Source: a virus. Taken from it: a stretch of 64,000 nucleotides of DNA. The notes below the pieces were generated by a model. It did not search any database and had not been told where the DNA came from. It saw only the letters and a program-made list of their open reading frames with translations. This document shows positions 1 through 64,000 of the stretch, piece after piece (the first letter of the stretch is position 1; the number at the start of each line of letters is the position of its first letter). A program made the translations under genes and the position numbers. The stretch lies in UHGV virus genome UHGV-0167633; one strand, 5' to 3'.

Positions 1-2776
1 CGGAACCATCAAAAGCCACGCCACTTATTTTTCTGGCTGTTTTTAACTTTGTTGCCGTTGAGGCATTGCCGGACAGTTCACCAGAAAGGCCACCGCTGAA
101 TGTCTGTTTTGCCGCCCATGTCTGAGCTTCGTCGATAATTGGCACACGTCTTGCTGTGATCGTGCGGCTTCCCGGATTTCCTGAAATGCGCACCATAAAA
201 AAGCGGTAGTTGGCTTTACTTACAGTGCTGCGCCATACATGCATTGAGCGCCCCGTACCGGAATCATCACTCGGACCAACTGCGATGTTTATCAGGTTGC
301 CATCAATGACGCCCCAGTCCATACCGTCGGGAATGTTGGTCATATTATCCAGCCTAACGGTTATCAGACTGCCCGGCACAAAATCGTAGGTCTGCCAGTC
401 CAGACTGGATAGTTTTGCCACTGCGCCACCGATGCCCAGATTCAGAGGCAACGAAAAGGAGTTATATACTTCTCGCCATTCGGTCCATTTGCTCCCGGCA
501 TAGACGCGCTCAAAAGTGCGCCCCTGTGTGGTTTCTGATTTCCCTGTGGTTGTGTAACGCTGCCAGACAGATACACCATCAAAACGCCTGATTACTTCCA
601 GTATTCCAAGCAGTGTCGCTCCAGCGGTATCCTGCATTGGACCGTTTGACGCCTTCCCTGTAACGCTGTAAATGCCTGGCGAAGTCAGATCATTCAAATC
701 ACCTTCGTAATAACGACATTCTGACTGATGGCCTACTCTTGACCACGGCTCCCACTGTGGGTTCTGTGCATTCCATGTAGCAGAAAGGCAGCGAACATAT
801 ACGTTCCCACGGCGGGTCGTATAGCGTTGCGTGCGTGAGTACCCACCACCCTCAAGAACTTCAAGGAATCCCTGACCATAACTTCCTTCTTCCGGATAGT
901 TGCGGTCAAATGAAGCGATAGAGCCACTACTGTTTCGCCATAAACCAAGATGCTCTGCGCCTCCTAGCGTGTTCAGGTCAATAGTTGTGCTCAGGGGGCG
1001 TGTTGCAGACTGAATCTGACGCCAGTAGCTCCACGGACCGTCTGAGCCATTCCAGGTGCCAGAAAGATTACGCATATAAACATTGCCAGTTCTGGTGGTA
1101 TAACGCTGCATTCCGGAAAAATTACCGCCATTGAATACCTCAAGAACACCTACTGCACCGTCTTCAGGGAAATTTTTCTCAAGTGTTGCGTTGGTGGAAG
1201 TGGATTTATACCAGACACCCACATAAGCCTTAACAGGACCAAACGTATTCAGATCAGCATCAACCGGCATTTCTCCGTTGTTTTTCATAAACGTCAGGCT
1301 GGTGACGTCAAGGTTCGCAGGAGTCAGTGTTATGTCCGCAGAACCATCAAACTTAACACCGTTGATTGTACGCGCTGTTTGCAATTTTGTAGCGGTTGCA
1401 GCATTGCCGCTTGTGTTCTGGTTACCAGCAATGTTCACGCCCGGCAGGTTGATATCTGCCGAACCATCAAATGTCACCCCGCCGATCTTGCGGGCCGTCT
1501 TGAGCTTTGTAGCGGTATCGGCGTTCCCCGTCAGCGTACCAGTAATCCCCGCGTTGAAAGTCTGGCGTGCACTCCATGTGTTAGCCGTGCTCAACAGGGG
1601 GATCTTTTCACCGCTGGTACCGAGTTCTCTTAAACCAAGGTATTGGATAACAGCAAGGACGCTTGTTTTGGACAGAATATCGCGACCGACTGACGTTAAG
1701 TCAGTCTGAGAAACAGTGTCTGTACCGGTAAAGTACGGCAGTTTATTTGCGCCTGTAGCAAGACCAGCAAGCGCGGTTAAAGTTGCATCCAGAGGCTGTT
1801 TGCCTGCCAGCGCATTTGTCATTGTTGTCGCAAAGTTCGGGTCATTACCAAGTGCTGCGGCAAGCTCATTCAGGGTATCAAGAGCTTCTGGTGATGAACC
1901 AACCAATGCGGATATGGCAGCTCTTACATAAGCAGTCGTAGCAATCTGCGTATTATTTGTGCCCTGCGCTGCCGTCGGCGCGGTTGGCGTTCCTGTCAGA
2001 CTCGGGCTTTCTATTGGCGCTTTGGTATCAGCAAGATCTTTTACAGACTTAATGGCTTTAGGGGTAGCCGCCATTGTTTCGCTGTCGCTGTTAGTTTCGC
2101 TACTGAGCTGAACTAATCCCTTTTGCGTTGTGCTTGCATCCTGCGCCGTATACTTGCTTTTCGCCAGATCGTAGGCTTTTTTAACTGCCAGCGAACTTGC
2201 AGCAACATCACTTCTGCTACTGGTTACAGAGTCTGAAATATCAATGCCGATCGTGCGGTTAATACGCTCGGATGTATCAATCATCTCCTGGGTAATGGCT
2301 GATACGCCAGCAGGGATATTCACCGTACAAACAAGCAGCTCTCCATCTCCTAACTGATATGAATCGGTATAGGTTCTGGCAACAAATTCAGCCGCATGAA
2401 TATGTGACGCGGTATTAACCTGATAGGTATCCTCTCCAAGGAGGTATCTTCCCTTCAGCACAATTGCATATTTCTTGCCTGCACTAAGTGCAAGAGAAAT
2501 ATCCTTACGGTGCTGAATAGTTACCTGGTAGAATTCACCAATATCCACTGACGCAGCGCCAGCAGTTTTATCACCATCCACTGAGGTGATTAACAGGTTC
2601 ATACCACCGCCAGGCTTCGGCAGGAAACCGGCATAAAACCCAGGATCAACAATTCCCCTGAATTTTCGGTTTAGCGCGGCTGACAGATATGGTTCGTGGT
2701 ATTGCACATCAGCCACCAGAGCCAGTGACTCGGGCGATGGGTAAGTAACTGATGTAACAACTGTAACGTCATTCAT
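1..2776 (-). CDS. side tail fiber protein, N-terminal part (3' end lies beyond window start)
   Basis: Open frame on minus strand from ATG at 2774-2776 (RBS AAGGA upstream) running off the window; translation MNDVTVVTSVTYPS...; repeated ATKLxTARxIxGVxFDGSxDI motifs and three ~70-aa internal repeats typical of P1/Mu-type fibers. Not in ORF track because it is truncated. Confidence 0.8.
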   Translation of the reverse strand, partial: MNDVTVVTSVTYPSPESLALVADVQYHEPYLSAALNRKFRGIVDPGFYAGFLPKPGGGMNLLITSVDGDKTAGAASVDIGEFYQVTIQHRKDISLALSAGKKYAIVLKGRYLLGEDTYQVNTASHIHAAEFVARTYTDSYQLGDGELLVCTVNIPAGVSAITQEMIDTSERINRTIGIDISDSVTSSRSDVAASSLAVKKAYDLAKSKYTAQDASTTQKGLVQLSSETNSDSETMAATPKAIKSVKDLADTKAPIESPSLTGTPTAPTAAQGTNNTQIATTAYVRAAISALVGSSPEALDTLNELAAALGNDPNFATTMTNALAGKQPLDATLTALAGLATGANKLPYFTGTDTVSQTDLTSVGRDILSKTSVLAVIQYLGLRELGTSGEKIPLLSTANTWSARQTFNAGITGTLTGNADTATKLKTARKIGGVTFDGSADINLPGVNIAGNQNTSGNAATATKLQTARTINGVKFDGSADITLTPANLDVTSLTFMKNNGEMPVDADLNTFGPVKAYVGVWYKSTSTNATLEKNFPEDGAVGVLEVFNGGNFSGMQRYTTRTGNVYMRNLSGTWNGSDGPWSYWRQIQSATRPLSTTIDLNTLGGAEHLGLWRNSSGSIASFDRNYPEEGSYGQGFLEVLEGGGYSRTQRYTTRRGNVYVRCLSATWNAQNPQWEPWSRVGHQSECRYYEGDLNDLTSPGIYSVTGKASNGPMQDTAGATLLGILEVIRRFDGVSVWQRYTTTGKSETTQGRTFERVYAGSKWTEWREVYNSFSLPLNLGIGGAVAKLSSLDWQTYDFVPGSLITVRLDNMTNIPDGMDWGVIDGNLINIAVGPSDDSGTGRSMHVWRSTVSKANYRFFMVRISGNPGSRTITARRVPIIDEAQTWAAKQTFSGGLSGELSGNASTATKLKTARKISGVAFDGS

Positions 2777-2787
2777 CAAGCATATCC

Positions 2788-3222
2788 TTATGCTATAGTC
2801 GTGTTGATGGCCATAACTGCGGTATATGTTTTTCCCACATACAGCGAGTCTTCCTGAACACAAATAATTGCGATGGGCTTATTCTCGTTATCCAGAACAA
2901 CCAGAGTGTTGAATGGGTAGTTTTTCCCTTCCTGCAACTGGCTTTGATCAAGGTCCATTCGGACAGTAATTATCCCGCCAGAGTAGGTTGGGACGAGGTT
3001 GATGGTGCAAAATTGACTGGTCAGTTCTGCCAACTCGAAAGTCTTTGGCAGTTCTCCAATGTCATAAGTACCATCTTCATTTTTGGTAACCAGCGAACTG
3101 GTGCCGAAAACGGCCTTGCTGATTAAAAATCGAGAGCCTTTGTTAATGGACGATTCAGCGCGTCGCTGATAGTAATAATCCAACAACTGACTCTTATAGA
3201 GATTTGTTGAGACGTCAGACAT
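2788..3222 (-). CDS. small virion protein immediately upstream of tail fiber (tail fiber/baseplate-associated)
   Basis: 144-aa ORF, 11 nt from fiber gene start, same operon orientation; no motif recognised. Confidence 0.45.
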   Translation of the reverse strand: MSDVSTNLYKSQLLDYYYQRRAESSINKGSRFLISKAVFGTSSLVTKNEDGTYDIGELPKTFELAELTSQFCTINLVPTYSGGIITVRMDLDQSQLQEGKNYPFNTLVVLDNENKPIAIICVQEDSLYVGKTYTAVMAINTTIA

Positions 3223-3300
3223 GATTTTCCCTAATCAATGTTGTGAAGCCTCATTGTAAGAGAAGTAACTTGTCACCCCGCCCTGCGGACGGGGTAATTG

Positions 3301-4140
3301 TCAGGCATCGCTATCCAGCAGCAAATCATCTGCGCGGGAGCGATCAAACGTAGGCGTTGCTTTCACAATAGTGCCGCCCGGCGTTGCAGTGATCGGGGCA
3401 CTAATCGACGTAACTCCGGCAAGCGAAGTTGTATCCGAAGTTTCAAACCAGCAGTACGCTTTTTCGGTATCAGAAATCTCGTTCAAAGTGATCATGTCGG
3501 CCTGTTCATTTACAACAACCGACAAATAGAGCGTAAGCCCATCAAACACTATATGCAGTGGCAGTAGAGGCTTTACGAACTGATTAAACTTTCTGAGAAT
3601 TTCTTCTGTAATTGCGGACTGATCTATCGTGCCAGTAATACCCATTGTCCGGGCCAGGTCGTTTATGGGAATACTGATCATCCCTCTGGAAGTCAGAAAC
3701 ATCTCGCCGAATGTGCCGCCGGTAGTCTCCAGTGTGCTTTCTGGTATTAGAACTGTGCCATAGGGATGACGCTCAAGGTCCACCGGTGCATATATCGGAT
3801 CCCATAAAACAGAAATACCGTTAAATTCGCGGTAAATTGTCTGGTTTATAGGACGTTCAGTTCCCTTAAAGTGGATCTCATCAAGCCGCTGTTGTAACAA
3901 CATCGGAACGGAAGATGAGTTCGAGGTTCTGATAGTAAAGAACTGGCCAAGTTCATTTGTCCTGGTCTCCAGATCCTCCTTGCTCATGGAGAAAATAGAC
4001 TTCCGGTTGGTAATTCGCTCCAACCATGGGTCAACAAAGGTGTCCATCATTGACTGAACCAAATCAGCCAATGATTTATAGAGCAATGACTTTTGCTTAG
4101 CTGATGTAAGCCGGTTATTAAACCAGGAACGCTGCATCAC
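3301..4140 (-). CDS. baseplate/tail structural protein
   Basis: 279-aa ORF overlapping upstream gene stop by 4 nt (translational coupling) in baseplate operon. Confidence 0.45.
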   Translation of the reverse strand: MMQRSWFNNRLTSAKQKSLLYKSLADLVQSMMDTFVDPWLERITNRKSIFSMSKEDLETRTNELGQFFTIRTSNSSSVPMLLQQRLDEIHFKGTERPINQTIYREFNGISVLWDPIYAPVDLERHPYGTVLIPESTLETTGGTFGEMFLTSRGMISIPINDLARTMGITGTIDQSAITEEILRKFNQFVKPLLPLHIVFDGLTLYLSVVVNEQADMITLNEISDTEKAYCWFETSDTTSLAGVTSISAPITATPGGTIVKATPTFDRSRADDLLLDSDA

Positions 4141-5570
4141 TCCTCCTCATACGAAATATTAAAGGTGGAGCTTTCTGTATCCAGATAAACGAAATCGTAA
4201 AAGCCGTTGGACTCATTCCACTCGACAAATTCAAGATAAAAGTCGCGGAAATAACCCAGCGTTTCGATAAACGCCCAAACGTCTTTTTTCTTAATCAGGA
4301 TGTACTTTCCGACGCGGTCCGGATCAAAGAAAGTTGAGTCGCGCCCAAATTTTGTTTCCAGTGCCGACTTCAGCTCATCGGTCACATTCTCAATGGTCAG
4401 GCTTGCCGATATCCGTCCGGTGATGGTTATCTTAAATGGTAGTTTTCTGACCTCTTTATAAGAGAATTTCTTGTTCAGTTCATTCGGTACCTTCTTAAAG
4501 GCAGTCAGGATCATTTCTTCAAGCTCTGACTGGCTTTTATTTGGATGCCATCCTGAAATAAATATCTTATTGATATTCTGAACATTATAAGCACCATCTA
4601 ATTTCTCTTGCTGGCCTTCGCCCCATGCCTTTACCCAGGACAGCCCCGGGATGTTACGAACCAGAAAATACGTATAGTCCCCGCCCCATACGACCTGATC
4701 ATCATAGGCAAGGTAATATTGTGCACGGTTACGTGTGATCTCCGTTGTTTCGGCATCGGTACCTGCGGTTATAGGTGTCGTTGTCTTAACTGAAATCAAA
4801 TTAGCTAAATTAGCCGCAGAATCGACAGGCGTCAGGTTTTGGCCAGCAACCAGGGTTATATCGCCGTTGGTGCACCATACCTTAAGCGTAATTGTCGAGC
4901 CTTCTGGCGGTATTTGCCCAATTAGCCCATCGCCGAATCGAACCCCCAACTGCTCGGATGGTTTATAAAACTCAACGTAGACCTGGCTTTTACTACCGGC
5001 TAACCGGAACATAGTGCTGGAAGACCACTGCGTGGTCTTACCATCGGTCGTCACGAATACTTCCAGCTTATAGCAGACAGCAGTAAGAGCCTTTGATAAC
5101 ACGACTTCCAGAAATTCTTTGGCTGCCGTAACGGTATATGTCACCTCCTGGATTTCCAACTGTGCCACTTCTACCGTACCGGTGCCGTCAACCAACCTGC
5201 ATATATCCATAGTCATGTAAGGGTACTGGTCGTCAGATATTAAAGGCATGTTTTTGGGGATTACCGCTGGGGCATCTTCACTTGTGGCGGTGATCTCAAT
5301 CATCCCCGATGACGGTGTTGGCTTGGTACCAACGTAACTATTCGTTTCTGCCGCTGCCAGGATAGAGGAACGCCGCGTCGCGGTCGATATAAAGCCTTCA
5401 GCCAGCGCCGCATCGGCATACTGAAAGCACCTGTAGACAATCTGGGTAATAAACAATGTCAGCATCGAGACAAATTGAGAGCCGACAAACTTCGACCAGA
5501 ATGAATCTTTCTCGACAAGCTCTTCAAACTCTGCACGAATACTGTCTTTAGTCGGTGTTGTTTTACTCAT
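4137..5570 (-). CDS. baseplate J-like wedge protein
   Basis: 477-aa ORF, size and context of baseplate J family; coupled to neighbours by 4-nt overlaps. Confidence 0.55.
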   Translation of the reverse strand: MSKTTPTKDSIRAEFEELVEKDSFWSKFVGSQFVSMLTLFITQIVYRCFQYADAALAEGFISTATRRSSILAAAETNSYVGTKPTPSSGMIEITATSEDAPAVIPKNMPLISDDQYPYMTMDICRLVDGTGTVEVAQLEIQEVTYTVTAAKEFLEVVLSKALTAVCYKLEVFVTTDGKTTQWSSSTMFRLAGSKSQVYVEFYKPSEQLGVRFGDGLIGQIPPEGSTITLKVWCTNGDITLVAGQNLTPVDSAANLANLISVKTTTPITAGTDAETTEITRNRAQYYLAYDDQVVWGGDYTYFLVRNIPGLSWVKAWGEGQQEKLDGAYNVQNINKIFISGWHPNKSQSELEEMILTAFKKVPNELNKKFSYKEVRKLPFKITITGRISASLTIENVTDELKSALETKFGRDSTFFDPDRVGKYILIKKKDVWAFIETLGYFRDFYLEFVEWNESNGFYDFVYLDTESSTFNISYEEE

Positions 5571-5926
5571 AGCACCACGTCCTGTGTGATAGTTATACCC
5601 CTGATACGAATGGATATTTTCAACTTATCAAAAGCATCTCCCTCGGCTACAGACAAGCCAGAAATCGGTATGTCAGGTAAATCTACCGTCAGTTTTTGCA
5701 ACAGCATTGCCTCAACCGCAATTTGAACATGCGACAAGTTGGTCGGTTCGTGTTTAAACTGCGGTAAAACATTGCCCCATGACGGATCTCCGTATACCTC
5801 ACCCTGATAAGTGTTTAGCCACTCATATAAACGAGCGCCCCAGGCCTCCTCCTGGGACTCATACGTTTTTACGCCGGATAACTCCAGCGTCAGCAAAGGA
5901 TCAATTTCGTTATTGTTGGCCATCAA
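5567..5926 (-). CDS. small baseplate assembly protein
   Basis: 119-aa ORF between Sit and baseplate J-like gene, 4-nt overlaps both sides. Confidence 0.4.
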   Translation of the reverse strand: MMANNNEIDPLLTLELSGVKTYESQEEAWGARLYEWLNTYQGEVYGDPSWGNVLPQFKHEPTNLSHVQIAVEAMLLQKLTVDLPDIPISGLSVAEGDAFDKLKISIRIRGITITQDVVL

Positions 5927-8900
5927 TCAACTCTCGCGTAGTCATTCATCAACGGATCATCAATTGACAGTGGTACCGTGCGCATAACGCCCGGCTGAGG
6001 CGTGCTGACCTTTACGACAGTTCCCTGGCCTTTCGCCGAGTCTTTGGTGTGCTCTTCAATCCTGGCGAGCAATGAGGTCATCTGCGCAAACAGCCGCTTC
6101 GTTTCACCATCAAGTGAAACGGTATTATCAGCCAACTGCATTGTCGGCTTAGCACCGGAACCGCCAAGGTCACTAATAACCTGCCCGTCTATCTGCATAC
6201 GACCGGTTGGTTGCTGCAAATCGTTGGCGACAGTCGTCATCTGGGACGTGGAAGCTGGTTGAGGAGAATTATTTGAGCGCATTCCCCGGGCATTAATGAG
6301 TTTGTCATACAGTCCATCAATCCCCATTTGTGCGCCGAGCTGGTCAAAGTAACTTGAGTTGTTGGCCACCGGACGTGCCTCTTCAACTGGCATAGGTGTA
6401 TCAACATACACATTGCCAGCAGCCGTTGCGGTCCCCTTCCCTCGTGCACGTTCTTCGAGCGTTCCCTGAACGACTTCCCGACGCATACCCCGGCCATTCA
6501 TGAATTTGTTGACCAGATCGTTAACACCAACAGCATTGCCAATTTTGTCTACCAGACCGCCTTTCTCAAACGGGCTATCACCAGGGGTAAACGCCAGGCC
6601 AGTAGACTGATCGATAACAGCGTTATCAGGTATCTTTTCGTGAATTGCTGGTGCGCTATGATCTACCTTAGAGCCATAAACGGCACCATTATTGAGCATC
6701 TGCTGATACCCTCTGACACGAGTAACATATTCGCCGGTACCGGCGACTACTCTCCCCTTATCAACATGCCCCATACCAGCATGATAGGCAGCTATTGCAC
6801 GACCCTGATCACCGTTATAACGGTTCATCAGCATACTTAGGTATCTGGCGGCACCATCAGCTGCTTTTCGTGTATCCATGGCATCAGCATCGCTGAGTCC
6901 AAGATCCTCCCTTGTACCTTTAGTGATCTGAAAAGCCCCAAGGGCAGATGAAAGTTTGTTCCCGTTTTTGTCTACTGGATTTCCAGTTCTCTGGCCTGCA
7001 CTAGACTCTGCGGATGCAACTGCTGACAGAATCCCTTTTTCAAGCCCATACTTACGTTCCAGCTCATCAAAATAATCGGCATTGTCAGAAATCCATTGGT
7101 ATCCGGCAGCATTTAATTTTGGCAAAGAAACATCCTTGCCATTGTTAAATCGACGTTTATCTATCTCATATGCACTTAATGCTTCCTCCTTACCTGTAGC
7201 AGACTGGCCCAAGGCAGCATCAATTGTTTGTGCTGCTTTATTTCCTGTTTCTACGGCATTTGCATTGATAATCTGATTAGCAGTTTCTTTAACTGTTTTA
7301 TTGCTATCTTTCGCCATATCCAGGGCCGCATTTATCACGCGGGCAGCAATATTAGTCTGTTTGGCATCGGATTCAGCTTTAGAATCAGATGTCCCCTGCT
7401 GGCTATTAACCGGAGCTTTTAACTCTGGAGTGATTTCTTTCGCATTAGCCTCGCCGATCGGATTGGGTATTTTTGATACAATCATTGCCGCAGGGGTATT
7501 TTTAACGGCATCAACCGCTGCATCTAATGCTTTACCTGGTAAATTTTTAACCCCATCCCAAATATTACTAGCTGCCTCTTTAATGTGTTTCCCTGGGTTC
7601 TTAATGAAATCAATTGCACTATCAATTGCATCACTGAAAACCTGTTTCAGGTTATCGACAGTAAAGAAGTCTTTGATGGCATCCAGCTTTTCAAGCAGCT
7701 TATTAGATGTATCGCTAAACCATGCTGAAACAGCATCACCAATCTTTGCTGTGTAATCATCGAACTTGGTAGAAATGGTGTCGCCAAGGTTAGAAATATA
7801 TGTTTCTAAGTTGGTAATCCCACTATCAATGGCCTGGGCAATACTTTCCGTCGAAAATGATTGCAACATATTGCCGATATCCTCAAATCCAAGTGATTTG
7901 AGAACATCACCAATAGCACTGCTAATACCAGATACCAGTCCCCCCAAATCAAGAACATTGGCTAACGTATAAGCGGCTTTTTGCTGGAATGATGGATCTT
8001 GTCCTGATTTAAGCCCAAACGCTCGACGTTGCGCTTCTGTATCATTCCAACCGGTTACCGCATCATAAATACCTCCAGCCACTGTGCCGACTAGGGGAAT
8101 TGCGCGTAACGCCCCTTTACCAACTGCCTTTAATCCAAGTTTACCTGCTGCCCGGGCAGCCAAATCTCCGTCTTCATGGGCGAGAGTCTTCTTGCCACCA
8201 CCGCGTAGCATTCCTACAAGTTTCTTTGCCCCCAGAGCGCCAAAAGCGAGTGCTCCAGCTTTTTTCAGCATGCCACGCCCCATTAACAACGACGCGACGC
8301 CACCGGCCCCCTTCCCTAACAGGCTAAATAATTTGGACAGCAAGCCGCCCTTCTTTTTCCCGGTGTTTTTGGCTATCTGATCAAGGGCGCTGAGAATCTT
8401 GTCATTGCCCTCTTTAATTTCGCTGGTCTGATCCTGAAGTTCCTGAACCGTCCGTTTTTGGGTGTTAACCTGAACGACATCGGCACTATTTTGCGATTTA
8501 CGCCTAAAAAAACCTTTTCTACGGCTGTTATCGTCATTGCCACGAATCACATCGGCAATAGACTTTCTGGCACCATTAAGCGATCCACCAACTTCTTTTG
8601 ATATCCCGCCAAGCTCCTTCCCTGCGGCCCACAATGGACCAGCAACGGCATAACCTAACGCATCGACGGCGCGAGTCTCTGAAGGGTTACCTATGCCTTC
8701 AGCTACTTTTGACAGTTTTTTTAATAAACCTGATTCAGCATTTAGACGCTCATCATCCTCTTTGCGCCTGGCCTTTTCAGCACGTTCAGCACGGGCATCT
8801 TCCGCTGCGGCCTTACTCCCTGGCTTTCCAATAAAACGACCACGCGCATCGCGTTGGTTTTGGCTTTTTTGCGCACCGCCTTTTTGACCGAACATTTCGC

Positions 8901-9297
8901 GAGCGTGTTCGGCTGCTTCGGTCCGTTGCGCCTTTACATCTTCTGTTATAGCCTTCTTGCGTCGTTTTTTACCCTTTCGCGTAGTTGATTTGGCCTGCGG
9001 TTCCTGTAGAGCAACATCCTCCTGAACTACACGAGAAACGTCCCCTAAATTAAGCCGTTTCATTGCCTCAACAATAGGGGCCACTGATGGCGCATTGGCC
9101 ACAAAGTCTGGCCTGGAATTTTCGATTGTGCGATTTAATGCCGACACACTGTGAGAGACAGGATCAACAGTTGCAACGCGTCCCCCTTTCAAATCTTCAA
9201 CAGCTTCCCGGATACCTGCAAGCTCTTCCAGCTCTTTTGCGCTGGCGGTTTCAACTGTCCTTATAACATCGTCAATGTTGGCGTTTTTTCTTTCCAT
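5923..9297 (-). CDS. sit: Sit-like structural injection transglycosylase / tape-measure-type protein
   Basis: 1124-aa ORF; central soluble lytic transglycosylase motif (ES..GQ...LGAFQ...AYHAG); Lys/Ala/Gly-rich low-complexity stretches; position matches P1 sit. Confidence 0.8.
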   Translation of the reverse strand: MERKNANIDDVIRTVETASAKELEELAGIREAVEDLKGGRVATVDPVSHSVSALNRTIENSRPDFVANAPSVAPIVEAMKRLNLGDVSRVVQEDVALQEPQAKSTTRKGKKRRKKAITEDVKAQRTEAAEHAREMFGQKGGAQKSQNQRDARGRFIGKPGSKAAAEDARAERAEKARRKEDDERLNAESGLLKKLSKVAEGIGNPSETRAVDALGYAVAGPLWAAGKELGGISKEVGGSLNGARKSIADVIRGNDDNSRRKGFFRRKSQNSADVVQVNTQKRTVQELQDQTSEIKEGNDKILSALDQIAKNTGKKKGGLLSKLFSLLGKGAGGVASLLMGRGMLKKAGALAFGALGAKKLVGMLRGGGKKTLAHEDGDLAARAAGKLGLKAVGKGALRAIPLVGTVAGGIYDAVTGWNDTEAQRRAFGLKSGQDPSFQQKAAYTLANVLDLGGLVSGISSAIGDVLKSLGFEDIGNMLQSFSTESIAQAIDSGITNLETYISNLGDTISTKFDDYTAKIGDAVSAWFSDTSNKLLEKLDAIKDFFTVDNLKQVFSDAIDSAIDFIKNPGKHIKEAASNIWDGVKNLPGKALDAAVDAVKNTPAAMIVSKIPNPIGEANAKEITPELKAPVNSQQGTSDSKAESDAKQTNIAARVINAALDMAKDSNKTVKETANQIINANAVETGNKAAQTIDAALGQSATGKEEALSAYEIDKRRFNNGKDVSLPKLNAAGYQWISDNADYFDELERKYGLEKGILSAVASAESSAGQRTGNPVDKNGNKLSSALGAFQITKGTREDLGLSDADAMDTRKAADGAARYLSMLMNRYNGDQGRAIAAYHAGMGHVDKGRVVAGTGEYVTRVRGYQQMLNNGAVYGSKVDHSAPAIHEKIPDNAVIDQSTGLAFTPGDSPFEKGGLVDKIGNAVGVNDLVNKFMNGRGMRREVVQGTLEERARGKGTATAAGNVYVDTPMPVEEARPVANNSSYFDQLGAQMGIDGLYDKLINARGMRSNNSPQPASTSQMTTVANDLQQPTGRMQIDGQVISDLGGSGAKPTMQLADNTVSLDGETKRLFAQMTSLLARIEEHTKDSAKGQGTVVKVSTPQPGVMRTVPLSIDDPLMNDYARVD

Positions 9298-9378
9298 GAT
9301 CTTATCGCCTACCGTTTCGGTTTAAGTTTTTCTTCCAGTTTCTCCAACAGGAAAAACGCATAGGATTCAGTAAGCCTT

Positions 9379-10260
9379 TCAGCGTCCTGAATCGGTATAC
9401 CCCCATACAAAACCAGGTTGGATACTAAGGTCTGATAGCTTTTCAATCCCCACCTGTGGAATGAAGTCGGTAGCCCGAAAGGGCACCCACAGACGGGTAA
9501 ACGCACCCTCTGTGGACTCCTTTTTATCCTGGTTTGGGCATTTGTGCGGCGGGAGACGAAGACGCATTTCACCTTTATCGATGTAGCACGGTAAACCATG
9601 TTCGAGCTTTTCATGAGCCAGTCGGATGTGTGCCGCCAGCTTCATAAATTCAGTATCAATGGCCATCCGTTTAATCGTTTCATAACGACGCTCAGCCTGA
9701 TCTTCACGAGTACCACTAACATCGTTATAAAGCTCACACTGATAAGCGAATTCCCAAAAACGCAAATCAACGATCGCTTCTTTGAATTCCGCGTCGTCTT
9801 CAGGTGGCAATGCTGCACGGCGCATCTCCAGCATTTCCATTGCCCAACCATCAAGCGGCACGATACGCCATTGATAAGGCACTCCCTCTACAGACACCTC
9901 AATATCGTCAATGAACGGTTCCACTTCCAGGACCTGGATATCTTCAGCCAGAGCATTCATATCGCAATCGTAATAATGCTCTTTACCGCAATGTTTACAG
10001 GTGTAGGTGAATGTCTCGACCGGTGTTTCACGGGAGCCGGTAAATATCCACCATAACGCGGTAATCCGGTCCTGCGCCGTCCATGTCAGGGGATCATGTT
10101 TCGCGGGTTCAGCCAGCAAGGCTTTTAAATACGCCGTTGTCTGTTGTTCTTGTTCCTCCGGTGTTATCGAGTTGAAACGCATCGCATCAGCAATATTTGG
10201 CTGACGGAACTGGATCAATTCAGTTGGCCGCGATGGTAGCGGGAAAAGAGGTAAAAGCAT
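9379..10260 (-). CDS. virion morphogenesis protein (hypothetical)
   Basis: 293-aa ORF in late operon upstream of sit. Confidence 0.4.
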   Translation of the reverse strand: MLLPLFPLPSRPTELIQFRQPNIADAMRFNSITPEEQEQQTTAYLKALLAEPAKHDPLTWTAQDRITALWWIFTGSRETPVETFTYTCKHCGKEHYYDCDMNALAEDIQVLEVEPFIDDIEVSVEGVPYQWRIVPLDGWAMEMLEMRRAALPPEDDAEFKEAIVDLRFWEFAYQCELYNDVSGTREDQAERRYETIKRMAIDTEFMKLAAHIRLAHEKLEHGLPCYIDKGEMRLRLPPHKCPNQDKKESTEGAFTRLWVPFRATDFIPQVGIEKLSDLSIQPGFVWGYTDSGR

Positions 10261-10274
10261 CCTTGCTCCTTAAT

Positions 10275-10886
10275 TCAAAGAGAAAAGCTAAAGCCCAGAA
10301 GGGAAGCCAAAGAACTTGAGGATTGGTTAAACGTGCTGTGCAATGCGAAGGTCATTGGGAATGACTTAAATTCAGTAACCTGATCTCGCGCATAGGTGAC
10401 ATCGCCGGTAGTGACCGGGAATACCGTCATCTCATTTTCCAGTTTGGTTAAACCGGAGGACAGCAACCGATAAATACGCACATTGAGCAAATATTTAGAC
10501 GGTATATTCCCGGTACCGTCCGGATTGATCACCCGACTTTTTGCCGTCTTAAACCAGTCCAAAACGAGGCCATCAACGGTATCCCTGACCATCATCGTTA
10601 TCTGCCCAGGCGAACGCTCCGTTGGCTGAAGGATATTCCCTCCGCCGATTTTAATCGTTTCATATTCAATGCTGTAATCGTGGTAGGTAATATCTTTGGC
10701 AAAGAAATCTGCCCCCTCCAGTCCATCAACTTCGACAGAGAACTGCCATCCTTGCGCGAACAGCATTTTGTTCATGATGATTGACGTCAGCTTACCAACT
10801 TCCCGCTCACCAACGCCGGAGCCAAATAATGTCGTCGTTAATGCCGAAGATACATAAGACTTTACTGAAGCAACATTAAGCCCCAT
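10275..10886 (-). CDS. tail tube-like protein (hypothetical)
   Basis: 203-aa ORF, size and position consistent with P1 tub; no direct motif evidence. Confidence 0.4.
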   Translation of the reverse strand: MGLNVASVKSYVSSALTTTLFGSGVGEREVGKLTSIIMNKMLFAQGWQFSVEVDGLEGADFFAKDITYHDYSIEYETIKIGGGNILQPTERSPGQITMMVRDTVDGLVLDWFKTAKSRVINPDGTGNIPSKYLLNVRIYRLLSSGLTKLENEMTVFPVTTGDVTYARDQVTEFKSFPMTFALHSTFNQSSSSLASLLGFSFSL

Positions 10887-10896
10887 ATCAGCCCCC

Positions 10897-11504
<608 letters not shown>

Positions 11505-11617
11505 TTGTCATTTGTTACCGGTCAGTCTACACATTTCAGATACTACGTTAAAACAACTCAAGTGCTTCAAGTAGCACATCGTCATCAACACCCAACCCGA
11601 AGATGCGGAGATAAAAT

Positions 11618-12691
11618 TCAAGCCTTAAGAGGCTTTGTGTATGTTCGTGTAATCCAACCAGTAATAAACTCATCCCCTGATTTAACCTGCACGTAAAGCC
11701 ATTGACGATCTTTCTTATCTAAAATAGCAACAATTGTGTTTTTGCCAATGCATTCAATCACTTCACTATTTAAAGAAGGGCCGACATGCAACCTTACGTT
11801 ATCACCTGTTATAGCTCTAAAATTATTAAGATCCTCCCACTGAATATCTTTATTTTCTTGTGTTAGCTTTTGCTTAGATATTGGCTTATCCTCATTTAGA
11901 GATAGAAGATATGATTCCATCTTGTAAATTTGCGATAATGTCTTTTCTTTTGCATAATCAGTTATAGCGCCAAGCACCACTTGATAAAAAATCCACAGAA
12001 GGAAGATCTGAATAGGAGAAGGAAGCGCCTTAAATGAATCAAAAAACGTCGAACTAGATTTATTAAATCCTTTGTTTTGATGCTCACTTTCGGTATGCGC
12101 TGATTTTATAGAATCATTAGCATAAGCCTGCGCGATAGTAACAAGCCCAAGCTCTACTACTTGCTCTAATAATACACTTCTTGTTTTATTATACTGCTTT
12201 ATTACTTCTTTAATATCTTTGCTTATCTTAATTTTGTAATTTATATTAGAGTGTAATTCTTTAAATACCTCCTCCATATTATTTAAGCCAGCTATCTTAT
12301 TAATGGCTTCTGAGTGTTTTCGTAACGGCATAGCCATTTCAGCTTGATTTTTAATTATTTGAATATGCTCATTTGCATCACTGGGAAAAGCCGCCTGATA
12401 CTGTTTCTGTAAAAATACCATTTGTTCACGAAACTGGTGTGCAATTCTCGTAACTTTTGGTAAAGACTCAAGTTCTTTTCGAAAACAATCATTAATTAAT
12501 TCTTGTTTTTTAACTGTTCCAAACTGTTTAACTAAACTCTTGTAAATATATTCTGAATTTAATAAACCACTTATCTTTTTATGCCTCACTCCTTTAATTT
12601 CATTTAAATAATCATAAAAGGCAGTGCCTTCAGCTTTATTATTAGAGTTAAGCGAAATGTGTTTAATATCCTTCACTTTATTCACCGTCAT
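11618..12691 (-). CDS. membrane protein with C-terminal SH3b-like domain (AT-rich accessory gene)
   Basis: 357-aa ORF; one predicted TM segment (IQIFLLWIFYQVVLGAI); C-terminal beta-rich segment resembling bacterial SH3; strongly AT-rich relative to flanks. Confidence 0.5.
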   Translation of the reverse strand: MTVNKVKDIKHISLNSNNKAEGTAFYDYLNEIKGVRHKKISGLLNSEYIYKSLVKQFGTVKKQELINDCFRKELESLPKVTRIAHQFREQMVFLQKQYQAAFPSDANEHIQIIKNQAEMAMPLRKHSEAINKIAGLNNMEEVFKELHSNINYKIKISKDIKEVIKQYNKTRSVLLEQVVELGLVTIAQAYANDSIKSAHTESEHQNKGFNKSSSTFFDSFKALPSPIQIFLLWIFYQVVLGAITDYAKEKTLSQIYKMESYLLSLNEDKPISKQKLTQENKDIQWEDLNNFRAITGDNVRLHVGPSLNSEVIECIGKNTIVAILDKKDRQWLYVQVKSGDEFITGWITRTYTKPLKA

Positions 12692-13184
12692 CTTGTTTTA
12701 AACACCCGTCATTTTTAGCTTCTGTATAAATACTGGAAATACCATCCAGAGTGAATGATGTGATTCGACTCGAACCGATATATACATCTATGTTTTTTTC
12801 ATTTGTAGATGACACTGCCTTCCAAAATGAATACCATTCCCTACGATTAGGAGCAGTGTTTTGCGTGCCAATATTAAAACTATCCGGGCCAACAATTAAA
12901 GTAATTACATCTGCTTTACGTGATATTGTGTCGCGTGTAGAAAAATCGGCATTCTCTTTTCCTCCGCTTACATACAAATTTCTTCCAGCGATATGATCTT
13001 CTGAACCTTCCCTTGCTCCAGCATCACAAGAAAAGTTAATTGTGTAACCATCGTCATTGGTTGCAGAGATTTCTCTCCACCCTTGCTCACCTCCTACCGT
13101 CCAAACGGTAGAACCTGCCATTGCTGATAATGGCAGAAAAGAGGACATTAATAAAAAGCTATACAATGACTTATACAATTTCAT
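12678..13184 (-). CDS. secreted protein with signal peptide (AT-rich accessory gene)
   Basis: 168-aa ORF; N-terminal signal peptide (MKLYKSLYSFLLMSSFLPLSAMA); overlaps downstream gene start by 14 nt. Confidence 0.5.
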   Translation of the reverse strand: MKLYKSLYSFLLMSSFLPLSAMAGSTVWTVGGEQGWREISATNDDGYTINFSCDAGAREGSEDHIAGRNLYVSGGKENADFSTRDTISRKADVITLIVGPDSFNIGTQNTAPNRREWYSFWKAVSSTNEKNIDVYIGSSRITSFTLDGISSIYTEAKNDGCLKQDDGE

Positions 13185-13272
13185 ATTTTTATCCTTTTGT
13201 TTTTAGATATTATAGGCATAGTCCATATTGTTAGATCCACTATGCCCAGAGAATTTAATATTATTTATTAAA

Positions 13273-13791
13273 TTATGGGGCTACACCCGGCCCCCTAGCT
13301 CGTTCTTCAAGCGTACCCTGTACGTTTTGATGGCGCATTCCTGGGGCATTTCTTATTGAGTCAATGCCATTTCTTCCAACATCTTCTTTATTAACGGCAT
13401 TGCTCGCCACCAGCACACCCCAGCTAGGGATAGCAAAATCAGGAGCGGTTTCGCATGCCTTTACCATATAATCGAAAGTGCTTCGATTGATCTCGTTTGC
13501 GTCGGGATTTAATAGGCGAGAATATTGATATTTAGCATTTTCGTTGGTTGCGACTTTATATAGTTCTTGCTGCACCATCGCTTCAGAAAGTTTAAGACGT
13601 TTCATATCTGACAGTAACTTCTTGCGCATGGATTCGTCTTGACTGACAGCAAAGCCGTAAACGTGCCCAAGGTATTTCGTATAATCGGTACAAATCTCCT
13701 TCACGCTTGATGCTGCATTAACAGTCCCAGCCATAAATAATAACGGTAGTAATAGTTTTCTCATTATAACCTCACCTGCCTTATAACTCAT
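13273..13791 (-). CDS. periplasmic protein carrying a Sit-like C-terminal motif (possible superinfection-exclusion protein)
   Basis: 172-aa ORF with signal peptide; last ~27 aa (NAPGMRHQNVQGTLEERARGPGVAP) closely match an internal Sit segment (NGRGMRREVVQGTLEERARGKGTA); occupies the position of the P1 sim locus. Confidence 0.5.
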   Translation of the reverse strand: MSYKAGEVIMRKLLLPLLFMAGTVNAASSVKEICTDYTKYLGHVYGFAVSQDESMRKKLLSDMKRLKLSEAMVQQELYKVATNENAKYQYSRLLNPDANEINRSTFDYMVKACETAPDFAIPSWGVLVASNAVNKEDVGRNGIDSIRNAPGMRHQNVQGTLEERARGPGVAP

Positions 13792-13860
13792 TTAGGGTAC
13801 ATATTTTCGCCTTTAAAAAAAAGAGGTTATTAGATCCAGTTGTGTATTTACTAATCAGAT

Positions 13861-13877
13861 AATGCTCTAATAGATTT
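13861..13877 (+). promoter_or_regulatory. C1-repressor-type operator upstream of immI (Op51-like)
   Basis: aATGCTCTAATAgATTT, 15/17 match to the ATTGCTCTAATAAATTT motif recurring in this window. Confidence 0.5.
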
Positions 13878-14044
13878 GTATTTTTAAGTCGCGAATGCTA
13901 TCTTTTCGCATCATATTGACCTTTTAATCGTTCAGGCTTATAGTTCCGCCGTCGTAGCAAATTCTGCGACCGGGTTTAGCAGCCTGAATGATTGTGCGGA
14001 CAGCCGCAGATATCCGATATTGCGGTATTTTTGTGTCCGTAAAA

Positions 14045-14175
14045 CCGCGTTACGCCCAAATTATGGTGGGGCGTGATGGGGAGGCTTCGGCCTGCTGGTT
14101 TCACAATCGCCAGTCTGCTAACCCCGTCACGTCCTGCCACCTGTTTAGCAGCGGGTAGCAGGTTGTTAAACCTGA
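14045..14175 (+). ncRNA. candidate c4-like antisense regulatory RNA
   Basis: ORF-free, densely hairpinned segment between operator and icd (CGCCC/GGGCG, GGCTTCGGCC tetraloop, CTGCTAA/TTAGCAG, CAGGTT/AACCTG adjacent to icd RBS); position as in P1 c4. Confidence 0.3.
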
Positions 14176-14191
14176 TTGTGAGGCCGTAACT

Positions 14192-14413
14192 ATGGTTAAT
14201 GCCAATCCTTGCGCGCGCCCTGAATTTATCTGGCGTTTCTATTCCTGTAAAAAACACCACTATCACTTCGTTATCGCAGCAACAGAAGACGAAGCACGCT
14301 CTCAATTGCCTGATGGCCCCTGCATTTTTACTGCCCGTTTTTCTACTGACTCGCGCAATTCACTTAGTTACTGGAACCTCCCCTTCTCTGCCGACGTTCA
14401 GGGGGGTTTATGA
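14192..14413 (+). CDS. icd: Icd-like small protein upstream of ant
   Basis: 73-aa ORF with RBS GAGG, stop overlapping ant start (ATGA); size and position as P1 icd. Confidence 0.45.
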   Translation: MVNANPCARPEFIWRFYSCKKHHYHFVIAATEDEARSQLPDGPCIFTARFSTDSRNSLSYWNLPFSADVQGGL

Positions 14414-15801
14414 AAACACCTCTCGTCACCCGTAATGAAATAGCCGAAGCGATCGCCTTGCATACAATCTGTATGCCGACACGGGAGATCCCCGGCGCAA
14501 TTGCTAACTATTTCATGATAACCAGGCGTTTTTATACCCGAACAGATAAGGCTGTGATCAACAGGCTACTGATAGCCGAGATCAGGGATTATTTGATTGA
14601 ACAAGGACGTCTACGTTACGCAACAGTGGCAGCAGAAATGAGAAAGGAGGCACATAGAATGACCAGTAATAATTTGAATGTTAAAAAACCAGAATCTGTT
14701 GCTTCAGCTACGCCATCACCAGCTGTGAATGTTATCTCCAACACTGGAGACACAATCGACAGCCAGACGCTGTTAAAGATGGTTAATGAGGCGCGCAAGC
14801 TATGTGGGGAAAATGAGATCCGTAATAACGATTTTCTCAATAGAATTAAGGATGAACTTGATGGGGAATTTTACGAAACTTTCGTAAAATCCCATGGCAC
14901 AAGGGCCGGGCGCTCTTTTGAGGTCATAACCATGACCTACAAACAAGCCCTGCGCGTTGCTGCTCGCGAATCGAAAGCGGTCCGCCGTTCGCTACATACC
15001 ATGATTCAGTCATTGGAACCTATAAATGTAGAAAATCAGCCTGATGAAATTCCCGTTCTGGAATGGCAGGGAGTACGCGTCGTGACAACCGAGACTCTTG
15101 CTAGAGGGTATGGCACTACACCTATTCGTATTCAGCAGAACTACAATCGCAATGAAGAACGATTTGTAGAGGGTAAACACTTCTTTAAAATCAAAGGAGA
15201 TGAGATAAAAAGTTTGCGACTATCTTTTAGCGAGTTGCAAATTTCCCCCAAGACCAGATCCTTAATACTCTGGACCGAACGCGGAGCGGCACGCATGTCT
15301 AAGATCGTAGACACAGAGCAAGCGTGGGCATTCTTTGAAAAACTGGAAGACAGCTACTTCCGGCAAAAAGAACAGCAACCGGTCACAATCCCCCAAACAT
15401 TACCAGAAGCTCTACGCCTGGCTGCCGAGTTGGCAGAGCAGAAAATGCAGTTGGAACAACAGCTGGTGGCCGCAGCCCCTAAAGTAGATTTTGCCGACCG
15501 GGTATCAGTGGCTAATGGAATCCTGATCGGGAACTTTGCAAAGGTCGTTGGACTTAAGCAAAACGCCCTTTTCTCATGGTTGCGCCAGAACGGCATTCTC
15601 ATGGCTTTTGGTGCGCGCAAAAACGTACCGCGCCAGCAGTACATTAACGCCGGGTATTTCACGGTGAAAGAAGTGGTGCTGGATGATGAAAATGGCTACC
15701 AGATACGGCTGACGCCCCAATTAACGGGTAAAGGCCAGCAGTGGTTAACTCGCAAGCTACTTGATGCTGGCTTGTTAAAACCGGTGGCGTCCTTGTCTTA
15801 A
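14410..15801 (+). CDS. ant: antirepressor Ant (Bro-N/KilA-C type)
   Basis: 463-aa ORF; C-terminal KilA-C-like block (DFADRVSVANGILIGNFAKVVGLKQNALFSWLRQNGIL) shared with downstream kilA paralog. Confidence 0.75.
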   Translation: MKTPLVTRNEIAEAIALHTICMPTREIPGAIANYFMITRRFYTRTDKAVINRLLIAEIRDYLIEQGRLRYATVAAEMRKEAHRMTSNNLNVKKPESVASATPSPAVNVISNTGDTIDSQTLLKMVNEARKLCGENEIRNNDFLNRIKDELDGEFYETFVKSHGTRAGRSFEVITMTYKQALRVAARESKAVRRSLHTMIQSLEPINVENQPDEIPVLEWQGVRVVTTETLARGYGTTPIRIQQNYNRNEERFVEGKHFFKIKGDEIKSLRLSFSELQISPKTRSLILWTERGAARMSKIVDTEQAWAFFEKLEDSYFRQKEQQPVTIPQTLPEALRLAAELAEQKMQLEQQLVAAAPKVDFADRVSVANGILIGNFAKVVGLKQNALFSWLRQNGILMAFGARKNVPRQQYINAGYFTVKEVVLDDENGYQIRLTPQLTGKGQQWLTRKLLDAGLLKPVASLS

Positions 15802-16039
15802 CGTATTCAGACCAGGATTTGCCATAAATTACAGGCATGTGTACGATATGCCCAACCCTGTTTTTCAGGGGAGGCGCAACGTTATGCGGGGGTTATGAAC
15901 TCCTGGATGCGTAGCCTCCAGACAGAAAAAACCCTCGCTACAACGTTGCATGGAGGCAACCAGCGAGGGCATTCCTTATGTCTGAACAACAAGAGGATAG
16001 CCGCAAGCAGTTGCTGTTGCAAGTATGCGGAGCTTCGTA

Positions 16040-16156
16040 ATGACTCTTCAAAAAGCTTGCAAGTGGATTGTGACCAACATCATTGTTCCTGTCATCATCG
16101 GAGCTTCAAGTTCTGTGTTGGCATCAGTGATTGCCTCACTTCTCCACATTGCATAA
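16040..16156 (+). CDS. candidate small hydrophobic peptide (38 aa)
   Basis: ATG with GGAG 9 nt upstream; MTLQKACKWIVTNIIVPVIIGASSSVLASVIASLLHIA; followed by intrinsic terminator. Not in ORF track (below length cutoff). Confidence 0.3.
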   Translation: MTLQKACKWIVTNIIVPVIIGASSSVLASVIASLLHIA

Positions 16157-16210
16157 CAACATTGAAGGGCGTTAGTTCGCAGTGTAACAGCAGCGCGTTG
16201 CGCCCGAACA

Positions 16211-16246
16211 GGCCACAGGGTAAAACCTGTGGCCTTTTTCGTTTTA
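16211..16246 (+). terminator. rho-independent terminator
   Basis: GGCCACAGG-GTAAAA-CCTGTGGCC followed by TTTTTCGTTTT. Confidence 0.55.
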
Positions 16247-16271
16247 TCCAGCCACAAATCCACATTGAAAA

Positions 16272-16299
16272 ACGCCTTATACAAAAAAACCTGCCAGCA
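16272..16299 (-). terminator. rho-independent terminator (minus-strand reading)
   Basis: CCTGCCAG-CAAA-CTGGCAGG; on minus strand followed by TTTTTTTGT. Confidence 0.45.
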
Positions 16300-16352
16300 A
16301 ACTGGCAGGTTTCTGAGCAGATCGACCAACCCGATCTGGATCGAGTCAGAAA

Positions 16353-16369
16353 AATTTGCTCTAATAAAT
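16353..16369 (+). promoter_or_regulatory. C1-repressor-type operator upstream of kilA (Op53-like)
   Basis: TTTGCTCTAATAAATTT, 16/17 to consensus, 70 bp upstream of kilA. Confidence 0.55.
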
Positions 16370-16440
16370 TTCGTTTTCTAAGTGCAAAGAATCACCATTC
16401 CGAGCTGGTGATTGAAGGTTGATGCAAATTTGGAGAAAAA

Positions 16441-17241
16441 ATGCAACAAACATTCAATGCAGATATGAATATATCAAACCTTCATCAAAATGTCGATCCT
16501 TCAACCACTCTGCCCGTTATTTGTGGTGTTGAAATTACGACCGACCGCGCTGGCCGTTACAACCTTAATGCTCTACACAGAGCGAGCGGACTCGGTGCCC
16601 ATAAAGCGCCAGCTCAATGGCTAAGAACGCTGTCAGCAAAACAGCTCATCGAAGAGCTTGAAAAAGAAACTATGCAGAATTGCATAGTTTCGTTCGAAGG
16701 TCGTGGCGGCGGCACTTTTGCCCATGAATTGCTCGCTGTGGAGTACGCAGGTTGGATTTCTCCCGCGTTTCGGCTGAAGGTAAACCAGACATTTATCGAC
16801 TATCGAGCCGGAAGATTACAACCAGCTATTCCGCAGAGTCTCCCTGAAGCTCTCCGTTTGGCTGCCGACCTGGCAGAGCAAAAGCAACGCCTGGAGCAAA
16901 AAATGCTTATGGATGCCCCTAAAGTCGAATTCGCCGAACGCGTTGCTACCGCCAGCGGGGTTCTAATCGGCAACTATGCCAAAGTGCTCGGCCTGGGCCA
17001 AAACTATCTCTTCACCTGGTTGCGTGATAACGGAATTCTGATCGCAACCGGTGAACGCAGGAACGTCCCCAAACAAGAATACATATCCCGTGGGTATTTC
17101 ACCCTTAAAGAAACCGTGATCGATACAAGCAACGGAAGCAGGATTTCTTTCACGACTCGTATAACCGGCAAAGGTCAGCAGTGGCTAATGAAGCGATTGC
17201 TTGATGCTGGTGTGCTGGTACCTGTCGCGGCAACGCGCTAA
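16441..17241 (+). CDS. kilA: KilA (KilA-C domain protein)
   Basis: 266-aa ORF (same length as P1 KilA); KilA-C block PKVEFAERVATASGVLIGNYAKVLGLGQNYLFTWLRDNGIL. Confidence 0.7.
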   Translation: MQQTFNADMNISNLHQNVDPSTTLPVICGVEITTDRAGRYNLNALHRASGLGAHKAPAQWLRTLSAKQLIEELEKETMQNCIVSFEGRGGGTFAHELLAVEYAGWISPAFRLKVNQTFIDYRAGRLQPAIPQSLPEALRLAADLAEQKQRLEQKMLMDAPKVEFAERVATASGVLIGNYAKVLGLGQNYLFTWLRDNGILIATGERRNVPKQEYISRGYFTLKETVIDTSNGSRISFTTRITGKGQQWLMKRLLDAGVLVPVAATR

Positions 17242-17270
17242 CAGACGTAGTAAGAACCACCAGCATTGTA

Positions 17271-17780
17271 ATGCTGGCTAAAGTCACTTTCCTGAGCTGT
17301 ATAACGATGAGCGATTTTACTTTTTCTGGCTATGAATTGGCCTGCTTTGTAACACACTCCGGTCTATCCCGCAGCGCCGGGCATATCCTGTCGCAATGTG
17401 CAAATCTCGCGGCAACAACCAGTGAATACTTCATTCACAAGCCTCACCGCATGATCGCGGCAGAAACTGGTTATAGCCAATCAACCGTCGTTCGTGCATT
17501 CCGTGAAGCTGTAAACAAAGGAATCCTGTCGGTAGAGATTGTTATCGGCGATCACCGTGAACGCCGCGCTAACCTGTACCGGTTTACACCATCCTTTTTG
17601 GCCTTCGCACAACAAGCCAAAAATGCGCTGATTGAAAGCAAATTAAAGATCTCTTCAGCGGCAACCAAGGTTAAAGCTGTTCTCGCTAAGACATTGGCTT
17701 TATTTAATTTTTTATCCACACCCCCATGTCAAAATGATACCCCCTCTCCCTGTCAGGATGACGTGGCAATAAAGAATTAG
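17271..17780 (+). CDS. RepL-like lytic replication initiator (winged-helix)
   Basis: 169-aa ORF directly after kilA; HTH-like segment (SQSTVVRAFREAVNKGIL); start uncertain (alternative ATG at 17307). Confidence 0.4.
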   Translation: MLAKVTFLSCITMSDFTFSGYELACFVTHSGLSRSAGHILSQCANLAATTSEYFIHKPHRMIAAETGYSQSTVVRAFREAVNKGILSVEIVIGDHRERRANLYRFTPSFLAFAQQAKNALIESKLKISSAATKVKAVLAKTLALFNFLSTPPCQNDTPSPCQDDVAIKN

Positions 17781-17846
17781 AAGTCTCAATGTCGAAATAG
17801 AAAAAGATCAGTTTCCGGCGCTGCCGGAACGACCAAACTCAAAAAA

Positions 17847-18113
17847 TTGACTTCATGGATCGCTGGTGCAAAAGCAAAGGCCGACAATCTGCGGTTATCC
17901 AAAAAACGCGCTCAAAAACATGAGTTCCAGCAGAAAGTTGAGGCAGCGGCCCGGAAATATGCTTACCTGAAGAGCAAGCGTTCTCCTGATATTGGCGGGA
18001 TATCAAACTTCGATAATCTGCCGCATTGCATGACGGTAAACGAAGCTCTGGATATGGTCCTATCTACAAGAAAAGAAAAGGAATTTTATATTCCAACTGG
18101 TTTTCGCGGATGA
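17847..18113 (+). CDS. hypothetical protein
   Basis: 88-aa ORF; no motif recognised. Confidence 0.3.
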   Translation: MTSWIAGAKAKADNLRLSKKRAQKHEFQQKVEAAARKYAYLKSKRSPDIGGISNFDNLPHCMTVNEALDMVLSTRKEKEFYIPTGFRG

Positions 18114-18208
18114 TCGCGAATGATAGAATCTTTACGTGTATTTAACGCTCAATACACACTATTTTGTCACCAGTATTATTTTTAACGTTTTTATAGGTAA
18201 CTTTTTCC

Positions 18209-18724
18209 ATGAAAAAAGTAGTTTTAACGGCCCTTCTGGCATGTGCCTTGGGGGTTGCTGGGACTGCCTCCGCATATCAGCACACACTCTCCTTAGACTT
18301 TGCCCAAGGAAGCGCAACGGTTAAAGGCGGAGATATAAAAGATCCAAAAGGCGTGAATATTAAATATCGCTACGAAATGGATTCTACGTGGGGTGGATTA
18401 GCTTCGGTCACTTACGAAAAGTCAAACACAAACCTATGGAATGCCGCCAAAGCCAAGGTTGAGTATGCCTCATTTACTTTTGGTCCGTCATACAGATTCA
18501 ATGAATTAATGAGTGCATACGGCTTGGTGGGTTTAAGCCATGCGGATGCAACAGCAAAACTGAATGGACAGTCATATGCTGGCTTTGGAACCGATTTTGC
18601 TTATGGACTTGGGCTTCAATTTAACCCATCTCCGCAGTTTGCAGTTGATCTCTCGTATGAACGTTCTAAACCAGGTGATCTAAGCAATAGCATTTGGATG
18701 CTTGGTGTCGGTTACCGATTTTAA
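18209..18724 (+). CDS. Ail/Lom/PagC-family outer membrane beta-barrel protein
   Basis: 171-aa ORF with signal peptide (MKKVVLTALLACALGVAGTASA), alternating-hydrophobic beta strands, C-terminal GYRF; followed by hairpin CCCTCTGC/GCAGAGGG. Confidence 0.8.
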   Translation: MKKVVLTALLACALGVAGTASAYQHTLSLDFAQGSATVKGGDIKDPKGVNIKYRYEMDSTWGGLASVTYEKSNTNLWNAAKAKVEYASFTFGPSYRFNELMSAYGLVGLSHADATAKLNGQSYAGFGTDFAYGLGLQFNPSPQFAVDLSYERSKPGDLSNSIWMLGVGYRF

Positions 18725-18771
18725 CTATTTAGTCCCTCTGCCCTACGCAGAGGGATTTATACTTTGCTCTG

Positions 18772-19035
18772 GTGATATTCGTTATGTTCATTGAGACTAA
18801 CGCTATGACTATCCTGGTATCTATTCCCATCTATATACTAATTGGTGGACTGATATACGCATTAAGTCGATATATTTTGCGAGCTAATGCAGAAATGGCC
18901 TGGTGGGATCGTTTTTGGATAATGATTTTTTTTGGCATATTCTGGCCATTAGGGCTCATGTTTGTTGCAACATTTCTTCTGATGTGGATATTCACCCTTC
19001 CAGGTGATTTCTATAGAAAAAAAACCAGACATTGA
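18772..19035 (+). CDS. small inner-membrane protein
   Basis: 87-aa ORF with two or three predicted TM helices; AT-rich. Confidence 0.4.
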   Translation: MIFVMFIETNAMTILVSIPIYILIGGLIYALSRYILRANAEMAWWDRFWIMIFFGIFWPLGLMFVATFLLMWIFTLPGDFYRKKTRH

Positions 19036-19217
19036 TACACCCGCTGCGGTGTGCTTGGGGCTATCAGCTTCAGGTATTACCCGAAAAGCAGATAGAAGAA
19101 AGCCCCAGTAAACATTATGCGTCCCGCACAACGCTTAACATTAACCGGGGCCATACCTATGCTTAGCGTACTTAGATTAATCCTCTCCTCTGTCAAGGAG
19201 CAAGGAATTTTTTACTG

Positions 19218-19850
19218 CTATGCCGCCTTTCCAGTTATGGATTCTGCGACAAGAACAACCCCATGCTTACTTCGATCCGGATGTTCACTCCATATCTCGG
19301 ATTCAGGAATACTTTCCCCGTCATAGCAAACACGTTCGCCGTCAAACGGGTAATACTGAGCGGCATCGGTGTCGAGGATAAACACTTTTAGCTCGGATGA
19401 GCGACGGGCGATGTGTTGCCAAAGAGCTTTTCCACCTTCGTATTGCTCATTATCACTGAGCAAAACAACACCAGCTTTTGAGGCTACGGTTTCGTAAACA
19501 AAAGTGGCTAAACCGACATCCCGGACGATTCCATCAACCACGATACCTTCAATCTGGGCAACATCGCTATCCTCCCAGAACTTCCTTACCAGTACGCCTT
19601 CAAGCTGCGGGCGACGTTGAAGTTCAAGAGTAGCGACAACCTTATGCCGCATATCACCATCGATAACAGAAGGCGCAGCCTCTATTACAGCTGCAAATGG
19701 GGTTTTGGAATCCCATATAACCTGGTAAAGCACACCCTGGATGGTAACGCCGTCCAGGATCGAAAATCGACGAGCGACAGTACCCGGGGAGTACGACATT
19801 GGAATCACAGCCATTTTAGAGTCCCCCTTTAACAGTACAGGCACAAACAT
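19218..19850 (-). CDS. hypothetical protein (own promoter region and upstream terminator)
   Basis: 210-aa ORF (likely start at MAVIPMSY); preceded by AT-rich region and bidirectional hairpin. Confidence 0.4.
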   Translation of the reverse strand: MFVPVLLKGDSKMAVIPMSYSPGTVARRFSILDGVTIQGVLYQVIWDSKTPFAAVIEAAPSVIDGDMRHKVVATLELQRRPQLEGVLVRKFWEDSDVAQIEGIVVDGIVRDVGLATFVYETVASKAGVVLLSDNEQYEGGKALWQHIARRSSELKVFILDTDAAQYYPFDGERVCYDGESIPESEIWSEHPDRSKHGVVLVAESITGKAA

Positions 19851-19941
19851 CTACCTCAATAATTGTAGTTTATTAGAACATTAATAATCTAACATAAAAC
19901 TCCAGACAATGTTATCGATGCATTTTTATATAAAAAGGTTA

Positions 19942-19967
19942 TAAAAAAAGCTCCCGAAGGAGCTTTA
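19942..19967 (-). terminator. rho-independent terminator (bidirectional hairpin)
   Basis: AGCTCC-CGAA-GGAGCT flanked by A7 upstream and T3 downstream on plus strand. Confidence 0.5.
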
Positions 19968-19985
19968 AAATACAAGGGATGACTC

Positions 19986-20495
19986 TTAATCCCACTCAAT
20001 CCAGTTGTAGACGATACGAAGTGACGGGCGCACAGCGGCAGTCACATCTTCGGTACTAAAGTCGATTGCATCACTGTAGATTTTGCAGTCCAACATTTCA
20101 ATTGTTGTAGCAGCTTTTGTCACAGCGTTAACCCCGGAAGATTTGGATTCAGGGGTAGCAGCCATCGTGATATCAACATAGTCCTTCGCCGCAATGCGAT
20201 CTTTAATGAACTGAAGAATATCGCCTTCGATAGTCTCCACGCACTGGACCTGGACTTCCCCAGAGTTTCGAATTGGACCGTGCTGGTTGAACTTCACACC
20301 ATTCGGACCATAGTCCTCCACATCCTCGCGGGTCATTTCAGGAATTTGCGACGTGCGAACCAGTACGCTGATATCTTCATGGCCTGCAAAAGTGAGCTGG
20401 AATTCAGAAGATACCAGTCGTTCGCCTTTGGCCGCGTTGGCAGTATAGCGGCCCTTAATAAATTTACGGTTTCCCTTAGTGTTATTGTGCCCCAT
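19986..20495 (-). CDS. virion structural protein (tail tube or baseplate-like)
   Basis: 169-aa ORF in late operon downstream of sheath-like gene. Confidence 0.4.
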   Translation of the reverse strand: MGHNNTKGNRKFIKGRYTANAAKGERLVSSEFQLTFAGHEDISVLVRTSQIPEMTREDVEDYGPNGVKFNQHGPIRNSGEVQVQCVETIEGDILQFIKDRIAAKDYVDITMAATPESKSSGVNAVTKAATTIEMLDCKIYSDAIDFSTEDVTAAVRPSLRIVYNWIEWD

Positions 20496-20506
20496 ATAAA
20501 ATCCTT

Positions 20507-21088
20507 TTACTGGAACGCCCGAACAATATCGGAGCTGTTATATATCGAAGAACCGGTCAACTGGAGGTTGACGGTGTTTTTCAGGAAAAATCCATTACTG
20601 TCCCTTGGCGCATCGAGATCAAAACTTAAGTCCTGGATAGCGACATCGGTGATGTTGATCCGGCGACCAATGTTTAGCGTCACACGCTCCGGGATTCGAC
20701 CACCAACATTGGCCGCTTTTAGTTCCGGGCTAATCATGGCTGTCAACGCGGCGATAGCGCCTGAAACTTCAATGAATGGATTGTTCAAAGCAATGAAAGT
20801 TACGGGCAGCGTGAACGTCGGCGGTGTCCCCCCTTCCCAAACCATTAAGCTATTCCAACGGGCAACCGACGTTGTTTCAGTACCTACTTGCACAAAACCC
20901 CCCAGAGCACCAGAAACAGACCCCATGGACATACCGGTAAACGGCGCTTCCCAATTCTGGGCCATGTTCATTGCTGCCCCCTGGCTGATATATCCGGTAA
21001 CCTGGTACTGAGAGTTCGTTAAAGTAACTTTCAGATATGGCGATACACCGTCAGCCTGGCTGTAAACCCCATAAGCTATAGGAGCCAT
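20507..21088 (-). CDS. virion structural protein
   Basis: 193-aa ORF, 11-nt spacing to next gene. Confidence 0.4.
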   Translation of the reverse strand: MAPIAYGVYSQADGVSPYLKVTLTNSQYQVTGYISQGAAMNMAQNWEAPFTGMSMGSVSGALGGFVQVGTETTSVARWNSLMVWEGGTPPTFTLPVTFIALNNPFIEVSGAIAALTAMISPELKAANVGGRIPERVTLNIGRRINITDVAIQDLSFDLDAPRDSNGFFLKNTVNLQLTGSSIYNSSDIVRAFQ

Positions 21089-21123
21089 TCAAGTTAAAGG
21101 CCGGAGTTCTCCGGCCTCCTCCT

Positions 21124-21939
21124 TTAGCCAAGGCGCTTACGGCGCAGTTTCATTGACTTTTTGCGGGCAAGTTTTGCCGCGCCGGTCTGGGCTTTTCGAC
21201 GCGCTTTTTTCAGCGCCGATTTTTGAGCCGCAGTCAGACGTTTTTTACGCAGGCGTTTACGGATGAGTTTGATCTCACCGTTACGAACAACCTTCTTAAA
21301 TGCTTCAGTCAGCATTTCATCAGAAGTGCCAGCAACAACAAACGCCGCTTCCAGTTCGTCGCGGTCGTCGCTATCTAAACCAGCGATAGAGGCACCAACA
21401 TCAGCAGCTGCGTCGTCGTCTTCATCGTCAGCCAGTGCTTCGATCAGATCATCATCTACACCGCATGCTGCGAGGAAGTCAGCAACATTTGCCCATGCTT
21501 CGTTATAGGCATCGTCCTGTTCTTCTGTAACTTCGGAGTCGTCGTCATCAGAGATACCAGCGATAGCCTGAACGAAACCATCAAGGGAGTCGAAAGTCAG
21601 ATCACCGCTATCAGCCCAGGCGAAAACGGCGTCGGCCGCATCACTCAACGCATTCTGCATAGCACTTCGATTTGCAGCTTCCAGAATCATCTGGTGCGCC
21701 TGTTCGACGGTCCATTCTTTACCTTCTTTCCCTTCCAGGATTTGCTCAGGAGCCGGATCAGATGGAACGTTATCGTTAGTCTGTGCCGCCGGTTCCGGAT
21801 TATTATTAATAACCGGATCTGTTGGCGGTTCGGCGCTTGCTCGGGCAGACTCCATCAGCTGCACAGGATCAGAGTTCAAAGCGAAACGGGACAGTCCATT
21901 CCCCAAAAATGCCCCGGATTGAAAAAAGTTTTTGCTCAT
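21124..21939 (-). CDS. virion-associated protein with acidic N-terminal half and highly basic C-terminal tail
   Basis: 271-aa ORF; D/E-rich N-terminus, C-terminus KLIRKRLRKKR...RKRLG. Confidence 0.4.
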   Translation of the reverse strand: MSKNFFQSGAFLGNGLSRFALNSDPVQLMESARASAEPPTDPVINNNPEPAAQTNDNVPSDPAPEQILEGKEGKEWTVEQAHQMILEAANRSAMQNALSDAADAVFAWADSGDLTFDSLDGFVQAIAGISDDDDSEVTEEQDDAYNEAWANVADFLAACGVDDDLIEALADDEDDDAAADVGASIAGLDSDDRDELEAAFVVAGTSDEMLTEAFKKVVRNGEIKLIRKRLRKKRLTAAQKSALKKARRKAQTGAAKLARKKSMKLRRKRLG

Positions 21940-21948
21940 TGTATTCCC

Positions 21949-23538
21949 TTACTTAATAAGCAGCGGTACGCCCTGGATACGACGGGCTACGCCAGTCGGG
22001 CAGCAGGCCCAGACTACTTCCCATTTATCGAATTCCGCCTGCGTAACTTTCAGCACATACGGTTCTGTACCGTCAGCATCAGGATCACGAGGAGCCACCA
22101 GAGCGCCGGAGGCGACAAAGCGATCCAAAAGTTTGGTCATCCCTTTAGTCAGACCAGCGGCAGTAATACCGTCAGGGCTATGCTTCATCTGGCGGGCTAA
22201 CTGGACAAAGAAACGGCTGATTGCATTCATCAGGGATGGGACGTGCTGGAAGTGCAGATAGTTATCCTGCGTGCAGCAAGTTAAAGCATCGTCGATGATC
22301 ATCTGGCCAGAGGTGCCAACAGATACTTTATTGAGGCGGCCCTTAACCATTGCTTCTTCGTCCGGGGTATCTTCCGGATACAGCGGTTGAATTGACGCAC
22401 GAGCAATGACGGCACGTTCTTCACCAGCCGGTGAGTAATGCCAACCGCCGACATCAGAGTTTTTCTTGACGCCACGAGCTTTCGCCGCATACGCCGCGCC
22501 AGACAGACCGAAGACCACACGGGATTGGGTCCATTTGTCTTTGCAGGAGAACGGGAAGTGATAGACAGCACAGCTTACATAATCGGTACCAAGTAAACCG
22601 GTATCTTCAACAGCAGAGAGCGCTTCCGTATACGTCAATGTCGGTTTGACATCAAAGAAGCCATCAATCAGGCGATCAGAACAGATATTACCTAACGCGG
22701 TGATCGCCGCATTGTCATAGCAACCCAGGCCGAGAACAGCGGTGTACATGTACGGCGCATTGTTCAGCACCTTAACCGCACGCAGGTAGGCTTCGGTGGA
22801 GATTTTCGACTGATCGCCGTTGGTACCGCCAGTGAACGCCAGTGATTTTTTATTTGTTACTTTCGCGGTCGAAATCAGCTCTTCATTAACAACCGCGCGC
22901 AGATATTTAGAACGGGCTTCCAAAGCCGTAGGCAGATAACACAAGCGGCCCATGTCATCTTTCGCTTCTTCCGCCAAAGACACAGTGTGTGTCTCCAGGG
23001 TCGTTACCACACCGAGCGAAGTCGTCTGGGTCAGTTTTAAGAGGAAGCGTTCATTACCTGCGCTGTCCGCTGTTGCCGTTTCGATGGTTAACTCACGGGT
23101 AGGTGAAATACACGGATCACCATCATCAACGTAGATAGCAAAGGCTTCGCCGCTATCAAGTTCAATTTCAGAACCGTATGGCAACGCACTGTAAGCCGGT
23201 TCGCCTGATTCATCGAACATAATAATCGGGAACTTAGCATCATCCGGAACAGCACGAACAACATAACCAGACGTTTGCTGAATAGCTTCGTACACATGAC
23301 GAATTGGTTCGAACTGTGAGCCGGAAGACGGCTTCAGCGGTTCGCCGAGAACATCTTCGTAATTGGACTCAGTAACCGCCAGAACAGTAAACGGCTTGCC
23401 ACGCGCAAATACGCCAATACCAGCCCACAAGCTGCTATTTAATGCAACACCGGTAGATAACGTCGCATCGGCATTGATCGGGCTAACCGCGACGCCGGAT
23501 GCATTACCTAATGACTGTTGAATTGAATATTGAGACAT
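21949..23538 (-). CDS. large virion protein (tail sheath-like, P1 gene 22 position)
   Basis: 529-aa ORF adjacent to capsid-like gene; assignment by size and position only. Confidence 0.4.
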   Translation of the reverse strand: MSQYSIQQSLGNASGVAVSPINADATLSTGVALNSSLWAGIGVFARGKPFTVLAVTESNYEDVLGEPLKPSSGSQFEPIRHVYEAIQQTSGYVVRAVPDDAKFPIIMFDESGEPAYSALPYGSEIELDSGEAFAIYVDDGDPCISPTRELTIETATADSAGNERFLLKLTQTTSLGVVTTLETHTVSLAEEAKDDMGRLCYLPTALEARSKYLRAVVNEELISTAKVTNKKSLAFTGGTNGDQSKISTEAYLRAVKVLNNAPYMYTAVLGLGCYDNAAITALGNICSDRLIDGFFDVKPTLTYTEALSAVEDTGLLGTDYVSCAVYHFPFSCKDKWTQSRVVFGLSGAAYAAKARGVKKNSDVGGWHYSPAGEERAVIARASIQPLYPEDTPDEEAMVKGRLNKVSVGTSGQMIIDDALTCCTQDNYLHFQHVPSLMNAISRFFVQLARQMKHSPDGITAAGLTKGMTKLLDRFVASGALVAPRDPDADGTEPYVLKVTQAEFDKWEVVWACCPTGVARRIQGVPLLIK

Positions 23539-23598
23539 AACTTTCCCTGTTATGCGCCCCGCACGGGGGCGCTATGTTAAACGGAGAACTTCCCCTGA

Positions 23599-25326
23599 TT
23601 ACTCAGAGTCACCGGCATCAATCGTGTCGCCGCTTATGAAGTTAAGCCCGCCTTTTTTGGCCATTGTCAGCGTTACACGAGTGAAGTAATCAGCGCCGTT
23701 GCGTGGGTGCATATCGTTGATAGCCGAACCCCACAGCGTGGTACGGTTGACCAGCGCCGGAGTGGTCGGATGCTGGAACGGGATAGCCGGGACTGCATCA
23801 CCAGTTACGAAGCCCGCTTTGCCCGGATTTTCATCACGGACGTAGCACAGCACATCCATTGGGCTGAACTGGATACCGTCGGCGGTCAGGTTCGTACAAA
23901 TACCTTCTGGTACTTCGAACACTTTGACGTTGCCGAACAGAGTGCCAATGTAGTGGACGTATGGGGTCTGGATGTAATCTTCTGCTGGCTGGAAGAAATC
24001 CTTCGGCAATTGTTTGAAGAAAGATGCCGCATCAGCACCGGCATACATCCCCATCGCACCAGAAGATTTAACACGCTCAATAATACCGCGATATACCGTC
24101 TGGAATTTGCCTCGAACGATAGTTGCCCACACATCAAAGGACTGGTTAGCTGGCAGAGCAATATCAAAGGTGTCGGTCGCAAGAGTGCGCCAGATCATGA
24201 TGCGAAGACGCAGCATATCCTGTTCATGAGACAGGTATTCCTTCAGGGTGCGGAACTGTAGGGAACCCAGGTCCAGACCAAATTCACGCTGTGCTTCATA
24301 CGCCGCCTGTACCGTGTGCTCAGCCGCGATAACGAACTGACTTGGGAACAGGGTGTATTTCTTCATTTCGTGGTTGATCAGCGGGATCAGCTCAGGAGCG
24401 GCTTCAATATTGATTTCCGTCTCAATTGCGATCTCAGTGCCTTTATCCGGCGCTTTGGAGAACGACAGGGCAATCTGACCAATGTTGTAGTTCAGAGAGC
24501 AGGTAACAGTGATTTGCTCACCAGCAGCATTAGTAAACGAGTGAAGTAGGCTGCCGGAACCGTTATCAACAACAGACTTAATACGGTTAACGTAGATGTT
24601 AGTGCGACCTTTTCGGATTGGTACATTCTGGCCTTCGAAGTCTTCCATCTTGAAGGTTGCGGTTTTGCTAGTGCCATCGGAGCTTGCCACCAGCACATAG
24701 CGGCGACGTAACTGGCTGTACACACCGACGGATTGCATGTCCAGAACATCACCAGCAGCATAAGAACCAAAAGAGGAACCTGCCACGTTAAAGACTTCAT
24801 AGATGTCGGACTGGTCACGCGTAACCGGAATGAAGGTACACGCATCAGCGGTAGCTGCCCCCAACTGAACAGGCAGGATCATCGCGAGGAATAAAGGCAG
24901 ACGCATAACACCGTCAGAAACGCTCATCATCTCTGCTGCGACGGATTCCAGCATCGCTTTATTAGTGGCATCCATGCTATTGCGGGTGGACTCAATCAGG
25001 CAGTTTTCCAGCGTCTGGTGGCAGGAGGCCAGAATTTCCGGACGCGGCATAGATTTATGTGCTGCGGCGTAGTCAGCCAGTGCACTTGCCCACGCTGTAG
25101 CGATTTGAGCGGTGGCATTATCAGAGATACCCGCAAAAACCGGGTCTTTACGTGCAGCTTCAAGGATAGATGCGGCACGCGCGGCATCATCTTTAATGAA
25201 TTGGTTATCAGTACCGAACTGCGCAGTGCTTGCCCAGCCAAGCACAGCTTTAGAGCGTTTTGCGATATCTGCAATACGATTCTGGTATTCGCGTAAGTTA
25301 CTCAATTTACTCTTCCTTAAACACAA
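23599..25326 (-). CDS. large virion protein (major head protein-like, P1 gene 23 position)
   Basis: 575-aa ORF next to parS; probable true start is the TTG at 25303-25305, preceded by RBS AAGGAAG. Confidence 0.4.
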   Translation of the reverse strand: MCLRKSKLSNLREYQNRIADIAKRSKAVLGWASTAQFGTDNQFIKDDAARAASILEAARKDPVFAGISDNATAQIATAWASALADYAAAHKSMPRPEILASCHQTLENCLIESTRNSMDATNKAMLESVAAEMMSVSDGVMRLPLFLAMILPVQLGAATADACTFIPVTRDQSDIYEVFNVAGSSFGSYAAGDVLDMQSVGVYSQLRRRYVLVASSDGTSKTATFKMEDFEGQNVPIRKGRTNIYVNRIKSVVDNGSGSLLHSFTNAAGEQITVTCSLNYNIGQIALSFSKAPDKGTEIAIETEINIEAAPELIPLINHEMKKYTLFPSQFVIAAEHTVQAAYEAQREFGLDLGSLQFRTLKEYLSHEQDMLRLRIMIWRTLATDTFDIALPANQSFDVWATIVRGKFQTVYRGIIERVKSSGAMGMYAGADAASFFKQLPKDFFQPAEDYIQTPYVHYIGTLFGNVKVFEVPEGICTNLTADGIQFSPMDVLCYVRDENPGKAGFVTGDAVPAIPFQHPTTPALVNRTTLWGSAINDMHPRNGADYFTRVTLTMAKKGGLNFISGDTIDAGDSE

Positions 25327-25435
25327 GGCACTTGTGTGAATCCCTTTTCGGAAGAGATTTTATTGAAAGTCACTTGTTGACTTTCTCGTGACAAGTAATT
25401 TTTTTATTTTTTTCAGGAGTAGGGGAGGAAGGTAA

Positions 25436-25528
25436 AATTCAAGGTGAAATCGTGGCGATTTCACCTTGAAATTTTTGAGGGATCTACTTTAAAAACAGTA
25501 GGTTAATAGTGAAATTTGAATGGCGAAA
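25436..25528. promoter_or_regulatory. parS centromere (ParB box A/B repeats flanking an AT-rich IHF-type spacer)
   Basis: Palindrome GGTGAAATCGTGGCGATTTCACC (heptamer ATTTCAC plus hexamer TCGCCA motifs) and GTGAAATTTGAATGGCGA separated by AT-rich spacer, immediately downstream of parB. Confidence 0.75.
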
Positions 25529-25530
25529 GT

Positions 25531-26532
25531 TTAAGGCTTCGGCTTTTTATCGAGGCTCTTTCTAAGGATATGCCCAATCATCCTGTCGAGTTCTTCCTGT
25601 AACTCTTTTGAAAGTCGATTAAACTCATAAGAAAATGCACGGCCTTTCACGCGCTTCCTTGCAAAGCGATCCTTGTCCTCAAATTTCCATAATTCAGTAA
25701 CTACGGACTTATCTTTAGAACCTTTATCCGTGAGTAGTGAGGCTTCCTTTGTTATCAAGCGCAGGATTTTATTTTTAACTTCATCTTCGGCCATTTCTTC
25801 AATGGATAAGATGTCGTTTATTTCCGGGGATATGTTTTGAATAAGCTGATCAAACTCTAAATTCTTGTTCCCCATTTCGTCGCCAACAGCACAAAGCGTT
25901 TTGTAGTCCGAAAAGGTTAATTCCGACTGCACAGGGAAAAGGGCGACTAATTCTTCCGGAGCACTCGCTGCCTGGAGAGCACGCGTGACCTTCGCCTGAG
26001 ATAGCCCTTCTTTGGCTGCAATATCCTTCTGACTCATCCCATCATTTTTCATTCGCATCAAACGCAGACCTATTTCTCGAATGCTGTGCTGCAATGCTGT
26101 CTGAACGTCTTTCGCTAAATTTTGCGCTTCCTGGACGCTGATCTCCTGGTCCGTGACTAAAACCCGCAACCCTACGTTCTCTAAGATGGCAGAAGCTCGA
26201 CGCCGGGAACCATCCAAAATTTCAATTTTCCCTGTAGCACGTCTAACACCTATTGCAGGGTAAAATTGCTGATGCTTAATAGTGCTTCGGATACTTTTTA
26301 ATGATTTTGGCGTAAGAGATGCCTGGTCACGCCCGTTGTTATGCTGATCAACAAAGGTATCGCTTTCTACCTGGTTCGGAGGTATTACCTCTTCAATAAA
26401 TGTGGCCTGGCGACCAGTTGATAACTTGAATACCTGCTCGACTCGATCGCCAGAGGCTGAAGAACTATCAAATCCGCTTAATATTGAAGGATTAAGGGTT
26501 CGCCCAATTGTTGGTCTGTTTTTCTTTGACAT
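25531..26532 (-). CDS. parB: partition protein ParB
   Basis: 333-aa ORF downstream of parA and adjacent to parS; ParB-like HTH region; same length as P1 ParB. Confidence 0.9.
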   Translation of the reverse strand: MSKKNRPTIGRTLNPSILSGFDSSSASGDRVEQVFKLSTGRQATFIEEVIPPNQVESDTFVDQHNNGRDQASLTPKSLKSIRSTIKHQQFYPAIGVRRATGKIEILDGSRRRASAILENVGLRVLVTDQEISVQEAQNLAKDVQTALQHSIREIGLRLMRMKNDGMSQKDIAAKEGLSQAKVTRALQAASAPEELVALFPVQSELTFSDYKTLCAVGDEMGNKNLEFDQLIQNISPEINDILSIEEMAEDEVKNKILRLITKEASLLTDKGSKDKSVVTELWKFEDKDRFARKRVKGRAFSYEFNRLSKELQEELDRMIGHILRKSLDKKPKP

Positions 26533-26548
26533 GGGGGTTTCTTACTCC

Positions 26549-27745
26549 TCAGTTAGATCTGATAAATTCAATACGGTCAAAAACTGCTTTAGCAAAATCT
26601 TCCGCGGCAATTCGCGCGTTCTTCAATGCATCAGCACTACCAACATACGTTGCCGGGTTAGCTGAAATAACAGTGTCAAAAGACTCGCCGCAACGTTCAA
26701 AACCGTCAAGGCGAGGGAGGACGACATCGAGCATATCCCCACCGAACACTTCTTTAGCCAGGCTATGGCAATACTTATGATCTGCCTTGTTACTCAACTT
26801 GGACATAAAACCAATGTTAGTCGCAAGCTGGCACTCGCAGCCTTCATCCGAAATGAGTTTCACCAACTCAGGAAGGCGGGCAACGTATTTAAGCGATGAG
26901 TGGAAATCGACAGTTGCTGGCGGCAGAGGTGTAAACAGTATATTGGCCGAGGCCAAAGCATTTTTCAGGAAGGCGTCAAGGTGAGGACCACTATCAACGA
27001 GGATAAAGTCATAATCGCTCTTCAGCTTATCAATCACATTTTCTTTCAGGACAGCATGGATGTTCTGACCCGGTAGATGCTCATTGCACAGCTCTCTCCA
27101 ATCGGATGCAATAAAGGCATCGTCAATCGACGCAGGCATAACGTCAACCCCAGGTACAACAGAAGGAACAATAAACTCCTCTAACAGCTCTTCACGGCTT
27201 ACATTCTGCAACATAGCCTGTGCAGATGTTGCGTTTACGATACCAATAGAGTGTTTATGGCTTAAAAACATCGTTGCTGAAGATTGCGGATCAAGGTCAA
27301 TAACCAGAATCCTTAAATCCTCCATAAGAAGATGAGGGTGAGCACGCATTGCATGCGCCAGAGAAACCGTCGATACAGTTTTTGACACACCGCCTTTAAG
27401 ATTGGAGATGAAAATCACATAAGCTTCGCTGTAGCGATCCCGGTATTTTGGCACTCCGCGATGTTCATATATGTCAATGATGTTCTGAATTGACATCGCA
27501 TATTTCATTGAAGAGCCAGCAGGGCGTTTATCGAAAACATAACCCTTTTCTTCCATTTCACTTACGGCATAGTCAACGTTCGCTCGAGTCAGTAGAGGCA
27601 ATTTTGCCAGTGCCGCTTTCGCATAGACCTGGTAAAACTCGTTCGCGTGTAGCTCATCCTTTTGCAACTGTACTTGTTCAGTCAGAACATTGAGCATTCT
27701 GTTTGCTCTTTGAGCAACCTTGTGAAGCTGGCTGGAATCACTCAT
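26549..27745 (-). CDS. parA: partition ATPase ParA (type Ia)
   Basis: 398-aa ORF; deviant Walker A KGGVSKT; N-terminal DNA-binding extension typical of P1-type ParA. Confidence 0.9.
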   Translation of the reverse strand: MSDSSQLHKVAQRANRMLNVLTEQVQLQKDELHANEFYQVYAKAALAKLPLLTRANVDYAVSEMEEKGYVFDKRPAGSSMKYAMSIQNIIDIYEHRGVPKYRDRYSEAYVIFISNLKGGVSKTVSTVSLAHAMRAHPHLLMEDLRILVIDLDPQSSATMFLSHKHSIGIVNATSAQAMLQNVSREELLEEFIVPSVVPGVDVMPASIDDAFIASDWRELCNEHLPGQNIHAVLKENVIDKLKSDYDFILVDSGPHLDAFLKNALASANILFTPLPPATVDFHSSLKYVARLPELVKLISDEGCECQLATNIGFMSKLSNKADHKYCHSLAKEVFGGDMLDVVLPRLDGFERCGESFDTVISANPATYVGSADALKNARIAAEDFAKAVFDRIEFIRSN

Positions 27746-27880
27746 CGAAAGTCATCCTTTATGCTGTATTTTTGAATTTAATTAAAAATGCTGCATAAAA
27801 TAATAATGTATGCGTAGATGCTTGTACATAGCATTCTCTGCATGTTTGGTTCATTTTGCACGATAGAGAGTTGCAAGGAG

Positions 27881-27906
27881 GGCACAAAAAAGCCCCGTTC
27901 AGGGGC
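27881..27906 (-). terminator. rho-independent terminator after the inserted T5orf172-like gene
   Basis: On minus strand GCCCC-TGAAC-GGGGC followed by TTTTTTGTGCC, 8 nt after the stop at 27914. Confidence 0.6.
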
Positions 27907-27913
27907 ATCAGCG

Positions 27914-28723
27914 TTATTTGTTAAGAGCTGCGAATAATCGTTCGAAATCGATAGTATCTATAGCACGCGTTAGCGCCGGAAGTTCAGCCTCAAAGCACCC
28001 GTTTCGATCGTAAAAGAAGGGACCGAAGAGCGAGGCATGTTGGATTCTACTTCGCCCCAGTCCGGACACACAGTTAAGCCCATTACCAGCTAAAAGGCTA
28101 AAAAACTTCTCTGGATTATCGTGGTAAAGCTGGGAATCAATGATGGCGGTTAACTCTTCCATAGGGAAGCACACCCGCCCTGTCTCCCAGGGATATTTAG
28201 TCCGAAGCGTAAACATCGCTTTCAGCAATTCACATTGAGCGCGGATCGCGTCAGGTTCATAGCCAGATATGGAGACATAAGCCACATCCCTCATTCCTGC
28301 GTCATCTTTGAAAGTCACGATAGAAGTAACATCCAGTTCTTTTTCGAAAGAGCGAGCAGCATCTACTGGACGCTGAAGTAAATCATTCGACTTAATTCGC
28401 TCGAGAATCCCTCCCCACATATCATTTAGATATTCGATATGAGCCAAAACCTTATCAAGACACTCTCGTGTAAACCATTCAGTATGCCCGCCACCGGCGC
28501 TTTTCTCCCACGGCGCATTCCAGGGGAAAAAGGTTGCGTGTAAAGCCCGCTCAAGATTAACCATTGCCAAACGCGTACCACGATAGACCCGTGAAAGCGC
28601 AAAATCGGGACTCACTTGTAGCCCTTTAAACCGTGCCAATGGACCACATGAAATGCCGATTTTAAAAGTATCTCCGTTCTCCGGCACCAGAACGTAGAGG
28701 TAGTGTTGTTTCTCTTCTTGCAT
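27914..28723 (-). CDS. T5orf172 / GIY-YIG-like domain protein with unassigned C-terminal domain
   Basis: 269-aa ORF; N-terminus HYLYVLVPENGDTFKIGIS...R...L...GHTEWF fits the T5orf172 pattern; wedged between RepA iterons and parA with own terminator. Confidence 0.5.
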   Translation of the reverse strand: MQEEKQHYLYVLVPENGDTFKIGISCGPLARFKGLQVSPDFALSRVYRGTRLAMVNLERALHATFFPWNAPWEKSAGGGHTEWFTRECLDKVLAHIEYLNDMWGGILERIKSNDLLQRPVDAARSFEKELDVTSIVTFKDDAGMRDVAYVSISGYEPDAIRAQCELLKAMFTLRTKYPWETGRVCFPMEELTAIIDSQLYHDNPEKFFSLLAGNGLNCVSGLGRSRIQHASLFGPFFYDRNGCFEAELPALTRAIDTIDFERLFAALNK

Positions 28724-28755
28724 ATCAATACCACTGCTTGATGAGAACCGCGCAA

Positions 28756-29012
28756 ATGTTGACTATGCGCGAAAGTTAATGTGAATAGTTGACTATGCGC
28801 GATGTGACTACAGTCAAAAGTTGACTGTAGTCGATTTAACTCCACCAAAAATCGACTATGTAAGATATTGTCGGGAGAAACGTTGACTATACGCGATGAA
28901 ATGACCCTAAAAGCCATCTCAATAGCGACTTGCAGAATATTGACGCCAGCAAAAATCCACCAGCGTCAACGAATGTCGCCTATAGTCAACTTCTCGCTAT
29001 CGCATATAGTCA
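28756..29012. repeat. iteron array downstream of repA (incA-like copy-control repeats)
   Basis: About nine copies in both orientations of core TTGACTATRCGCGA / TCGCRYATAGTCAA (e.g. 28756-28770, 28786-28800, 28880-28894, 28972-28989, 28998-29012). Confidence 0.7.
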
Positions 29013-29015
29013 ATA

Positions 29016-29957
29016 TTATGGATTGCGCTTATGGATCTGGAAGCCGATTTTCCTGCCGTTTTTTATCTCTGAAAATTTAAGATATTCAATAGCTTCCAAA
29101 TCTTTCATAGCTTTTCTGATAACGCTATTTTGCACGCTAACGGATGATTTGAGATTAAGCCTTGCTCTAAGGCGCTCAATGCTGACAGGTGCCGGGTTGG
29201 CGGGTAGAGCCTCAAAGAATGTATACAGCACCTTGGCCGTCTCTTTGCGCCCGAGCTTATCCAGCATCTTCAGCTTCAGGATTCGCTTATAGTCAACATA
29301 GTAAAGTTCAGATAGCTGTTTCTGCGGCTGGATCTCGATAACATCAAGCTCGGTATTCAGGCTGCTATATGCCAACAAGTTGACGTTAATGTTATTGAGA
29401 TGACCTTTTGCCGCCGGGAAGCGGAATTTGACAACTGTCTGCTGAATGCGTGTCAGAGAGTCATCAATACTTTTACGGAACGCCTTTGAAAGGCGCTTAC
29501 GTGGATAGCCGCATCGATCGGCAAACTCGGAGAATGGCAGGGTGATTATGCCGTCATCATCAGGTGCGTAGTCAAACAACGCGGAGGTTATGCCCACCCA
29601 CACCTTAAAATCAGTATCCATATCCAGGCGTGGACCATGTATTTCAATTCCCTCATAGCCTTCCTGCTCAACAATTTTGAGGCTTGATAGTTCTTCGGTT
29701 GCGTTCGTTGTGTTTGTAGTAACTGACGATCCGCGACGTAGTGCCACATTGGTAGATTTTAAGGTTGGCACAAACACACCTAAGCGCAACAAAGCGATGG
29801 GTTGTATAGTGCTATTGTTATTGGGTTTCAGGCTGTGGATTTCTCCTGTATTTCCTGCAACTTCTTCAACGCTAAGGAAGCCTTTATTTTCTTCCGGCAT
29901 CGTGGTTTCTCCATATGTGGCGCGGCCTGGCGTCATCTGGATTGCAGTTATCAACAA
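29016..29957 (-). CDS. repA: plasmid replication initiator RepA (iteron-binding)
   Basis: 313-aa ORF flanked by iteron arrays on both sides; winged-helix Rep-type architecture. Confidence 0.85.
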   Translation of the reverse strand: MLITAIQMTPGRATYGETTMPEENKGFLSVEEVAGNTGEIHSLKPNNNSTIQPIALLRLGVFVPTLKSTNVALRRGSSVTTNTTNATEELSSLKIVEQEGYEGIEIHGPRLDMDTDFKVWVGITSALFDYAPDDDGIITLPFSEFADRCGYPRKRLSKAFRKSIDDSLTRIQQTVVKFRFPAAKGHLNNINVNLLAYSSLNTELDVIEIQPQKQLSELYYVDYKRILKLKMLDKLGRKETAKVLYTFFEALPANPAPVSIERLRARLNLKSSVSVQNSVIRKAMKDLEAIEYLKFSEIKNGRKIGFQIHKRNP

Positions 29958-29977
29958 CTGTGAATAGTCAGGCTCTA

Positions 29978-30081
29978 AAATCGCGTACAGTCAATGTTTC
30001 TGTCGCGTATAGTCAACAATAAATCGCGTGCAGTCAACAATAAATCGTGCACAGTCAACATAAAATCGCGTATAGTCAATG
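29978..30081. repeat. iteron array upstream of repA (incC-like origin repeats)
   Basis: Five direct repeats AAATCGCGTRYAGTCAAY at ~21-bp spacing (29978, 30001, 30021, 30042, 30063). Confidence 0.75.
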
Positions 30082-30083
30082 TT

Positions 30084-30191
30084 GATCCCATTTCAGGCCA
30101 GAAATGGCGCGGCTTACAGCGATCCGGGATCTTCTTTGGATCTTCCTAGGTTCTCTTTAGGATCTGTTTATTGGATCTATGCTGTGGATAA
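30084..30191. promoter_or_regulatory. plasmid origin segment: GATC cluster plus DnaA box
   Basis: Six GATC sites within ~95 bp (30084, 30121, 30128, 30139, 30161, 30174) and TGTGGATAA (DnaA box, 30183-30191) directly adjacent to the iterons. Confidence 0.55.
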
Positions 30192-30234
30192 GTTGAATAA
30201 ACCGGCCAATAAAGCCGGTTGGAAGGAAGCCGTA

Positions 30235-30627
30235 TTATTCTACGCTCTCGATAAGAAGACCATGTTCATAACATTTAAGCTCATCGCCTTCGTACAGGAA
30301 TTGGTATCCAACACCACCATCTTCATGGACATTAGGGAATAACTCATAACTCACTGAAGAGCAAATCACACCAATGCAACGATCAACGCCTTCTCGTTCT
30401 TCAGTGCTGAAAAAATCCTCTTCGGTAAGAACATGAGTACATTGCTCATCAGCATAGGTCGGAAATACATGCTCGATGCAATCCGGGTGTTTTAAACCAA
30501 GCTGATCGGCAAGCTCGAAAGCATGACGGTATTGTTCAGATCCTGGCTTGCCAACAGTGATGTGCTCAATTTTGTAGATTGAAGTCGCTTTGTTGATAGT
30601 TTGCTTTACTGTTACTTTATCAGACAT
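30235..30627 (-). CDS. hypothetical protein
   Basis: 130-aa ORF; no motif recognised. Confidence 0.4.
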   Translation of the reverse strand: MSDKVTVKQTINKATSIYKIEHITVGKPGSEQYRHAFELADQLGLKHPDCIEHVFPTYADEQCTHVLTEEDFFSTEEREGVDRCIGVICSSVSYELFPNVHEDGGVGYQFLYEGDELKCYEHGLLIESVE

Positions 30628-30638
30628 AAAAATCCCTT

Positions 30639-30971
30639 TTAGTTACCGCTGATAGCGCGGTTGTAATCATTAACGTTGCGATTCTTCCTGTTAATCCCCA
30701 TCAGCATCGTTTCTGTATCGAGGATATACGCTGGCAGATCATCAAAATATTCACTGCTAAACTCTGGCATCCTGCACATAAATGCACTTTTTGGGGCAGG
30801 GTGGTTAACCTTTGTCGGCGTCGGCGTTAAATTCGCTGATCGACTCCCGGAGCAACCGCTGAGTGTCAGCAGGAATACGCTGACGAACATTACCCGCCGC
30901 AACAAGTTGTTTCTGAACTTCAGCTTTTCGTTCCATTTGCCTGTCAGCATACTTGGCTTGTTCTGATTCAT
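30639..30971 (-). CDS. lipoprotein
   Basis: 110-aa ORF with lipobox LTLSGC after a hydrophobic signal segment. Confidence 0.55.
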   Translation of the reverse strand: MNQNKPSMLTGKWNEKLKFRNNLLRRVMFVSVFLLTLSGCSGSRSANLTPTPTKVNHPAPKSAFMCRMPEFSSEYFDDLPAYILDTETMLMGINRKNRNVNDYNRAISGN

Positions 30972-31254
30972 TTTTCACTTCCTGGCTGTGAAAATGTTGC
31001 TCTGCTTTGTTCATCGTCTCAATGGTCTGGTTAAGATCCATTATTGACTTATCACGTTCCTTAACAGCCTGATCAAGACTGCCAATTTTCTCCATGGCTT
31101 GCTTTAGCTGATGACGTTCCCACGCAAACCCAGCACCAACAAGTGCGCAAATCAGAACAAGAACACCAGTAGCAGCAAGTTTCTCCTTCAAAGACAAAGC
31201 TGTTTTTAACGTAGAAAAGAATGACATGTCTTCCTCCTGAAGAAAAATTATCAA
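30805..31254 (-). CDS. membrane-anchored coiled-coil protein
   Basis: 149-aa ORF (likely start MSFFSTLK); one TM helix then coiled coil; 3' end overlaps lipoprotein gene out of frame. Confidence 0.45.
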   Translation of the reverse strand: MIIFLQEEDMSFFSTLKTALSLKEKLAATGVLVLICALVGAGFAWERHQLKQAMEKIGSLDQAVKERDKSIMDLNQTIETMNKAEQHFHSQEVKNESEQAKYADRQMERKAEVQKQLVAAGNVRQRIPADTQRLLRESISEFNADADKG

Positions 31255-31266
31255 TGAAGTCCTTTG

Positions 31267-32055
31267 TTACCGTGCCGCTTTGTTTAATTCATCAAGAACA
31301 GAATCAGGAACCAAAGCGGCGACTGCGCTGGCTGTGCTGGCCTTATTTGCTGATGCTTCCGCAAGCGCGGTACCGATAGCATGGTTATAAGCAGTTATGG
31401 CTACGTTGGCGCTTTCATTCGCTCGCTCATGCTGCTGTTGTAACGCAGTTGTGGGCGCTGTTGTCTGGTTGAAAACAACCCCAAACTGTTCAGTTGCTAC
31501 TTTCAGAGATTCAATTTGCTCTTCTGTTAGTGTTGGTGGGGGAGTGGCAGTGCCGCCGCCTGAACCAGAGCCTGACGAGCTTCCTGAGCCAGTGTTAAGG
31601 GTCTGGTTAATCTCCCCCATAGCAGCGACTAAACTTGATGTATTAAGCGCGTTAACAGCGTCCTCAAGCGATTTAGTAATATTCACATCGCCAATGGCAA
31701 TAGAGATCGGCAGTTCTGAAACTTCTCGCTCATTAGCACGGCAGTAAACATCCCAACCAATATCGAGTTGAAGCAGCATTGACAGATCTGCATAACCAGC
31801 CAACAGGTCCGCGTGCTTAGTTGCCAGTTCTCCAATGTTCGTTAAGCCGGTTGTGGTTGTTCTGATCGTTGAAACATAGCTGGTAATAGTGTCGGGATAG
31901 ACAATTGTATCCAGAATTAATCCGGTCAATTCTTCTGCAAGCAGTTTTGCTGTGTTAGCACTGTTTCGTGCCGATGTTATGGCACCAGGTGTTTTCATCC
32001 CACCGGCGGCGGCCAATTTTTTATATGCGGATAACTGGTAGTCTTTTTCCAGCAT
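31267..32055 (-). CDS. hypothetical protein with Ser/Gly-rich linker
   Basis: Start set to ATG at 32053-32055 (strong RBS AGGAG) rather than the ORF-track start at 32112; GSGSSSGSGSGGG linker. Confidence 0.45.
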   Translation of the reverse strand: MLEKDYQLSAYKKLAAAGGMKTPGAITSARNSANTAKLLAEELTGLILDTIVYPDTITSYVSTIRTTTTGLTNIGELATKHADLLAGYADLSMLLQLDIGWDVYCRANEREVSELPISIAIGDVNITKSLEDAVNALNTSSLVAAMGEINQTLNTGSGSSSGSGSGGGTATPPPTLTEEQIESLKVATEQFGVVFNQTTAPTTALQQQHERANESANVAITAYNHAIGTALAEASANKASTASAVAALVPDSVLDELNKAAR

Positions 32056-32063
32056 GATATCTC

Positions 32064-32348
32064 CTAACTTACCTGAACCAGGCCGTCTCCGGACGCTACG
32101 GTAGATCCGCATGAAACAGGGTCACCAACGCATACGATCCCTTTACCATTGACGGTAAACCATGCCCTGGTTGATATAGCTTGCCCACCGTGCGTACTGT
32201 TTCCATCGGTATGCTGTGCATATTGCTTGCCATCAACTAACACTTCGACTCCGTTGACTTTAAGTAGTGGTTCACTCTCTACAGGAGGCCTGGATGGGAA
32301 TCCTCCGTGCCCCGAACAAATGCTGTCTTTTGTTGCAATACTTGCCAC
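32064..32348 (-). CDS. small Gly/Cys-containing protein (PAAR-like?)
   Basis: 94-aa ORF; repeated NG.V / GDPVSCG-type motifs; weak resemblance only. Confidence 0.3.
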   Translation of the reverse strand: MASIATKDSICSGHGGFPSRPPVESEPLLKVNGVEVLVDGKQYAQHTDGNSTHGGQAISTRAWFTVNGKGIVCVGDPVSCGSTVASGDGLVQVS

Positions 32349-32427
32349 GTCATCACCAATTATTTGCTCTGATTTTCGTTATTTTAACTCAGGTTATTTG
32401 TGGTCTACATGGCTGTTACCTATTGCA

Positions 32428-32444
32428 AAATTGCTCTAATAAAT
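32428..32444 (+). promoter_or_regulatory. C1-repressor-type operator
   Basis: ATTGCTCTAATAAATAT (16/17) upstream of the rdgC-like/dmt operon. Confidence 0.55.
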
Positions 32445-32445
32445 A

Positions 32446-32802
32446 TTGTTTTTTATGTCGTATTTTCGGTACCATTCAGCCATCGCCCTTCAATGGGCAT
32501 TTGTTTGGAGTCGTCAGATGCAGATGGAGCTAATAAGCCGCAAAGAGTTCGATAGCCGTGTAACCTGCGGTGAACTCGACAACTTGCAGGCTATCAAGGT
32601 GAAAGAAGGCTTTTGCCTCATTGGGAATCAGAGCGGAACAAATCGCGTTTTTATGCTTCGCCGTACGGATTTGAAGCCATTTGTCTGGAAGAACGAAATT
32701 GGTCCCAGCTCATACGCTCAAACGAGGGGGTGCCACAACCTGGCCTTTTTCTACAAAGACGAGCTTTCTGTGGTTGATATTCAAGGGTTACAACATGTTT
32801 AA
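32446..32802 (+). CDS. hypothetical protein
   Basis: 118-aa ORF upstream of rdgC homolog; start uncertain. Confidence 0.3.
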
Positions 32803-33700
32803 GCACTGGAAAAACATTACTATTTATAAACTTTCTCGTGAGGCGGATCTGACCGACTTAGAAGATAAGAAGAAAATGATCCTTTTCACGCCATGCGGTA
32901 GTCAGGATATGGCCAAGTTCGGTTTTGTATCTCCATTTGGTGATAATTCCGAAGTTATCGCTATGCATGGAAATGGTTTTATCCTTGTTGAAGCAAAGCG
33001 CGAAACAAAAATTCTTCCCCCGCCGGTTATCCAGCGAGCTATTCAAGAAAAAATTGAAAAACTTGAGCAAGAACAAGCGCGTAAACTGAAGAAAACAGAG
33101 AAGGACTCCCTGAAAGACGAAGTTCTGCATTCTCTTCTGCCACGGGCTTTTTCAAAGTTTTCTGTTATCCAGGCGATCTACGACGGTTCAACTAAACGTA
33201 TCTATATCAATGCCAGCGCGCGGCAGGCAGAGGATATGCTCGCGCTTATGCGTAAATCTCTGGGTTCTCTTCCTGTTGTTCCCCTAAGTGTTGAAAATCC
33301 CATTGAATTAACGCTGACCGACTGGGTACGTGATGGTAGTGCTCCACAGGGATTTCAAATGGGGGATGCGGCAGAACTTAAGGCAGTGCTTGAGGATGGC
33401 GGTATTGCCCGAGTGAAAAAGCAGGATTTGGGAAGCGATGAAATTTCCACACACCTGGAAGCTGGCAAGCTCGTCACTAAGTTGGCACTCGACTGGCAGA
33501 ACCGCATTAAATTTACACTGGACCATAACTTCAGCCTTACCAGCGTCAAATTTGCGGATGAATTGCTTGAGCAGAACTCTGATATTGATAGTGAAGATGT
33601 TGCGCAGCGACTGGACGCAGATTTCTTCCTGTTGACCAGTGAAATTTCGTGCCTGGTTGATGCTCTGGTAAATGCCCTTGGTGGAGAGGCTAAGCAGTGA
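32795..33700 (+). CDS. hrdC: RdgC-like recombination-associated protein
   Basis: Start at ATG 32795 ([16 protein letters not shown], cf. E. coli RdgC MLWFKNLMVYRLSR); stop overlaps dmt start. Confidence 0.7.
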
Positions 33701-35961
33701 AAGAGCTGTGCTATGGATCTGTTTGCAGTGGAATTGAAGCCGCGAGTGTTGCCTGGGAACCGTTGGGTATGCGTCCGGCGTGGTTTGCTGAAATCGAGCC
33801 TTTTCCATCTGCCGTTCTTGCGCACCGCTGGCCCCATGTCGCCAACCTTGGCGATATGACAAAACTTGCCAAAAAAGTCCTGGCTGGGGAAATCGAATCC
33901 CCTGATGTGCTCGTCGGGGGAACACCTTGTCAGGCATTCAGTATCGCTGGATTACGTGGTGGGCTTGATGATGAGCGTGGCGCGCTAACTTTAAAGTATG
34001 TGGAGCTTGCAAATGCAATTGACGACAAACGGGCTGAGTCATTTCTCAAACCGACAGTTATCGTCTGGGAAAATGTCCCAGGAGTCCTGTCATCGGCAGA
34101 TAACGCCTTCGGATGTTTCCTTGCCGGATTGGCTGGAGAAGATGCGCCATTTGAACCAGGTGATCGACCTGAATCAGGAAAAAGTAACGCGTTCTGGCGG
34201 TGGGATGGCAAAACCGGTTGCCATGCTCCAAAGTGGCCGCAGTGTGGTTGTATTTATGGACCGCAGCGAAAGGTGGCCTGGAGAATCCTTGATGCCCAAT
34301 ACTTCGGAGTGGCACAACGACGCCGACGCGTGTTTGTTGTCGCAAGTGCTCGAACAGACCTCGATCCCGCAACGGTACTTTTTGAGTTCGAAGGCGTGCG
34401 CCGGAATATTGCGCCGAGCCGAAAAAAGAAGGAAATCGCTTCCGCCATTATTGCAAATGGCGCTGCAATCAGTGGCGAAAGCCTAAATCCATGCCTACAC
34501 GCTGACATGCCACCCGGTATGAAATCGACGAAAGCCGTAAACGCTTTCAGGATGGCAGCATTTGGGGAATATATTGACGATGAAACCGCATCGACAGTAA
34601 AGGCAAGAGATTTTAAAGATGCCACTGACCTTGCCGTTTTTAGCAGCACAGGAGCAGGTTTTTGGTCAGAAGGGCATGGTACATTGCGGGCACGTGAGCA
34701 AGAAAGCCATGAGCATCTTGTTACATTGGCTTTTCCTGAGCGTATGAGCGGTACACAACATGCTGCAACTAAGAATACTTCACCATCTCTAATGGCTAAA
34801 AATCCAACAGCTGTTTGCTATGAAGTAAGAAACGCAGAAGTAGCTGTCCGCCGTCTTACCCCTATCGAATGTGAAAGGCTGCAAGGTTTTCCTGATGGGC
34901 ATACGTTGATCCCGACGGAAAAGCGTAAAAAAGTTAATTCAGATGAACTGGCATATCTTCGCAATCACTATCCAGATTTAAGCGAAGAAGAGGCCGCGAT
35001 GTTTGCAGCTGACGGACCGCGTTACAAAGCGATCGGCAATAGTATGGCGATACCAGTAATGCGCTGGATTGGCGAGCGGATTACCAAGGCTGCATGTCGG
35101 CAGAATGAAGGGCGTGAAACAAAAGAGCGAAAAGTTAAACCTGCGGCAGAATTCGAACGGTCCATATTCAAATGGGCTGGTGGAAAATTTGGTGTTCTGG
35201 AACAAATCTTTCGCTATTTGCCAGAAGGGAAGCGCCTAATTGAACCTTTTGTCGGTGGCGGATCTGTCTTCACGAATGCCGGATACCAGGAAAATCTGCT
35301 AAATGATGTGAATGCTGACCTGATTAACTTTTACAAGACTCTGCAACGCGAGGCGCATTCACTTATCACTCTGGCACATCGTTTCTTCCAGGACTACAAC
35401 ACACAGGAAGGATACCTGGCAGTACGGAATGCGTTTAACAAACAAGTCTATGATGATTTACATCGCGCAGCGGCGTTTTTGTTCCTGAACCGACATTGTT
35501 TTAACGGATTGACGCGTTACAACCAGGCCGGTGAGTTCAATGTCGGTTATGGGAAGTATAAAACTCCGTATTTCCCATTACAGGAGATGGAAGCCTTCCT
35601 CGGTGCGGAAGGGCGGTCTGAGTTTGTATGCGGTGATTTTGCAGCGGTGATTGAAGCTGCCGGAGAAGGAGATGTCATCTTTTGCGATCCGCCGTATGAA
35701 CCGCTTCCAAATACAGAGGGATTCACGAACTATTCCGGTCATGACTTTAAGTTTGAAGAGCAAAAACGCCTGGTGTCTCTGTTGACGGATGCTCATCGTC
35801 GAGGTGCAAAGGTTCTCATTACTAACAGTGGCGCGCCAAACATCAGAGAGCTTTATCATGACAGTGGCTTCAGAGTGGAACCTCTTTTTGCCAGACGTTC
35901 TGTGTCTTGTAAGGGGGACACTCGAGGTGTAGCTCATGACGTTCTGGGCATATTGCTCTAA
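33697..35961 (+). CDS. dmt: bifunctional DNA methyltransferase (N-terminal C5-cytosine MTase fused to C-terminal Dam-type N6-adenine MTase)
   Basis: 754-aa ORF; C5-MTase motif [12 protein letters not shown] near N-terminus, ENV motif, and DPPY (CDPPYEPL) in C-terminal half. Confidence 0.85.
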
Positions 35962-35968
35962 TAAATTT
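35952..35968 (+). promoter_or_regulatory. C1-repressor-type operator (perfect 17-mer)
   Basis: ATTGCTCTAATAAATTT overlapping the dmt stop codon, upstream of the tRNA/tciA/ban region; embedded in 16-bp palindrome CTAATAAATTTATTAG. Confidence 0.6.
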
Positions 35969-36143
35969 ATTAGTGTAATATCGCCTCAATGAATCGTGAT
36001 TTATAGAGCGATTTAGCTGTTAGCCGCGACAGGCGCGGCGGCAAGTATGGCGGGGTAGTGACTCCTTCCCCATCATGACGCCGAGTTGCCAGGTTGACCA
36101 TACGCCTAAGTGGTAACACCGAAGTGCGTTACGAGCTTCCAGT

Positions 36144-36171
36144 TTGCCCATCTTCGGGTGGGCGTTTTTTT
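36144..36171 (+). terminator. rho-independent terminator
   Basis: GCCCATC-TTCG-GGTGGGC followed by GTTTTTTTT. Confidence 0.55.
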
Positions 36172-36637
36172 TCAGGGTTTTCGTCATGGTTAGCGACTTT
36201 GCGGCGGTTTAGAAACTGACCATTAAAGTAAATGCAAACGATGATCTGATGATGGTAGCGGCCTAAGAAGCCAGACGCCACGGGGTATGAGTCGTCCCCC
36301 GTCAAAAAATCGACCGCAGAGTGTCCCCGTCTGTGTATTAGGGAACGGGGAGGCTTAACAGGCAAGGGCGCTGGTGTGATTAACCAGATGAACGAGAAGG
36401 GGCTATCTGTTGGTCAGCGTCCTTACCTGTTACGTCCTTTTTCATTCAGCGTAACAGCCATTGCTTAATGGCATCCTGGGAGAATTTCTTGTAACGGGTA
36501 TATCCCGTCATGCTGAAGGCGCTAATCACGCTGGAAGCCAGGGTTGTGCATCCCCTGTTACCGAATTGCAGCCAGGGCGCGGTGCGCCGAAAAGCATACG
36601 GAGGTGGAAGCCCTCGCCGGAGACGTACCCGGCAAGT

Positions 36638-36713
36638 GATGGTGTAGCTCAGCGGTTAGAGCGGTTGACTGTTAATCAACGGGTCGATGGTTCAAATCCA
36701 TCCACCATCGCCA
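36638..36713 (+). tRNA. tRNA-Asn (anticodon GTT)
   Basis: 76 nt; 7-bp acceptor GATGGTG/CACCATC, D-arm TAGCTCAGCGGTTAGAGC, anticodon loop CTGTTAA, T-arm GATGGTTCAAATCCATC, encoded CCA. Confidence 0.85.
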
Positions 36714-36715
36714 AT

Positions 36716-36791
36716 GCCGGTTTAGCTCAGTTGGTAGAGCGCCTGCCTTGTAAGCAGGATGTCAGCGGTTCGAGTCCGTTAATCGGCACCA
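36716..36791 (+). tRNA. tRNA-Thr (anticodon TGT)
   Basis: 76 nt; acceptor GCCGGTT/AATCGGC, anticodon loop CTTGTAA, T-loop GGTTCGAGTCC, encoded CCA. Confidence 0.85.
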
Positions 36792-36792
36792 G

Positions 36793-36879
36793 CACAACAG
36801 GTAAGGGTATTTTGCGACGTCGGAGATCGCCGAGCTTGGCAGAGGGTTCGAATCCCTACGAAGTACCCTTACCGTTGTG
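36793..36879 (+). repeat. long-hairpin element, copy 1 (16-bp stem enclosing T-loop-like GGTTCGAATCC)
   Basis: CACAACAGGTAAGGGTA ... TACCCTTACCGTTGTG, immediately after tRNA-Thr CCA end. Confidence 0.5.
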
Positions 36880-37017
36880 AGGAAGCGCAGCTCTTTGAAG
36901 CAACCAGAAGATAAGCATCTGGCTTCACAACATAAACCGCAGGAACGACCAATAAACGGTAGTCCGTATGGAGAACACCCCGTTGAGGAAGAGGCCTGGC
37001 CGGAACCGTAACCGGCA

Positions 37018-37113
37018 CTACAACGTTGAGAACACTGGCGTAACGGGGTCATATCCCAATCTACGAATAAATGTTGCGTTGCCGCGTGACAACCAGTGTT
37101 CTCAACATTGTGG
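37018..37113 (+). repeat. long-hairpin element, copy 2
   Basis: CTACAACGTTGAGAACACTGG ... CCAGTGTTCTCAACATTGTGG (19/21 bp paired), followed by TGAATGC. Confidence 0.5.
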
Positions 37114-37294
37114 TGAATGCACAGGCTGATGTGCCGCAACTACAGTAGTGCGCGCTTTGCGGGGCTTGCTACAACCCTGTGTCGGAATTCAGCACCGACC
37201 ATCACAGTTTGATTCTCTGGCATGAGCATAACGCTGAAATAAGTCCAGTCTGGTGCGGTCTGATCACCCGCCGTTAGCTCCACGATACGGAGCG

Positions 37295-37382
37295 CACAAC
37301 AGGTAAGAGTATTTGTAGAGTTCGACTCTCTACCGTGGGCTTTTTCCCGCGATGCGAGCCATAAATGCTCTTTCCGTTGTGG
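37295..37382 (+). repeat. long-hairpin element, copy 3 (contains T-arm-like GTAGAG-TTCGACT-CTCTAC)
   Basis: CACAACAGGTAAGAGTA ... TGCTCTTTCCGTTGTGG, followed by TGAATGC. Confidence 0.5.
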
Positions 37383-37534
37383 TGAATGCGCGTTGCTAGC
37401 GCGCAAGTCCGCCCTATGGCAACGAGGCGGCGTAGTAAATATCGATGCCTCAGTCATCAAGCGCACTGACCGGCCTTATGGGCTATGAAAAAAAGAGGCG
37501 CAGTCGGAGATCAGCACCGACCACCACAATCACT

Positions 37535-37621
37535 GGAGAGTAGGGAGCATGGTGCTCAAGCGGTCTTGAAAGCCGTCCCGTTGCGCAAGCGATGATGGTT
37601 CGATTCCATTACTCTCCGCCA
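37535..37621 (+). tRNA. tRNA-Ser(TGA)-like sequence (possibly a pseudo-tRNA)
   Basis: Perfect 7-bp acceptor GGAGAGT/ACTCTCC + G + CCA; T-arm GATGG-TTCGATT-CCATT; anticodon arm GCGGT-CTTGAAA-GCCGT (anticodon TGA); long variable region; D-arm non-canonical. Confidence 0.35.
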
Positions 37622-37622
37622 T

Positions 37623-37735
37623 CGCAACGTTAAGAGTATTTGGCTAATTAAGCGAATGCCGGAAGCAGAACCGGATCACCAAATGCGTACAGGCGTCATC
37701 GCCGCTCAGTCAGCCAAATGCTCTTACCATTGCGG
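37623..37735 (+). repeat. long-hairpin element, copy 4
   Basis: CGCAACGTTAAGAGTAT ... ATGCTCTTACCATTGCGG, immediately after the tRNA-Ser-like CCA end, followed by TGAATGC. Confidence 0.45.
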
Positions 37736-37884
37736 TGAATGCGGCTAAGCGCACGCGGGGAAATGGTTATATCAGTCCATTCATTTCTCCTTGTTTCCCC
37801 GTCCACGGTGGATAACCAGCCAAAGGACACCGGGAGGCACCCGGCACCGCAACCTTATTTCCCAACCAGTAATGAGGTTAATAA

Positions 37885-38310
37885 ATGCTCGGCATTCTCA
37901 AAAAGAAATTCCGCAAAGCGGCTGGCGGAGTCAAGAAGATGGAAAACCGTGATGCGGTGGAAGCGACCGTCTGGGGCGCATATTCCATTGCATACTCTGA
38001 CGGCACCTGCGATGCGAAAGAAATTGCAGTATTGGAAAAAACCATTGCAGCACTTCCTGCCTTTGCGCCCTTCTCCGGTGAAATTGCCCAGATGAGCGCC
38101 AATATTCGCGCTCAATATGAAGCCTCGCCGCGCCGAGCTAATGCCCAGGCTTTACGTGAGCTGGCTGATGTGTCCGGGACTAATGATGCGGTAGATGTTC
38201 TGTGCCTATGCATTGATATTGCTGACCAGGATGGCATTGGGGCTGAAGAGCAGGAGCAATTGAAGAAAATTGCCCAAGCTCTTCAATTGCCACTGGAACA
38301 GTATGTCTGA
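37885..38310 (+). CDS. tciA: TerB-like protein
   Basis: 141-aa ORF with TerB-type helical pattern; position as P1 tciA after the tRNA cluster. Confidence 0.55.
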   Translation: MLGILKKKFRKAAGGVKKMENRDAVEATVWGAYSIAYSDGTCDAKEIAVLEKTIAALPAFAPFSGEIAQMSANIRAQYEASPRRANAQALRELADVSGTNDAVDVLCLCIDIADQDGIGAEEQEQLKKIAQALQLPLEQYV

Positions 38311-38474
38311 TGGTTATAAAAGCACGTTTAATTCTAGCTTTGGTCTTTCTCGTGCTATCTGTGCTGGTGGATTTCACCAGCACAATCCTGTCAGTTTTAT
38401 CGGACGGGGCGTTGGTGGCAGTAGCTGTAACATTGGTATGGCCGATATTTAAAACAGCTTCGAAGGATCAGTGA
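38310..38474 (+). CDS. small membrane protein (54 aa)
   Basis: ATG overlaps tciA stop (TGATG); MVIKARLILALVFLVLSVLVDFTSTILSVLSDGALVAVAVTLVWPIFKTASKDQ. Track lists a different frame here. Confidence 0.35.
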   Translation: MVIKARLILALVFLVLSVLVDFTSTILSVLSDGALVAVAVTLVWPIFKTASKDQ

Positions 38475-38581
38475 TGGGCTTCTGGGATTTTGCTGACAAG
38501 CATCCAATTGTTCTCGTTGTCATTGCTGGCATAGTTGTAGGCGGTATTGCTGGCGTCATAGAAGCACTCAGGAAACAGTAA
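38474..38581 (+). CDS. small membrane protein (35 aa)
   Basis: ATG overlaps previous stop; MGFWDFADKHPIVLVVIAGIVVGGIAGVIEALRKQ; ends 3 nt before tRNA. Confidence 0.3.
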   Translation: MGFWDFADKHPIVLVVIAGIVVGGIAGVIEALRKQ

Positions 38582-38584
38582 TCC

Positions 38585-38660
38585 GGCCCTTTAGCTCAGT
38601 GGTTAGAGCTGGCGACTCATAATCGCACGGTCACCGGTTCAAGTCCGGTAGGGGCCACCA
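38585..38660 (+). tRNA. tRNA with CAT anticodon (Ile-lysidine or Met type)
   Basis: 76 nt; acceptor GGCCCTT/AGGGGCC, anticodon loop CTCATAA, T-loop GGTTCAAGTCC, encoded CCA. Confidence 0.8.
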
Positions 38661-38938
38661 TATTTGGTTGTAACACGGCGTCTGGCACATGCGTCGTTAG
38701 CGGTCTGGTGACGTTAAAGGGGTAACCTTTCCCCTAGCTCAGGCAACAAACCAGGTAGCCGGAATGTGCAAGTCACCGTTGGTAGGATAGCGGATTCAGG
38801 GACTCACCATCCTGGCGATTCGGTGTGACAGCCGGGAAGAGTCCGGCGCATTAATCCTGATTTTCTGGTGATGACTCATATCGTTAGGAGTGATTTGAGT
38901 ATGCCGATTATATCTGACATTCAGCACGCCTGGGTGGA

Positions 38939-52138: not shown

Positions 52139-52864
52139 ATGAAAGGCGAAGTGAAAGAGCGCGGCATGATTTTCAACGATGAGATGGTCCGGGCCATCCT
52201 CGAAGGAAGGAAAACGCAGACGCGGCGGATAATGAAAAATCAGCCTGCGGAAGTTGGTCCAGAAGCACCGGTGATGGTTAGAAAAATTGGTGCAGGTTTT
52301 CAGTGGTACGGGGCTGATGGTGTAAGCAGTGTTTTCAATTGCCCCTTTGGTATCGTCGGCGATCGAATTTGGGTTCGTGAAACATGGGCGATATTAGGCA
52401 ATGAAGATGGTTGCAGTGTGGACTGGAACGACAACCTTTGTCGTGGTGATGAGAAGAACGCAGCAAGGATTTATCGGGCCAGTTGTGAGCAAAAGCCTGG
52501 TGATTACGGTTTATGGTCGATACCCGATGATGCCGACTGGAAACCTCACACTGTGAATGAAAAGTTTGATGGTGGGTGGCGTCCATCAATTCACATGCCG
52601 CGATGGGCATCACGCATCCTGGTGGAAATTACCAACGTGCGCGTTGAGCGGTTGAACGATATCAGCGAATGCGATGCAAGGGATGAGGGCGTTCCGCCTG
52701 CTGGAAGTTTGCTTCCTGATCACCCGGGAACATTCCTTACTCCCAAGGGGGATTTCGCAATGGCCAAGGTTGCGTTCCAGCGCCTGTGGGAATCCATCTA
52801 CGGCGAAGAAAGCTGGAGTGCTAATCCCTGGGTTTGGGTAATCGAGTTTGAGCGTATTCAGTAG
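52139..52864 (+). CDS. conserved phage protein (ASCH-like?)
   Basis: Start chosen at ATG 52139 (RBS AGGGGGA); RKTQTRR...WVRETW...NPWVWVIEFERI pattern. Confidence 0.4.
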   Translation: MKGEVKERGMIFNDEMVRAILEGRKTQTRRIMKNQPAEVGPEAPVMVRKIGAGFQWYGADGVSSVFNCPFGIVGDRIWVRETWAILGNEDGCSVDWNDNLCRGDEKNAARIYRASCEQKPGDYGLWSIPDDADWKPHTVNEKFDGGWRPSIHMPRWASRILVEITNVRVERLNDISECDARDEGVPPAGSLLPDHPGTFLTPKGDFAMAKVAFQRLWESIYGEESWSANPWVWVIEFERIQ

Positions 52865-52873
52865 GGCGAGCGT

Positions 52874-53095
52874 ATGCAATCAGTTATTTGTGAGGAAGTC
52901 GGCCTGAATAAAGCATCCCCAGCAGAGTTAAGAGCAAGTCTCGAAATGGCGCATAGCCTTGCTCAAATTGGTGTCAGGTTTGTACCAATTCCAGTTGAAA
53001 CAGATGAAGAATTTCACAGGTTAGCGGCATCGGCAGCACAAAAGCTGGAAATCATGGCAGCGAAAGTAGAGAAAGCTGAAGGAGCGACAAAATGA
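52874..53095 (+). CDS. hypothetical protein
   Basis: 73-aa ORF. Confidence 0.3.
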   Translation: MQSVICEEVGLNKASPAELRASLEMAHSLAQIGVRFVPIPVETDEEFHRLAASAAQKLEIMAAKVEKAEGATK

Positions 53096-53307
53096 GCAAG
53101 CCAACCGACGAAGAAATAGTTCGGGTGTTGGAAGAACACGGGCGCTGTATGACTTACGTCGTGACCAACTGGCTTAGGGATAAATATCGCACACTCAAAA
53201 CGGCATACGTTTTGCGTCGTCTAAAGAAACTGGAGTTCGACGGGAAAGTAAAGCGCGTTAACAGTTCTTATATAAGACAAATTTGCTGGGAGGCATCCAG
53301 TGAATAA
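53092..53307 (+). CDS. hypothetical small protein
   Basis: 71-aa ORF; 4-nt overlaps both sides. Confidence 0.3.
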   Translation: MSKPTDEEIVRVLEEHGRCMTYVVTNWLRDKYRTLKTAYVLRRLKKLEFDGKVKRVNSSYIRQICWEASSE

Positions 53308-53944
53308 CCGCTTTTACATGATGTGCTTGCGTGAAACTGTGGGTAATAACGCCTCATTCCATTGCCATAACGGCAATGGTTACAGTTCTGATATCGATCG
53401 CGCTCATGTTTACACGCTGGAAGCAGCCCAAAAAGCCTGGAATTGTGGACGAGATATCGATCAGCCTGTTTGCGCTGATAGCGTGGATGCAATGGCTGTG
53501 TGGCACGTTGATTGCCAGTACATCCCTACAGAAAGCCTGATTGAGTCAGATTGCACTGCGTATGTGGCCTACAAAAAAGGTAGCTGGAACGGCAACGATG
53601 TTTACTGGCTTCAACACGGTGGATTGCCAACAGATGACTTCAGTAAAGCGACCATCTTTAGCGTCGCCAACAAAAACGAACCAGGAATAGTTTGGTTGCC
53701 ATTTTCCATTGCTAATGCAGCAAAGCGCCGGACGTTCAATATCAATAACTTTAACCGCAGAACAATGGTTCAGGGCGCAGGTTTGGTCATGCCTGACTGG
53801 TTGAAAAAGCAAAACAGAAGAAAGAAGTCGCGAAGCGGGAAGGTGCGTTGGAATTGTCCGCATTGCGGAAAAATAACCTGGCAGTACAGCCCATATGATT
53901 TTGAAGGCTGTAGTGATTACAACTGTGAAGGATGGCGAGAATGA
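53300..53944 (+). CDS. Cys-rich hypothetical protein
   Basis: 214-aa ORF; C-terminal CPHCG...C..YNCEGW. Confidence 0.4.
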   Translation: MNNRFYMMCLRETVGNNASFHCHNGNGYSSDIDRAHVYTLEAAQKAWNCGRDIDQPVCADSVDAMAVWHVDCQYIPTESLIESDCTAYVAYKKGSWNGNDVYWLQHGGLPTDDFSKATIFSVANKNEPGIVWLPFSIANAAKRRTFNINNFNRRTMVQGAGLVMPDWLKKQNRRKKSRSGKVRWNCPHCGKITWQYSPYDFEGCSDYNCEGWRE

Positions 53945-54594
53945 CAATTGACTATCAGGTACTGCGTGAGGCGGCAGAAAAGGCAACACCAGACGAATGG
54001 GTCGCATTTATTTCGACGGATACTGGTACTTATGCGGTGCACACGCCCGGTGATGAACGATGTGAAGACGTTATCAAATGGACCGGCTTTGATGGACAGA
54101 AAAATGCAGAGAACAACGCTCGTTATGTTGCCGCGTTCAACCCAAAGGTTGCACTGGAGCTGCTTGGTGAAATTAAGCGCCTGGAGGACACAAATATTGA
54201 TGCTATATGTCGAATTGCAGAGCTTGAGACTAATCTCGCGGCGCTGGTGGCGGAGAACGCTGGGCTGAAACACGCAATGGCCGTAACTCTTGAGCATGTG
54301 TCGGTCACGGATGCAGGGCAGGCCGGAGTTGCTGCAATGATTATCAACGATGCCCTGCACCACAGCGAAACTCCAGCTACCGATGCTTTCCTGTCTGAAG
54401 TGCGGGCGCAGGGGGTGGATGCTGCTATAGAAGCTGCAAAAAATCTGGTGGCCCAAGAATATGAGTATAAGGATTTCAAAGCGGCGCAGAGTGATTGCTG
54501 TATGCACCCTGGTTCAGACCTGGTAGGGAAGGTTGAAATGACTGAGTGGTTAGTTGACTTTGCTGCCCAGCTTCGCAAAGGAGGCAACCAGTGA
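53932..54594 (+). CDS. Ead/Ea22-like protein
   Basis: 220-aa ORF; N-terminus IDYQVLREAAEKATPDEWVAF; coiled coil. Confidence 0.5.
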   Translation: MARMTIDYQVLREAAEKATPDEWVAFISTDTGTYAVHTPGDERCEDVIKWTGFDGQKNAENNARYVAAFNPKVALELLGEIKRLEDTNIDAICRIAELETNLAALVAENAGLKHAMAVTLEHVSVTDAGQAGVAAMIINDALHHSETPATDAFLSEVRAQGVDAAIEAAKNLVAQEYEYKDFKAAQSDCCMHPGSDLVGKVEMTEWLVDFAAQLRKGGNQ

Positions 54595-55109
54595 GCGAAA
54601 TTAATTACCAGGCACTGCGTGAGGCGGCGGAACGTGCAATTCCAGCAATGGAACGCCTGTTAATGTTGCCAGCTGATGATGATTTGTTAAGTGAACAGGA
54701 ACTTAAAGATTACGGTGTGGATATTGATGCGCTCAACGCCTTCAAATTTCTGGCCGGACCAGAAACCGTGCTGGCACTACTGGATGAACGGGAAAGGAAC
54801 CAGCAATACATCAAACGCCGCGACCAGGAGAACGAGGATATTGCGCTAACGGTAGGGAAGCTGCGCGTTGAGCTTGAAGCAGCAAAATCAAAACTCAACG
54901 AGCAGCGTGAATATTACGAGGGAGTAATCGCGGATGGAAGTAAGCGCATAGCAGAACTGGAGGAGCGGGAAATACTGCTCCCGGAACGTAGCAGCATGCT
55001 TCATCGAACAGATTTTCACGATGATTACCAAACGGTAATGGCATACAAAGTTTCTGAAGTCATCGCTGCAATCCGCACCGCAGGCATTCGCATCAAAGGA
55101 GGTGAGTAA
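54591..55109 (+). CDS. Ead/Ea22-like coiled-coil protein
   Basis: 172-aa ORF; N-terminus EINYQALREAAERA. Confidence 0.45.
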   Translation: MSEINYQALREAAERAIPAMERLLMLPADDDLLSEQELKDYGVDIDALNAFKFLAGPETVLALLDERERNQQYIKRRDQENEDIALTVGKLRVELEAAKSKLNEQREYYEGVIADGSKRIAELEEREILLPERSSMLHRTDFHDDYQTVMAYKVSEVIAAIRTAGIRIKGGE

Positions 55110-55285
55110 TGCGTGTGGCATGTATCGGCTTGTTACCGTACCCGACTCGTTTTTGGGCTTCTGCGCTAATTGCAAAGCCGTATGTCCTGATGGCTGACAA
55201 CATCATCCCGGCACCAAAGCGCCGCCATACCGGTATTGCAGCGGCACGACGAGCAGCAAAGAGACGCAGGAGAGCAAAGCGATGA
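55109..55285 (+). CDS. small basic protein (58 aa)
   Basis: ATG overlaps previous stop; Arg-rich C-terminus; below track length cutoff. Confidence 0.3.
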   Translation: MRVACIGLLPYPTRFWASALIAKPYVLMADNIIPAPKRRHTGIAAARRAAKRRRRAKR

Positions 55286-55458
55286 AAAACCGTAAGGCAA
55301 AACGACTTTTTTTACAGCGACCTGTGCGTGTGGTGGAGCTGGTTATTAGCAACCATAAGATAGCGGTACTCCATCCATTTGGTCAGGTGGCTTTTGCCGC
55401 AAAGCGTAAGCCTACTGCGTCACAGAACAGGCGGAAGAAAGGGTACGCTGTAAGATGA
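55282..55458 (+). CDS. small basic protein, MKNRKAK paralog A (58 aa)
   Basis: ATGA overlap; paralogous to next ORF (MKNRKAK N-terminus, KP.A.QNR C-terminus). Confidence 0.35.
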   Translation: MKNRKAKRLFLQRPVRVVELVISNHKIAVLHPFGQVAFAAKRKPTASQNRRKKGYAVR

Positions 55459-55643
55459 AAAACCGTAAAGCAAAGATTCTGTTAGTTCGTAGAAACGCTC
55501 CTGGCGTCTGGCAGTGGGTGAGACTCAGCAACCGACGGATGGGGTTGATGAAATATTACGGGATGATGGATTGTGGTTTTTGCAAAAAGCCCAGCGCGGC
55601 GCAAAACCGCTGGAAAAACCACTTGCGCACTAAAGGAGAGTGA
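55455..55643 (+). CDS. small basic protein, MKNRKAK paralog B (62 aa)
   Basis: ORF-track ORF; ATGA overlap with paralog A. Confidence 0.35.
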   Translation: MKNRKAKILLVRRNAPGVWQWVRLSNRRMGLMKYYGMMDCGFCKKPSAAQNRWKNHLRTKGE

Positions 55644-55644
55644 T

Positions 55645-56160
55645 ATGGCGTTAACACACCGCGAACTCTGTCAGATTGCGTATAAGTTCCTTAAGCGCAA
55701 CGGGTTCAAGGTTTGTTTTCATGACCGCTTTATAGCTGTAACCAGTACCGGAGAACAGCCAGATGCTATGGGATTCAGAAATTCAGCATCATGCCTGATA
55801 GAGGCGAAGTGTTCTCGTGCTGACTTGTTGGCAGATAGAAAAAAGCGTTTTCGTAAAAATCCATCTCTTGGAATGGGCGACTGGCGATTCTTTATTAGTG
55901 AGCCGGGAATTATTTCAGTTGAGGATTTACCTCCCGGCTGGGGATTACTTCACGTTGTTAACGGAAGAGTACGGAAAGTACATGGATGGCCCAAGGGGAA
56001 TTGCTGTTGGGGTAACCCTGAAGATAAACCTTTTATTGGGAATAAGCAGGTTGAATGCGATTACATGTTATCTGCATTAAGGCGCATGGAGTTGAGAGGG
56101 CACCTTAATGAAATATATGACGGTGTAATTGTTAATAAGAAAGAAGGAAACGCGGCATGA
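55645..56160 (+). CDS. PD-(D/E)xK nuclease-like protein (hypothetical)
   Basis: Start ATG 55645 with RBS AAGGAGAG; D...EAK motif (PDAMGF...CLIEAKCSRADL). Confidence 0.4.
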   Translation: MALTHRELCQIAYKFLKRNGFKVCFHDRFIAVTSTGEQPDAMGFRNSASCLIEAKCSRADLLADRKKRFRKNPSLGMGDWRFFISEPGIISVEDLPPGWGLLHVVNGRVRKVHGWPKGNCCWGNPEDKPFIGNKQVECDYMLSALRRMELRGHLNEIYDGVIVNKKEGNAA

Positions 56161-56873
56161 TCACTATTACCAAAGAGCGACTACTGACAATCAAGCAGTG
56201 GCGCGAAACATACGGACCTGGTAGCAACGTTGTACTGCCAGCAGAAGAAGCGGAAGAACTGGCACGAATTGCGCTGGCATCGCTGGAAGCAGATCCAGTT
56301 GCTTATATTTTCAAACATCCGGCCGGGAAATTATTCTGGGCTTTAACGGATGAAAGCAATAAAGAGCAAGCGGACGTTATTCCTGTTTATGCTGCCGCGC
56401 CTGCGTCGGTTGTGCCGGATAATGCATCAGAGCCTCTTGCTTATGCTTACAAAGAGCTTACGCCTGAGATTATGCGCAACCATTTAGCTGTATTCGAGCG
56501 ATATGGAATAGCCCCAAACGATAGCTCTACCACAATTCAGGCACTGCGAATCGCGCTGGATGGCATAGAGCGGAGCGACGCCATGCTTCATGGTGCCGAA
56601 CCTGTAAGCCAAACTTACAAGTTGAACCAGCTATCGGGCAACTCTCCGGCAACTCCGGATGGTTGGATAAGCTGTAGTGAGCGAATGCCGAATACCAAAA
56701 CAGCCGTTCTTGTTGCCGTGGAGTTTGACAGGAAAGGTGACTGGCGAATGAAATGGGCTACTTACATCCCCGGGCATCCTGACGCTAATGATGGGTGGAT
56801 AATTCCTGGTGCGTCGTGGAAACCGTCACACTGGATGCCGCTACCAGAACCGCCGCAGGAGGTGAATCAATGA
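56157..56873 (+). CDS. DUF551-like phage protein
   Basis: 238-aa ORF; C-terminal W-rich segment (CSERMP...WIIPGASWKPSHWMPLPEPP). Confidence 0.45.
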   Translation: MITITKERLLTIKQWRETYGPGSNVVLPAEEAEELARIALASLEADPVAYIFKHPAGKLFWALTDESNKEQADVIPVYAAAPASVVPDNASEPLAYAYKELTPEIMRNHLAVFERYGIAPNDSSTTIQALRIALDGIERSDAMLHGAEPVSQTYKLNQLSGNSPATPDGWISCSERMPNTKTAVLVAVEFDRKGDWRMKWATYIPGHPDANDGWIIPGASWKPSHWMPLPEPPQEVNQ

Positions 56874-56937
56874 GCTGGCCTGAAGCATTCACCACGGTAG
56901 GAATTGTGATGGCGGCAGCACTGGGTTTGTATTCAAT

Positions 56938-57189
56938 TTGTCGCTGGTGGTAACGATGGGAAAAATAACTTTTGTAGTCGAATTTGAGGATGGCAAAGAG
57001 CCACCTGTTAGCGCCAATCTTGATGTTGCTGGTGGCAGGCTGGTTTCGGTTCTATTTGGTGATTACCGCGACGACTTCTTTCAGCCTGAAGAAGTTGATG
57101 TAGTGCGAGAAGCATTAAACGAGCTAAGTGTTGATAACGATGATGCTCATGCGGAAATCATCAAAAAAATGGAACTGCTAACTCACTAA
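56938..57189 (+). CDS. hypothetical acidic protein
   Basis: 83-aa ORF. Confidence 0.3.
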   Translation: MSLVVTMGKITFVVEFEDGKEPPVSANLDVAGGRLVSVLFGDYRDDFFQPEEVDVVREALNELSVDNDDAHAEIIKKMELLTH

Positions 57190-57237
57190 ATTATCAATTA
57201 TGGTGCTATCACCTACGACACCGAGAGAAAATTTATA

Positions 57238-57360
57238 ATGTCAAAAGTAAATGTTTTGATTTTTTCAGCAATTGTTGGCTTTGGTTTTACTGCCGGAGTG
57301 CAGATTTATATTGCGTGGGAAAAAATCATCAACTACGCATGGAGTTGTTTTATTAAGTGA
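57238..57360 (+). CDS. small membrane peptide (40 aa)
   Basis: MSKVNVLIFSAIVGFGFTAGVQIYIAWEKIINYAWSCFIK; AT-rich; below track cutoff. Confidence 0.3.
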   Translation: MSKVNVLIFSAIVGFGFTAGVQIYIAWEKIINYAWSCFIK

Positions 57361-57367
57361 GGTAAGT

Positions 57368-57661
57368 ATGTGGAGAGGTAATAGTCATGGCAAAAGCCAG
57401 ATGATACTTACCGAATATAAGCTAGACCACAAAACCAATAAATCACGCTCAGTATATTTGCTCCGGCACAATAGCCGCGTAAGAAATACCGTGCTGGAAC
57501 AAAATCTGACAGTTGAAATGGATAATTACGGTGGATTCAAGCCAACAATTTCGCTTGATGATTTTCCTCGTGGTTTAAGCGAAAGAGAAGCAATGCTGAA
57601 ATTAGCAGAATGGCTACAAAGATTAAGCATTGCTATTGAAGATAACTGGTCTGAACCTTAA
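57368..57661 (+). CDS. hypothetical protein (97 aa)
   Basis: ATG 57368 with RBS GAGGT 6 nt upstream; in frame within track ORF 57272..57661. Confidence 0.35.
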   Translation: MWRGNSHGKSQMILTEYKLDHKTNKSRSVYLLRHNSRVRNTVLEQNLTVEMDNYGGFKPTISLDDFPRGLSEREAMLKLAEWLQRLSIAIEDNWSEP

Positions 57662-57667
57662 ATTTAT

Positions 57668-58042
57668 ATGATGACACTAAAACATTTTCTTGACCGCCCA
57701 TTATGGGCGGCAGCCGCAGGCTATGACTTTAATTATATGGATTGCATGTCTTATACTGCCAATGCATACGACCATTCGTTCAGCCTGCTGTTTAATTCTT
57801 TAAGAATATTGCCGGAAACAGAAGTTGGAGAGCTTCATTTATGGATATTGGGCTTTATCGCGGCTGTCGTTGGTATTGCTGTATGGCCTTTTATTTTCTG
57901 GCTGGTGGCTGTTGTAGTGTGGTTTAAGTGCAAGACATACCGGAGAAAGTATTTCTTAGGTGATGGAATGACCGATATTGCCAAAATGAACATTGAAAAA
58001 TGGACTAAGGAATGTGAAAAGAAATGGCGCAAAAAGAAATGA
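57668..58042 (+). CDS. membrane protein with basic C-terminus
   Basis: 124-aa ORF; TM helix LWILGFIAAVVGIAVWPFIFWLVAVVVWF. Confidence 0.4.
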   Translation: MMTLKHFLDRPLWAAAAGYDFNYMDCMSYTANAYDHSFSLLFNSLRILPETEVGELHLWILGFIAAVVGIAVWPFIFWLVAVVVWFKCKTYRRKYFLGDGMTDIAKMNIEKWTKECEKKWRKKK

Positions 58043-58683
58043 CTACTCTAACGACAGCATACTTACAGCAATTGGTATTTTTTGCAGGCGAGGCTACTTG
58101 TCATCCTGACGCAAACTATTTATTGGAATTTGAGAGGTTAGCGTCACCCGGTATCGTTCTGGAACTGGCCCAACAGGTGCTGGCCTTGAGACAAAAAGAG
58201 CAACATGAAAGTAATACGTGTAGATTGAATTTTGAGCAGTGGCTGGAACAGCAACGCGGAAAAATCGATGTGGACTGTGGTTGTGTGTCCACTGAAACAT
58301 TCATGCACTGGCTGCGGGTAGCTTACGAGGCTGGCAACTATCCGGATATTCCGGATAGTTCGGTGCCAGCGCCCGGAAAGGGCGTCACCGGTGAACGTAT
58401 CCGCATTAAGCCGCATGTTTATCGCGAACTGGTTAACCGTCTCCACGATACAGCGATCAAGTGTGCTGGCACTCAGCAATTACGAGAAAGAATTAGCCGT
58501 GTTTTGGGCGACGTTATTACGCCATATCATCATAAACAAGCCGAGAAAAGCGGTCTGGAAAGGTGTCATCTTGAGGCAGCATTAAACATTAAGCCGGGGC
58601 ATACGCTTGGCATTATTGATGCACTGTTGGTTCATAAGATGGCCAGGGCTTTATTGTCGTTGGTAGGGGGCAATGACAACTAG
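58024..58683 (+). CDS. hypothetical protein
   Basis: 219-aa ORF overlapping previous gene by 19 nt. Confidence 0.4.
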   Translation: MAQKEMTTLTTAYLQQLVFFAGEATCHPDANYLLEFERLASPGIVLELAQQVLALRQKEQHESNTCRLNFEQWLEQQRGKIDVDCGCVSTETFMHWLRVAYEAGNYPDIPDSSVPAPGKGVTGERIRIKPHVYRELVNRLHDTAIKCAGTQQLRERISRVLGDVITPYHHKQAEKSGLERCHLEAALNIKPGHTLGIIDALLVHKMARALLSLVGGNDN

Positions 58684-58767
58684 GAAAAAATCGCATTACT
58701 GGTGGCAAAGCCATAACTACTGATACAATATTTCTAGGTTAAAGATCTGGCATTAGGTAGAGATAGC

Positions 58768-59232
58768 ATGTTTCTTCATATCAATCCCGATTGGGCATCA
58801 GCTATTGCGGCATTTGGGTCAGCAATAGCTGCTTTTATTAGTTTGCGCACAAGTAAAAAGCTTGGATTATTCGATAAGGAAAAATTTTATAGTGAAGCAT
58901 TGATAAACTTTGCTGATAGGGCAAATAAAATAGCAACAGGAAAAGCTGGATCAGACTGGGATGTTAATGACGCAAGTAATATAATTCTTTCACTAAATGC
59001 CGCAAAAGAAACTATTGAAAGTGCGCCAAAACCTATTCGAGAGCAACTAAAACAATATTACAAACATAATCTTTGCCATGAGATCATAACCGAATTAGAG
59101 GCTCACTCTCCCCCAGATTCAGTAATTGTAAGAGAACCATCAGAGTATGAAGGCAAGATCATGGGATTGTGGGATGAGATTAAAATATTTCTGGGTTATA
59201 CAGTGGTATCAGAAGCAGACCTTGAAGATTAA
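58768..59232 (+). CDS. AT-rich membrane-anchored protein (accessory gene upstream of phd)
   Basis: 154-aa ORF; N-terminal TM (WASAIAAFGSAIAAFISL); markedly AT-rich relative to flanks. Confidence 0.45.
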   Translation: MFLHINPDWASAIAAFGSAIAAFISLRTSKKLGLFDKEKFYSEALINFADRANKIATGKAGSDWDVNDASNIILSLNAAKETIESAPKPIREQLKQYYKHNLCHEIITELEAHSPPDSVIVREPSEYEGKIMGLWDEIKIFLGYTVVSEADLED

Positions 59233-59343
59233 AGTTTGGTGTGACCACATCATTTCATCAATGATGCCCGAAGTGGGGAGTTTGACGATTGTCCGGTGAT
59301 TTAAGCTGCAAAGTGCTGGTGCTTTATGCTTGTGAAGTTTATA

Positions 59344-59370
59344 ATTGTGTACACATAACGAGTACACGAG
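59344..59370 (+). promoter_or_regulatory. phd-doc operator/promoter palindromes
   Basis: Perfect palindrome TGTGTACACA plus second GTACAC half-site immediately upstream of phd RBS. Confidence 0.5.
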
Positions 59371-59598
59371 GTGTTTATGCAATCCATTAACTTCCGTACC
59401 GCACGCGGCAACCTTAGCGAAGTGCTCAATAATGTTGAAGCAGGGGAAGAGGTTGAAATCACCCGCAGAGGCCGTGAATCAGCCGTAATTGTCAGCAAGG
59501 CCACTTTCGAAGCCTATAAAAAAGCGGCGCTGGATGCCGAATTTGCATCCCTGTTTGACACTCTGGACTCCACTAACAAGGAACTGGTTAACCGATAA
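59371..59598 (+). CDS. phd: Phd antitoxin
   Basis: 75-aa ORF; sequence [34 protein letters not shown]... recognised as P1 Phd; stop overlaps doc start. Confidence 0.9.
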
Positions 59599-59978
59599 TG
59601 AGGCATATATCACCGGAAGAACTTATTGCGCTTCATGATGCGAATATAAGCCGCTACGGCGGCCTGCCGGGCATGTCAGATCCGGGCAGGGCAGAAGCCA
59701 TTATCGGGAGAGTTCAGGCCAGAGTTGCCTACGAAGAGATCACCGACCTTTTCGAAGTCTCCGCCACCTACCTGGTGGCTACAGCGAGAGGGCATATATT
59801 CAATGATGCCAATAAGCGTACCGCGCTAAACAGTGCGCTGTTATTTCTACGCCGTAACGGGGTGCAGGTATTTGACTCCCCTGAACTGGTAGACCTTACC
59901 GTAGGGGCTGCAACTGGTGAAATCGCCGTATCTTCAGTCGCAGAAAAGCTACGTGAACTATATGGTTCCAAGACTTGA
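59598..59978 (+). CDS. doc: Doc toxin (Fic-fold kinase)
   Basis: 126-aa ORF; [22 protein letters not shown]...[19 protein letters not shown] (Fic-like HxFx(D/N)(A/G)NKR motif). Confidence 0.9.
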
Positions 59979-59997
59979 GTAGTGGAGTTACGAAACA

Positions 59998-60273
59998 ATG
60001 TCGAAAATTAACTTAAGAACCGAATCTGCGGTGTTCAAGAATCCTACGTTTAACGTACCCAAACAAACGCTTGATGAACTTGTGCCGATTGATAGCAGGT
60101 TTGTTATTCCTGCGGAACTGGTCGAGAACTGCAAAGAGAAGCAAAAATCGTTAAAGGAAATATCGCCTTCTGAAATCCTCTCCCGCAGTGATGTAAGTAA
60201 GGAGGAGGTTTTAAGGGCGATATCTGCATCTACTGCTACCACGCTACGTAGATTGTATGGTTCTGCGGAGTAG
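59998..60273 (+). CDS. hypothetical protein downstream of doc
   Basis: 91-aa ORF. Confidence 0.35.
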   Translation: MSKINLRTESAVFKNPTFNVPKQTLDELVPIDSRFVIPAELVENCKEKQKSLKEISPSEILSRSDVSKEEVLRAISASTATTLRRLYGSAE

Positions 60274-60457
60274 ATTAATGGCACGTAAATACAACAAGTT
60301 GTCCCGTGAAGCGTTAAAGATGCTTCTTGATGGCGTGAGTCGCAGCGAGGTAAAGCAATACTTGGTTGGTAAGCAAATTGGAGCCAGGACTGCTATTTCT
60401 GTGTTATGCCGTCAGGAAATGGTTGTGCTTAAACAGAGAATGCCGGGCAGCAGATAA
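60257..60457 (+). CDS. hypothetical small protein
   Basis: 66-aa ORF; HTH-like. Confidence 0.3.
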   Translation: MVLRSRLMARKYNKLSREALKMLLDGVSRSEVKQYLVGKQIGARTAISVLCRQEMVVLKQRMPGSR

Positions 60458-60484
60458 AGCCCAATCAGTGATGAAAGGTGTGAT

Positions 60485-61528
60485 GTGAAAGCCGTAATTA
60501 CTCCCTTTGTACAAAAAGAGCTTGGCGTCGCCACATTCAAAGTGGATCAGGAAGTCAGAAAGCTGGTGGAGGCTGGCCGTAAATTTATTATGGAGCCGGT
60601 GCCGCGTGAGTTAATCGAGCACATGGACGACGGCCTCGTTGTTTCCGAGCAAACTATGGCAACAAATGAGGCGTTGCAGCCGTTTTTTAACAGCGATGAA
60701 CTGTTTCGCCGTATTGGTGGAATTGACGCGCTGGTGGCGTGGTTGCGCAGGAAAGAGGGGAAATGCCAGGCCGCAGATCGTAGCTGGTGTGACAACCATA
60801 TTGTCCACGCAGAACGAGACAATAGCGCGGTGTTGTTGTGCTGGCATCACGATAACCATTACCGGATGCGTAGTTTTAATGAGCTGAAAGAAACGCTGCA
60901 TAATAATCGCGTTAACTGGATACTGGATGTCGCCCGTCAGGAAATGGGGCTTTCAGATGGCCATGATTTAAGTATTCAGGAACTGTGCTGGTGGGCTTTC
61001 ATGCGCGACATGATGCACCTGATGCCGGAAGAAGTCTGCCGTATATCAATAAATAAGATTAAGGCTGCAACGCAGGATAGCGGACCTATGAAAGAGGCGG
61101 ATATTCGCCCGTATGACGATCGCGCTACAGCATATGTTCAGATGATGGAAGAACGCGCCGCGCCGATGCGTGCAAAAGTATGCCCTGTGGATGTTGACTC
61201 CGACCCTGGCATGGCGCATTTCAAAATACCAAAACTGCAATCGCTAAAATTACCTGAGTACATGGACTTTGTTGCTTCCCGTCCATGCTGTGGGTGTGGA
61301 GCTGCGGGAGCTGGCGCTCACATTACGCCTTATATCGTTCGTCATAGTCGATTATGCGCGCATGACATTTACGCAATTCCTCTGTGCCAGTCATGCCAGC
61401 GTGATATTGAGCGTGACCGCGATAATTGGGAGAAGACGCACGGTAGGCTGGCGATGCATCAACGATTGTTCTTTGATTACGCGCTTGGAGTCGGCGCTAT
61501 CACAAGTCACTCGTCGAACGTTAGATAA
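60485..61528 (+). CDS. Cys-rich hypothetical protein
   Basis: 347-aa ORF; C-terminal CCGCG...C..C clusters. Confidence 0.4.
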
Positions 61529-61544
61529 AATTGCTCTAATGTAT
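61528..61544 (+). promoter_or_regulatory. C1-operator-like site
   Basis: ATTGCTCTAATGTATTG (13/17) at stop of preceding gene. Confidence 0.35.
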
Positions 61545-61616
61545 TGCTATTTCTTTAATCGATGGTATTATATTCCGCGTTGATTAGTTGACATGGGCTA
61601 ATCAGTAGGTGACAGG

Positions 61617-62069
61617 ATGTTACTTAACTGGCAGGGACGCCACTTCATGGAAATAAATCACTCACGAATAACATCGTACGAGATTGCGGATTACATGATC
61701 CGCACTAAATCTCTTCTATCCGCGAAAGAACTCGCAGCAATTCTTGAAAAGGAATACCCGCATCTGGATGTCGATAAGCGCGATGTTTATCTGCGCTTAA
61801 AGGCTATTGCTGTGTCTAAGTATTCGTCTGTTTTGATTGATGACAGTACACGCCCACGTAGATTTCAGATCCACTCTCTGAATCCTGAATTCTTTCGCCG
61901 TAGCCGCGCTCCGCGCCGGTTTGATGAAAAACTCCAGAACGAACTCTATATGACGCAGGACGAAAAGGAACGCCGGGAGCACCAGCCTTGGGTAATGGCG
62001 CGTCAACTTTTCAATAAGGTGGCCCGTCAGCACCGTCATTACGGTAATGCCACATCCGCACGTATGTGA
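61617..62069 (+). CDS. small regulatory protein at the position of the P1 late-promoter activator
   Basis: 150-aa basic ORF between doc-downstream genes and pacA; positional inference only. Confidence 0.35.
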   Translation: MLLNWQGRHFMEINHSRITSYEIADYMIRTKSLLSAKELAAILEKEYPHLDVDKRDVYLRLKAIAVSKYSSVLIDDSTRPRRFQIHSLNPEFFRRSRAPRRFDEKLQNELYMTQDEKERREHQPWVMARQLFNKVARQHRHYGNATSARM

Positions 62070-63410
62070 CTGCTCCCCGCCCGGTTGGGCGAGGCTTCCC
62101 ACATCTCAGGCCGCAACCGTCTGTACGACGGATTTACGCTGGCCTCCATGGGCAGAGACGACGAGTCCCGCCGCCTTTAGTTCCAGTATCCCTTTTTGCC
62201 GGATGTTGAGAGCCGCATTGATATCGCGGTCATGCTCTGCTTCACATTCAGGGCATCGCCAGATGCGTTTATGAAGCGGCATTTCCGGCATTTTGTAACC
62301 ACAACAATGGCACGTTTTCGAACTGGCAAACCACTGGTCGAGTTTTACCAGGTGAACGCCTTTTTCCGCTGCCTTGTACTCCAGCTTTGTGATGAAGCTA
62401 TGCCAGCCTGCATCACCTATTGCTCTTGCCAGATTGTGGTTTTTCATCATGTTGGCTGTTTTCAGCGTCTCGACAATTACCGCTTGGTTTTCGTCAACAA
62501 TTGTACGAGAAAGTTTATGTTGAAAATCAGCACGGGCATTCGCTACCCGTTCGTGTATGGCCGCAAGACGGATTCTGGCCTTTTTACGATTCGCGCTTCC
62601 CTTTTGCTTGCGGGATAGCGCTTTTTGTTTGCGTCGCAGATTACGGCTGGCATTGATGAGATGGCGGGGATTCGCAATTTTTGCCCGGTCAGACCTGATG
62701 GCATAGTGCTCAAGTCCCATATCCACACCAGTAATCTTTTCTTCCTCCAGATACGCAGGTTTCGCTGGTGTGGGAATACCGTCTTCACAAAGGATGGATG
62801 CGTAGTATTTCCCGGTGGCACTGCGAGTGATTGTTATGCTCGTCACTTTTCCCGTCATTACACGGTGTATACGCGCTTCTATCGGTGCCAGCTTAGGAAT
62901 TTTGATGGCATTCTCCAGTACTTTAATCCCGACACAATGGTAGCTCGATTGCTTCCCATGTTTACGTTTAAACGTCGGGAACCGGGCTTTCAGCTTCGGA
63001 TTAAAAAAGTTGGAAAACGCCACATCAAGATTAATCACCGCCTGTTGCAATGCCATTGAATCAAATTCTTTAAGCCAGGCATACTTACGGGACTTCTTCG
63101 CCACAGACAACAACGGTTTTAAATCTTTACGCGGACTTAAATTCACTCCGTGTCGCTGGTAAGCGTGTTTTTTGATGTGAAGAGCTTTGTTGTACGCAAA
63201 ACGCACGGCGCCGAACTGGGCGTTGAGATACTCAGCCTGTTTAGTGGTTGGATAGATGCGTACTTTTGTCGCTCTTAACATAGTCACCGCTCATTGATAC
63301 AGGTTTTTATGCTAACACCGTAATGATTTTTTTTTAAAGCCCTGTGGGCTTTCCCGCCTTTCCTCCCCGCCCGCATTGGGCGAGGGTTCTCGGCGGTTGT
63401 TTGCTGATTG
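62065..63410 (-). mobile_element. IS200/IS605-family element carrying tnpB only
   Basis: tnpB flanked by related imperfect-palindrome ends CTCCCCGCCCGGTTGGGCGAGGCTTCCC (62073-62100) and CTCCCCGCCCGCATTGGGCGAGGGTTCT (63363-63390); boundaries approximate; no tnpA in window. Confidence 0.65.
62106..63287 (-). CDS. tnpB: TnpB (RuvC-like RNA-guided nuclease, OMEGA type)
   Basis: 393-aa ORF; N-terminal MLRATKVRIYPT, RuvC-like GVDMGL, C-terminal zinc finger CHCCG...RCPECEAEHDRDINAALNI. Confidence 0.85.
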   Translation of the reverse strand: MTMLRATKVRIYPTTKQAEYLNAQFGAVRFAYNKALHIKKHAYQRHGVNLSPRKDLKPLLSVAKKSRKYAWLKEFDSMALQQAVINLDVAFSNFFNPKLKARFPTFKRKHGKQSSYHCVGIKVLENAIKIPKLAPIEARIHRVMTGKVTSITITRSATGKYYASILCEDGIPTPAKPAYLEEEKITGVDMGLEHYAIRSDRAKIANPRHLINASRNLRRKQKALSRKQKGSANRKKARIRLAAIHERVANARADFQHKLSRTIVDENQAVIVETLKTANMMKNHNLARAIGDAGWHSFITKLEYKAAEKGVHLVKLDQWFASSKTCHCCGYKMPEMPLHKRIWRCPECEAEHDRDINAALNIRQKGILELKAAGLVVSAHGGQRKSVVQTVAA

Positions 63411-63488
63411 CTTGCCCGTTCCGGGCCTTTTGACATGTGACTTTCGTTACCCTCGCGTCAAAAAGAGTTTTTACGAAAGGAAGCATAA

Positions 63489-64000
63489 GTGACCTGGGAC
63501 GATCACAAGAAGAATTTTGCTCGCCTGGCGCGAGATGGTGGTTACACCATCGCACAGTATGCCGCCGAGTTTAATCTTAACCCTAATACCGCACGTCGTT
63601 ATCTCCGTGCCTTCAAAGAAGACACCAGGACTGCGGACAGCCGCAAGCCAAATAAGCCAGTCAGGAAGCCACTAAAAAGCATGATCATTGATCACTCTAA
63701 TGATCAACATGCAGGTGATCATATTGCGGCTGAAATAGCGGAAAAACAGAGAGTTAATGCCGTTGTCAGTGCCGCAGTCGAGAATGCGAAGCGCCAAAAT
63801 AAGCGCATAAATGATCGTTCGGATGATCATGACGTGATCAACCGCGCCCACCGGACCTTACGTGATCGCCTGGAACGCGACACCCTGGATGATGATGGTG
63901 AACGCTTTGAATTCGAAGCTGGCGATTACCTGATAGATAACGTTGAAGCGCGGAAGGCCGCGCGCGCTATGTTGCGTCGGTCCGGGGCCGATGTTCTGGA
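63489..64000 (+). CDS. pacA: terminase small subunit PacA (5' part; continues beyond window)
   Basis: GTG start at 63489; translation [28 protein letters not shown]... recognised as P1 PacA; contains the pac site. Confidence 0.8.
63682..63840 (+). promoter_or_regulatory. pac packaging site (4 + 3 GATC-containing hexamers)
   Basis: TGATCA at 63682, 63689, 63701, 63716; then TGATCG 63812, TGATCA 63824, 63835; arrangement as described for P1 pac inside pacA. Confidence 0.75.

Follow-up and report, generated by a model that had tools for sequence, protein, structure and literature searches.

The 17-bp sites scattered over the window, which here means the whole 64,000-nt stretch of DNA that was analysed, are very probably operators for C1, the immunity repressor of P1, on a P1-like phage-plasmid, as judged from their sequence and their positions. 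The operator system itself has been described before, and the P1 reference genome annotates it down to the base, so that the complete operator map obtained here, which comprises 11 sites and two candidate sites and lacks one ancestral site, adds little beyond correct annotation of the window, although such a map is of use for predicting which accessory genes would be silent in a lysogen of a P1-like plasmid. The residual novelty is modest and lies in the two candidate sites (12160 and 19866) and in the idea that modules swapped into the element join the C1 regulon.

Detection and mapping of the operator sites

Both strands of the whole window were searched with the consensus ATTGCTCTAATAAATTT, and 10 matches with no more than 3 mismatches were found, whereas dinucleotide-preserving shuffles contained 0.37 matches on average and 2 at most. 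The exact starts and strands of these matches are those of the operators in Table 1 other than Op83. To score degenerate sites, a matrix was built from the 17 C1 operators annotated in P1 (AF234172) between 32 and 94.8 kb; the position-weight-matrix scan, which had been suggested as a check along with the original prediction, gave 12 window matches scoring at least 15 in comparison to 0.37 expected. Op83, located between pmgM and pmgN, is more degenerate than the 10 consensus matches and was recovered by the matrix. Together the 11 dispersed operators cover 48 kb of the window. All nine sites of the original prediction turned out to be real, including the perfect consensus match at 35952, and the starts given for 13861, 35952, 46178, 49802 and 49851 were exact, but those given as 16353, 32428 and 61528 were 2 nt too low, that given as 51942 was 1 nt too low, and Op72b and Op83 had been missed.

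Table 1. Operators, candidate sites, non-P1 segments and selected genes of the window. P1 positions refer to AF234172; "bases as P1" is counted over 137 bases of each operator neighbourhood.
Feature	Window position	Strand	Sequence	P1 position	Bases as P1	JK004 counterpart	Remark
Op51 / Oc4	13861-13877	+	AATGCTCTAATAGATTT	48140-48156	131/137		
Op53 / OrepL	16355-16371	+	TTTGCTCTAATAAATTT	49810-49826	134/137		
Op68 / Odmt	32430-32446	+	ATTGCTCTAATAAATAT	65145-65161	129/137	24822	
Op72a / Obana	35952-35968	+	perfect consensus	68667-68683	135/137		
Op72b / Obanb	35963-35979	-	ATTACACTAATAAATTT	68678-68694 (minus strand)			
Op82 / O26	46178-46194	-	ATTGCACTAATAATTTT	78528-78544	136/137		
Op83 / Oppp	47085-47101	-	CATGCACTAATTAATTT	79435-79451			identical to P1; matrix score 18.7
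Op86a / OpmgRa	49802-49818	+	ATTGCTCTAATAATTCC	82152-82168		67021	
Op86b / OpmgRb	49851-49867	-	ATTGCTCTAATAAAAAA	82201-82217			
Op88 / OpmgT	51943-51959	+	ATTGCTCTAATAAATAT	84293-84309		64882	
Op94 / Olpa	61530-61546	+	ATTGCTCTAATGTATTG	89904-89920		53260	
Possible weak second arm of Op83	47074-47090	+	CGTGAAATAATAAATTA				score 8.1, chance level
Candidate C1-binding site	12160-12176	+	CTTGCTCTAATAATACA				antisense inside SH3-domain gene (11618-12691, minus), non-P1 segment
Candidate operator	19866-19882	-	AATGTTCTAATAAACTA				non-P1 segment, 16 nt upstream of 210-aa cargo ORF
Ail/Lom-family outer-membrane beta-barrel gene	18209-18724	+					
sok-like antisense RNA	19049-19222						RF01794, 62 bits
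210-aa ORF	19218-19850	-					no Pfam match
T5orf172/GIY-YIG-like protein	27914-28723	-					in segment 27847-30097
Divergent Rep3-type initiator	29016-29957	-					in segment 27847-30097
Non-P1 segment	1-1461						
Non-P1 segment	6630-7239						
Non-P1 segment	11516-13625						
Non-P1 segment	14993-15388						
Non-P1 segment	18083-19944						
Non-P1 segment	27847-30097						
Non-P1 segment	52834-58323						
Non-P1 segment	58664-59235						
Non-P1 segment	62072-63405						

The sites had been predicted to lie always between genes or at operon boundaries, and this placement held for all 11 operators, which are outside annotated coding sequences apart from overlaps of at most 10 nt: Op72a covers the final 10 nt of dmt, and Op88 shares a single base, the last one, with pap. 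Gene placement was judged by two annotations, those of P1 and of a plasmid closely related to the window; a greedy open reading frame map, which had been considered for the intergenic statistics, was dropped for its spurious frames over promoter regions (e.g., 15895-16422 and 32149-32439). The first of these, a frame of 175 aa with no Pfam match, spans PkilA and Op53, and no gene is annotated there in the closest plasmid relative. About 480 bp between ant and kilA (15788-16283) are absent from P1.

Within the long structural-gene blocks of the window, the scan gave no match to the P1 matrix above the chance range, which fits direct control by C1 of early and regulatory operons and indirect control of late genes via lpa. 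One site at the ban/dbn junction, 40299(-), with a score of 12.4, was set aside as background, because the score is in the chance range and the P1 counterpart at 72649 is unannotated. An exact 15-mer scan of IMG/VR yielded, among the matches listed, mostly stretches with single matches, which were taken as chance, and among these matches only contigs with two matches 3522 bp apart, the distance from Op68 to Op72a, looked P1-like.

Correspondence with phage P1

By megablast, the window falls in the P1 group (Punavirus), with 96-98% identity to P1, P7, JL22, RCS47 and others, and by blastn it is collinear with P1 (AF234172) from 36.3 kb to 91.0 kb at 95-98% identity, interrupted by the non-P1 segments of Table 1. 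All 11 sites coincide, at collinear positions, with features annotated in AF234172 as protein_bind sites of the phage repressor C1, and 125 to 136 of 137 bases in each operator neighbourhood are as in P1, which bears out the identity proposed for the sites. The two elements share the consensus, positions, orientations and neighbouring promoters and genes of the operators; nine of the eleven 17-mers are identical, with one base change each in Op51 (A13G) and Op88 (C16A). The asymmetric consensus that the original prediction gave for P1 C1 is also the published one, since the operator consensus given in the literature is exactly ATTGCTCTAATAAATTT (PMC8546580). According to the same source, P1 C1 binds 22 dispersed operators that control, among others, RepL and Lpa, and Coi, Lxc and Ant1/2 are modulators of the C1 system (PMC8546580).

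The genetic contexts named in the original prediction, i.e., upstream of immI (c4-icd-ant), kilA, the dmt operon and the ban operon, were correct as well. Op51 is located upstream of c4 RNA, icd and ant1/2 (immI), and the C4 RNA with its targets was found just downstream, at 13938-14144. Op53 overlaps the -10 hexamer of PkilA, and the genes under its control in the P1 annotation are those of kilA-repL, for lytic replication. Op68 abuts the -35 hexamer of Pdmt, the promoter of the uhr-hrdC-dmt operon. Op72a and Op72b are inverted and overlap with an 11-bp offset, forming a bivalent ban operator identical to Obanab of P1. The possible weak second arm of Op83 has the same 11-bp offset and a geometry as in Op72ab and Oc1ab, while P1 annotates Op83 as monovalent. 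Op82 is within the control region of the divergent gene 26 and pmgL, Op88 is upstream of pmgT and a co-directional cargo array, and Op94 overlaps with its 3' end the -35 hexamer of Plpa, from which the late-gene activator is expressed.

One operator of P1 has no counterpart in the window. This is Op55 (Orlf), and the collinearity of the window with P1 ends 37 bp short of it; Op55 is missing because its segment was replaced, and no operator-like site was found in the window sequence past the repL stop. In the opposite direction, the window differs from P1 in having operator-like sites at 12160 and 19866, both in segments absent from P1.

The c1 gene, coi and lxc are outside the window, which stops inside pacA at P1 coordinate 91040, about 3 kb short of c1 (93231-94082 in AF234172), so that the presence of a cognate repressor has to be judged from relatives. 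A tblastn search with P1 C1 gave a homologue in 717 plasmid records, and in 700 of them it was at least 95% identical to P1 C1, by which the element as a whole very likely encodes a P1-type C1. The records with high identity include plasmids that carry the cargo segments of the window (e.g., CP056621, NZ_CP057567, NZ_CP100671 and NZ_CP117679).

Conservation in a distant relative

The only divergent match for the lpa region was Cronobacter phage JK004 (MZ188976), which has a GC content of 54% and is about 70% identical at lpa. Its annotation calls every gene hypothetical and lists no operators; these were identified in the present analysis. Over the whole JK004 genome, 23 matrix matches scored at least 12 in comparison to 1.1 expected, and 20 of the 23 lie essentially in the non-coding 10% of the genome (binomial 1e-17), a restriction to intergenic DNA that is seen in this distant relative. 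Positional homologues of Op68, Op82, Op83, Op86a/b, Op88 and Op94 were identified, and sites precede the homologues of lpa, pmgT, pmgR and uhr. The counterpart of Op88 is identical in 17 of 17 positions and begins with the final base of the pap homologue, just as in the window, and a cluster of operators flanks an 852-nt c1 homologue.

For seven homologous sites, the operators of the window and JK004 are identical at 98 of 119 positions in comparison to 276 of 630 positions in the flanks, a contrast that is somewhat overstated since the flank identities are ungapped. A matrix made from the JK004 sites alone has the same consensus ATTGCTCTAATAAATTT and finds all but one of the 11 operators of the window. 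Differences from the window and P1 were also observed: the flanks have largely diverged, a T is tolerated at position 5, and upstream of the ban homologue lie two operators in direct orientation, spaced by 28 bp (29881-29925), where P1 has the overlapping inverted bivalent pair. The conservation indicates that the architecture of the C1 regulon is stable across distant P1-like phages.

Promoter overlap and the proposed mode of repression

Because the 137-bp neighbourhoods are so nearly identical to P1 (125-136 of 137), the promoter hexamers annotated there carry over to the window. The operators touch the -35 hexamers of P2c4, Pdmt, P1ban, PpmgR, P2pmgT and Plpa and the -10 hexamer of PkilA, overlaps which are transferred from the P1 annotation, where several of these promoters are only "predicted". 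The TTGCTC of the operator is the annotated -35 hexamer of P1ban (in Op72a), of the predicted PpmgR (in Op86a) and of P2pmgT, the TCTAAT is the -10 hexamer of PkilA, and at their 3' ends Op51, Op68 and Op94 overlap or adjoin the -35 hexamers of P2c4, Pdmt and Plpa, respectively.

From the sequence we infer that C1 binds to and represses from the operators of the window. In the proposed mechanism, C1 would bind each asymmetric 17-bp site, and since most of these sites overlap or abut a sigma-70 -35 or -10 hexamer, the bound repressor would sterically exclude RNA polymerase, operon by operon. In the lysogen, C1 would silence c4-icd-ant (the antirepressor operon), kilA-repL (lytic replication), the operons of dmt and ban, a number of pmg operons, and lpa, whose product activates every late promoter; once Coi or Ant inactivates C1, all of these would be released together.

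In phage lambda, the CI operators (OR/OL) are repressor sites which overlap promoters and by which lytic functions are held off in the lysogen. The operators of P1 resemble them in that they are repressor sites over promoters that silence lytic functions in the lysogen. The lambda operators, however, are palindromic, bound by dimers and clustered at two loci. Those of P1 are asymmetric, number about 22, are scattered genome-wide and each control their own operon (PMC8546580).

For Op82, Op83 and Op86b, the regulatory target assigned in the P1 annotation is not firmly established, and it is possible, though we consider it somewhat doubtful, that a subset of the C1-bound sites (these three, the 12160 site and possibly others) is auxiliary and serves as loop anchors, roadblocks or a sink for free repressor. 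Such a role would be consistent with the geometry of Op86a and Op86b, an inverted pair 49 bp apart round a hairpin that is kept in JK004, with the location of Op83 downstream of the predicted PpmgN -10 hexamer, with the orientation of Op82, which points away from pmgL, and with the intragenic and antisense placement of the 12160 candidate. Extra plasmid-borne operator copies reduce the probability of lysogeny (PMC8546580), from which it follows that titration matters. On the other hand, the P1 annotation gives Op82, Op83 and Op86b a controlled gene each, and the auxiliary-site idea would in any case refine rather than replace the explanation of the sites as C1 operators.

A second alternative would make the motif a promoter element or the site of a factor other than C1, such as a phage-specific -35/UP element or the target of a host protein, and takes its appeal from the constant location of the motif in promoter regions and from the TTGCTC and TAATAA within it, which resemble -35 and -10 hexamers; these hexamer-like parts are 1 bp apart rather than 17, however, so that the motif is no promoter in itself. 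A Lpa-dependent late promoter of P1 consists of a -10 hexamer and a conserved 9-bp -22 box. The late promoters of the P1 annotation (LPs, LPsit, LP23, LP26, LPpmgL, LPhot and LPpac) are at other coordinates, and none of them was found at the coordinates of any operator 17-mer. The homologous P1 sites, moreover, are annotated as C1-binding, with dedicated GenBank entries cited for Op68, Op88 and Op94, the entry M95666 has a feature named "c1 repressor binding site", and C1 footprints on the P1 counterparts have already been reported according to the annotation, all of which makes a non-C1 site very improbable. Even less credible is a chance origin of the matches: both the motif and intergenic DNA are AT-rich, but 10 matches were observed against 0.37 in the shuffles and the 17-mer is kept at homologous positions in the 54% GC relative with diverged flanks, so this explanation can practically be dismissed.

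With the sites taken as C1 operators, the pair Op86a/Op86b shows a further structural feature. The two operators flank a hairpin with an 11-bp stem followed by a T-run, and the fold energy of 49802-49867 is -26.9 kcal/mol (z = -8.9). In JK004, the inner hairpin between the two counterparts differs in sequence yet still pairs, and the 49-bp spacing is kept. The hairpin may be a conserved terminator set between two operators.

Candidate sites in non-P1 DNA

The candidate at 12160 has a score of 17.6, equal to that of Op55 of P1, and its 13-nt core is identical to that of Op86a; about 0.03 matches at such a score would be expected in the approximately 16 kb of non-P1 DNA when scaled from the number expected in the matrix scan. 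The site may well bind C1. It was absent from alleles of the SH3-domain gene that are 68-72% identical, and these divergent alleles thus give no sign of selection on the site.

The score of the candidate at 19866 was 12.2 with the P1 matrix, a value that chance can explain, in comparison to 16.4 with the JK004 matrix, in which a T is tolerated at position 5; the latter is about the score of Op94. The site is conserved in 17 of 17 positions in two P1-like relatives, one of which has several differences from the window in the flanks close by; nearly all copies among P1-like plasmids are 95-99% identical, leaving little divergence to compare. A copy of the 210-aa gene was also found on a non-P1 plasmid, where the homology breaks exactly at the 19866 site and the candidate operator is absent. 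Taken together, these observations are no more than suggestive of a C1 operator for the 210-aa cargo gene.

Cargo genes and their possible relation to C1 control

In the segment 18083-19944, Op55-rlfA-rlfB of P1 is replaced by the Ail/Lom gene, the sok-like RNA and the 210-aa ORF. No plus-strand terminator-like element was found between repL and the Ail/Lom gene, and a strong one is located past the Ail/Lom gene. The cargo array at 52.8-58.3 kb, with genes for DUF1382, DUF551 and two Ead/Ea22 proteins among others, lies behind Op88 and runs in the same direction as pmgT, and only weak terminator-like sites were found between Op88-pmgT and the array. With terminators absent or weak behind the two operons, read-through from the Op53-controlled kilA-repL promoter into the Ail/Lom gene, and from the Op88-controlled promoter into the Ea22/DUF1382/DUF551 array, is plausible. 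In the map of the window, neither the T5orf172/Rep3 replicon segment nor the IS605 tnpB insertion is behind an operator-controlled promoter, and the same is true of the SH3/phosphatase-like cluster, which holds the internal 12160 site and starts next to Op51.

More generally, foreign modules swapped into P1-like phage-plasmids could gain C1 operators of their own, as 19866 and 12160 might exemplify, while the Ail/Lom gene and the Ea22/DUF551 array would stay silent until derepression lets transcription read through into them. We offer this as a tentative idea that is rather less likely to hold than to fail; if true, accessory genes would be brought into the C1 immunity regulon.

Other features of the window

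The repL gene (17271-18116) has an in-frame TAG at codon 170 (17778-17780), where P1 has AAG, and its remainder is in frame and about 95% identical. Without suppression of this stop, lytic replication may be defective; a sequencing error is another possible origin of the TAG. At 11516-13625, the sim (superimmunity) genes of P1 are replaced by a minus-strand cluster whose products are a 357-aa protein with an SH3 domain, one of 168 aa, and one of 172 aa for which the match to PTP-like phosphatases is borderline; several alleles exist at this locus, only 68-72% identical among P1-like plasmids. The repA/incA plasmid replicon of P1 is replaced at 27847-30097, and plasmids related to the window are typed as IncHI1B rather than IncY. 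The lpa stop is followed directly, still upstream of the late promoter of pacA, by a 1.3-kb insertion absent from P1 (62073-63404), which encodes on the minus strand a 393-aa IS605-type OrfB/TnpB protein with HTH_OrfB_IS605, OrfB_IS605 and Cas12f1-like TNB domains.

Follow-up and report, generated by a model that had tools for sequence, protein, structure and literature searches.

A DicF-locus-type cassette and an RNA resembling the body of tmRNA in the repressor-controlled ban/tRNA leader of a P1-like phage

The described systems closest to the locus analysed here are the DicF locus of Qin and other lambdoid prophages (Rfam RF00039), tmRNA (SsrA; RF00023, with the two-piece forms RF01849 and RF04321) and the ban operon leader of phages P1 and P7. 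DicF is a product of the dicB operon and arises by termination together with processing by RNase E and RNase III. The E. coli tmRNA encodes the tag ANDENYALAA, and several phages depend on the host tmRNA. The P1 record annotates Obanab (formerly Op72ab), a bivalent operator, which together with the promoters P1ban and P2ban overlaps the dmt stop codon and is stated to control ban; in the P7 record, the same operator is stated to control the tRNAs and ban. From a 'dicF-like region' to tRNA-Asn nothing is annotated in either record, and besides that label the ban leader of P1, a textbook phage, has so far been treated as empty.

The DNA stretch that was analysed (64,000 nt of the virus genome UHGV-0167633, referred to as the window) corresponded to a P1/P7-like phage, and the interval 35969-36637 was its ORF-free leader between dmt and tRNA-Asn. 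By BLAST, the region 35900-36700 matched P7 and P1 over its full length with 94.4 and 93.3% identity, respectively, and the features annotated under these matches were the end of dmt, the C1 operators, the promoters, the 'dicF-like region' and tRNA-Asn. By alignment, the operators and promoters transferred from P1 to the window unchanged. The C1 operator consensus, ATTGCTCTAATAAATTT, is asymmetric and 17 bp long. Op72a (Oban-a), at 35952-35968 on the plus strand, matched it at 17 of 17 positions and overlapped the dmt stop codon, and Op72b (Oban-b, ATTACACTAATAAATTT), at 35963-35979 on the minus strand, matched at 15 of 17 with two mismatches and was bivalent with Op72a. Seven sites of the C1 operator type were present in the window compared to 0.03 expected by chance. 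An earlier note, made from the sequence alone, had the interval begin at a perfect C1-type operator; the perfect site was found, ending one base before 35969. The promoter P1ban (35953-35981, plus strand), with a −35 element TTGCTC at 35953-35958 and a −10 element TAATAT at 35976-35981, was identical to that of P1 by alignment and was missed by a strict consensus promoter scan. From its position, transcription would start near 35988. The first and second payload genes of the operon were tRNA-Asn (36638-36713, plus strand) and tRNA-Thr (36716-36791, plus strand). Downstream of tRNA-Thr, the segment 36792-37880 followed the arrangement of P7 and not that of P1: the P1 genes plp and upl were absent, and a tRNA-Ser(TGA) was present at 37535-37621 as in P7.

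With a probability of roughly 0.6, the ban/tRNA operon, repressed by C1, has this interval as its non-coding leader, which is no spacer but an array of RNA modules, including a DicF-type cassette and a tmRNA-body-like RNA that acts on trans-translation. When C1 leaves Op72a/b, P1ban would fire, and the first ~185 nt of the transcript would constitute a cassette of the DicF-locus type, in which a conserved module is followed by a P1-specific terminator hairpin and U8. Some transcripts would end at this terminator, yielding a repressor-controlled small RNA that would be a positional analogue of DicF with a different seed. Transcripts that read through would carry a ~177-nt RNA mimicking the body of tmRNA, next a long hairpin of the processing type, then the conserved leader ahead of the tRNAs, the tRNAs themselves and, last, ban.

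The ORFs of the interval were short (at most 78 aa), in addition to one of 139 aa that ran through the tRNA genes, and no ORF of the interval matched a PHROG family. In the alignment of the window with P1 and P7, the minus-strand ORFs were broken by changes in the length of a T-run (6-8) and by an A-run indel in P7. That the interval codes for small proteins, as implied by the 'hypothetical protein' entries under the match in SJ46, JL22 and some plasmid records, is very improbable: ORFs of 41-78 aa are indeed present, but they lack PHROG matches, their frames are disrupted by homopolymer-run indels between close relatives, and conservation tracks RNA helices rather than codons. The earlier description of about 670 bp without a credible ORF was thus upheld.

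A part of the leader was matched by BLAST in 4413 of 5426 complete E. coli genomes. When chromosomal matches were sampled from rows across the ranking, 34 of 35 covered positions 36024-36121 at ~80% identity. In the K-12-type Qin prophage and in Sakai Sp11, the match was located between ydfC and dicB and ended 24 nt before the Rfam-verified DicF. This plus-strand segment, termed here the upstream module, was ~81% identical to Qin/Sp11 and many E. coli chromosomes and is homologous to the sequence that directly precedes DicF in lambdoid prophages. The alignment further indicated that this homology does not extend to DicF itself; P1-like phages have a different terminator element of ~50 nt at its place. 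The consensus fold of the module comprised four helices, namely CCGCG/CGCGG, CGGC/GCCG, which surrounds a variable hairpin (UCCUU loop), and GUUGCCA/UGGCAAC. Two compensatory pairs distinguished the P1 type from the lambdoid type, and the inner hairpin occurred with several alternative stems. A pattern scan recovered at least 120 viral contig stretches carrying the module, and downstream of it these had canonical DicF, the P1-type hairpin or one of several alternative terminator hairpins.

The locus therefore shares with that of DicF a homologous structured module of ~95 nt and, immediately downstream of it, an element of ~50 nt that ends in an intrinsic terminator and lies inside a repressor-controlled phage operon continuing downstream. 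The two differ in that the terminator-bearing element of P1 is not homologous to DicF and has no anti-ftsZ loop, and in that the P1 module begins almost at the transcription start whereas the DicF locus follows three ORFs. The Rfam/Infernal scan proposed by the earlier note gave no match to the DicF model (RF00039) within 35900-38700, even at E≤10; the criterion for the family was at least 48 bits, and Qin and Sp11, as positive controls, scored 75-77 bits. Membership of the DicF family was rejected for the P1-type element on this basis. Among its best pairings ftsZ was absent, and the element had no anti-ftsZ loop or seed. The variant L030 contained a perfect 11-nt anti-ftsZ helix.

The constant position of the upstream module directly before an intrinsic terminator that must be passed, and its structure and conservation across P1-like and lambdoid phages, would also suit a cis-acting read-through element comparable to the put RNAs of HK022, allowing passage toward the tRNAs and ban in P1 or toward dicB in lambdoid prophages. 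This appears improbable, as the proposal is drawn from position, with the likeness to put RNAs by analogy; HK022 was not among the BLAST matches listed for the module, and lambdoid phages with N would have no need of such an element.

The P1-type 3' module occupied the position of DicF at 36122-36172 (plus strand) and consisted of AAGUGCGUUACGAGCUUCCAGUUU, a terminator hairpin and U8, making it a candidate sRNA 3' end. The hairpin had a 7-bp stem with five G-C pairs (36146-36152/36157-36163) and a UUCG loop, and was followed by U8 at 36165-36172, features that classify it as an intrinsic (Rho-independent) terminator. Its folding energy was −12.8 kcal/mol with z = −4.0, and none of 200 shuffled sequences folded as well. 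A consensus terminator scan, taken alone, was not above chance, with two sites compared to 3.6 expected. The hairpin and its 5' flank were nearly invariant across 36 distinct P1-like sequences. The strong terminator previously placed at 36144-36171 was therefore borne out, with the stem now at 36146-36163 and U8 at 36165-36172.

The further proposal that a short repressor-controlled transcript ends at this terminator fared less uniformly. The layout, with ~185 nt from a C1-repressed start, and the homology to the DicF locus speak for it; the need for read-through and the missing match to the DicF model speak against it. Since the operator controls the downstream tRNAs and ban, the terminator cannot end most of the biologically relevant transcription. 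The sRNA idea is thus partly supported, and it had been largely anticipated by the 'dicF-like region' label of P1. By analogy with DicF, a reasonable candidate is an sRNA covering 36122-36172, formed by termination or processing, or else the entire primary transcript of ~185 nt.

It is possible, but on balance doubtful, that the terminator is instead an attenuator or insulator that limits, once repression is lifted, how much transcription reaches the tRNAs and ban, with the leader RNA as a functionless by-product. The operator governs genes ~0.7-3 kb downstream, which places the terminator inside the operon, between the predicted start and the terminator the leader folded barely better than shuffled sequences (z −1.9), and the search for targets gave nothing significant. 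Against this, the same two-part layout yields the functional sRNA DicF in lambdoid prophages, the hairpin with its 5' flank is almost unchanged in P1-like phages, and the decamer GUUUGCCCAU of the P1-type module was also present in the hairpin loop of an unrelated variant at the DicF position (L011).

In the target search, duplex folding energies returned uninformative bulged duplexes, and contiguous-helix scoring was used instead, a method that misses the known, bulged DicF-ftsZ pairing. The 3' module formed a 14-bp helix (−19.4 kcal/mol) with the ftsB start region, the best among 47 real translation start regions. A helix of this strength was reached by two of 3000 shuffled start regions, equivalent to ~3 chance hits per E. 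coli genome, and scanning both strands of the window (128 kb) revealed three helices as strong. The seed was altered in a P1-like variant (L221). With chance-level pairing genome-wide, equally strong helices in the window and the seed change in L221, ftsB was rejected as an sRNA target and kept as a lead only.

Two further observations concern exchange at the DicF position. The variants L011 and L041 belong to the same 96-kb viral contig, which thus has two copies of the DicF upstream module; one copy is followed by a DicF-like hairpin with the loop UCUGUUUGCCCAUGAAC, which shares GUUUGCCCAU with the P1-type module. In the P1-like contig L221 (~1395-1570), the leader had another 3' module, GGGATATTTGCCCACCTTCGGGTGGGTG followed by T6, and the tRNA array was longer (Asn, Tyr, Thr, Ser, Met). 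If the small-RNA reading of the cassette holds, phages build and exchange small RNAs in modular fashion, a fixed structured module being combined with interchangeable terminator hairpins in lambdoid and P1 phages alike.

Two thirds of the interval are taken up by three elements that went unrecognised in the earlier note: a tmRNA-body-like RNA, a hairpin belonging to a cassette family and the conserved leader ahead of the tRNAs. The tmRNA-like module was the unexpected result, the sRNA idea having been foreshadowed by the P1 annotation. It spans ~36175-36351 on the plus strand (~177 nt), contains a tag frame, a pseudoknot and a hairpin, and has homologues in other phages. At its start is a 5' domain, GGGUUUUCG...UAGAAACUGACCA, which possibly corresponds to PK1. 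The pairings AGUUUU/GAAACU and CUUUG/CAAAG within this domain are plausible; as both strands are nearly invariant, they do not permit a covariation test. The tag frame at 36234-36263 encodes ANDDLMMVAA in 10 codons from a GCA resume codon at 36234, preceded by an AUAAAU context, and its stop codon (36264-36266) lies in a hairpin loop. This is followed by a pseudoknot with stems S1 (36280-36285/36297-36302) and S2 (36291-36294/36311-36314), and by a further hairpin (36324-36330/36345-36351); all three helices covary.

Compensatory replacements occurred repeatedly in both pseudoknot stems and in the last hairpin. Among the examples, ACGGGG/CCCCGT, GCAAGG/CCTTGT and GTGAGG/CCTCAT interchanged, and so did CCGA/TCGG, GTCG/CGAC, CCAG/CTGG and CCAA/TTGG. 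The replacements were extracted by a helix-optimising script and are also visible directly in the alignment. Two additional pairings were considered and rejected. A closing helix between the flanks of the element was discarded, these flanks being arms of the neighbouring hairpin cassettes, and a long-range helix (36189-36196/36523-36530) in the minimum-energy fold was not conserved beyond P1-like phages.

Across phages, 131 copies of the element reduced to 47 distinct tag regions. All 47 had exactly 10 codons in the GCA frame with the form AN(D/E)...(A/V)A, and codon 10 was Ala in 46 of them; other frames differed in length. Tags in other phages included ANDNEFKVAA, ANDDVVLMAA and ANDNTFLAVA. 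The opening 8 bases of this frame had been preset by the search pattern, and the last codons lie within a stem; the regularities therefore suggest, and do not prove, selection on the tag peptide.

A BLAST search with 36173-36637 matched 292 phage records, and outside the P1-like phages the matches were confined to 36176-36352 at 70-85% identity. The carriers included Ackermannviridae, N4-like Schitoviridae, several siphoviruses, P1-like phages and an Aeromonas phage. Among 185,579 species, each represented by one genome, only five full-length copies were found; the element is almost absent from bacterial chromosomes. Four contexts were opened: in three the element lay in unannotated DNA upstream of tRNA genes, and in one it lay under small 'hypothetical' ORFs. 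Same-strand tRNA genes followed within 1.5 kb downstream in about half of the contexts examined. Phage tRNA arrays include tRNA-like elements that ARAGORN does not call; the tmRNA-like element differs from such arrays in not being a tRNA and in occurring also without any tRNA nearby. In other phages a promoter-like site of its own was located directly upstream of the element. In phage STGO-35-1 (NC_054648; L251, 23808-24440 on the minus strand, equivalent to L130, 1455-2100 on the plus strand), a self-contained unit ran antisense to the flanking structural genes, with a TTGACA-17-TAGATT promoter-like site, the tmRNA-like element, a cassette hairpin, tRNA-Met and a terminator-like hairpin in this order. 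No description of tag peptides or of a tmRNA-like element in such phages was found in the literature, the coverage of which was incomplete. Two tRNA-related features were also noted in N4-like phages and their surroundings. In phage Bp4 (NC_024142; L128, 1310-1381), ARAGORN called a tRNA-Ala(CGC), unannotated in the record, ~110 nt upstream of the element, and in N4-like relatives the element was followed by runs of tRNA-like elements bearing T-arms (e.g. L213).

The phage element and tmRNA have in common a GCA alanine resume codon without a start codon, an AUA-containing context upstream of it, a tag of 10 codons that begins AND.. and closes with alanines, and a hairpin whose loop holds the stop codon, with an H-type pseudoknot after it. 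Their tag regions also cross-matched in both directions. With the Rfam tmRNA_permuted model, which has a gathering score of 47, the element of the window reached 26.1 bits and those of other phages 29-33 bits, compared to 32.7 bits for E. coli ssrA. None of the phage elements tested reached the gathering score of a tmRNA family, and neither ARAGORN nor Rfam called a tmRNA in the window or in the ~90 homologue contexts. In the reverse direction, a covariance model (R1) was built from the phage copies, each of which it finds once. Its best match in a 12-kb E. coli locus was the tag region of ssrA (E 1.4e-4), and on a viral contig, L222, it also matched the tag region of a permuted tmRNA verified by Rfam (E 1e-8). 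The alignment of R1 to ssrA placed the stop codon in the hairpin loop, after which the covarying pseudoknot follows, and the tag frame runs from an Ala codon, with neither start codon nor Shine-Dalgarno sequence, to a hydrophobic/alanine end. The tmRNA on L222 (4127-4477) was itself a two-piece form scoring 121.6 bits in Rfam and missed by ARAGORN; its tag was ANDNVASRYALAA, and it had the exact pre-tag context GACCAUUAAUCUAAAUGCAAACGAU common to the phage elements.

The element departs from tmRNA in lacking the acceptor stem, T-arm and CCA, so that it is not chargeable, in its length (~177 compared to 363 nt) and smaller number of pseudoknots, and in being essentially restricted to phages, where it heads arrays of tRNAs or hairpin cassettes. 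No tRNA-like domain (acceptor stem with G3-U70, T-arm and 3' CCA) was found for it. In the complete STGO-35-1 genome, which had only the element and one tRNA-Met, no such domain was found elsewhere. A hidden tRNA-like partner was sought among orphan T-arms nearby, in hairpins upstream, in the element at 36793-36878 and across the complete sequence of STGO-35-1; none was consistent, and the idea was dropped. With no tRNA-like domain, the tmRNA-like RNA cannot start trans-translation alone.

This lack, the location among degenerate tRNA-like elements and the scores below the Rfam thresholds would fit a decaying, functionless remnant of a tmRNA gene that once headed phage tRNA arrays and was spread by recombination. 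Such an origin is less likely than an action on trans-translation, and we regard it as improbable in its own right: full length is kept in the 292 phage records from unrelated families, three helices show compensatory changes, the 10-codon frame is intact in all 47 variants, some phages provide a dedicated promoter-like site, and the element was the best-conserved part of the leader among the 36 distinct P1-like sequences. The most likely reading is that the tmRNA-like module acts on the host trans-translation machinery, at SmpB or the ribosomal mRNA channel. This is favoured because the RNA keeps those parts of tmRNA that are in or near the ribosomal mRNA path, without the charged part. It would be a mimic, a competitor, or a template dependent on a tRNA-like partner in trans.

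A bolder combination of these elements can be formulated and is speculative, in our estimate unlikely. The segment 36175-36351 and its relatives would be a phage-specific tmRNA module without a tRNA domain, which ribosomes would read in infected cells with the help of a trans-acting partner, either a phage tRNA-like RNA or host tmRNA/SmpB. Stalled translation products of host or phage would thereby carry tags of the phage's choosing (ANDDLMMVAA, ANDDVVLMAA, ANDEQFLAVA and others) in place of ANDENYALAA. The terminator RNA would in addition be a seed-swapped DicF analogue targeting start codons in the context AUGGG(C/U)AAAC, as found in the division gene ftsB.

If the action on trans-translation is correct, phages of Enterobacterales and Aeromonas, temperate as well as virulent, carry an RNA modelled on the template portion of tmRNA, the ribosome-rescue RNA. 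Such a phage-encoded mimic or template would make the dependence on host tmRNA directly testable, and hundreds of phage annotations, which show an empty gap or a 'hypothetical protein' at the element, could be corrected.

Immediately after the tmRNA-like RNA, a 78-nt hairpin of the cassette family, CACAACAGGTAAG...CTTACCGTTGTG, was present at 36355-36432 (plus strand), with arms at 36357-36367 and 36421-36431. Folding of 36353-36434 gave −34.1 kcal/mol with z = −4.1, and z was −2.9 for 36173-36637, in agreement with the several stable hairpins reported from first inspection. The motif said to recur in the downstream hairpin family was likewise recovered: an exact copy of AACAGGTAAGG occupied 36421-36431 (minus strand), and AACAGGCAAGG was located at 36357-36367 (plus strand), the two being the arms of one hairpin. 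With at most one mismatch, the motif had six matches in the window compared to 0.81 expected. The family, CACAACAGGTAAG...CTTACCGTTGTGGTGAATGC, recurs downstream in the window, and in unrelated phages its arms are likewise found after the tmRNA-like element. In lambdoid prophages, the sequence of the cassette 3' arm is present ahead of the DicF upstream module as well. By their resemblance, the long cassette stems may be processing sites. The rest of the pre-tRNA leader (36433-36637, plus strand) contained a hairpin at ~36457-36472, in place of which P1 and P7 have a different one, and was nearly invariant among P1-like phages from 36500 to 36637.

Several elements were observed further downstream. 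At 36793-36878 there was a tRNA-like element not called by ARAGORN, with a long stem, ACAACAGGTAAGGGTATTTTG / CGAAGTACCCTTACCGTTGT, around the T-arm AGAGGGTTCGAATCCCTAC and a U-G pair at the third acceptor position; the same element directly followed the tmRNA-like RNA in the unrelated contigs L135, L169 and L186. More long-hairpin cassettes were situated between the tRNA genes at 37016-37115, 37294-37385 and 37620-37737, with 3' arms ending in GTTGTGGTGAATGC, and leader-like repeats of GTCGGAGATCAGCACCGACCACCACA were found at 37181-37206 and 37503-37528. The segment 37731-37851 matched the Rfam family STnc100 below threshold (37.8 bits, gathering score 47), and its 5' part, GGTGAATGCGGCTAAGCGCACGCGG, was the sequence that follows DicF in Qin (L003, ~1400-1430). 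Elsewhere in the window, at 13938-14144 and 19049-19222, matches at the Rfam gathering level were obtained for c4-a1b1 targets, for the C4 antisense RNA (immunity region) and for a sok-like antitoxin RNA.

Follow-up and report, generated by a model that had tools for sequence, protein, structure and literature searches.

The RtT RNA of the Escherichia coli tyrT operon is an example of tRNA "punctuation," in which repeats located 3' of tRNA genes are co-transcribed with them and freed by tRNA-processing enzymes; the RtT repeats contain a 3' fragment of tRNA-Tyr and are host-encoded. In the TMERs of murine gammaherpesvirus 68, tRNA-like units are followed by pre-miRNA hairpins, and tRNA-processing enzymes free the hairpins. 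The P1 C4 RNA precursor is processed by RNase P, and DicF is processed by RNase III and RNase E. In the 64,000-nt stretch of UHGV virus genome UHGV-0167633 analyzed here (the window), we identified an array that, like RtT, consists of repeated structured units downstream of tRNA genes; however, it alternates two unrelated designs (long hairpins, H, and modules of types A and B) and is spread over many phage families, and the Rfam RtT model has no match in the window. As in the TMERs, viral tRNAs or tRNA-like units are directly followed by long hairpins, whereas TMERs belong to a eukaryotic host system with Pol III transcription and microRNA output, and there is no sequence relationship between the two. 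To our knowledge, no bacterial pathway uses released hairpins of this kind.

The type B module of the array is of the prophage sRNA type STnc100/PasD, the only one among the array's module types that bears a name. STnc100/PasD RNAs of lambdoid prophages lie near TerB genes, as here, and related PasD sRNAs were detected by Hfq RIL-seq (bioRxiv 10.64898/2026.05.13.724894). In EDL933, 11 STnc100 copies are transcribed, one of which was confirmed by northern blot (PMC5331693). Type B is an expressed kind of RNA, as the STnc100 data from EDL933 (PMC5331693) and the PasD data (bioRxiv 10.64898/2026.05.13.724894) show. The B module shares with STnc100/PasD a closing helix (UGGUG...CACCA), a 5' hairpin and a CCGGG-AGGCA-CCCGG 3' hairpin; however, the copy in the window scores below threshold, lacks its own terminator and is fused to the tciA 5' UTR. 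The preceding H hairpin, the type A sister module and the link to tRNAs are not described in the STnc100 Rfam model or the STnc100/PasD papers cited here. Literature searches on phage tmRNA-like RNAs, tRNA-like sRNAs of prophages and the P1 transcriptome turned up no description of H, the A modules or the tag-like frame discussed below.

In this P1-like phage-plasmid, the region forms the central part of the ban-operon leader, which is under C1 control and extends untranslated over ~1.9 kb from Pban to tciA (37885-38310, + strand). P1 is heavily used in genetics, and ~2 kb of its ban operon is unannotated or bears two probably spurious genes. Upstream of the array, the C1 operator/Pban promoter region (35952..35968, + strand) contains ATTGCTCTAATAAATTT, and the homologous site in P1 is annotated as operator Oban with promoters P1ban/P2ban; a simple consensus scan found no promoter in 35800-39100. 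A terminator scan identified an intrinsic terminator (36142..36175, + strand; an 8-bp GC stem followed by T8) that ends a DicF-like leader segment, annotated in P1 as "dicF-like region." The C1 operator, Pban, the tRNAs and the genes are all on the + strand, on which the modular array also reads. Its grammar can be written as (H - X)n, with long hairpins H alternating with units X that are either true tRNAs (Asn, Thr and Ser) or tRNA-shaped modules (type A or type B). Each H is a long imperfect hairpin with a CAAC...GUUG stem and a variable interior; its 5' arm begins 0-3 nt past the preceding 3' end, and its 3' arm stops where the next unit starts. The chain holds at least nine units, the STnc100-like B module being one of them. 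The original prediction had placed the array at 36793-37860; elements do lie within these limits, but the array starts further upstream, with a fifth hairpin (H0) and additional modules located 5' of the tRNAs. This building plan is common to hundreds of enterobacterial phages, both temperate and virulent.

Hairpins H1-H4 have stems of 17-26 bp, minimum free energies of -37 to -55 kcal/mol and z-scores of -3.8 to -5.4 against dinucleotide shuffles, none of which (0/200) was as stable as the native sequence. H1 (36793..36879, + strand; -42.6 kcal/mol, z = -4.4) has the stem CACAAC-A-GGUAAGGGUA / UACCCUUACC-GUUGUG, enclosing one D-arm-like and one T-arm-like hairpin; this interior shares homology with the first hairpin of a stand-alone RNA in locus L254. 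H2 (37016..37115, + strand; -49.1 kcal/mol, z = -5.4) has a 23-bp stem with compensatory variants in relatives, such as GAGACCACUGG/CCAGUGGUCUC. H3 (37295..37384, + strand; -37.3 kcal/mol, z = -3.8) contains a T-arm-like hairpin and recurs in the lambdoid contig L252. The 26-bp stem of H4 (37620..37737, + strand; -54.8 kcal/mol, z = -5.3) includes two internal mismatches and two U·G pairs. The additional hairpin H0 (36356..36434, + strand; UAACAGGCAAGGGCGCUG...CAGCGUCCUUACCUGUUA), read from the sequence, has as its interior a hairpin (S3) with the conserved loop UGUGAUUAA, and this loop is kept on covarying stems in HK620, Bas78, L254, L267, L335 and Mordin. A repeat finder also recovered a common 3' arm family and inverted repeats. 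The four hairpins H1-H4, together with the atypical tRNA-Ser(UGA) described below, are real and non-random.

Several features that had been proposed for these hairpins were confirmed. H1 begins 2 nt past the CCA of tRNA-Thr and H4 overlaps the CCA of tRNA-Ser, as expected from the claim that two elements start right at a tRNA 3' end, and the T-loop-like motifs noted in the interiors are present in H1 (AGGG-UUCGAAU-CCCU) and H3 (GUAGAG-UUCGACU-CUCUAC). A TGAATGC tail after every hairpin had also been proposed, and this held for three of the four, H1 being followed by AGGAAGC instead. The TTGYGGTGAATGC tail occurs in three exact copies within 622 nt on the + strand, against an expectation of 0.35 in 64 kb (allowing ≤1 mismatch), and it corresponds to the start of the second, tRNA-shaped module. 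More broadly, the view of the region as a non-coding array of related structured elements tied to tRNAs was borne out: conservation was to be checked in homologous phage-plasmids, and the elements recur with covariation there and in many further phages. In a pair table built from 38 sequence-distinct H stems, most positions show compensatory changes, and a U·G pair is conserved in 19 of the 38. G·U pairs occupy 54 cells of this table and A·C mismatches 25, so that the strand test is not clean, as those 25 cells would be G·U pairs on the opposite strand; nonetheless, U·G pairs across the helices favor the + strand as the RNA. H1 and H3 also resemble YrlA (RF02553) in that a long terminal stem encloses T-arm-like and D-arm-like hairpins. 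However, Rfam YrlA did not match any hairpin at E ≤ 10, its sole match spanning two true tRNAs, and we rejected a Y-RNA identity; no Rsr/Ro60 gene was seen in the flanks examined or in the annotated P1 context.

ARAGORN identified tRNA-Asn(GUU) at 36638..36713 (Rfam tRNA, 74.5 bits) and tRNA-Thr(UGU) at 36716..36791 (72.9 bits), both on the + strand. At 37535..37621 (+ strand), where a near-complete type-II tRNA with anticodon TGA had been predicted, ARAGORN called tRNA-Ser(tga). The sequence can be read as a cloverleaf with a 7-bp acceptor, the T arm GAUGG-UUCGAUU-CCAUU with its UUCRANY T loop, the anticodon loop CUUGAAA with U33 and a purine at 37, G73 and a 3' CCA; its oddities are a D arm with a 4-bp stem and 5-nt loop, A8 and G73, and a 9/4 Sec-like fold is possible. 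The tRNA scans agreed only in part with the prediction: in addition to the ARAGORN call, RF00005 had no match to 37535-37621 at the gathering threshold, and the tRNA-Sec model scored 43.4 bits against a gathering score of 47, the E-value scan listing the best clan match alone, which for this sequence is the tRNA-Sec model. Across eight homologues from P1-like, SSU5-like and rV5-like phages, we observed compensatory changes in the acceptor (5:83 and 6:82), the D stem (12:23) and the variable arm. Phages D6 and rV5 have this tRNA-Ser annotated with the same atypical caveat. These comparisons support a conserved, structurally constrained type-II tRNA.

The original prediction overlooked the second half of the repeat, namely the tRNA-shaped modules A and B, the latter matching Rfam STnc100. 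Modules are opened by UGUGGUG-AAU and closed by CACCACA, and the resulting 7-bp closing helix (UGUGGUG:CACCACA) abuts a 5-bp 3' hairpin, which is the acceptor-plus-T-stem geometry of a tRNA. Every module further carries a 5' hairpin, with a loop complementary to that of the 3' hairpin. Type A modules are absent from Rfam. The degenerate A-type module A1 (36874..37024, + strand), read from the sequence, keeps the 3' hairpin GCCGG-AACCGUAA-CCGGC followed by ACUACAAC, and a portion of the module shares 92% identity with SSU5-like plasmids of Klebsiella. A2 (37108..37206, + strand) consists of UUGUGGUG-AAU, a 5' hairpin (hp1) GCACA-GGCUGA-UGUGC, a variable middle, a 3' hairpin (hp2) GUCGG-AAUUCAGCA-CCGAC and CAUCACA. 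A3 (37377..37528, + strand) ends in GUCGG-AGAUCAGCA-CCGAC-CACCACA, 6 nt 5' of tRNA-Ser. Based on an alignment of 23 A modules from related loci and A3 of the window (A2 was not included), four of the five pairs of hp1 show compensatory changes, with 99% paired, and the closing helix and hp2 likewise vary on both sides; the kissing complement between the two loops is 92% paired and is backed by conservation, without covariation.

The B module (37730..37852, + strand) is closed by UGCGGUG:CACCGCA, a both-strand variant of UGUGGUG:CACCACA. It aligned to positions 31-147 of the 206 in the STnc100 model (RF02076) at 37.8 bits, below the gathering score of 47, with the terminator part missing; a B homologue in locus L088 covers positions 1-206 at 47.7 bits and passes the gathering score. 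The conserved closing helix, the 5' hairpin and the CACCGGGAGGCACCCGGCACC 3' element of STnc100 are all present in the window's copy. Downstream, the tciA Shine-Dalgarno sequence is paired in a small hairpin read from the sequence (AACCUUAUU / AAUGAGGUU; 37851..37887, + strand), which is followed by the tciA start at 37885. The conserved loops GGCUGA, AGAUCAGCA and UGUGAUUAAUAA hint at a specific partner, and a pure "punctuation" model leaves them unexplained.

The A and B modules are not detectably homologous to tRNA: no module had an Rfam tRNA match even at E ≤ 10 or an ARAGORN call, and most lack an encoded CCA. O157 typing phage 9 carries a genuine tRNA-Arg at precisely the A slot, flanked by the H 3' arm and the AAUCACGCCUAAGGACCGUGAU hairpin, and in loci L024, L054 and L057 the same register reads CACCACA-A-CCA-AAUCACG. 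Given the T-arm-like hairpin interiors, the acceptor-plus-T-stem geometry of A and B, and the real tRNA in the A slot, it is plausible that the array elements are tRNA-derived.

Our leading reading, a tentative one, is that the region gives rise to a polycistronic array of non-coding RNAs that is cut by tRNA-processing enzymes; the hairpins would act as protected spacers and recombination joints. The whole leader would be transcribed as a single C1-repressed non-coding precursor; because a strong terminator sits between Pban and the array, this needs either read-through or an unmapped internal promoter. Host tRNA-processing machinery would then cut the precursor, with RNase P acting on the 5' side of every tRNA or tRNA-like unit, RNase E and 3' exonucleases acting at the 3' sides, and RNase III possibly cleaving the long stems as well. 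The geometry fits RNase III and RNase P sites, given stems of 17-26 bp and an A/B minihelix of 7 + 5 bp (acceptor plus T stem). This would yield mature tRNAs, small RNAs of the STnc100 and A types, closed hairpin RNAs resistant to exonucleases, and a tciA-ban mRNA whose 5' end is defined. Such an array predicts processing sites and places an abundant class of prophage sRNAs from EHEC, EPEC and Salmonella in a structural and evolutionary context.

Module boundaries between the window and its relatives P1, D6, Ro157c2YLVW and CMS-2020a fall inside hairpin arms. For example, the window and P1 differ by an interior of 403 nt vs 42 nt. Identical arms can enclose unrelated interiors, and an identical interior can lie between unrelated arms, as in H4, whose interior is homologous to a segment 3' of tRNA-Ser in rV5-like phages with entirely different arms. 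Because relatives differ by whole cassettes joined at the arms, the conserved arms may double as DNA homology for swapping tRNA or module cassettes among phages, which shows a route of phage tRNA cassette exchange. A genome-contig search with GTTGYGGTGAATGCG returned mostly chance matches across unrelated phyla plus one Kosakonia contig and was taxonomically uninformative; a Salmonella-type H-B unit, compared with E. coli genomes by megablast, matched only over a 44-nt flank, and no E. coli K-12 copy was located in this way.

We weighed these observations against other accounts of the region. Contrary to the claim that the region is free of ORFs, two ORFs occur on the minus strand (36762-37139, 125 aa; 37140-37466, 108 aa), which are annotated in P1 and relatives as plp, a putative lipoprotein, and upl. 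If these encode proteins, the hairpins would be incidental; however, we regard this as highly improbable, as variable sites are spread evenly over codon positions (20:19:25 in plp and 12:12:15 in upl), indels of 1, 7 and 10 nt as well as in-frame stops appear in relatives of 83-89% identity, and plp overlaps tRNA-Thr in antisense. The plp/upl region is also missing or rearranged in CMS-2020a-type relatives, and both genes were non-essential in a CRISPRi screen (PMC10695390). Based on the codon-position and frameshift evidence, we rejected protein-coding plp/upl, and both gene annotations are probably spurious. The cassette-like differences with junctions in the arms, including the exchanged interiors and arms described above, are also what would be expected if the hairpins were primarily DNA elements, whether recombination sites made of inverted repeats or miniature mobile elements (attC-, MITE-, REP- or PeSL-like), that move tRNA cassettes without an RNA function of their own. 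The CAAC...GUUG ends recall the R''/R' boxes of attC, and the stem has a conserved imperfection. This account is nevertheless very unlikely, because array orientation tracks transcription (same strand as the nearest downstream ORF in 56 cases, opposite in 7), the conserved U·G pair and the excess of + strand G·U pairs would be mismatches in a cruciform of the other strand, and the adjoining A/B modules show RNA-type covariation. Moreover, the flanking genes examined include no integron-type integrase or transposase, and the cores, (G/A)CACAAC and GUUGUGG with variants such as CAAU/AUUG and UAAC/GUUA, depart from the attC consensus RYYYAAC/GTTRRRY.

The modules might instead be cis-acting leader RNAs that shield transcription as processive antiterminator or anti-Rho elements, comparable to HK022 put or boxA/nut, and a 1.9-kb untranslated RNA is an expected target for Rho. 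Like lambda nut and HK022 put, the family includes promoter-proximal structured RNAs in lambdoid leaders upstream of terminators: the copies in L010 and L088 lie downstream of a PL-like operator-controlled promoter, after cI, the HK620 copy lies between pR'/qut and tQ, and a further one is in the P1 ban leader. In addition, the H 3' arms are boxA-like (UGCUCUUU, UGCUCUUAC), with a conserved-loop hairpin 13-15 nt later in a nut-like layout. Even so, this function is quite unlikely. The virulent phages Bas78 and L308 carry this RNA as a stand-alone gene that ends in a terminator of its own, which led us to downgrade a cis-antiterminator as the main model. In Bas78 the annotated neighboring genes are on the opposite strand, and in Mordin the tag core lies among tRNA genes, so that the family also occurs in virulent-phage tRNA arrays. 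The boxA-like sequence is base-paired within a long helix, the window's modules lie 3' of the sole strong terminator rather than before it, and there is no sequence similarity to HK022 put, the motifs of the array being absent from the HK022 early regions; we rejected put homology accordingly.

Between the terminator and H0, we identified an element (36176..36320, + strand) comprising a 5' hairpin and a tag-like reading frame whose stop codon is immediately followed by an H-type pseudoknot. The frame (36234-36266) reads GCA AAC GAT GAT CTG ATG ATG GTA GCG GCC TAA, or ANDDLMMVAA*; it has no start codon, is preceded by UAA at -6 to -4 and ends with a hydrophobic residue followed by Ala-Ala. The tag core occurs in at least 572 phage records and is annotated in none of them; its carriers are phages of Enterobacterales, including lambdoids, the P22-like HK620, P1-like and SSU5-like phage-plasmids, Kuttervirus, FelixO1-like and N4-like phages, Webervirus and Dhillonvirus. 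Across the phages examined, the frame is invariably 10 codons plus a stop. The 26 nucleotide variants encode ANDDLMMVAA, ANDDVVLMAA, ANEEMYLAVA, ANDEQFLAVA, ANDNQYLAVA and others, and Cba120 encodes the same starting residues with different codons (GCU AAU). When the 26 distinct tag sequences are joined in a minimum spanning tree, changes by codon position are 20:9:26, depleted at second positions, whereas changes in the flanks are roughly even; single changes in the tag are 13 synonymous vs 19 non-synonymous. Together, these counts provide moderate evidence of selection on the tag peptide. In the pseudoknot after the stop, seven of nine pairs show compensatory changes and 99% of cells are paired. 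Only a hairpin is seen 5' of the tag, and the one pseudoknot identified beside it is on the 3' side. Bas78 and L308 carry the tag RNA as a stand-alone gene that has a promoter of its own in addition to the terminator.

These features resemble those of tmRNA (SsrA), two-piece/permuted and mycobacteriophage forms included; the points of likeness are the start-less ANDxxxxxAA* frame, the upstream stop triplet, the following pseudoknot (PK2 in tmRNA), AGCUCCAC and co-location with phage tRNAs. In a 2014 census of RefSeq phages, ssrA was found in mycobacteriophages alone, and tmRNAs of Bacillus phage G and mycobacteriophage DS6A were added (PMC4131195). The array and tag element could together form an unconventional phage tmRNA-like RNA for ribosome rescue or for interference with rescue, an account that overlaps with enzymatic processing of the array and does not exclude it, although we regard it as rather unlikely. 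In this account, trans-translation would decode the 10-codon ANDxxxxxAA frame, the H hairpins would serve as architectural helices, and tRNA function or SmpB binding would come from an A module, from the interior of H1 with its T-arm-like and D-arm-like hairpins, or from a neighboring tRNA. The invariant frame length, the recoded tag start in Cba120, the depletion of second-position changes, the covarying pseudoknot, the stand-alone genes, the number of records and the location in phage tRNA clusters all argue for such a function, as does an 8-9 nt match to E. coli ssrA that is colinear with the tag (spacing of 258 nt in the phage RNAs and 263 nt in ssrA), which places AGCUCCAC at a tmRNA-like distance. 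Against it, the phage element lacks a recognizable tRNA-like domain, a G3:U70 acceptor and an encoded terminal CCA, and no conserved acceptor of this type was found among nine representative tag RNAs; a 5' hairpin ending in CCA (UAGUUUU/GAAACUG-A-CCA) is implausible as an acceptor because it sits immediately 5' of the tag, and the remaining hits of that search were noise. The phage tags also end in LAVA, MVAA or LMAA, whereas tmRNA tags end in ALAA. Rfam tmRNA models score 11-27 bits against a gathering score of 47, arising from the tag alone (tmRNA_permuted on the window's element, 26.1 bits). ARAGORN called no tmRNA in the window or in ~65 related loci, except for a permuted tmRNA in Mordin (tag ANDNVFLAVA); this call counts in favor but is doubtful, since the three tRNA genes that it spans make a chance composite probable. 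Cleavage by RNase P at the H/A junction would also part the tag from the A module, and the 13 vs 19 changes leave the case for peptide selection at moderate.

It is possible, although doubtful, that the P1 ban leader and its counterparts in at least 572 phages encode a previously unrecognized tmRNA-like RNA with a tag template, a pseudoknot and non-canonical tRNA-like modules, which may be the region's A module and its T/D-arm hairpins. If so, the hairpins and A modules would be structural components of such a machine, and phages would either run their own rescue and tagging with altered tags (...LAVA, ...MVAA) or jam the host system. If the tag is decoded, phages of Gram-negative bacteria would have their first tmRNA-like system, and trans-translation a new architecture, with a bearing on phage-host conflicts over translation such as tRNA-cleaving defenses and ribosome stalling. 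Within the array that we propose to be processed, the resemblance to the tmRNA 3' end lies at 37252..37293 (+ strand), where a hairpin is followed by a second one, GCUCC-ACGAUAC-GGAGC, and the 5' strand of this second hairpin resembles AGCUCCAC. The GCUCC hairpin element also precedes the last H hairpin in loci L250, L252, L254 and L308, with the compensatory variant GCCAC...GUGGC.

We rated the region at 36793-37860 as an array of phage structured RNAs linked to tRNAs, with STnc100-type modules among its members. The array is real, is only partly covered by known families (tRNA, STnc100), and is wider in coordinates and phylogenetic spread than was first described. Based on megablast, the window belongs to the P1-like phage-plasmids and aligned along its full length to a plasmid of Escherichia albertii with 99.2% identity; phage P1 itself holds just 69% of the stretch. 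In P1, the ban operon is ordered as C1 operator and Pban, DicF-like segment, trnA (Asn), trnT (Thr), the region 36793-37860, tciA/B/C, trnI, and ban, all on the plus strand. Located between Pban and the tRNAs, the DicF-like segment (window 36073-36175, plus strand) finishes with a strong intrinsic terminator (36142-36175). For the tRNAs, tciABC, and ban to be transcribed, the polymerase must therefore read through it or start at an unmapped promoter.

The P1 annotation assigns two minus-strand genes to this region: plp (window 36762-37139; 125 aa), which overlaps trnT in antisense, and upl (37140-37466; 108 aa). Variable sites among 18 distinct homologues fall evenly on the three codon positions (20:19:25), relatives at 83-89% identity carry indels of 1, 7, and 10 nt and in-frame stops within these ORFs, and both genes were non-essential in a CRISPRi screen (PMC10695390). 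The original prediction that no protein-like ORF exists here is therefore correct in substance, even though the minus-strand frames are present. Judging from these alignments, plp and upl are probably spurious genes; passed on through many annotations, they overlap structured RNAs and tRNA-Thr and have no coding signature.

The four long hairpins (H1, 36793-36879; H2, 37016-37115; H3, 37295-37384; H4, 37620-37737) are real, with folding z scores of -3.8 to -5.4 relative to shuffled sequence and 0 of 200 shuffles equally good; the spacers between them fold no better than shuffles (z about 0 to +1). Their shared 3' arm and tail, TTGYGGTGAATGC, occurs in three exact copies within 622 nt, and the chance expectation with ≤1 mismatch is 0.35 per 64 kb. 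Two elements had been described as starting right after a tRNA CCA end: H1 starts 2 nt past the tRNA-Thr CCA, and H4 overlaps the tRNA-Ser CCA. In a table of 38 sequence-distinct H stems, the majority of positions have compensatory changes, and an imperfect zone is fixed 5-8 bp from the base. Of these stems, 19 contain a U·G pair, and the totals of 54 G·U cells vs 25 A·C cells favor pairing in plus-strand RNA, albeit not cleanly. A further H-like hairpin (ACAAAACAGAGAAGAACA...UGUUCUUCUCUGUUUUGU), a variant with AAAC/GUUU as its closing pairs, immediately follows the leader terminator and precedes the first early-left gene in locus L010 (5240-5370) and ~35 other lambdoid loci.

The TGAATGC tail, previously assigned to the hairpins, is the beginning of a second module, which we recognized by reading 3' of each hairpin in ~120 viral contigs sharing the 3' arm motif. 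The module opens with (U)UGUGGUG-AAU, closes with CACCACA(A), and has two types. Type A consists of a 5' hairpin (GCGCA-GGCUGA-UGCGC), then 40-100 nt of variable middle sequence, and a 3' hairpin (GCCGG-AGAUCAGCA-CCGGC) directly abutting the closing strand. Type B (5' GCG-GCUCAG-CGC; 3' CCGGG-AGGCA-CCCGG) is the Rfam family STnc100, with a score of 37.8 bits in the window; in locus L088 it exceeds the gathering score, at 47.7 bits. Once the variable middle was removed from 23 distinct A modules, pairing in the 5' hairpin stood at 99%, four of its five pairs being compensatory, and the 3' hairpin and closing helix also had both-sided changes; complementarity between the two loops (GCUGA:UCAGC) holds for 92% of cells, without covariation. 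The idea of related repeated elements is borne out by their covarying copies in related phage-plasmids and numerous other phages (38 H stems, 23 A modules). Based on these comparisons, the window is a chain of two alternating unit types, in the order tag element, H0, A0 (a remnant), tRNA-Asn, tRNA-Thr, H1, A1 (degenerate), H2, A2, small hairpins, H3, A3, tRNA-Ser, H4, B, and tciA.

The A and B modules resemble tRNA in that their 7-bp closing helix and the directly adjoining 5-bp stem of the 3' hairpin form a stack of 7 + 5 bp, as in the acceptor and T stems, with the 5' hairpin in the place of the D arm. O157 typing phage 9 has a true tRNA-Arg(UCU) precisely bracketed by the H 3' arm (…GCGUU|GUGGCAU…) and the hairpin GAAUCACGCCUAAGGACCGUGAU; in other lambdoid contigs, identical flanks surround an A module ending in CACCACA-A-CCA-AAUCACG. 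In the window, A3 ends 6 nt 5' of tRNA-Ser, and H hairpins begin at tRNA 3' ends. Neither Rfam nor ARAGORN recognized the A and B modules as tRNA, so the resemblance is architectural and positional, and homology is not demonstrable.

ARAGORN called 37535-37621 as tRNA-Ser(UGA), in agreement with the predicted type-II fold with anticodon TGA, and compensatory changes preserve its acceptor stem, D stem, and variable arm in eight homologues, which come from P1-like, SSU5-like, and rV5-like phages. Rfam scanning agreed only in part: the sequence fell below the threshold of the general tRNA model, with no listed match, and reached 43.4 bits with the tRNA-Sec model (gathering score, 47). Its D arm combines a 4-bp stem with a 5-nt loop, positions 8 and 73 are A8 and G73, and we interpret it from this comparison as a constrained yet atypical type-II tRNA. 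This tRNA-Ser(UGA) is common to P1-like, SSU5-like, and rV5-like phages; the copies in the window (plus strand), L004 (3001-3091), and L005 (3071-3157) score 43-44 bits with the tRNA-Sec model, and its sequence also permits a 9-bp acceptor combined with a 4-bp T stem, which would be a Sec-like or "allo-tRNA"-like fold.

Phage P1 corresponds to window 36500-37313, 42 nt, and window 37717-38000, so its single hairpin combines the 5' arm of H3 with the 3' arm of H4; the 403 extra nt between these arms in the window comprise the interiors of H3 and H4 together with A3 and tRNA-Ser. In D6, 37132-37504 is missing, Ro157c2YLVW carries an additional tRNA-Tyr and a 160-nt insertion at the H2 base, and in CMS-2020a, tRNA-Thr leads directly into H2. 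The rV5-like phages keep the H4 interior after tRNA-Ser, flanked by wholly different arms. The hairpin arms, as aligned here, are the joints of mosaicism.

Units also occur in other contexts. In contigs of Gifsy-like prophages, a PL-like promoter with an operator lies 3' of cI and is followed by an H-A or H-B unit and then by an intrinsic terminator; in HK620, the unit is flanked by pR'/qut and the late terminator tQ; genes downstream of units are heterogeneous and accessory. EDL933 has 11 transcribed STnc100 copies, one verified by northern blot (PMC5331693), and one STnc100 copy lies 75 nt 3' of stx2 (PMC12370729). PasD, a relative, was found by Hfq RIL-seq, and the related PasA/PasC loci typically have TerB genes as neighbors (bioRxiv 10.64898/2026.05.13.724894), which fits the junction of B with tciA (TerB) in the window.

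In a relaxed Rfam scan, the leader sequence at 35900-36650 gave a weak permuted-tmRNA match (26.1 bits) from one stretch only, …UAAAU GCA AAC GAU GAU CUG AUG AUG GUA GCG GCC UAA. This stretch holds a start-less frame of 10 codons, ANDDLMMVAA* (36234-36266, within the tag element at 36176-36320, plus strand), whereas the Escherichia coli SsrA tag is ANDENYALAA; an in-frame UAG lies eight codons upstream and a UAA at -6 to -4. The equivalent place in an SSU5-like Klebsiella plasmid encodes ANDNQYLAVA*, and the HK620 late leader encodes ANEEMYLAVA*. A pattern scan of viral contigs, together with the other loci analyzed, yielded 26 distinct nucleotide versions, each of 10 codons plus stop (including ANDDVVLMAA, ANDEQFLAVA, ANDDLMLMAA, and ANEERFLMAA); Cba120 reaches ANDNTFLAVA via different Ala and Asn codons. 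On a minimum spanning tree, tag changes by codon position are 20:9:26, with both flanks roughly even, and single changes are 13 synonymous and 19 non-synonymous.

Directly 3' of the tag stop is an H-type pseudoknot that is 99% paired with seven of nine pairs compensatory, and sliding the partners destroys the pairing. Farther 3' are a hairpin in which the stem covaries and the loop, UGUGAUUAAUAA, is invariant, then H hairpins and an A module. Most stand-alone versions examined, but not HK620, also have a hairpin GCUCC-ACGAAAC-GGAGC, the 5' strand of which matches the tmRNA 3' end (CAGCUCCAC); the spacing from tag to CAGCUCCAC is 258 nt in the phage RNA vs 263 nt in ssrA. Counterparts of these 3' parts lie at 37252-37531, inside the region 36793-37860; in the window, tRNAs and extra H/A units have been inserted between the tag and its 3' parts. 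Using blastn, we identified the leader-tag-pseudoknot core in at least 572 phage records, spanning lambdoids, P22-like, P1-like, Kuttervirus, FelixO1-like, N4-like, Webervirus, Dhillonvirus, Erwinia, Serratia, and Cronobacter phages; in all of the matches listed, it is unannotated or overlaid by hypothetical proteins.

On these features, the tag element may be a tmRNA-like RNA. A canonical tRNA-like domain (G3:U70 acceptor with CCA) was sought in the tag RNAs and not found, and the ARAGORN tmRNA search was negative on ~65 related loci. If the tag is decoded, candidate tRNA-like partners are the A module, the T/D-arm hairpins, and a neighboring tRNA; without any such partner, the element could be a decoy. 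No description of it was found in the papers that we searched. In a 2014 census, mycobacteriophages were the only RefSeq phages with ssrA; the census also contributed the tmRNA sequences of Bacillus phage G and mycobacteriophage DS6A (PMC4131195). ARAGORN made a permuted-tmRNA call in Citrobacter phage Mordin (tag ANDNVFLAVA) that spans three tRNA genes and that we regard as a chance composite. The call used a circularly permuted tRNA-like element inside the tRNA array (L355, 375-450), ordered as T arm, acceptor 3' strand ACCCUUC-G-CCA, AACA, acceptor 5' strand GAAGGGU, and D-arm-like sequence. Escherichia phage EC1-UPM (L356, about 1330-1395 and 1480-1520) has short tRNA-like minihelices 3' of the tag element, with acceptor UCCGGUG/CGCCGGA-A-CCA and a T arm but no anticodon arm, on which ARAGORN was silent. 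In Escherichia phage SandraMuster_Bas78 (L250, 1100-1780), the stand-alone tag/hairpin/A-module gene is antisense to three "hypothetical protein" CDSs (Bas78_0055-0057), which are therefore doubtful.

What has been shown (the structures, the strand that they are on, where they lie with respect to tRNA ends, the junctions between cassettes, and expression of B-type relatives) is consistent with a polycistronic non-coding precursor dissected by tRNA-processing enzymes at each tRNA or tRNA-like unit, a reading to which we give slightly under an even chance. The H hairpins would then act as closed spacers that resist nucleases, or would cap the upstream product at its 3' end, and their conserved arms would double as homology for cassette exchange; we infer every cleavage step, as well as read-through of the DicF-like terminator. 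Leader positions and boxA-like 3' arms would also suit modules acting as cis-antiterminators, but two observations weaken this role: in the virulent phages Bas78 and L308, the same RNA forms a separate gene equipped with a sigma-70 promoter and a terminator, and in Mordin, the tag core lies between tRNA genes. That the H hairpins are purely DNA-level elements is likewise weakened, by the conserved U·G pair and by an orientation bias, elements having the orientation of the nearest downstream ORF in 56 cases vs 7.

Directly 3' of the STnc100-like module, a 9-bp hairpin (window 37851-37887, plus strand; AACCUUAUU / AAUGAGGUU) sequesters the tciA Shine-Dalgarno, which suggests that translation of this TerB-like gene is under structure-dependent control. 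Elsewhere in the window, above-threshold Rfam matches at 13938-14144 and 19049-19222 (both plus strand) are the C4 antisense RNA with its a1/b1 targets and the sok antitoxin, the expected P1 immunity (immI) and plasmid-addiction RNAs.

Follow-up and report, generated by a model that had tools for sequence, protein, structure and literature searches.

Three small, very basic accessory genes in the variable part of a lambdoid early-left cassette

Layout, translation signals and coding evidence

The window analyzed here, a 64,000-nucleotide stretch of virus genome UHGV-0167633, is a P1-like phage with a lambdoid ea22-to-DUF551 cassette. Three short open reading frames, each beginning with ATG, lie in tandem on its plus strand: ORF1 (55109-55285, 58 aa; RefSeq WP_001261538, PHROG 13831), ORF2 (55282-55458, 58 aa; WP_000797289, PHROG 1380) and ORF3 (55455-55643, 62 aa; WP_000797279, also PHROG 1380). 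ORF2 is an internal-type and ORF3 a terminal-type member of the MKNRKAK family. Both flanking genes are on the same strand: an Ea22-like gene upstream (54591-55109, 172 aa; Pfam Ead_Ea22, E = 6e-38), and downstream ORF4 (55645-56160, 171 aa), which is outside the small-ORF family and is the commonest of several alternative neighbours. ATGA overlaps join ORF1 to ORF2 (55282-55285) and ORF2 to ORF3 (55455-55458), the TAATG at 55106-55111 places the ORF1 start 1 nt inside the stop of the Ea22-like gene, and ORF4 begins 1 nt past the ORF3 stop. The predicted isoelectric points are 12.0, 12.0 and 11.3 for ORF1, ORF2 and ORF3, each product having 15-16 Lys and Arg residues versus 1-2 Asp and Glu. 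The sequence, the ORF list and these pI values (11.3-12) bear out the initial annotation, which had described three small basic ORFs linked by ATGA overlaps. Stop-start overlap is not peculiar to ORF1-3, because all genes from 53300 to 56873 overlap or abut in the same way.

Two kinds of conserved nucleotide feature mark the gene ends. A 21-nt direct repeat, GATGAAAAACCGTAAGGCAAA, spans the start of ORF2 (55281-55301, plus strand), where it encodes the invariant MKNRKAK arm, and recurs at the start of ORF3 (55454-55474, plus strand); the copies are 95% identical, and the differences between them are synonymous. At the other end, a conserved 3' boundary block, AGCGCGGCGCAAAACCGCTGGAAAAACCACTTGCGCACTAAAGGAGAGTGATATGGC (55587-55649, plus strand), encodes SAAQNRWKNHLRTKGE with its stop codon, carries the Shine-Dalgarno (SD) sequence of the next gene and ends at the ATGGC of that gene.

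The calculated SD energies are -12.9 kcal/mol for ORF1 (strong), -7.4 kcal/mol for ORF2 (moderate) and -4.5 kcal/mol for ORF3 (weak), the last being equalled at 21% of background positions. From the anatomy of the locus, ORF1-3 would be read from one polycistronic early transcript, with ORF1 presumably translated from its own strong SD. Since the ORF3 SD is weak, translation of ORF3 probably depends on the ATGA overlap and proceeds by termination-reinitiation from ORF2. From these overlaps and the weak ORF3 signal we infer that the three genes are translationally coupled.

To evaluate coding potential, we compared unique nucleotide alleles from ∼90 loci. In the called frames pN/pS is 0.24 (ORF1), 0.15 (ORF2) and 0.27 (ORF3); in the other two plus-strand frames it is 1.0-4.5. 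Polymorphic sites fall in excess at codon position 3 (12 of 22 in ORF1, 11 of 16 in ORF2 and 30 of 57 in ORF3; binomial p = 0.03, 0.004 and 0.002, respectively). Indel variants stay in frame, giving ORF1 lengths of 51, 58 and 60 aa and ORF2/3-family members of 58 to 68 aa, and the ORF list contains no minus-strand ORF spanning ORF1, ORF2 or ORF3. Thus the earlier view that these frames are real rather than noise is upheld by frame conservation and purifying selection in related genomes: ORF1-3 are genuine protein-coding genes, beyond what chance would produce. The opposing view, that they are chance open frames or part of a non-coding region such as an RNA element or repeat, could draw on the uneven annotation of the region: 933W calls none of the three in these frames, RCS47 calls ORF2 alone, and ORF1 is missing from one RefSeq genome. 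Against it stand the frame-specific selection and frame-preserving indels, together with the lack of any Rfam 15 covariance-model match at E ≤ 1 in 54400-56400 and an mRNA fold z-score of +0.57, which also rule out an RNA element or structured mRNA; the sole repeats are the 21-nt ORF starts. We regard it as effectively refuted. A 12-nt inverted repeat (55573-55584 / 55611-55622) was likewise discarded, its left arm lying in the variable body and being missing from other subtypes.

In a pair of ORF3 subtypes, the N-terminal 10 codons differ by 3 synonymous changes and no non-synonymous one, and the body has dN/dS ∼0.19, so diversifying selection is not indicated between subtypes; among very close alleles of K63, an ORF3-type subtype 63 aa long, the values for the body scatter around 1, with just 1-9 substitutions to count. 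Frameshifted alleles are also in circulation. P0054 and P0060 carry a compensated double frameshift that scrambles the middle and leaves the ends in frame, and the ORF1 alleles P0163, P0164 and P0168, found on up to 95 contigs, have the tail out of frame, indicating that these genes are dispensable and often decaying.

Gene families and modular arrangement

The initial annotation had proposed that ORF2 and ORF3 are paralogs and had suggested a homology search for the MKNRKAK family. The paralogy is confirmed: the two proteins are 37% identical over 54 aa (BLASTP, E = 5e-10), share the MKNRKAK start and a KP(T/S)A(S/A)QNR motif, and both match the PHROG 1380 profile in hmmscan (ORF2, E = 6.5e-23 over positions 1-58 of 62; ORF3, E = 1e-40 over 1-62 of 62). 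The motifs of that family, x-N-R-K-A-K-x-L, S-N-(R/H)-(R/K) and (S/T)-A-(A/S)-Q-N-R-(W/R)-K, are all present in both. Among 31 diverse members, N3, R4 and R52 are invariant, and conservation is 90% or higher at K5, A6, L9, S25, N26, A48, Q50 and N51. Distant members occur in unrelated contexts, lack the junction sequences and have a compatible strand pattern; two of them in other genomic slots (L089 and L093) retain N-R, SNRR and SA(A/R)QNR by way of synonymous codon changes. The family is small, with 49 representatives among 1.84 billion proteins, and a scan of GTDB species representatives gave no confirmed relatives. ORF2 and ORF3 are therefore true, old paralogs of one narrow enterobacterial-phage family, as judged by sequence comparison. 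They are not a recent local duplication, because synonymous sites in their bodies have reached saturation between subtypes; the two units look as though they were juxtaposed by recombination at conserved junctions.

ORF1 is a separate family, unrelated to ORF2/3 at the sequence level. It matches the PHROG 13831 profile over its whole length (hmmscan, E = 1.1e-41, positions 1-58 of 58), and the possibility that it is a third, divergent paralog was rejected by an hhalign probability of 0.1%. Its 84 homolog clusters have a conserved tail, PAPKRRHTGIAAARRAAK(K/R)RRR(A/T)KR, and Escherichia is the only genus among the sources that give a name. Apparent fusions do not look like domain architectures: PHROG 9263, in which ORF3 is joined to ORF4, looks like a recombination or frameshift product, and P0035, P0080, P0090 and P0095 have the same appearance.

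All three ORFs were already catalogued in RefSeq as hypothetical proteins, some of the sequences being identical, and PGAP annotates them at the homologous position of the E. coli TUM1880 genome. These entries and the two PHROGs are the same families as ours, with nothing that differs, so the genes are not new; the entries carry no function, and membership says only that the genes are catalogued. We found no mention of ORF1, ORF2 or ORF3 in the literature, the exo-xis studies consulted included. Other records handle the region inconsistently (in 933W and VT2-Sakai, for example, the frame called here is 155 aa long and over-extended), and a tidier annotation is one outcome of this work; otherwise very little changes. 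ORF1-3 are real yet ordinary small, very basic phage accessory genes.

Their position in related genomes is consistent. In TUM1880 the order is Rad52-like, ssb, anti-RecBCD, ..., ea22-like, ORF1, ORF2, ORF3, ..., DUF551, ..., xis, int, and the layouts of 933W, VT2-Sakai and Bas106 agree with it: in lambdoid prophages and Stx phages the cassette sits between ea22 and xis/int, with all genes co-oriented. It is present in 602 of 5,426 complete E. coli genomes, with Shiga-toxin prophages and P1-like phage-plasmids among the carriers. ORF1-3 are accessory genes of the variable part of the lambdoid early-left (exo-xis or ea) cassette.

To describe this variability, we denote the ORF2-type unit K58, the ORF3-type unit K62 and ORF1 O1. 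Units are found in every combination in Stx phages (933W, VT2-Sakai) and in phiV10-like, 9NA-like and P1-like phages. The listed architectures are K58-K62 (20 cases), O1-K58-K62 (19), O1(51 aa)-K62 (17), K62 alone (13) and O1-K62 (13), and adjacent units in them are joined by a 4-nt (ATGA) overlap every time. Whenever an ORF2-type unit is present, another family unit follows, and the ORF2 tail, which ends in SQNRRKKGYAVR and a stop codon, overlaps the ATG of that next unit; the type of tail tracks array position rather than body type.

The sequences at these boundaries are far more constant than what lies on either side. The proteins upstream have many unrelated bodies and one common ending, AGIRIKGGE, for which the DNA is GGCATTCGCATCAAAGGAGGTGAGTAATG; in the Ea22-like gene these last codons are a conserved junction that carries the ORF1 SD; in general, the C-terminal KGE or GGE codons with their stop are the SD of the next gene. 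Beyond the 3' boundary block lies one of at least five or six downstream genes that are unrelated to one another, ORF4 being the one present at 42 of 88 loci. Mean pairwise nucleotide identity reaches 0.89-1.00 in the 3' block but is 0.57-0.86 in the gene bodies and 0.3-0.5 immediately outside. Synonymous divergence (pS) agrees, at 0.09 in the block versus 0.71 in the body. More than 100 Stx phages match the 3' boundary block alone (blastn). No conserved partner gene was found for the family, close relatives having the downstream genes just described and distant members having other neighbours. Thus the three units behave as interchangeable cassettes, present singly or combined, with almost invariant boundaries and differing bodies and neighbours. 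Such a pattern fits homologous recombination at conserved linker sequences and is, in its sequence features, classic lambdoid mosaicism. The candidate sites of exchange are the MKNRKAK start, the end formed by SAAQNRWKNHLRTKGE, its stop, the SD and ATGGC, and the end formed by AGIRIKGGE, its stop and the SD.

Possible roles of the products

The initial annotation had left the function unassigned, and our searches agree: neither the single proteins nor a 31-member profile matched a family of known function in Pfam, NCBIfam, PADLOC or PDB sequences, and the ORF2/3 family gave no significant fold match. A C2H2 zinc finger in ORF3 (Pfam zf-C2H2_jaz), an idea prompted by its CxxC...H pattern, was rejected because it scored 13.3 bits against a gathering cut-off of 22.6 and its ligands are not conserved: only one His follows the CxxC, and the Cys residues are missing from ORF2 and most family members. 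Kinship to the lambda Int arm-binding domain was rejected on the hhalign result.

Once the alignment is deep enough, AF2 models of the ORF2/3 family predict a confident compact fold in which an invariant basic arm at the N terminus is followed by three beta strands and a C-terminal SAAQNRWK helix. In the ORF3 model (pLDDT 80) the strands span residues 20-23, 28-32 and 38-43 and the helix residues 48-60, and the conserved polar and basic motifs sit in the arm, sheet and helix. ORF1 has a moderately hydrophobic N-terminal half with proline and an Arg-rich C-terminal tail (KRRHTGIAAARRAAKRRRRAKR). High basic charge, as we note for all three products, is by itself no proof of nucleic-acid binding.

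The products of ORF1-3 may be small nucleic-acid-binding proteins, the likeliest of the roles considered but a tentative suggestion that we hold at less than even confidence. ORF2 and ORF3 would bind through the flexible basic arm (NRKAK), the three-stranded sheet with its SN(R/H)(R/K) motif and the helix with QNR(W/R)K, as the models suggest, and ORF1 would contribute its arginine-rich tail. Their targets would be phage or host DNA or RNA at an early stage of infection or induction, and they would resemble in this the other small exo-xis proteins, which modulate the lysis-lysogeny decision. A bolder version, which we think unlikely to hold, is that the MKNRKAK family is an undescribed minimal nucleic-acid-binding domain, built from the basic arm, the three-stranded sheet and a QNR(W/R)K recognition helix, whose hypervariable sheet sets target specificity. 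If it were true, each member of a tandem pair such as ORF2-ORF3 would have its own DNA or RNA site. The paralogs would be early regulators, or blockers of host defence or nucleases, that can be swapped among Stx, P22-like and P1-like phages, and the conserved gene ends would let phages trade specificities via homologous recombination.

Three other accounts of the products have to be weighed. That they are protein-binding host-takeover or anti-defence factors, as many small genes of early phage accessory regions encode, with a hypervariable core tracking a variable host or defence target instead of nucleic acid, is a lesser and rather unlikely possibility. It would suit genes in an accessory hotspot beside anti-RecBCD, Erf/Rad52, SSB and ea22 in lambdoid prophages, with highly variable bodies between conserved ends, whose presence, absence and copy number differ among otherwise similar phages; some close alleles, whose body dN/dS is about 1 or higher, point the same way, albeit on small counts. 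However, there is no match to any characterised family or, for ORF1-4, to any PADLOC model at E ≤ 1, the between-subtype body dN/dS is low, and the invariant N, R, K, Q and S residues are exposed on the arm and the helix, as is more usual for residues that contact nucleic acid. The same low dN/dS, with whole-ORF pN/pS of 0.15-0.27, speaks against a quite improbable account in which the products have little or no function and the ORFs persist mainly as translated spacers that hold ribosomes on the polycistronic mRNA and relay coupling to the downstream gene, their ends serving as linkers and ribosome-binding sites. Distant members that lack the junctions yet retain the motifs and strand pattern, and the confident compact fold, also tell against it, even though the nucleotide invariance of the ends exceeds any amino-acid requirement (the pS contrast given above), the KGE or GGE codons are simply the next gene's SD, compensated frameshifts scramble the middle while keeping the ends in frame, and units are freely lost. 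Finally, ORF1 might be a small Kil-like or type-I-toxin-like peptide that acts on membranes or is toxic, its hydrophobic N-terminal half sitting in the membrane and its poly-basic tail in the cytoplasm. Lambdoid early-left regions encode small host-killing proteins, and the N-terminal 34 residues of ORF1 are largely apolar (MRVACIGLLPYPTRFWASALIAKPYVLMADNIIP) before the Arg/Lys tail begins. But Pro, Arg, Lys and Asp interrupt the apolar stretch, overall GRAVY is -0.22, and inspection by eye revealed no continuous hydrophobic stretch of ∼20 residues and no signal-peptide or lipobox pattern, which makes this account very improbable.

Taken as a whole, we consider the preferred reading probable: ORF1-3 are accessory genes of an exchangeable early cassette, ORF2 and ORF3 being paralogs, and their translation is probably coupled; nucleic-acid binding by the products is its least certain part, at the lower confidence given above.

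Comparison with known systems

The predicted fold of the ORF2/3 family can be compared with beta3-alpha domains (AP2/ERF and the lambda Int N-terminal arm-binding domain) and with the homeodomain combination of an N-terminal arm and a QNRR helix; the likeness is one of layout, and no significant structural or profile similarity to AP2- or integrase-arm-type beta3-alpha domains was found. In ORF1, the segment KRRHTGIAAARRAAKRRRRAKR resembles the arginine-rich-motif RNA-binding peptides of lambda/P22 N and HK022 Nun in being Arg- and Ala-rich, helix-prone and early-left. This resemblance is one of composition only: ORF1 has no sequence homology to these peptides and lacks the rest of N or Nun.

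By position, the closest counterparts are the exo-xis proteins of lambda and Stx phages (Ea8.5, Orf55, Orf60a, Orf61, Orf63, Orf73 and Ea22), which are of the same small early type and belong to the same operon, in the early-left interval that runs from ea22 to xis/int in lambdoid prophages; none has detectable sequence similarity to ORF1-3. According to PMC8614690, small proteins encoded here influence lysogenisation and induction; these lysis-lysogeny phenotypes belong to genes other than ORF1-3. If the ORF1-3 products influenced prophage induction as other exo-xis proteins do, they would bear on the biology of Stx phages.

The boundaries themselves are best compared with the linkers of lambdoid phages, an established model according to the passage of PMC3233612 that cites Susskind & Botstein 1978 and Clark et al. 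2001; PMC2839356 also describes linker sequences in lambdoid phages. As in that model, and in HK620 (Clark et al. 2001), short near-identical blocks lie beside unrelated genes, and the breakpoints here fall exactly at gene starts and ends, matching the lambdoid description. Unlike those of the lambdoid model, the linkers of this locus lie inside coding sequence: in the small ORFs they take up 7-9 codons at the start and 16-18 at the end, and in the Ea22-like genes the final 9. They also double as SD and stop-start signals. Recombination at them is deduced from the pattern. The locus thus provides a clean case of lambdoid mosaicism, backed by numbers: its linkers coincide with the opening and closing codons of small genes, which also serve as ribosome-binding and stop-start signals.

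Three coding sequences and their probable expression

The initial annotation described three small basic ORFs joined by ATGA overlaps, and this description is accurate: ORF1 (55109-55285), ORF2 (55282-55458) and ORF3 (55455-55643), all on the + strand, have ATG starts and 58, 58 and 62 codons, respectively, with ATGA overlaps at both the ORF1/ORF2 and the ORF2/ORF3 junction. Their products have pI values of 12.0, 12.0 and 11.3, each with 15-16 Lys+Arg versus 1-2 Asp+Glu residues. The upstream gene's stop codon, TAA, shares its last base with the ORF1 ATG (TAATG), and ORF4 (55645-56160, + strand; 171 aa, pI 9.3) starts one base past the ORF3 TGA; such overlap or abutment is common to every gene at 53300-56873 and is not peculiar to ORF1-ORF3.

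For each ORF, the distinct nucleotide alleles at ∼90 related loci (phage, E. coli and IMG/VR records) were compared with one another. In the called frame, pN/pS is 0.24 for ORF1, 0.15 for ORF2 and 0.27 for ORF3, versus 2.24 and 1.60, 2.40 and 4.45, and 1.01 and 1.60 in the other two + frames; the pairwise counts are non-independent, since the alleles are related, but the direction and frame-specificity of the signal are still clear. Codon position 3 holds 12 of the 22 polymorphic sites in ORF1 (binomial p 0.03), 11 of 16 in ORF2 (p 0.004) and 30 of 57 in ORF3 (p 0.002), and the frame is kept in length variants (ORF1, 51, 58 or 60 aa; the MKNRKAK family of ORF2 and ORF3, 58-68 aa). ORF1, ORF2 and ORF3 are real coding sequences and not noise, in agreement with the initial annotation. 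Also in favour of coding, no minus-strand ORF spans any of them, the region has no Rfam match at E≤1, and a 600-nt transcript folds no better than its shuffles (z = +0.57).

Some alleles are disrupted. In two ORF3 alleles (P0054 and P0060) the middle is read in the alternative frame (GETQQPTDGV...) before the conserved C-terminus returns in frame, a compensated double frameshift; in three ORF1 alleles (P0163, P0164 and P0168), one of them present on 95 contigs, the C-terminal tail is out of frame and runs into the next gene. These alleles show that the phages can do without the genes, which are often in decay.

The SD-anti-SD pairing energies are -12.9 kcal/mol for ORF1, -7.4 for ORF2, -4.5 for ORF3 and -9.1 for ORF4, with 0.1%, 4%, 21% and 2% of background positions at least as strong. 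With ORF2 ahead of it, ORF3 would, given its energy, most plausibly rely on termination-reinitiation at their ATGA overlap; placed directly after ORF1, it inherits a better AGGAGA site. Inside ORF1-ORF3 the + strand has no predicted sigma-70-like promoter or terminator, consistent with a single polycistronic transcript that would carry all three.

Mosaic units with conserved ends

ORF2 and ORF3 had also been taken for duplicated genes, and their paralogy stands: both have the MKNRKAK start and KP(T/S)A(S/A)QNR near the C-terminus, they are 37% identical across 54 residues (BLASTP, E = 5e-10), and both belong to PHROG 1380 (E = 6.5e-23 and 1e-40, respectively). ORF1 belongs to PHROG 13831 (E = 1.1e-41) and is ruled out as a third paralog (hhalign probability 0.1%).

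The ORF1 unit (O1), the ORF2 type (K58) and the ORF3 type (K62) are found in every combination across loci, with a few other subtypes: K58-K62 (20 loci), O1-K58-K62 (19), O1(51 aa)-K62 (17), K62 alone (13) and O1-K62 (13), all adjacent units being joined by a 4-nt ATGA overlap. One locus (IMGVR_UViG_2537562191_000021) carries the cassette twice, 569 nt apart, as O1-K58-K62 and then O1-K62, which may be a duplication of the small-ORF block or an assembly artefact.

The most instructive aspect of these loci is a very clean linker-type mosaicism at the ends of the small genes. At the homologous junction in L001-L088 (window 55083-55111), the upstream gene ends in AGIRIKGGE-stop or MLQGKGGE-stop. 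The former, encoded by GGCATTCGCATCAAAGGAGGTGAGTAATG, is a common end of upstream proteins with many unrelated bodies; its nucleotide block is nearly identical across loci, holds the SD for the next gene, and is a coding 'linker' common to different genes, including Ea22-like ones. At the other side, the last MKNRKAK-family unit always ends in ...ACTAAAGGAGAGTGATATGGC, and the gene after it is one of at least five or six that are unrelated. The type of C-terminal tail is set by array position, not by body type: a phiV10-like locus (L005) has an ORF3-like body with the ORF2 tail SASQNRRKKGYAVR and stop. Aligning seven terminal units from various subtypes gives a mean pairwise nucleotide identity of 0.87 in the first ∼20 coding nt, 0.57-0.86 in the body, 0.89-1.00 in the last ∼60 nt and 0.3-0.5 just outside; synonymous divergence (pS) of the window ORF3 from the Bas106 subtype drops from 0.71 in the body to 0.09 over the last 18 codons. 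This is the pattern that would be expected from module exchange by homologous recombination at boundary or 'linker' sequences, a model long established in lambdoid phages (Susskind & Botstein 1978; Clark et al. 2001; in passages of PMC3233612 and PMC2839356). Recombinant junctions that delete ORF1 are directly visible in three loci (L009, L027 and L097). The exchange pattern argues that ORF2 and ORF3 are old paralogs set side by side, and not the products of a recent local duplication.

A 12-nt inverted repeat lies just upstream of the ORF4 SD (55573-55584 and 55611-55622; GTGGTTTTTGCA and TGGAAAAACCAC); it is probably fortuitous, since its left arm falls within the variable body and other subtypes lack that arm. 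Farther downstream, the DUF551 genes of the window (56157-56873) and of L005, L008 and L096 have a common N-terminal segment, M(T/I)TITKERLLTI(K/R/Q)(Q/H)WRETYGPGSNVVLPAEEAEELARIALASLEA(E/D)PVA..., unrelated middle parts and, in only some, a C-terminal DUF551 domain. This is another mosaic gene of the same cassette.

Protein-level constraint and possible function

The conserved ends are not merely DNA linkers. Among ORF3 subtypes the N-terminal ten codons show 3 synonymous and 0 non-synonymous changes, the MKNRKAK codons of ORF2 and ORF3 differ only synonymously, and two distant members (L089, adjoining a resolvase, and L093, preceding a terminase), which have neither the MKNRKAK start nor the E. 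coli-type 3' block, keep N-R, SNRR and SA(A/R)QNR by different codons. A third distant member (L092) lies between replication and nin genes. Three residues (N3, R4 and R52) never vary across 31 diverse members, and eight more (K5, A6, L9, S25, N26, A48, Q50 and N51) are ≥90% conserved. Small in size and narrow in range, the family counts 49 representatives, at 50% identity, in a set of 1.84 billion proteins; the sources that name an organism give Escherichia or Salmonella, and the GTDB species representatives yielded no confirmed relative.

The AlphaFold2 model reaches a mean pLDDT of 80 with a 31-sequence alignment (just 64 with 14 sequences), and shows a basic N-terminal arm without structure (1-19), three strands (20-23, 28-32, 38-43) and a helix (48-60) that bears QNRWKNH. 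Foldseek found no relative of the model in the PDB, and a BFVD search none except a MKNRKAK family member; profile searches of PDB sequences and Pfam were empty as well, with a cut-off as loose as E≤10 for all 31 members. No relationship to the lambda Int arm-binding domain emerged on comparison, and a weak zinc-finger match in ORF3 (zf-C2H2_jaz) is below threshold, with Cys residues that are not conserved.

The extreme basic charge, the flexible basic arm, the invariant Asn/Arg/Gln/Ser/Lys positions in arm, sheet and helix, and, in ORF1, the Arg-rich, Ala-rich C-terminal tail lead us to suggest, tentatively, that the products are small early nucleic-acid-binding proteins. The main rival, that they bind a host or defence protein, we regard as rather unlikely. 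It is in turn more likely than a role chiefly as 'relay/linker', in which the proteins themselves would do little; the selection data count against this reading, which we consider improbable. That the products tune lysis-lysogeny or host takeover is suggested only by likeness to the other exo-xis proteins.

ORF4 is intact in the window, but two E. coli chromosomes have it annotated at the corresponding site as a pseudogene with a frameshift. It has homologues in >320 clusters from Enterobacterales phages and prophages (Klebsiella, Serratia, Morganella, Providencia, Pectobacterium), no match in Pfam, NCBIfam, PADLOC or PDB, a PD...E-x-K motif seen by eye (QPDAMGF...LIEAKCSR) and a weak match to PHROG 5429 'DNA repair protein' (E = 2e-3); it may represent an unassigned PD-(D/E)XK-type nuclease family.

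Annotation and the lambdoid setting

All three products are already RefSeq hypothetical proteins (WP_001261538, WP_000797289 and WP_000797279 for ORF1, ORF2 and ORF3). The 535-nt segment is matched in 602 of 5,426 complete E. coli genomes (418 chromosomal and 297 plasmid places), at ≥80% of its length in 126. Individual records vary: TUM1880 annotates all three, DSM 103246 omits ORF1, RCS47 has ORF2 only, and 933W calls none in these frames. VT2-Sakai orf8 (L094; PHROG 12350, 155 aa), a frame also present in 933W (L004, 1374-1841), is the ORF3 frame extended upstream over ORF1 in another frame than ORF1; since purifying selection favours the short ORF1 and ORF3 reading, it is probably an over-extended annotation. 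PHROG 9263 (230 aa) is ORF3 fused to ORF4.

The window is P1-like, a phage or a phage-plasmid: its pmgS, its ppp and further P1 genes are ∼98% identical to those of P1, P7, RCS47 and SJ46. This assignment is confirmed by Rfam matches (13938-14144, 19049-19222, 36638-36788 and 38585-38657) to three tRNA genes, a sok antitoxin RNA (hok/sok-type addiction module) and the P1 immunity C4 antisense RNA with its a1/b1 targets. The cassette inside it, in order an Ead/Ea22-family gene (Pfam E = 6e-38), ORF1, ORF2, ORF3, ORF4 and the DUF551 gene, is typical of the lambdoid early-left region. The initial observation was correct and its interpretation largely so: ORF1-ORF3 are ordinary small accessory genes, catalogued before and functionally uncharacterised, of a phage region well known to be hypervariable. 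Lambdoid prophages carry the same block with the recombination and anti-RecBCD genes on one side and xis/int on the other, which places it past ea22 in the variable stretch of exo-xis.

Follow-up and report, generated by a model that had tools for sequence, protein, structure and literature searches.

A mosaic of putative early accessory genes upstream of phd-doc in a P1-like phage-plasmid

Comparative analysis of a 64,000-nt window from the virus genome UHGV-0167633, a P1-like phage-plasmid, revealed that the five small open reading frames (ORFs) immediately upstream of the phd-doc addiction module form a two-layer mosaic within the hypervariable region between pap and phd. In the interpretation that we favor with moderate confidence, they are dispensable accessory genes of the early lytic phase and not one system. 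The first layer comprises orf40, orf97, orf124, and orf219, embedded in a co-directional array at about 52.1–58.7 kb that probably represents the common form of the region in the P1 family, while in the second layer the AT-rich orf154 replaced pmgV-upfMNO-hot-lxr-humD by recombination. The first-pass annotation had described the five genes as a single cassette and this description did not hold: orf40 to orf219 constitute a common block, orf154 is a separate and rare replacement, and the three families represented by orf97, orf124, and orf154 never co-occurred outside P1-like elements. A single multi-gene functional system was rejected on the basis of this lack of joint occurrence elsewhere. 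The result is of little weight, since a known hypervariable region is re-described and the "cassette" becomes a mosaic of uncharacterized, putatively early genes.

All five ORFs that had been predicted upstream of phd-doc were present on the + strand, each exactly where it had been placed. They encode the 40-aa hydrophobic peptide orf40 (57238–57360; phrog_5525), the soluble 97-aa protein orf97 (57368–57661; phrog_1258), the 124-aa membrane protein orf124 (57668–58042; phrog_2638), the soluble 219-aa protein orf219 (58024–58683), which is the full-length form of P1 PmgU, and the 154-aa product of the rare cargo gene orf154 (58768–59232; phrog_1779). The start of orf97 is an internal ATG with a GAGG Shine-Dalgarno sequence, nested in a longer ORF beginning with TTG, and the intergenic gaps across the five-gene region were 48, 7, 6, -19, and 84 nt. 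The description of these products as small membrane proteins applies to orf40, orf124, and orf154, which have hydrophobic segments, but not to orf97 and orf219, which have none. The proposed AT-rich run was likewise present only in part. The five-gene region had a GC content of 41.4% compared to a mean of 47.3% for same-size windows (47.4% for the whole window), ranking in the lowest 3.5% of such windows, and its AT-richness was confined to two patches at 57100–58050 (38.6% GC) and 58665–59234 (37.5% GC), whereas the GC-normal stretch separating them (58050–58664, 48.1% GC) covers most of orf219. Scans of the five ORFs and their neighbors with Pfam, NCBIfam, and PADLOC gave no significant match, in agreement with the earlier statement that recognizable domains are absent; however, every one of the five had PHROG matches, all to families of unknown function, and the C-terminal 106 aa of orf219 match PmgU.

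The homology of orf219 to PmgU extends over the whole of the P1 protein (orf219 aa 114–219 versus PmgU aa 1–106; 89.6% identity, E = 1e-67), and the end of P1 PmgT arises from the orf219 gene being read out of frame. The first gene of the operon (52139–52864, + strand) is the intact counterpart of the N-terminal part of PmgT (99.6% identity over PmgT aa 1–232), with its P1 match stopping at window position 52834. A comparison with P1 by blastn, together with Pfam, delimited a 5.5-kb block on the + strand (52835–58322) that is absent from reference P1 and contains DUF1382, two Ead/Ea22 genes, DUF551, orf83, orf40, orf97, orf124, and the 5′ half of orf219. The chimeric pmgT and truncated pmgU of reference P1 appear to be scars of a 5.5-kb deletion: P1 carries an out-of-frame fusion and a truncated gene, whereas in the window both genes are intact and 5.5 kb apart. 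The "putative morphogenetic function" assigned to PmgT and PmgU in P1 is a map-based label alone, and both genes scored as non-essential. The intact forms of pmgT and pmgU are found here and in most P1-like elements, which matters when P1 serves as the annotation standard. The first-pass annotation had also considered that the ORFs might be conserved P1 genes with established roles, and this applies only weakly: pmgU, to which orf219 is homologous, is a P1 gene, but one for which no role is established.

The two layers differed in frequency, with the orf40-orf97-orf124 block identified in about 266 of 5426 complete Escherichia coli genomes (pdcB in 657) versus 10 of the 5426 for orf154 DNA, always on plasmids of about 95–100 kb. 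An alignment of five P1-like elements was collinear up to the left recombination junction of the hypervariable slot (58664–58665), beyond which at least three different downstream sequences followed, and many database matches also stop at this point. Breakpoints mapped against P1, RCS47, and CP063718 placed the left junction of the orf154 replacement at this common position, the 3′ end of orf219, and its right junction inside humD. P1 has humD directly before phd and the earlier suggestion that humD is replaced was borne out, as only a 70-nt 3′ remnant persists (59235–59304, + strand; 92–95% identical to humD genes). This remnant corresponds to approximately the last 22 codons, has a 1-nt indel near its 5′ end, and translates to ...INDARSGEFDDCPVI followed by a stop codon, which is the HumD C-terminus. 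Around orf154, no bounding repeats of the IS or att type were found; the short matches detected there are of a length that often arises by chance. Downstream of the remnant, the Pphd promoter is conserved (59317–59345, + strand; one mismatch compared to the annotated P1 Pphd), and phd-doc thus stays its own unit (59377–59978, + strand; phd 59377–59598 and doc 59598–59978) with Phd and Doc 98.6 and 96% identical to the P1 proteins, respectively. A role of orf154 or the other ORFs as an extra phd-doc component was rejected because Pphd is intact 3′ of orf154 and the upstream neighbors of phd-doc vary; in addition, orf154 relatives were not seen beside toxin-antitoxin genes. The locus corresponds to region 8 (pmgT to humD), a published hypervariable region of P1-like phage-plasmids (PMC9603915), and the P1 genes from pmgT to doc were all non-essential in a CRISPRi screen with the exception of upfM, which was not in the screen (PMC10695390). 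Lytic growth of P1 does not require the region, and the view of these genes as accessory cargo is supported by these findings and by the displacement of humD.

Upstream of the array lies a C1 operator (51943–51959, + strand; ATTGCTCTAATAAATAT), the equivalent of OpmgT/Op88, that overlaps the PpmgT promoters. The site has one mismatch to the operator consensus. Over the operator and PpmgT promoter-leader region, identity to both P1 and P7 is about 99%, and in these phages the site is annotated as OpmgT with P1pmgT and P2pmgT (P1) and as "Op(hea), predicted to regulate the hea operon" (P7). Together with flanks that are collinear with P1, this identity places the genes in the pmgT ("hea") operon of region 8. 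The operator/PpmgT site was the sole recognized control signal upstream of the + strand array, and the five genes are co-directional and downstream of it. A crude scan of the + strand at 52.0–59.3 kb gave two weak terminator-like matches, both inside genes, and co-transcription over about 7 kb is suggested by this absence of predicted terminators. No LexA box was found in 50–64 kb and no late-promoter -22 box in 52–59.4 kb. Transcription from C1-repressed PpmgT would leave the array silent in the lysogen and switch it on early after induction or infection. The presence of relatives in co-directional early operons of lambdoid and N15-like phages, and of one phage without annotated lysogeny genes, also points to expression during lytic growth and not in the lysogen. 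This phage, Proteus phage Isfahan, has both orf97-like and orf124-like genes along with its own genes for a DNA polymerase, a primase, and enzymes of nucleotide metabolism. The first 50 of its 54.8 kb contain no annotated integrase or repressor, although annotation alone cannot prove virulence, and the Proteus phage matches are distant (31–38% identity, E about 1e-6).

The orf154 product has a weak Ala-rich N-terminal segment (Kyte-Doolittle 1.49), predicted as a membrane anchor and kept in 18 of 19 family members (1.5–2.5), followed by a predicted all-helical domain (AF2 pLDDT 85). A word-indexed protein search returned its own cluster alone, and relatives emerged via an exhaustive HMMER search, with 21 representatives among 1.84 billion proteins. 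The family occurs in lambdoid nin or pL regions beside DUF551, Ead/Ea22, and theta (Hot) homologs. A Pfam scan of 19 members gave scattered single matches only, the alignment profile had no match among PDB sequences, and the best Foldseek match in BFVD had an E-value of 0.31, with no specific fold match obtained. An unlikely alternative for this gene is that it is a moron with a promoter of its own that is active in the lysogen, and that its product is an inner-membrane-anchored superinfection-exclusion or abortive-infection protein, preventing the entry of DNA or detecting infection at the membrane. Consistent with such a role, orf154 is AT-rich (37.5% GC), rare, apparently a recent acquisition adjoining the humD scar, and its conserved hydrophobic anchor is followed by basic residues. 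An extended -10 promoter-like site (58702–58729, + strand; GTGGCA, 16 nt, TG-n-TACAAT in a consensus scan) lies 40 nt 5′ of the gene, and one relative, in the lambdoid nin region of phage PhiR26_1, adjoins the defense gene PD-lambda-1 and has large intergenic gaps on either side, a moron-like setting. A literature search on PhiR26/PhiR5 produced nothing bearing on this relative. However, promoter-like sites in the region were rarer than in shuffled sequence (6 versus 12.0) so that the candidate site is no evidence of function, no terminator was detected 3′ of orf154, and most relatives are packed in early operons with gaps of 40–110 nt upstream and about 65 nt downstream. In addition, orf154 had no match in PADLOC, Pfam, or NCBIfam and no fold match to viral or solved proteins. 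That orf154, which in a small P1-like lineage took the place of the SOS module (hot, lxr, humD) beside phd-doc, founds a rare inner-membrane-anchored helical family with a single-gene superinfection-exclusion or defense function is also quite unlikely.

For the five genes as a whole, the earlier proposal of abortive infection or exclusion was unsupported. A scan of the five ORFs, together with three neighbors upstream, against PADLOC-DB 2.0 gave no match at E ≤ 1. The proteins of the region showed no significant similarity in sequence or fold to solved or viral proteins, nor was such similarity found to characterized exclusion proteins. The genes are furthermore downstream of a C1-repressed promoter and have relatives in early operons. 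The slot was also considered as a defense hotspot and this was rejected, as eight alternative cargo proteins of other P1-like elements had no PADLOC match at E ≤ 0.01.

Within the first layer, comparison with diverged P1-like alleles revealed purifying selection on orf97 (pN/pS 0.05–0.29), orf124 (0.12–0.63), and orf219 (0.09–0.25). The coding status of orf40 is weakly supported: its pN/pS was 0.42–0.64 with few changes behind the figure, the ORF was intact in every copy examined including alleles down to 77.5% aa identity, it matches phrog_5525 with E = 1e-24, and it carries the RefSeq annotation WP_000049042.1 and is likewise annotated in SJ46. Its product has one hydrophobic segment (Kyte-Doolittle 19-residue mean of 1.8). 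The orf97 product is predicted to fold into an antiparallel sheet of four strands followed by a helix at the C-terminus; its alignment profile had no match among PDB sequences and its relatives reside in lambdoid nin or pL regions beside Ead/Ea22 and include N15 gp44/45 and phiKO2 Gp43. In orf124, a conserved 55-aa N-terminal domain precedes a 31-residue hydrophobic block at aa 56–86 (Kyte-Doolittle 2.6) and a Lys/Arg-rich tail, with H6, C26, C88, and C116 invariant. Its relatives were identified in the early operon of N15-like elements between an RNase_T exonuclease and Dam, in Yersinia phage P840 after an exonuclease gene, and in Isfahan between exonuclease and primase genes.

The single long hydrophobic block and highly basic C-terminus of orf124 could also suit a toxin that damages membranes or a holin-like protein that modulates the timing of lysis, perhaps acting with orf40, and weak matches to CptA, a membrane toxin (E = 0.072), and to a holin PHROG (E = 0.049) go in the same direction. 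This is improbable, as neither E-value is significant (13.7 bits for CptA versus a cut-off of 27.3) and both can be explained by hydrophobic composition, conservation is strongest in the soluble N-terminal domain with its invariant His and Cys, the relatives lie in replication and recombination modules and none in lysis cassettes, and the lack of a late-promoter -22 box in the region argues against a lysis role. That the ORFs are functionless passengers, i.e., decaying recombination remnants in a tolerant region, is very improbable despite the dispensability of the region in P1, the scars in reference P1, and the weak constraint on orf40, as pN/pS is well below 1 for orf97, orf124, and orf219 and the orf97, orf124, and orf154 families retain their full length in different genera and types of phage.

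Under the favored reading of dispensable early accessory genes, orf97 may be a small soluble binder, while orf124, orf154, and perhaps orf40 would be tethered to the inner membrane with cytoplasmic domains, orf154 being predicted to be N-out and C-in. The proteins would act on the physiology, DNA metabolism, or defenses of the host to favor phage development and not to protect the lysogen; this suggested host-takeover or counter-defense role is generic and is drawn from genomic context, not homology. Conservation of the orf97 and orf124 families in P1-like, lambdoid, and N15-like early operons as well as in Isfahan makes them reasonable candidates for early-gene functional screens, for instance for counter-defense or host takeover. 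Cargo is exchanged recurrently at the junction marking the 3′ end of pmgU/orf219, which is thus a defined site at which to seek new accessory functions. P1-like phage-plasmids are a clinically widespread group.

Among known systems, P1 Sim and HK97 gp15 are taken here as examples of superinfection-exclusion membrane proteins and morons. The orf154 product resembles such proteins in being small, membrane-anchored, AT-rich in its gene, and rare, but no sequence or fold similarity to them was found, no terminator was detected, and most of its relatives are inside early operons. The sim locus of the window lies elsewhere, at about 11.6–13.9 kb, and is itself variant. Like region 8 of P1, the locus in the window lies between pap and phd-doc, has the conserved C1 operator with its promoter, and shares the left junction, where pmgU ends. 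In contrast to reference P1, the window keeps the 5.5-kb block. Of pmgV, upfM/N/O, hot, lxr, and humD it retains only 70 nt of humD, the LexA box is likewise missing, and orf154 stands in their place.

The early operon of N15/phiKO2-type linear phage-plasmids contains homologs of orf97 (56–66% identity) and orf124 (51–64%) beside exonuclease, Dam, and DinI genes, although the two families are not side by side there. Genes of the first layer were probably drawn from the same pool as these N15-like and the lambdoid exo-xis/nin early accessory genes. Relatives of orf97 and orf154 are found among the exo-xis/nin genes of lambdoid prophages, and the neighbors of these families (Ead/Ea22, DUF551, and NinB-NinG/Q) place both in that gene pool, from which the DUF1382, two Ead/Ea22, and DUF551 genes of the window block are also known. 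Genes of this kind are repressor-controlled, early, and non-essential in lambdoid phages, and the same probably applies in the window, where they differ in being carried by a P1-type myovirus plasmid under C1 instead of CI and N.

Alignment showed the window to be a P1-like (Punavirus) phage-plasmid in which 51000-52834 corresponds to pmgS, pap, and the 5' part of pmgT in P1, 52835-58322 has no P1 counterpart, 58323-58664 matches the pmgT 3' end plus pmgU (94% identity), and 58665-59234 is unique, standing in place of the pmgU end, pmgV, upfM/N/O, hot, lxr, and most of humD. From 59235 onward, the last 70 nt of humD were followed by the phd-doc promoter Pphd, phd (59377-59598), and doc (59598-59978); Phd and Doc shared 98.6 and 96% identity with their P1 counterparts, respectively. 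The humD tail translation (...INDARSGEFDDCPVI, then stop) agreed with the HumD C-terminus and the tail was 92-94% identical to humD genes of other plasmids. The first-pass annotation was correct that P1 carries humD at this position before phd; its tail survives in the window and the gene was ancestrally present in this lineage. Pphd was intact with one mismatch and phd-doc is therefore still a unit of its own. Immediately past doc, the segment in the pdcA position (59968-60219) had no DNA match to P1, RCS47, or CP063718, and a different 91-aa ORF (59998-60273) without Pfam match fills it. Further downstream, a solo InsQ/TnpB RNA-guided-endonuclease-type element (62073-63404; ORF 62106-63287 on the - strand with Pfam OrfB_IS605, Cas12f1-like TNB, and HTH domains) interrupted the interval from lpa to the pacA late promoter; it was absent from P1, RCS47, and CP063718, and just three complete E. 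coli genomes had the same insertion (99.5% identity).

Upstream of phd-doc, five small ORFs named by amino acid length were each found exactly where first annotated, namely orf40 (57238-57360), orf97 (57368-57661), orf124 (57668-58042), orf219 (58024-58683), and orf154 (58768-59232), with gaps within the region of 48, 7, 6, -19, and 84 nt. The GC content of this 1995 nt region was 41.4% versus a mean of 47.3% for equal-size windows (lowest 3.5%). Its description as an AT-rich run of genes held for two patches (57100-58050, 38.6% GC; 58665-59234, 37.5% GC) but not for most of orf219, which lies in the intervening 58050-58664 (48.1% GC). Similarly, "small membrane proteins" fits three of the five since hydropathy gave a single hydrophobic segment in orf40, a strong 31-residue block (aa 56-86) with a Lys/Arg-rich tail after it in orf124, and a weak Ala-rich N-terminal anchor in orf154, but none in orf97 or orf219. 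The interval constitutes "variable region 8" of P1-like phage-plasmids (PMC9603915) and a P1 CRISPRi screen found pmgT through doc all non-essential, upfM not being among the genes tested (PMC10695390), in agreement with the designation of these genes as accessory cargo.

Comparison with P1 (2489-3558) also suggested the origin of the reference gene structure. P1 PmgT aa 1-232 shared 99.6% identity with an intact 241-aa protein of the window (52139-52864) while its last 77 residues were the orf219 homologue read out of frame; PmgU (111 aa, GTG start) corresponded in frame to the last 106 aa of orf219 (89.6% identity); and the two matching P1 segments adjoined with a 2-nt overlap. Reference P1 has therefore lost the 5.5-kb block, pmgT and pmgU being apparent scars of its deletion, and orf219 is the full-length PmgU.

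The five ORFs did not form one cassette as had been proposed, but rather two layers. The order orf83-orf40-orf97-orf124-orf219 (orf83 lying upstream of orf40) was shared with SJ46, pFLI21_1, and several further plasmids, RCS47 carried orf97-orf124-orf219, and in all of them this common block was followed by pmgV and/or hot, lxr, and humD. Of 5426 complete E. coli genomes, 657 had pdcB (at ≥80% coverage), 266 had the orf40-97-124 block, and just 10 had the orf154 segment, in each case on a ~95-100 kb plasmid; PLSDB held eight plasmids with the full arrangement. Five P1-like elements were collinear up to 58664, in the last codons of orf219/pmgU, and then continued into at least three unrelated sequences. 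These frequencies, the common junction, and the absence around orf154 of bounding repeats as a transposon signature identify orf154 as a rare gene that came in by one replacement event where recombination recurs, downstream of the common block. The arrangement is thus already in 8-10 sequenced plasmids, annotated as hypothetical proteins in a region known as hypervariable.

The C1 operator and C1-repressed PpmgT promoters (51943-51959) were ~99% identical to P1 and P7, the P7 site being annotated as operator of the "hea operon", and all genes from the operator to 59232 were on the + strand. The first gene is preceded, downstream of this promoter, by a hydrophobic leader ORF of 28 aa (MNTAFKIIMAAIYFWLFSITFGGIVAHG; 52042-52128) that had nearly identical DNA in P1 and P7 and whose SJ46 counterpart is annotated "membrane protein". 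Within the early block, adjacent ORFs of 58 and 62 aa (55282-55458 and 55455-55643), both starting MKNRKAK, resemble tandem copies of a gene for a basic peptide. A scan found only two + strand terminator-like hairpins, both weak and within genes, and the region contained neither a LexA box nor a P1 late-promoter -22 box, versus nine of the latter elsewhere in the window. We infer no expression of the array in the lysogen and early expression upon C1 inactivation. A promoter-like site with an extended -10 (58702-58729) 40 nt upstream of orf154 was retained only as a candidate as the promoter scan overall gave fewer sites than shuffled sequence. This site, together with composition, rarity, and one neighbourhood, is all that supports orf154 as a moron expressed in the lysogen for exclusion or abortive infection, a reading considered unlikely.

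The suggested exclusion or abortive infection role was without support, as the five ORFs had no significant PADLOC match. The same was true of eight proteins carried as alternative cargo by other P1-like elements, most from the same variable slot between 58664 and Pphd, so there was no sign of the slot being a defence hotspot. That orf154 founds a new family of membrane-anchored exclusion or defence proteins was judged distinctly unlikely. Exclusion functions may be better sought at 11376-13900, which has the lowest GC of the window (0.30-0.36), three - strand ORFs (357, 168, and 172 aa; two with signal-peptide-like N-termini), and an adjoining C1-operator-like site (13861-13877). Its P1 match is limited to 13625-13900, the simA 5' end and promoter, which suggests a sim (superimmunity) locus in a variant form that carries other genes. 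That orf124 is a membrane toxin or a protein like a holin was very unlikely, its profile matches being not significant and its genomic context wrong.

Comparison with diverged alleles from other P1-like plasmids gave pN/pS of 0.05-0.29 for orf97, 0.12-0.63 for orf124, 0.09-0.25 for orf219, and 0.02-0.05 for the upstream 77/83-aa ORF (three most diverged alleles). This purifying selection contradicts the ORFs being functionless passengers, a very improbable reading. For orf40, pN/pS was 0.42-0.64 on only 8-14 substitutions, its frame was unbroken in alleles down to 77.5% amino acid identity, and it is annotated in both RefSeq and the SJ46 record, making its coding status plausible, if weakly supported. 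Copies of orf154 inside P1-like elements were near-identical only, and its coding status rests on a conserved family of full-length relatives.

Somewhat favoured overall was that the five ORFs belong to the C1-controlled operon as dispensable accessory genes for early lytic growth, brought together by recombination from a gene pool in common with lambdoid and N15-like phages. Structure, context, and selection are the observed part of this explanation. Expression would be early in the lytic phase, orf97 may be a small soluble binder and orf124, orf154, and perhaps orf40 membrane-tethered, and they would condition the host during lytic development via DNA metabolism, physiology, or counter-defence.

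The statement that no ORF has a recognisable domain stood for Pfam, NCBIfam, and PADLOC models, none matching significantly, although each was assigned to a PHROG of unknown function. Searching 1.84 billion representative proteins exhaustively with HMMER gave only 21 relatives of orf154 (29-41% identity, mostly 153-173 aa), with the N-terminal hydrophobic helix followed by basic residues in 18 of 19 aligned members. The relatives occurred in lambdoid nin or pL regions adjoining DUF551, Ead/Ea22, and theta (Hot) homologues, and one in phage PhiR26_1 adjoined PD-lambda-1 and Rha with large gaps on both flanks. The orf97 family (>130 clusters across Enterobacteriaceae; strongly conserved C-terminal helix) was found in lambdoid nin or pL regions adjoining Ead/Ea22 and in N15 (gp44/45), phiKO2 (Gp43), P22-like phages, and Proteus Gorganvirus phages. 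The orf97, orf124, and orf154 families did not co-occur among the non-P1 loci retrieved. The window block carries DUF1382, two Ead/Ea22 genes, and DUF551, and draws upon the lambdoid exo-xis/nin pool.

In orf124, a very conserved 55-aa N-terminal domain precedes the hydrophobic block, the C-terminal motif NIEKW..ECEKKW is conserved, and H6, C26, C88, and C116 are invariant. Proteus phage VB_PmiS-Isfahan has DNA polymerase, primase, thymidylate synthase, and dCMP deaminase genes of its own, and no integrase or repressor was annotated within the first 50 of its 54.8 kb. Its orf124-like (5655-6008) and orf97-like (11800-12066) genes are labelled "ribonucleotide reductase large subunit" and "portal protein"; with both proteins only ~90-120 aa long, the public record is almost certainly misannotated here. 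Relatives of orf124 lie directly 3' of an exonuclease gene in N15-like elements, Yersinia phage P840, and Isfahan, positioned between exonuclease and Dam in the N15-like elements and between exonuclease and primase in Isfahan.
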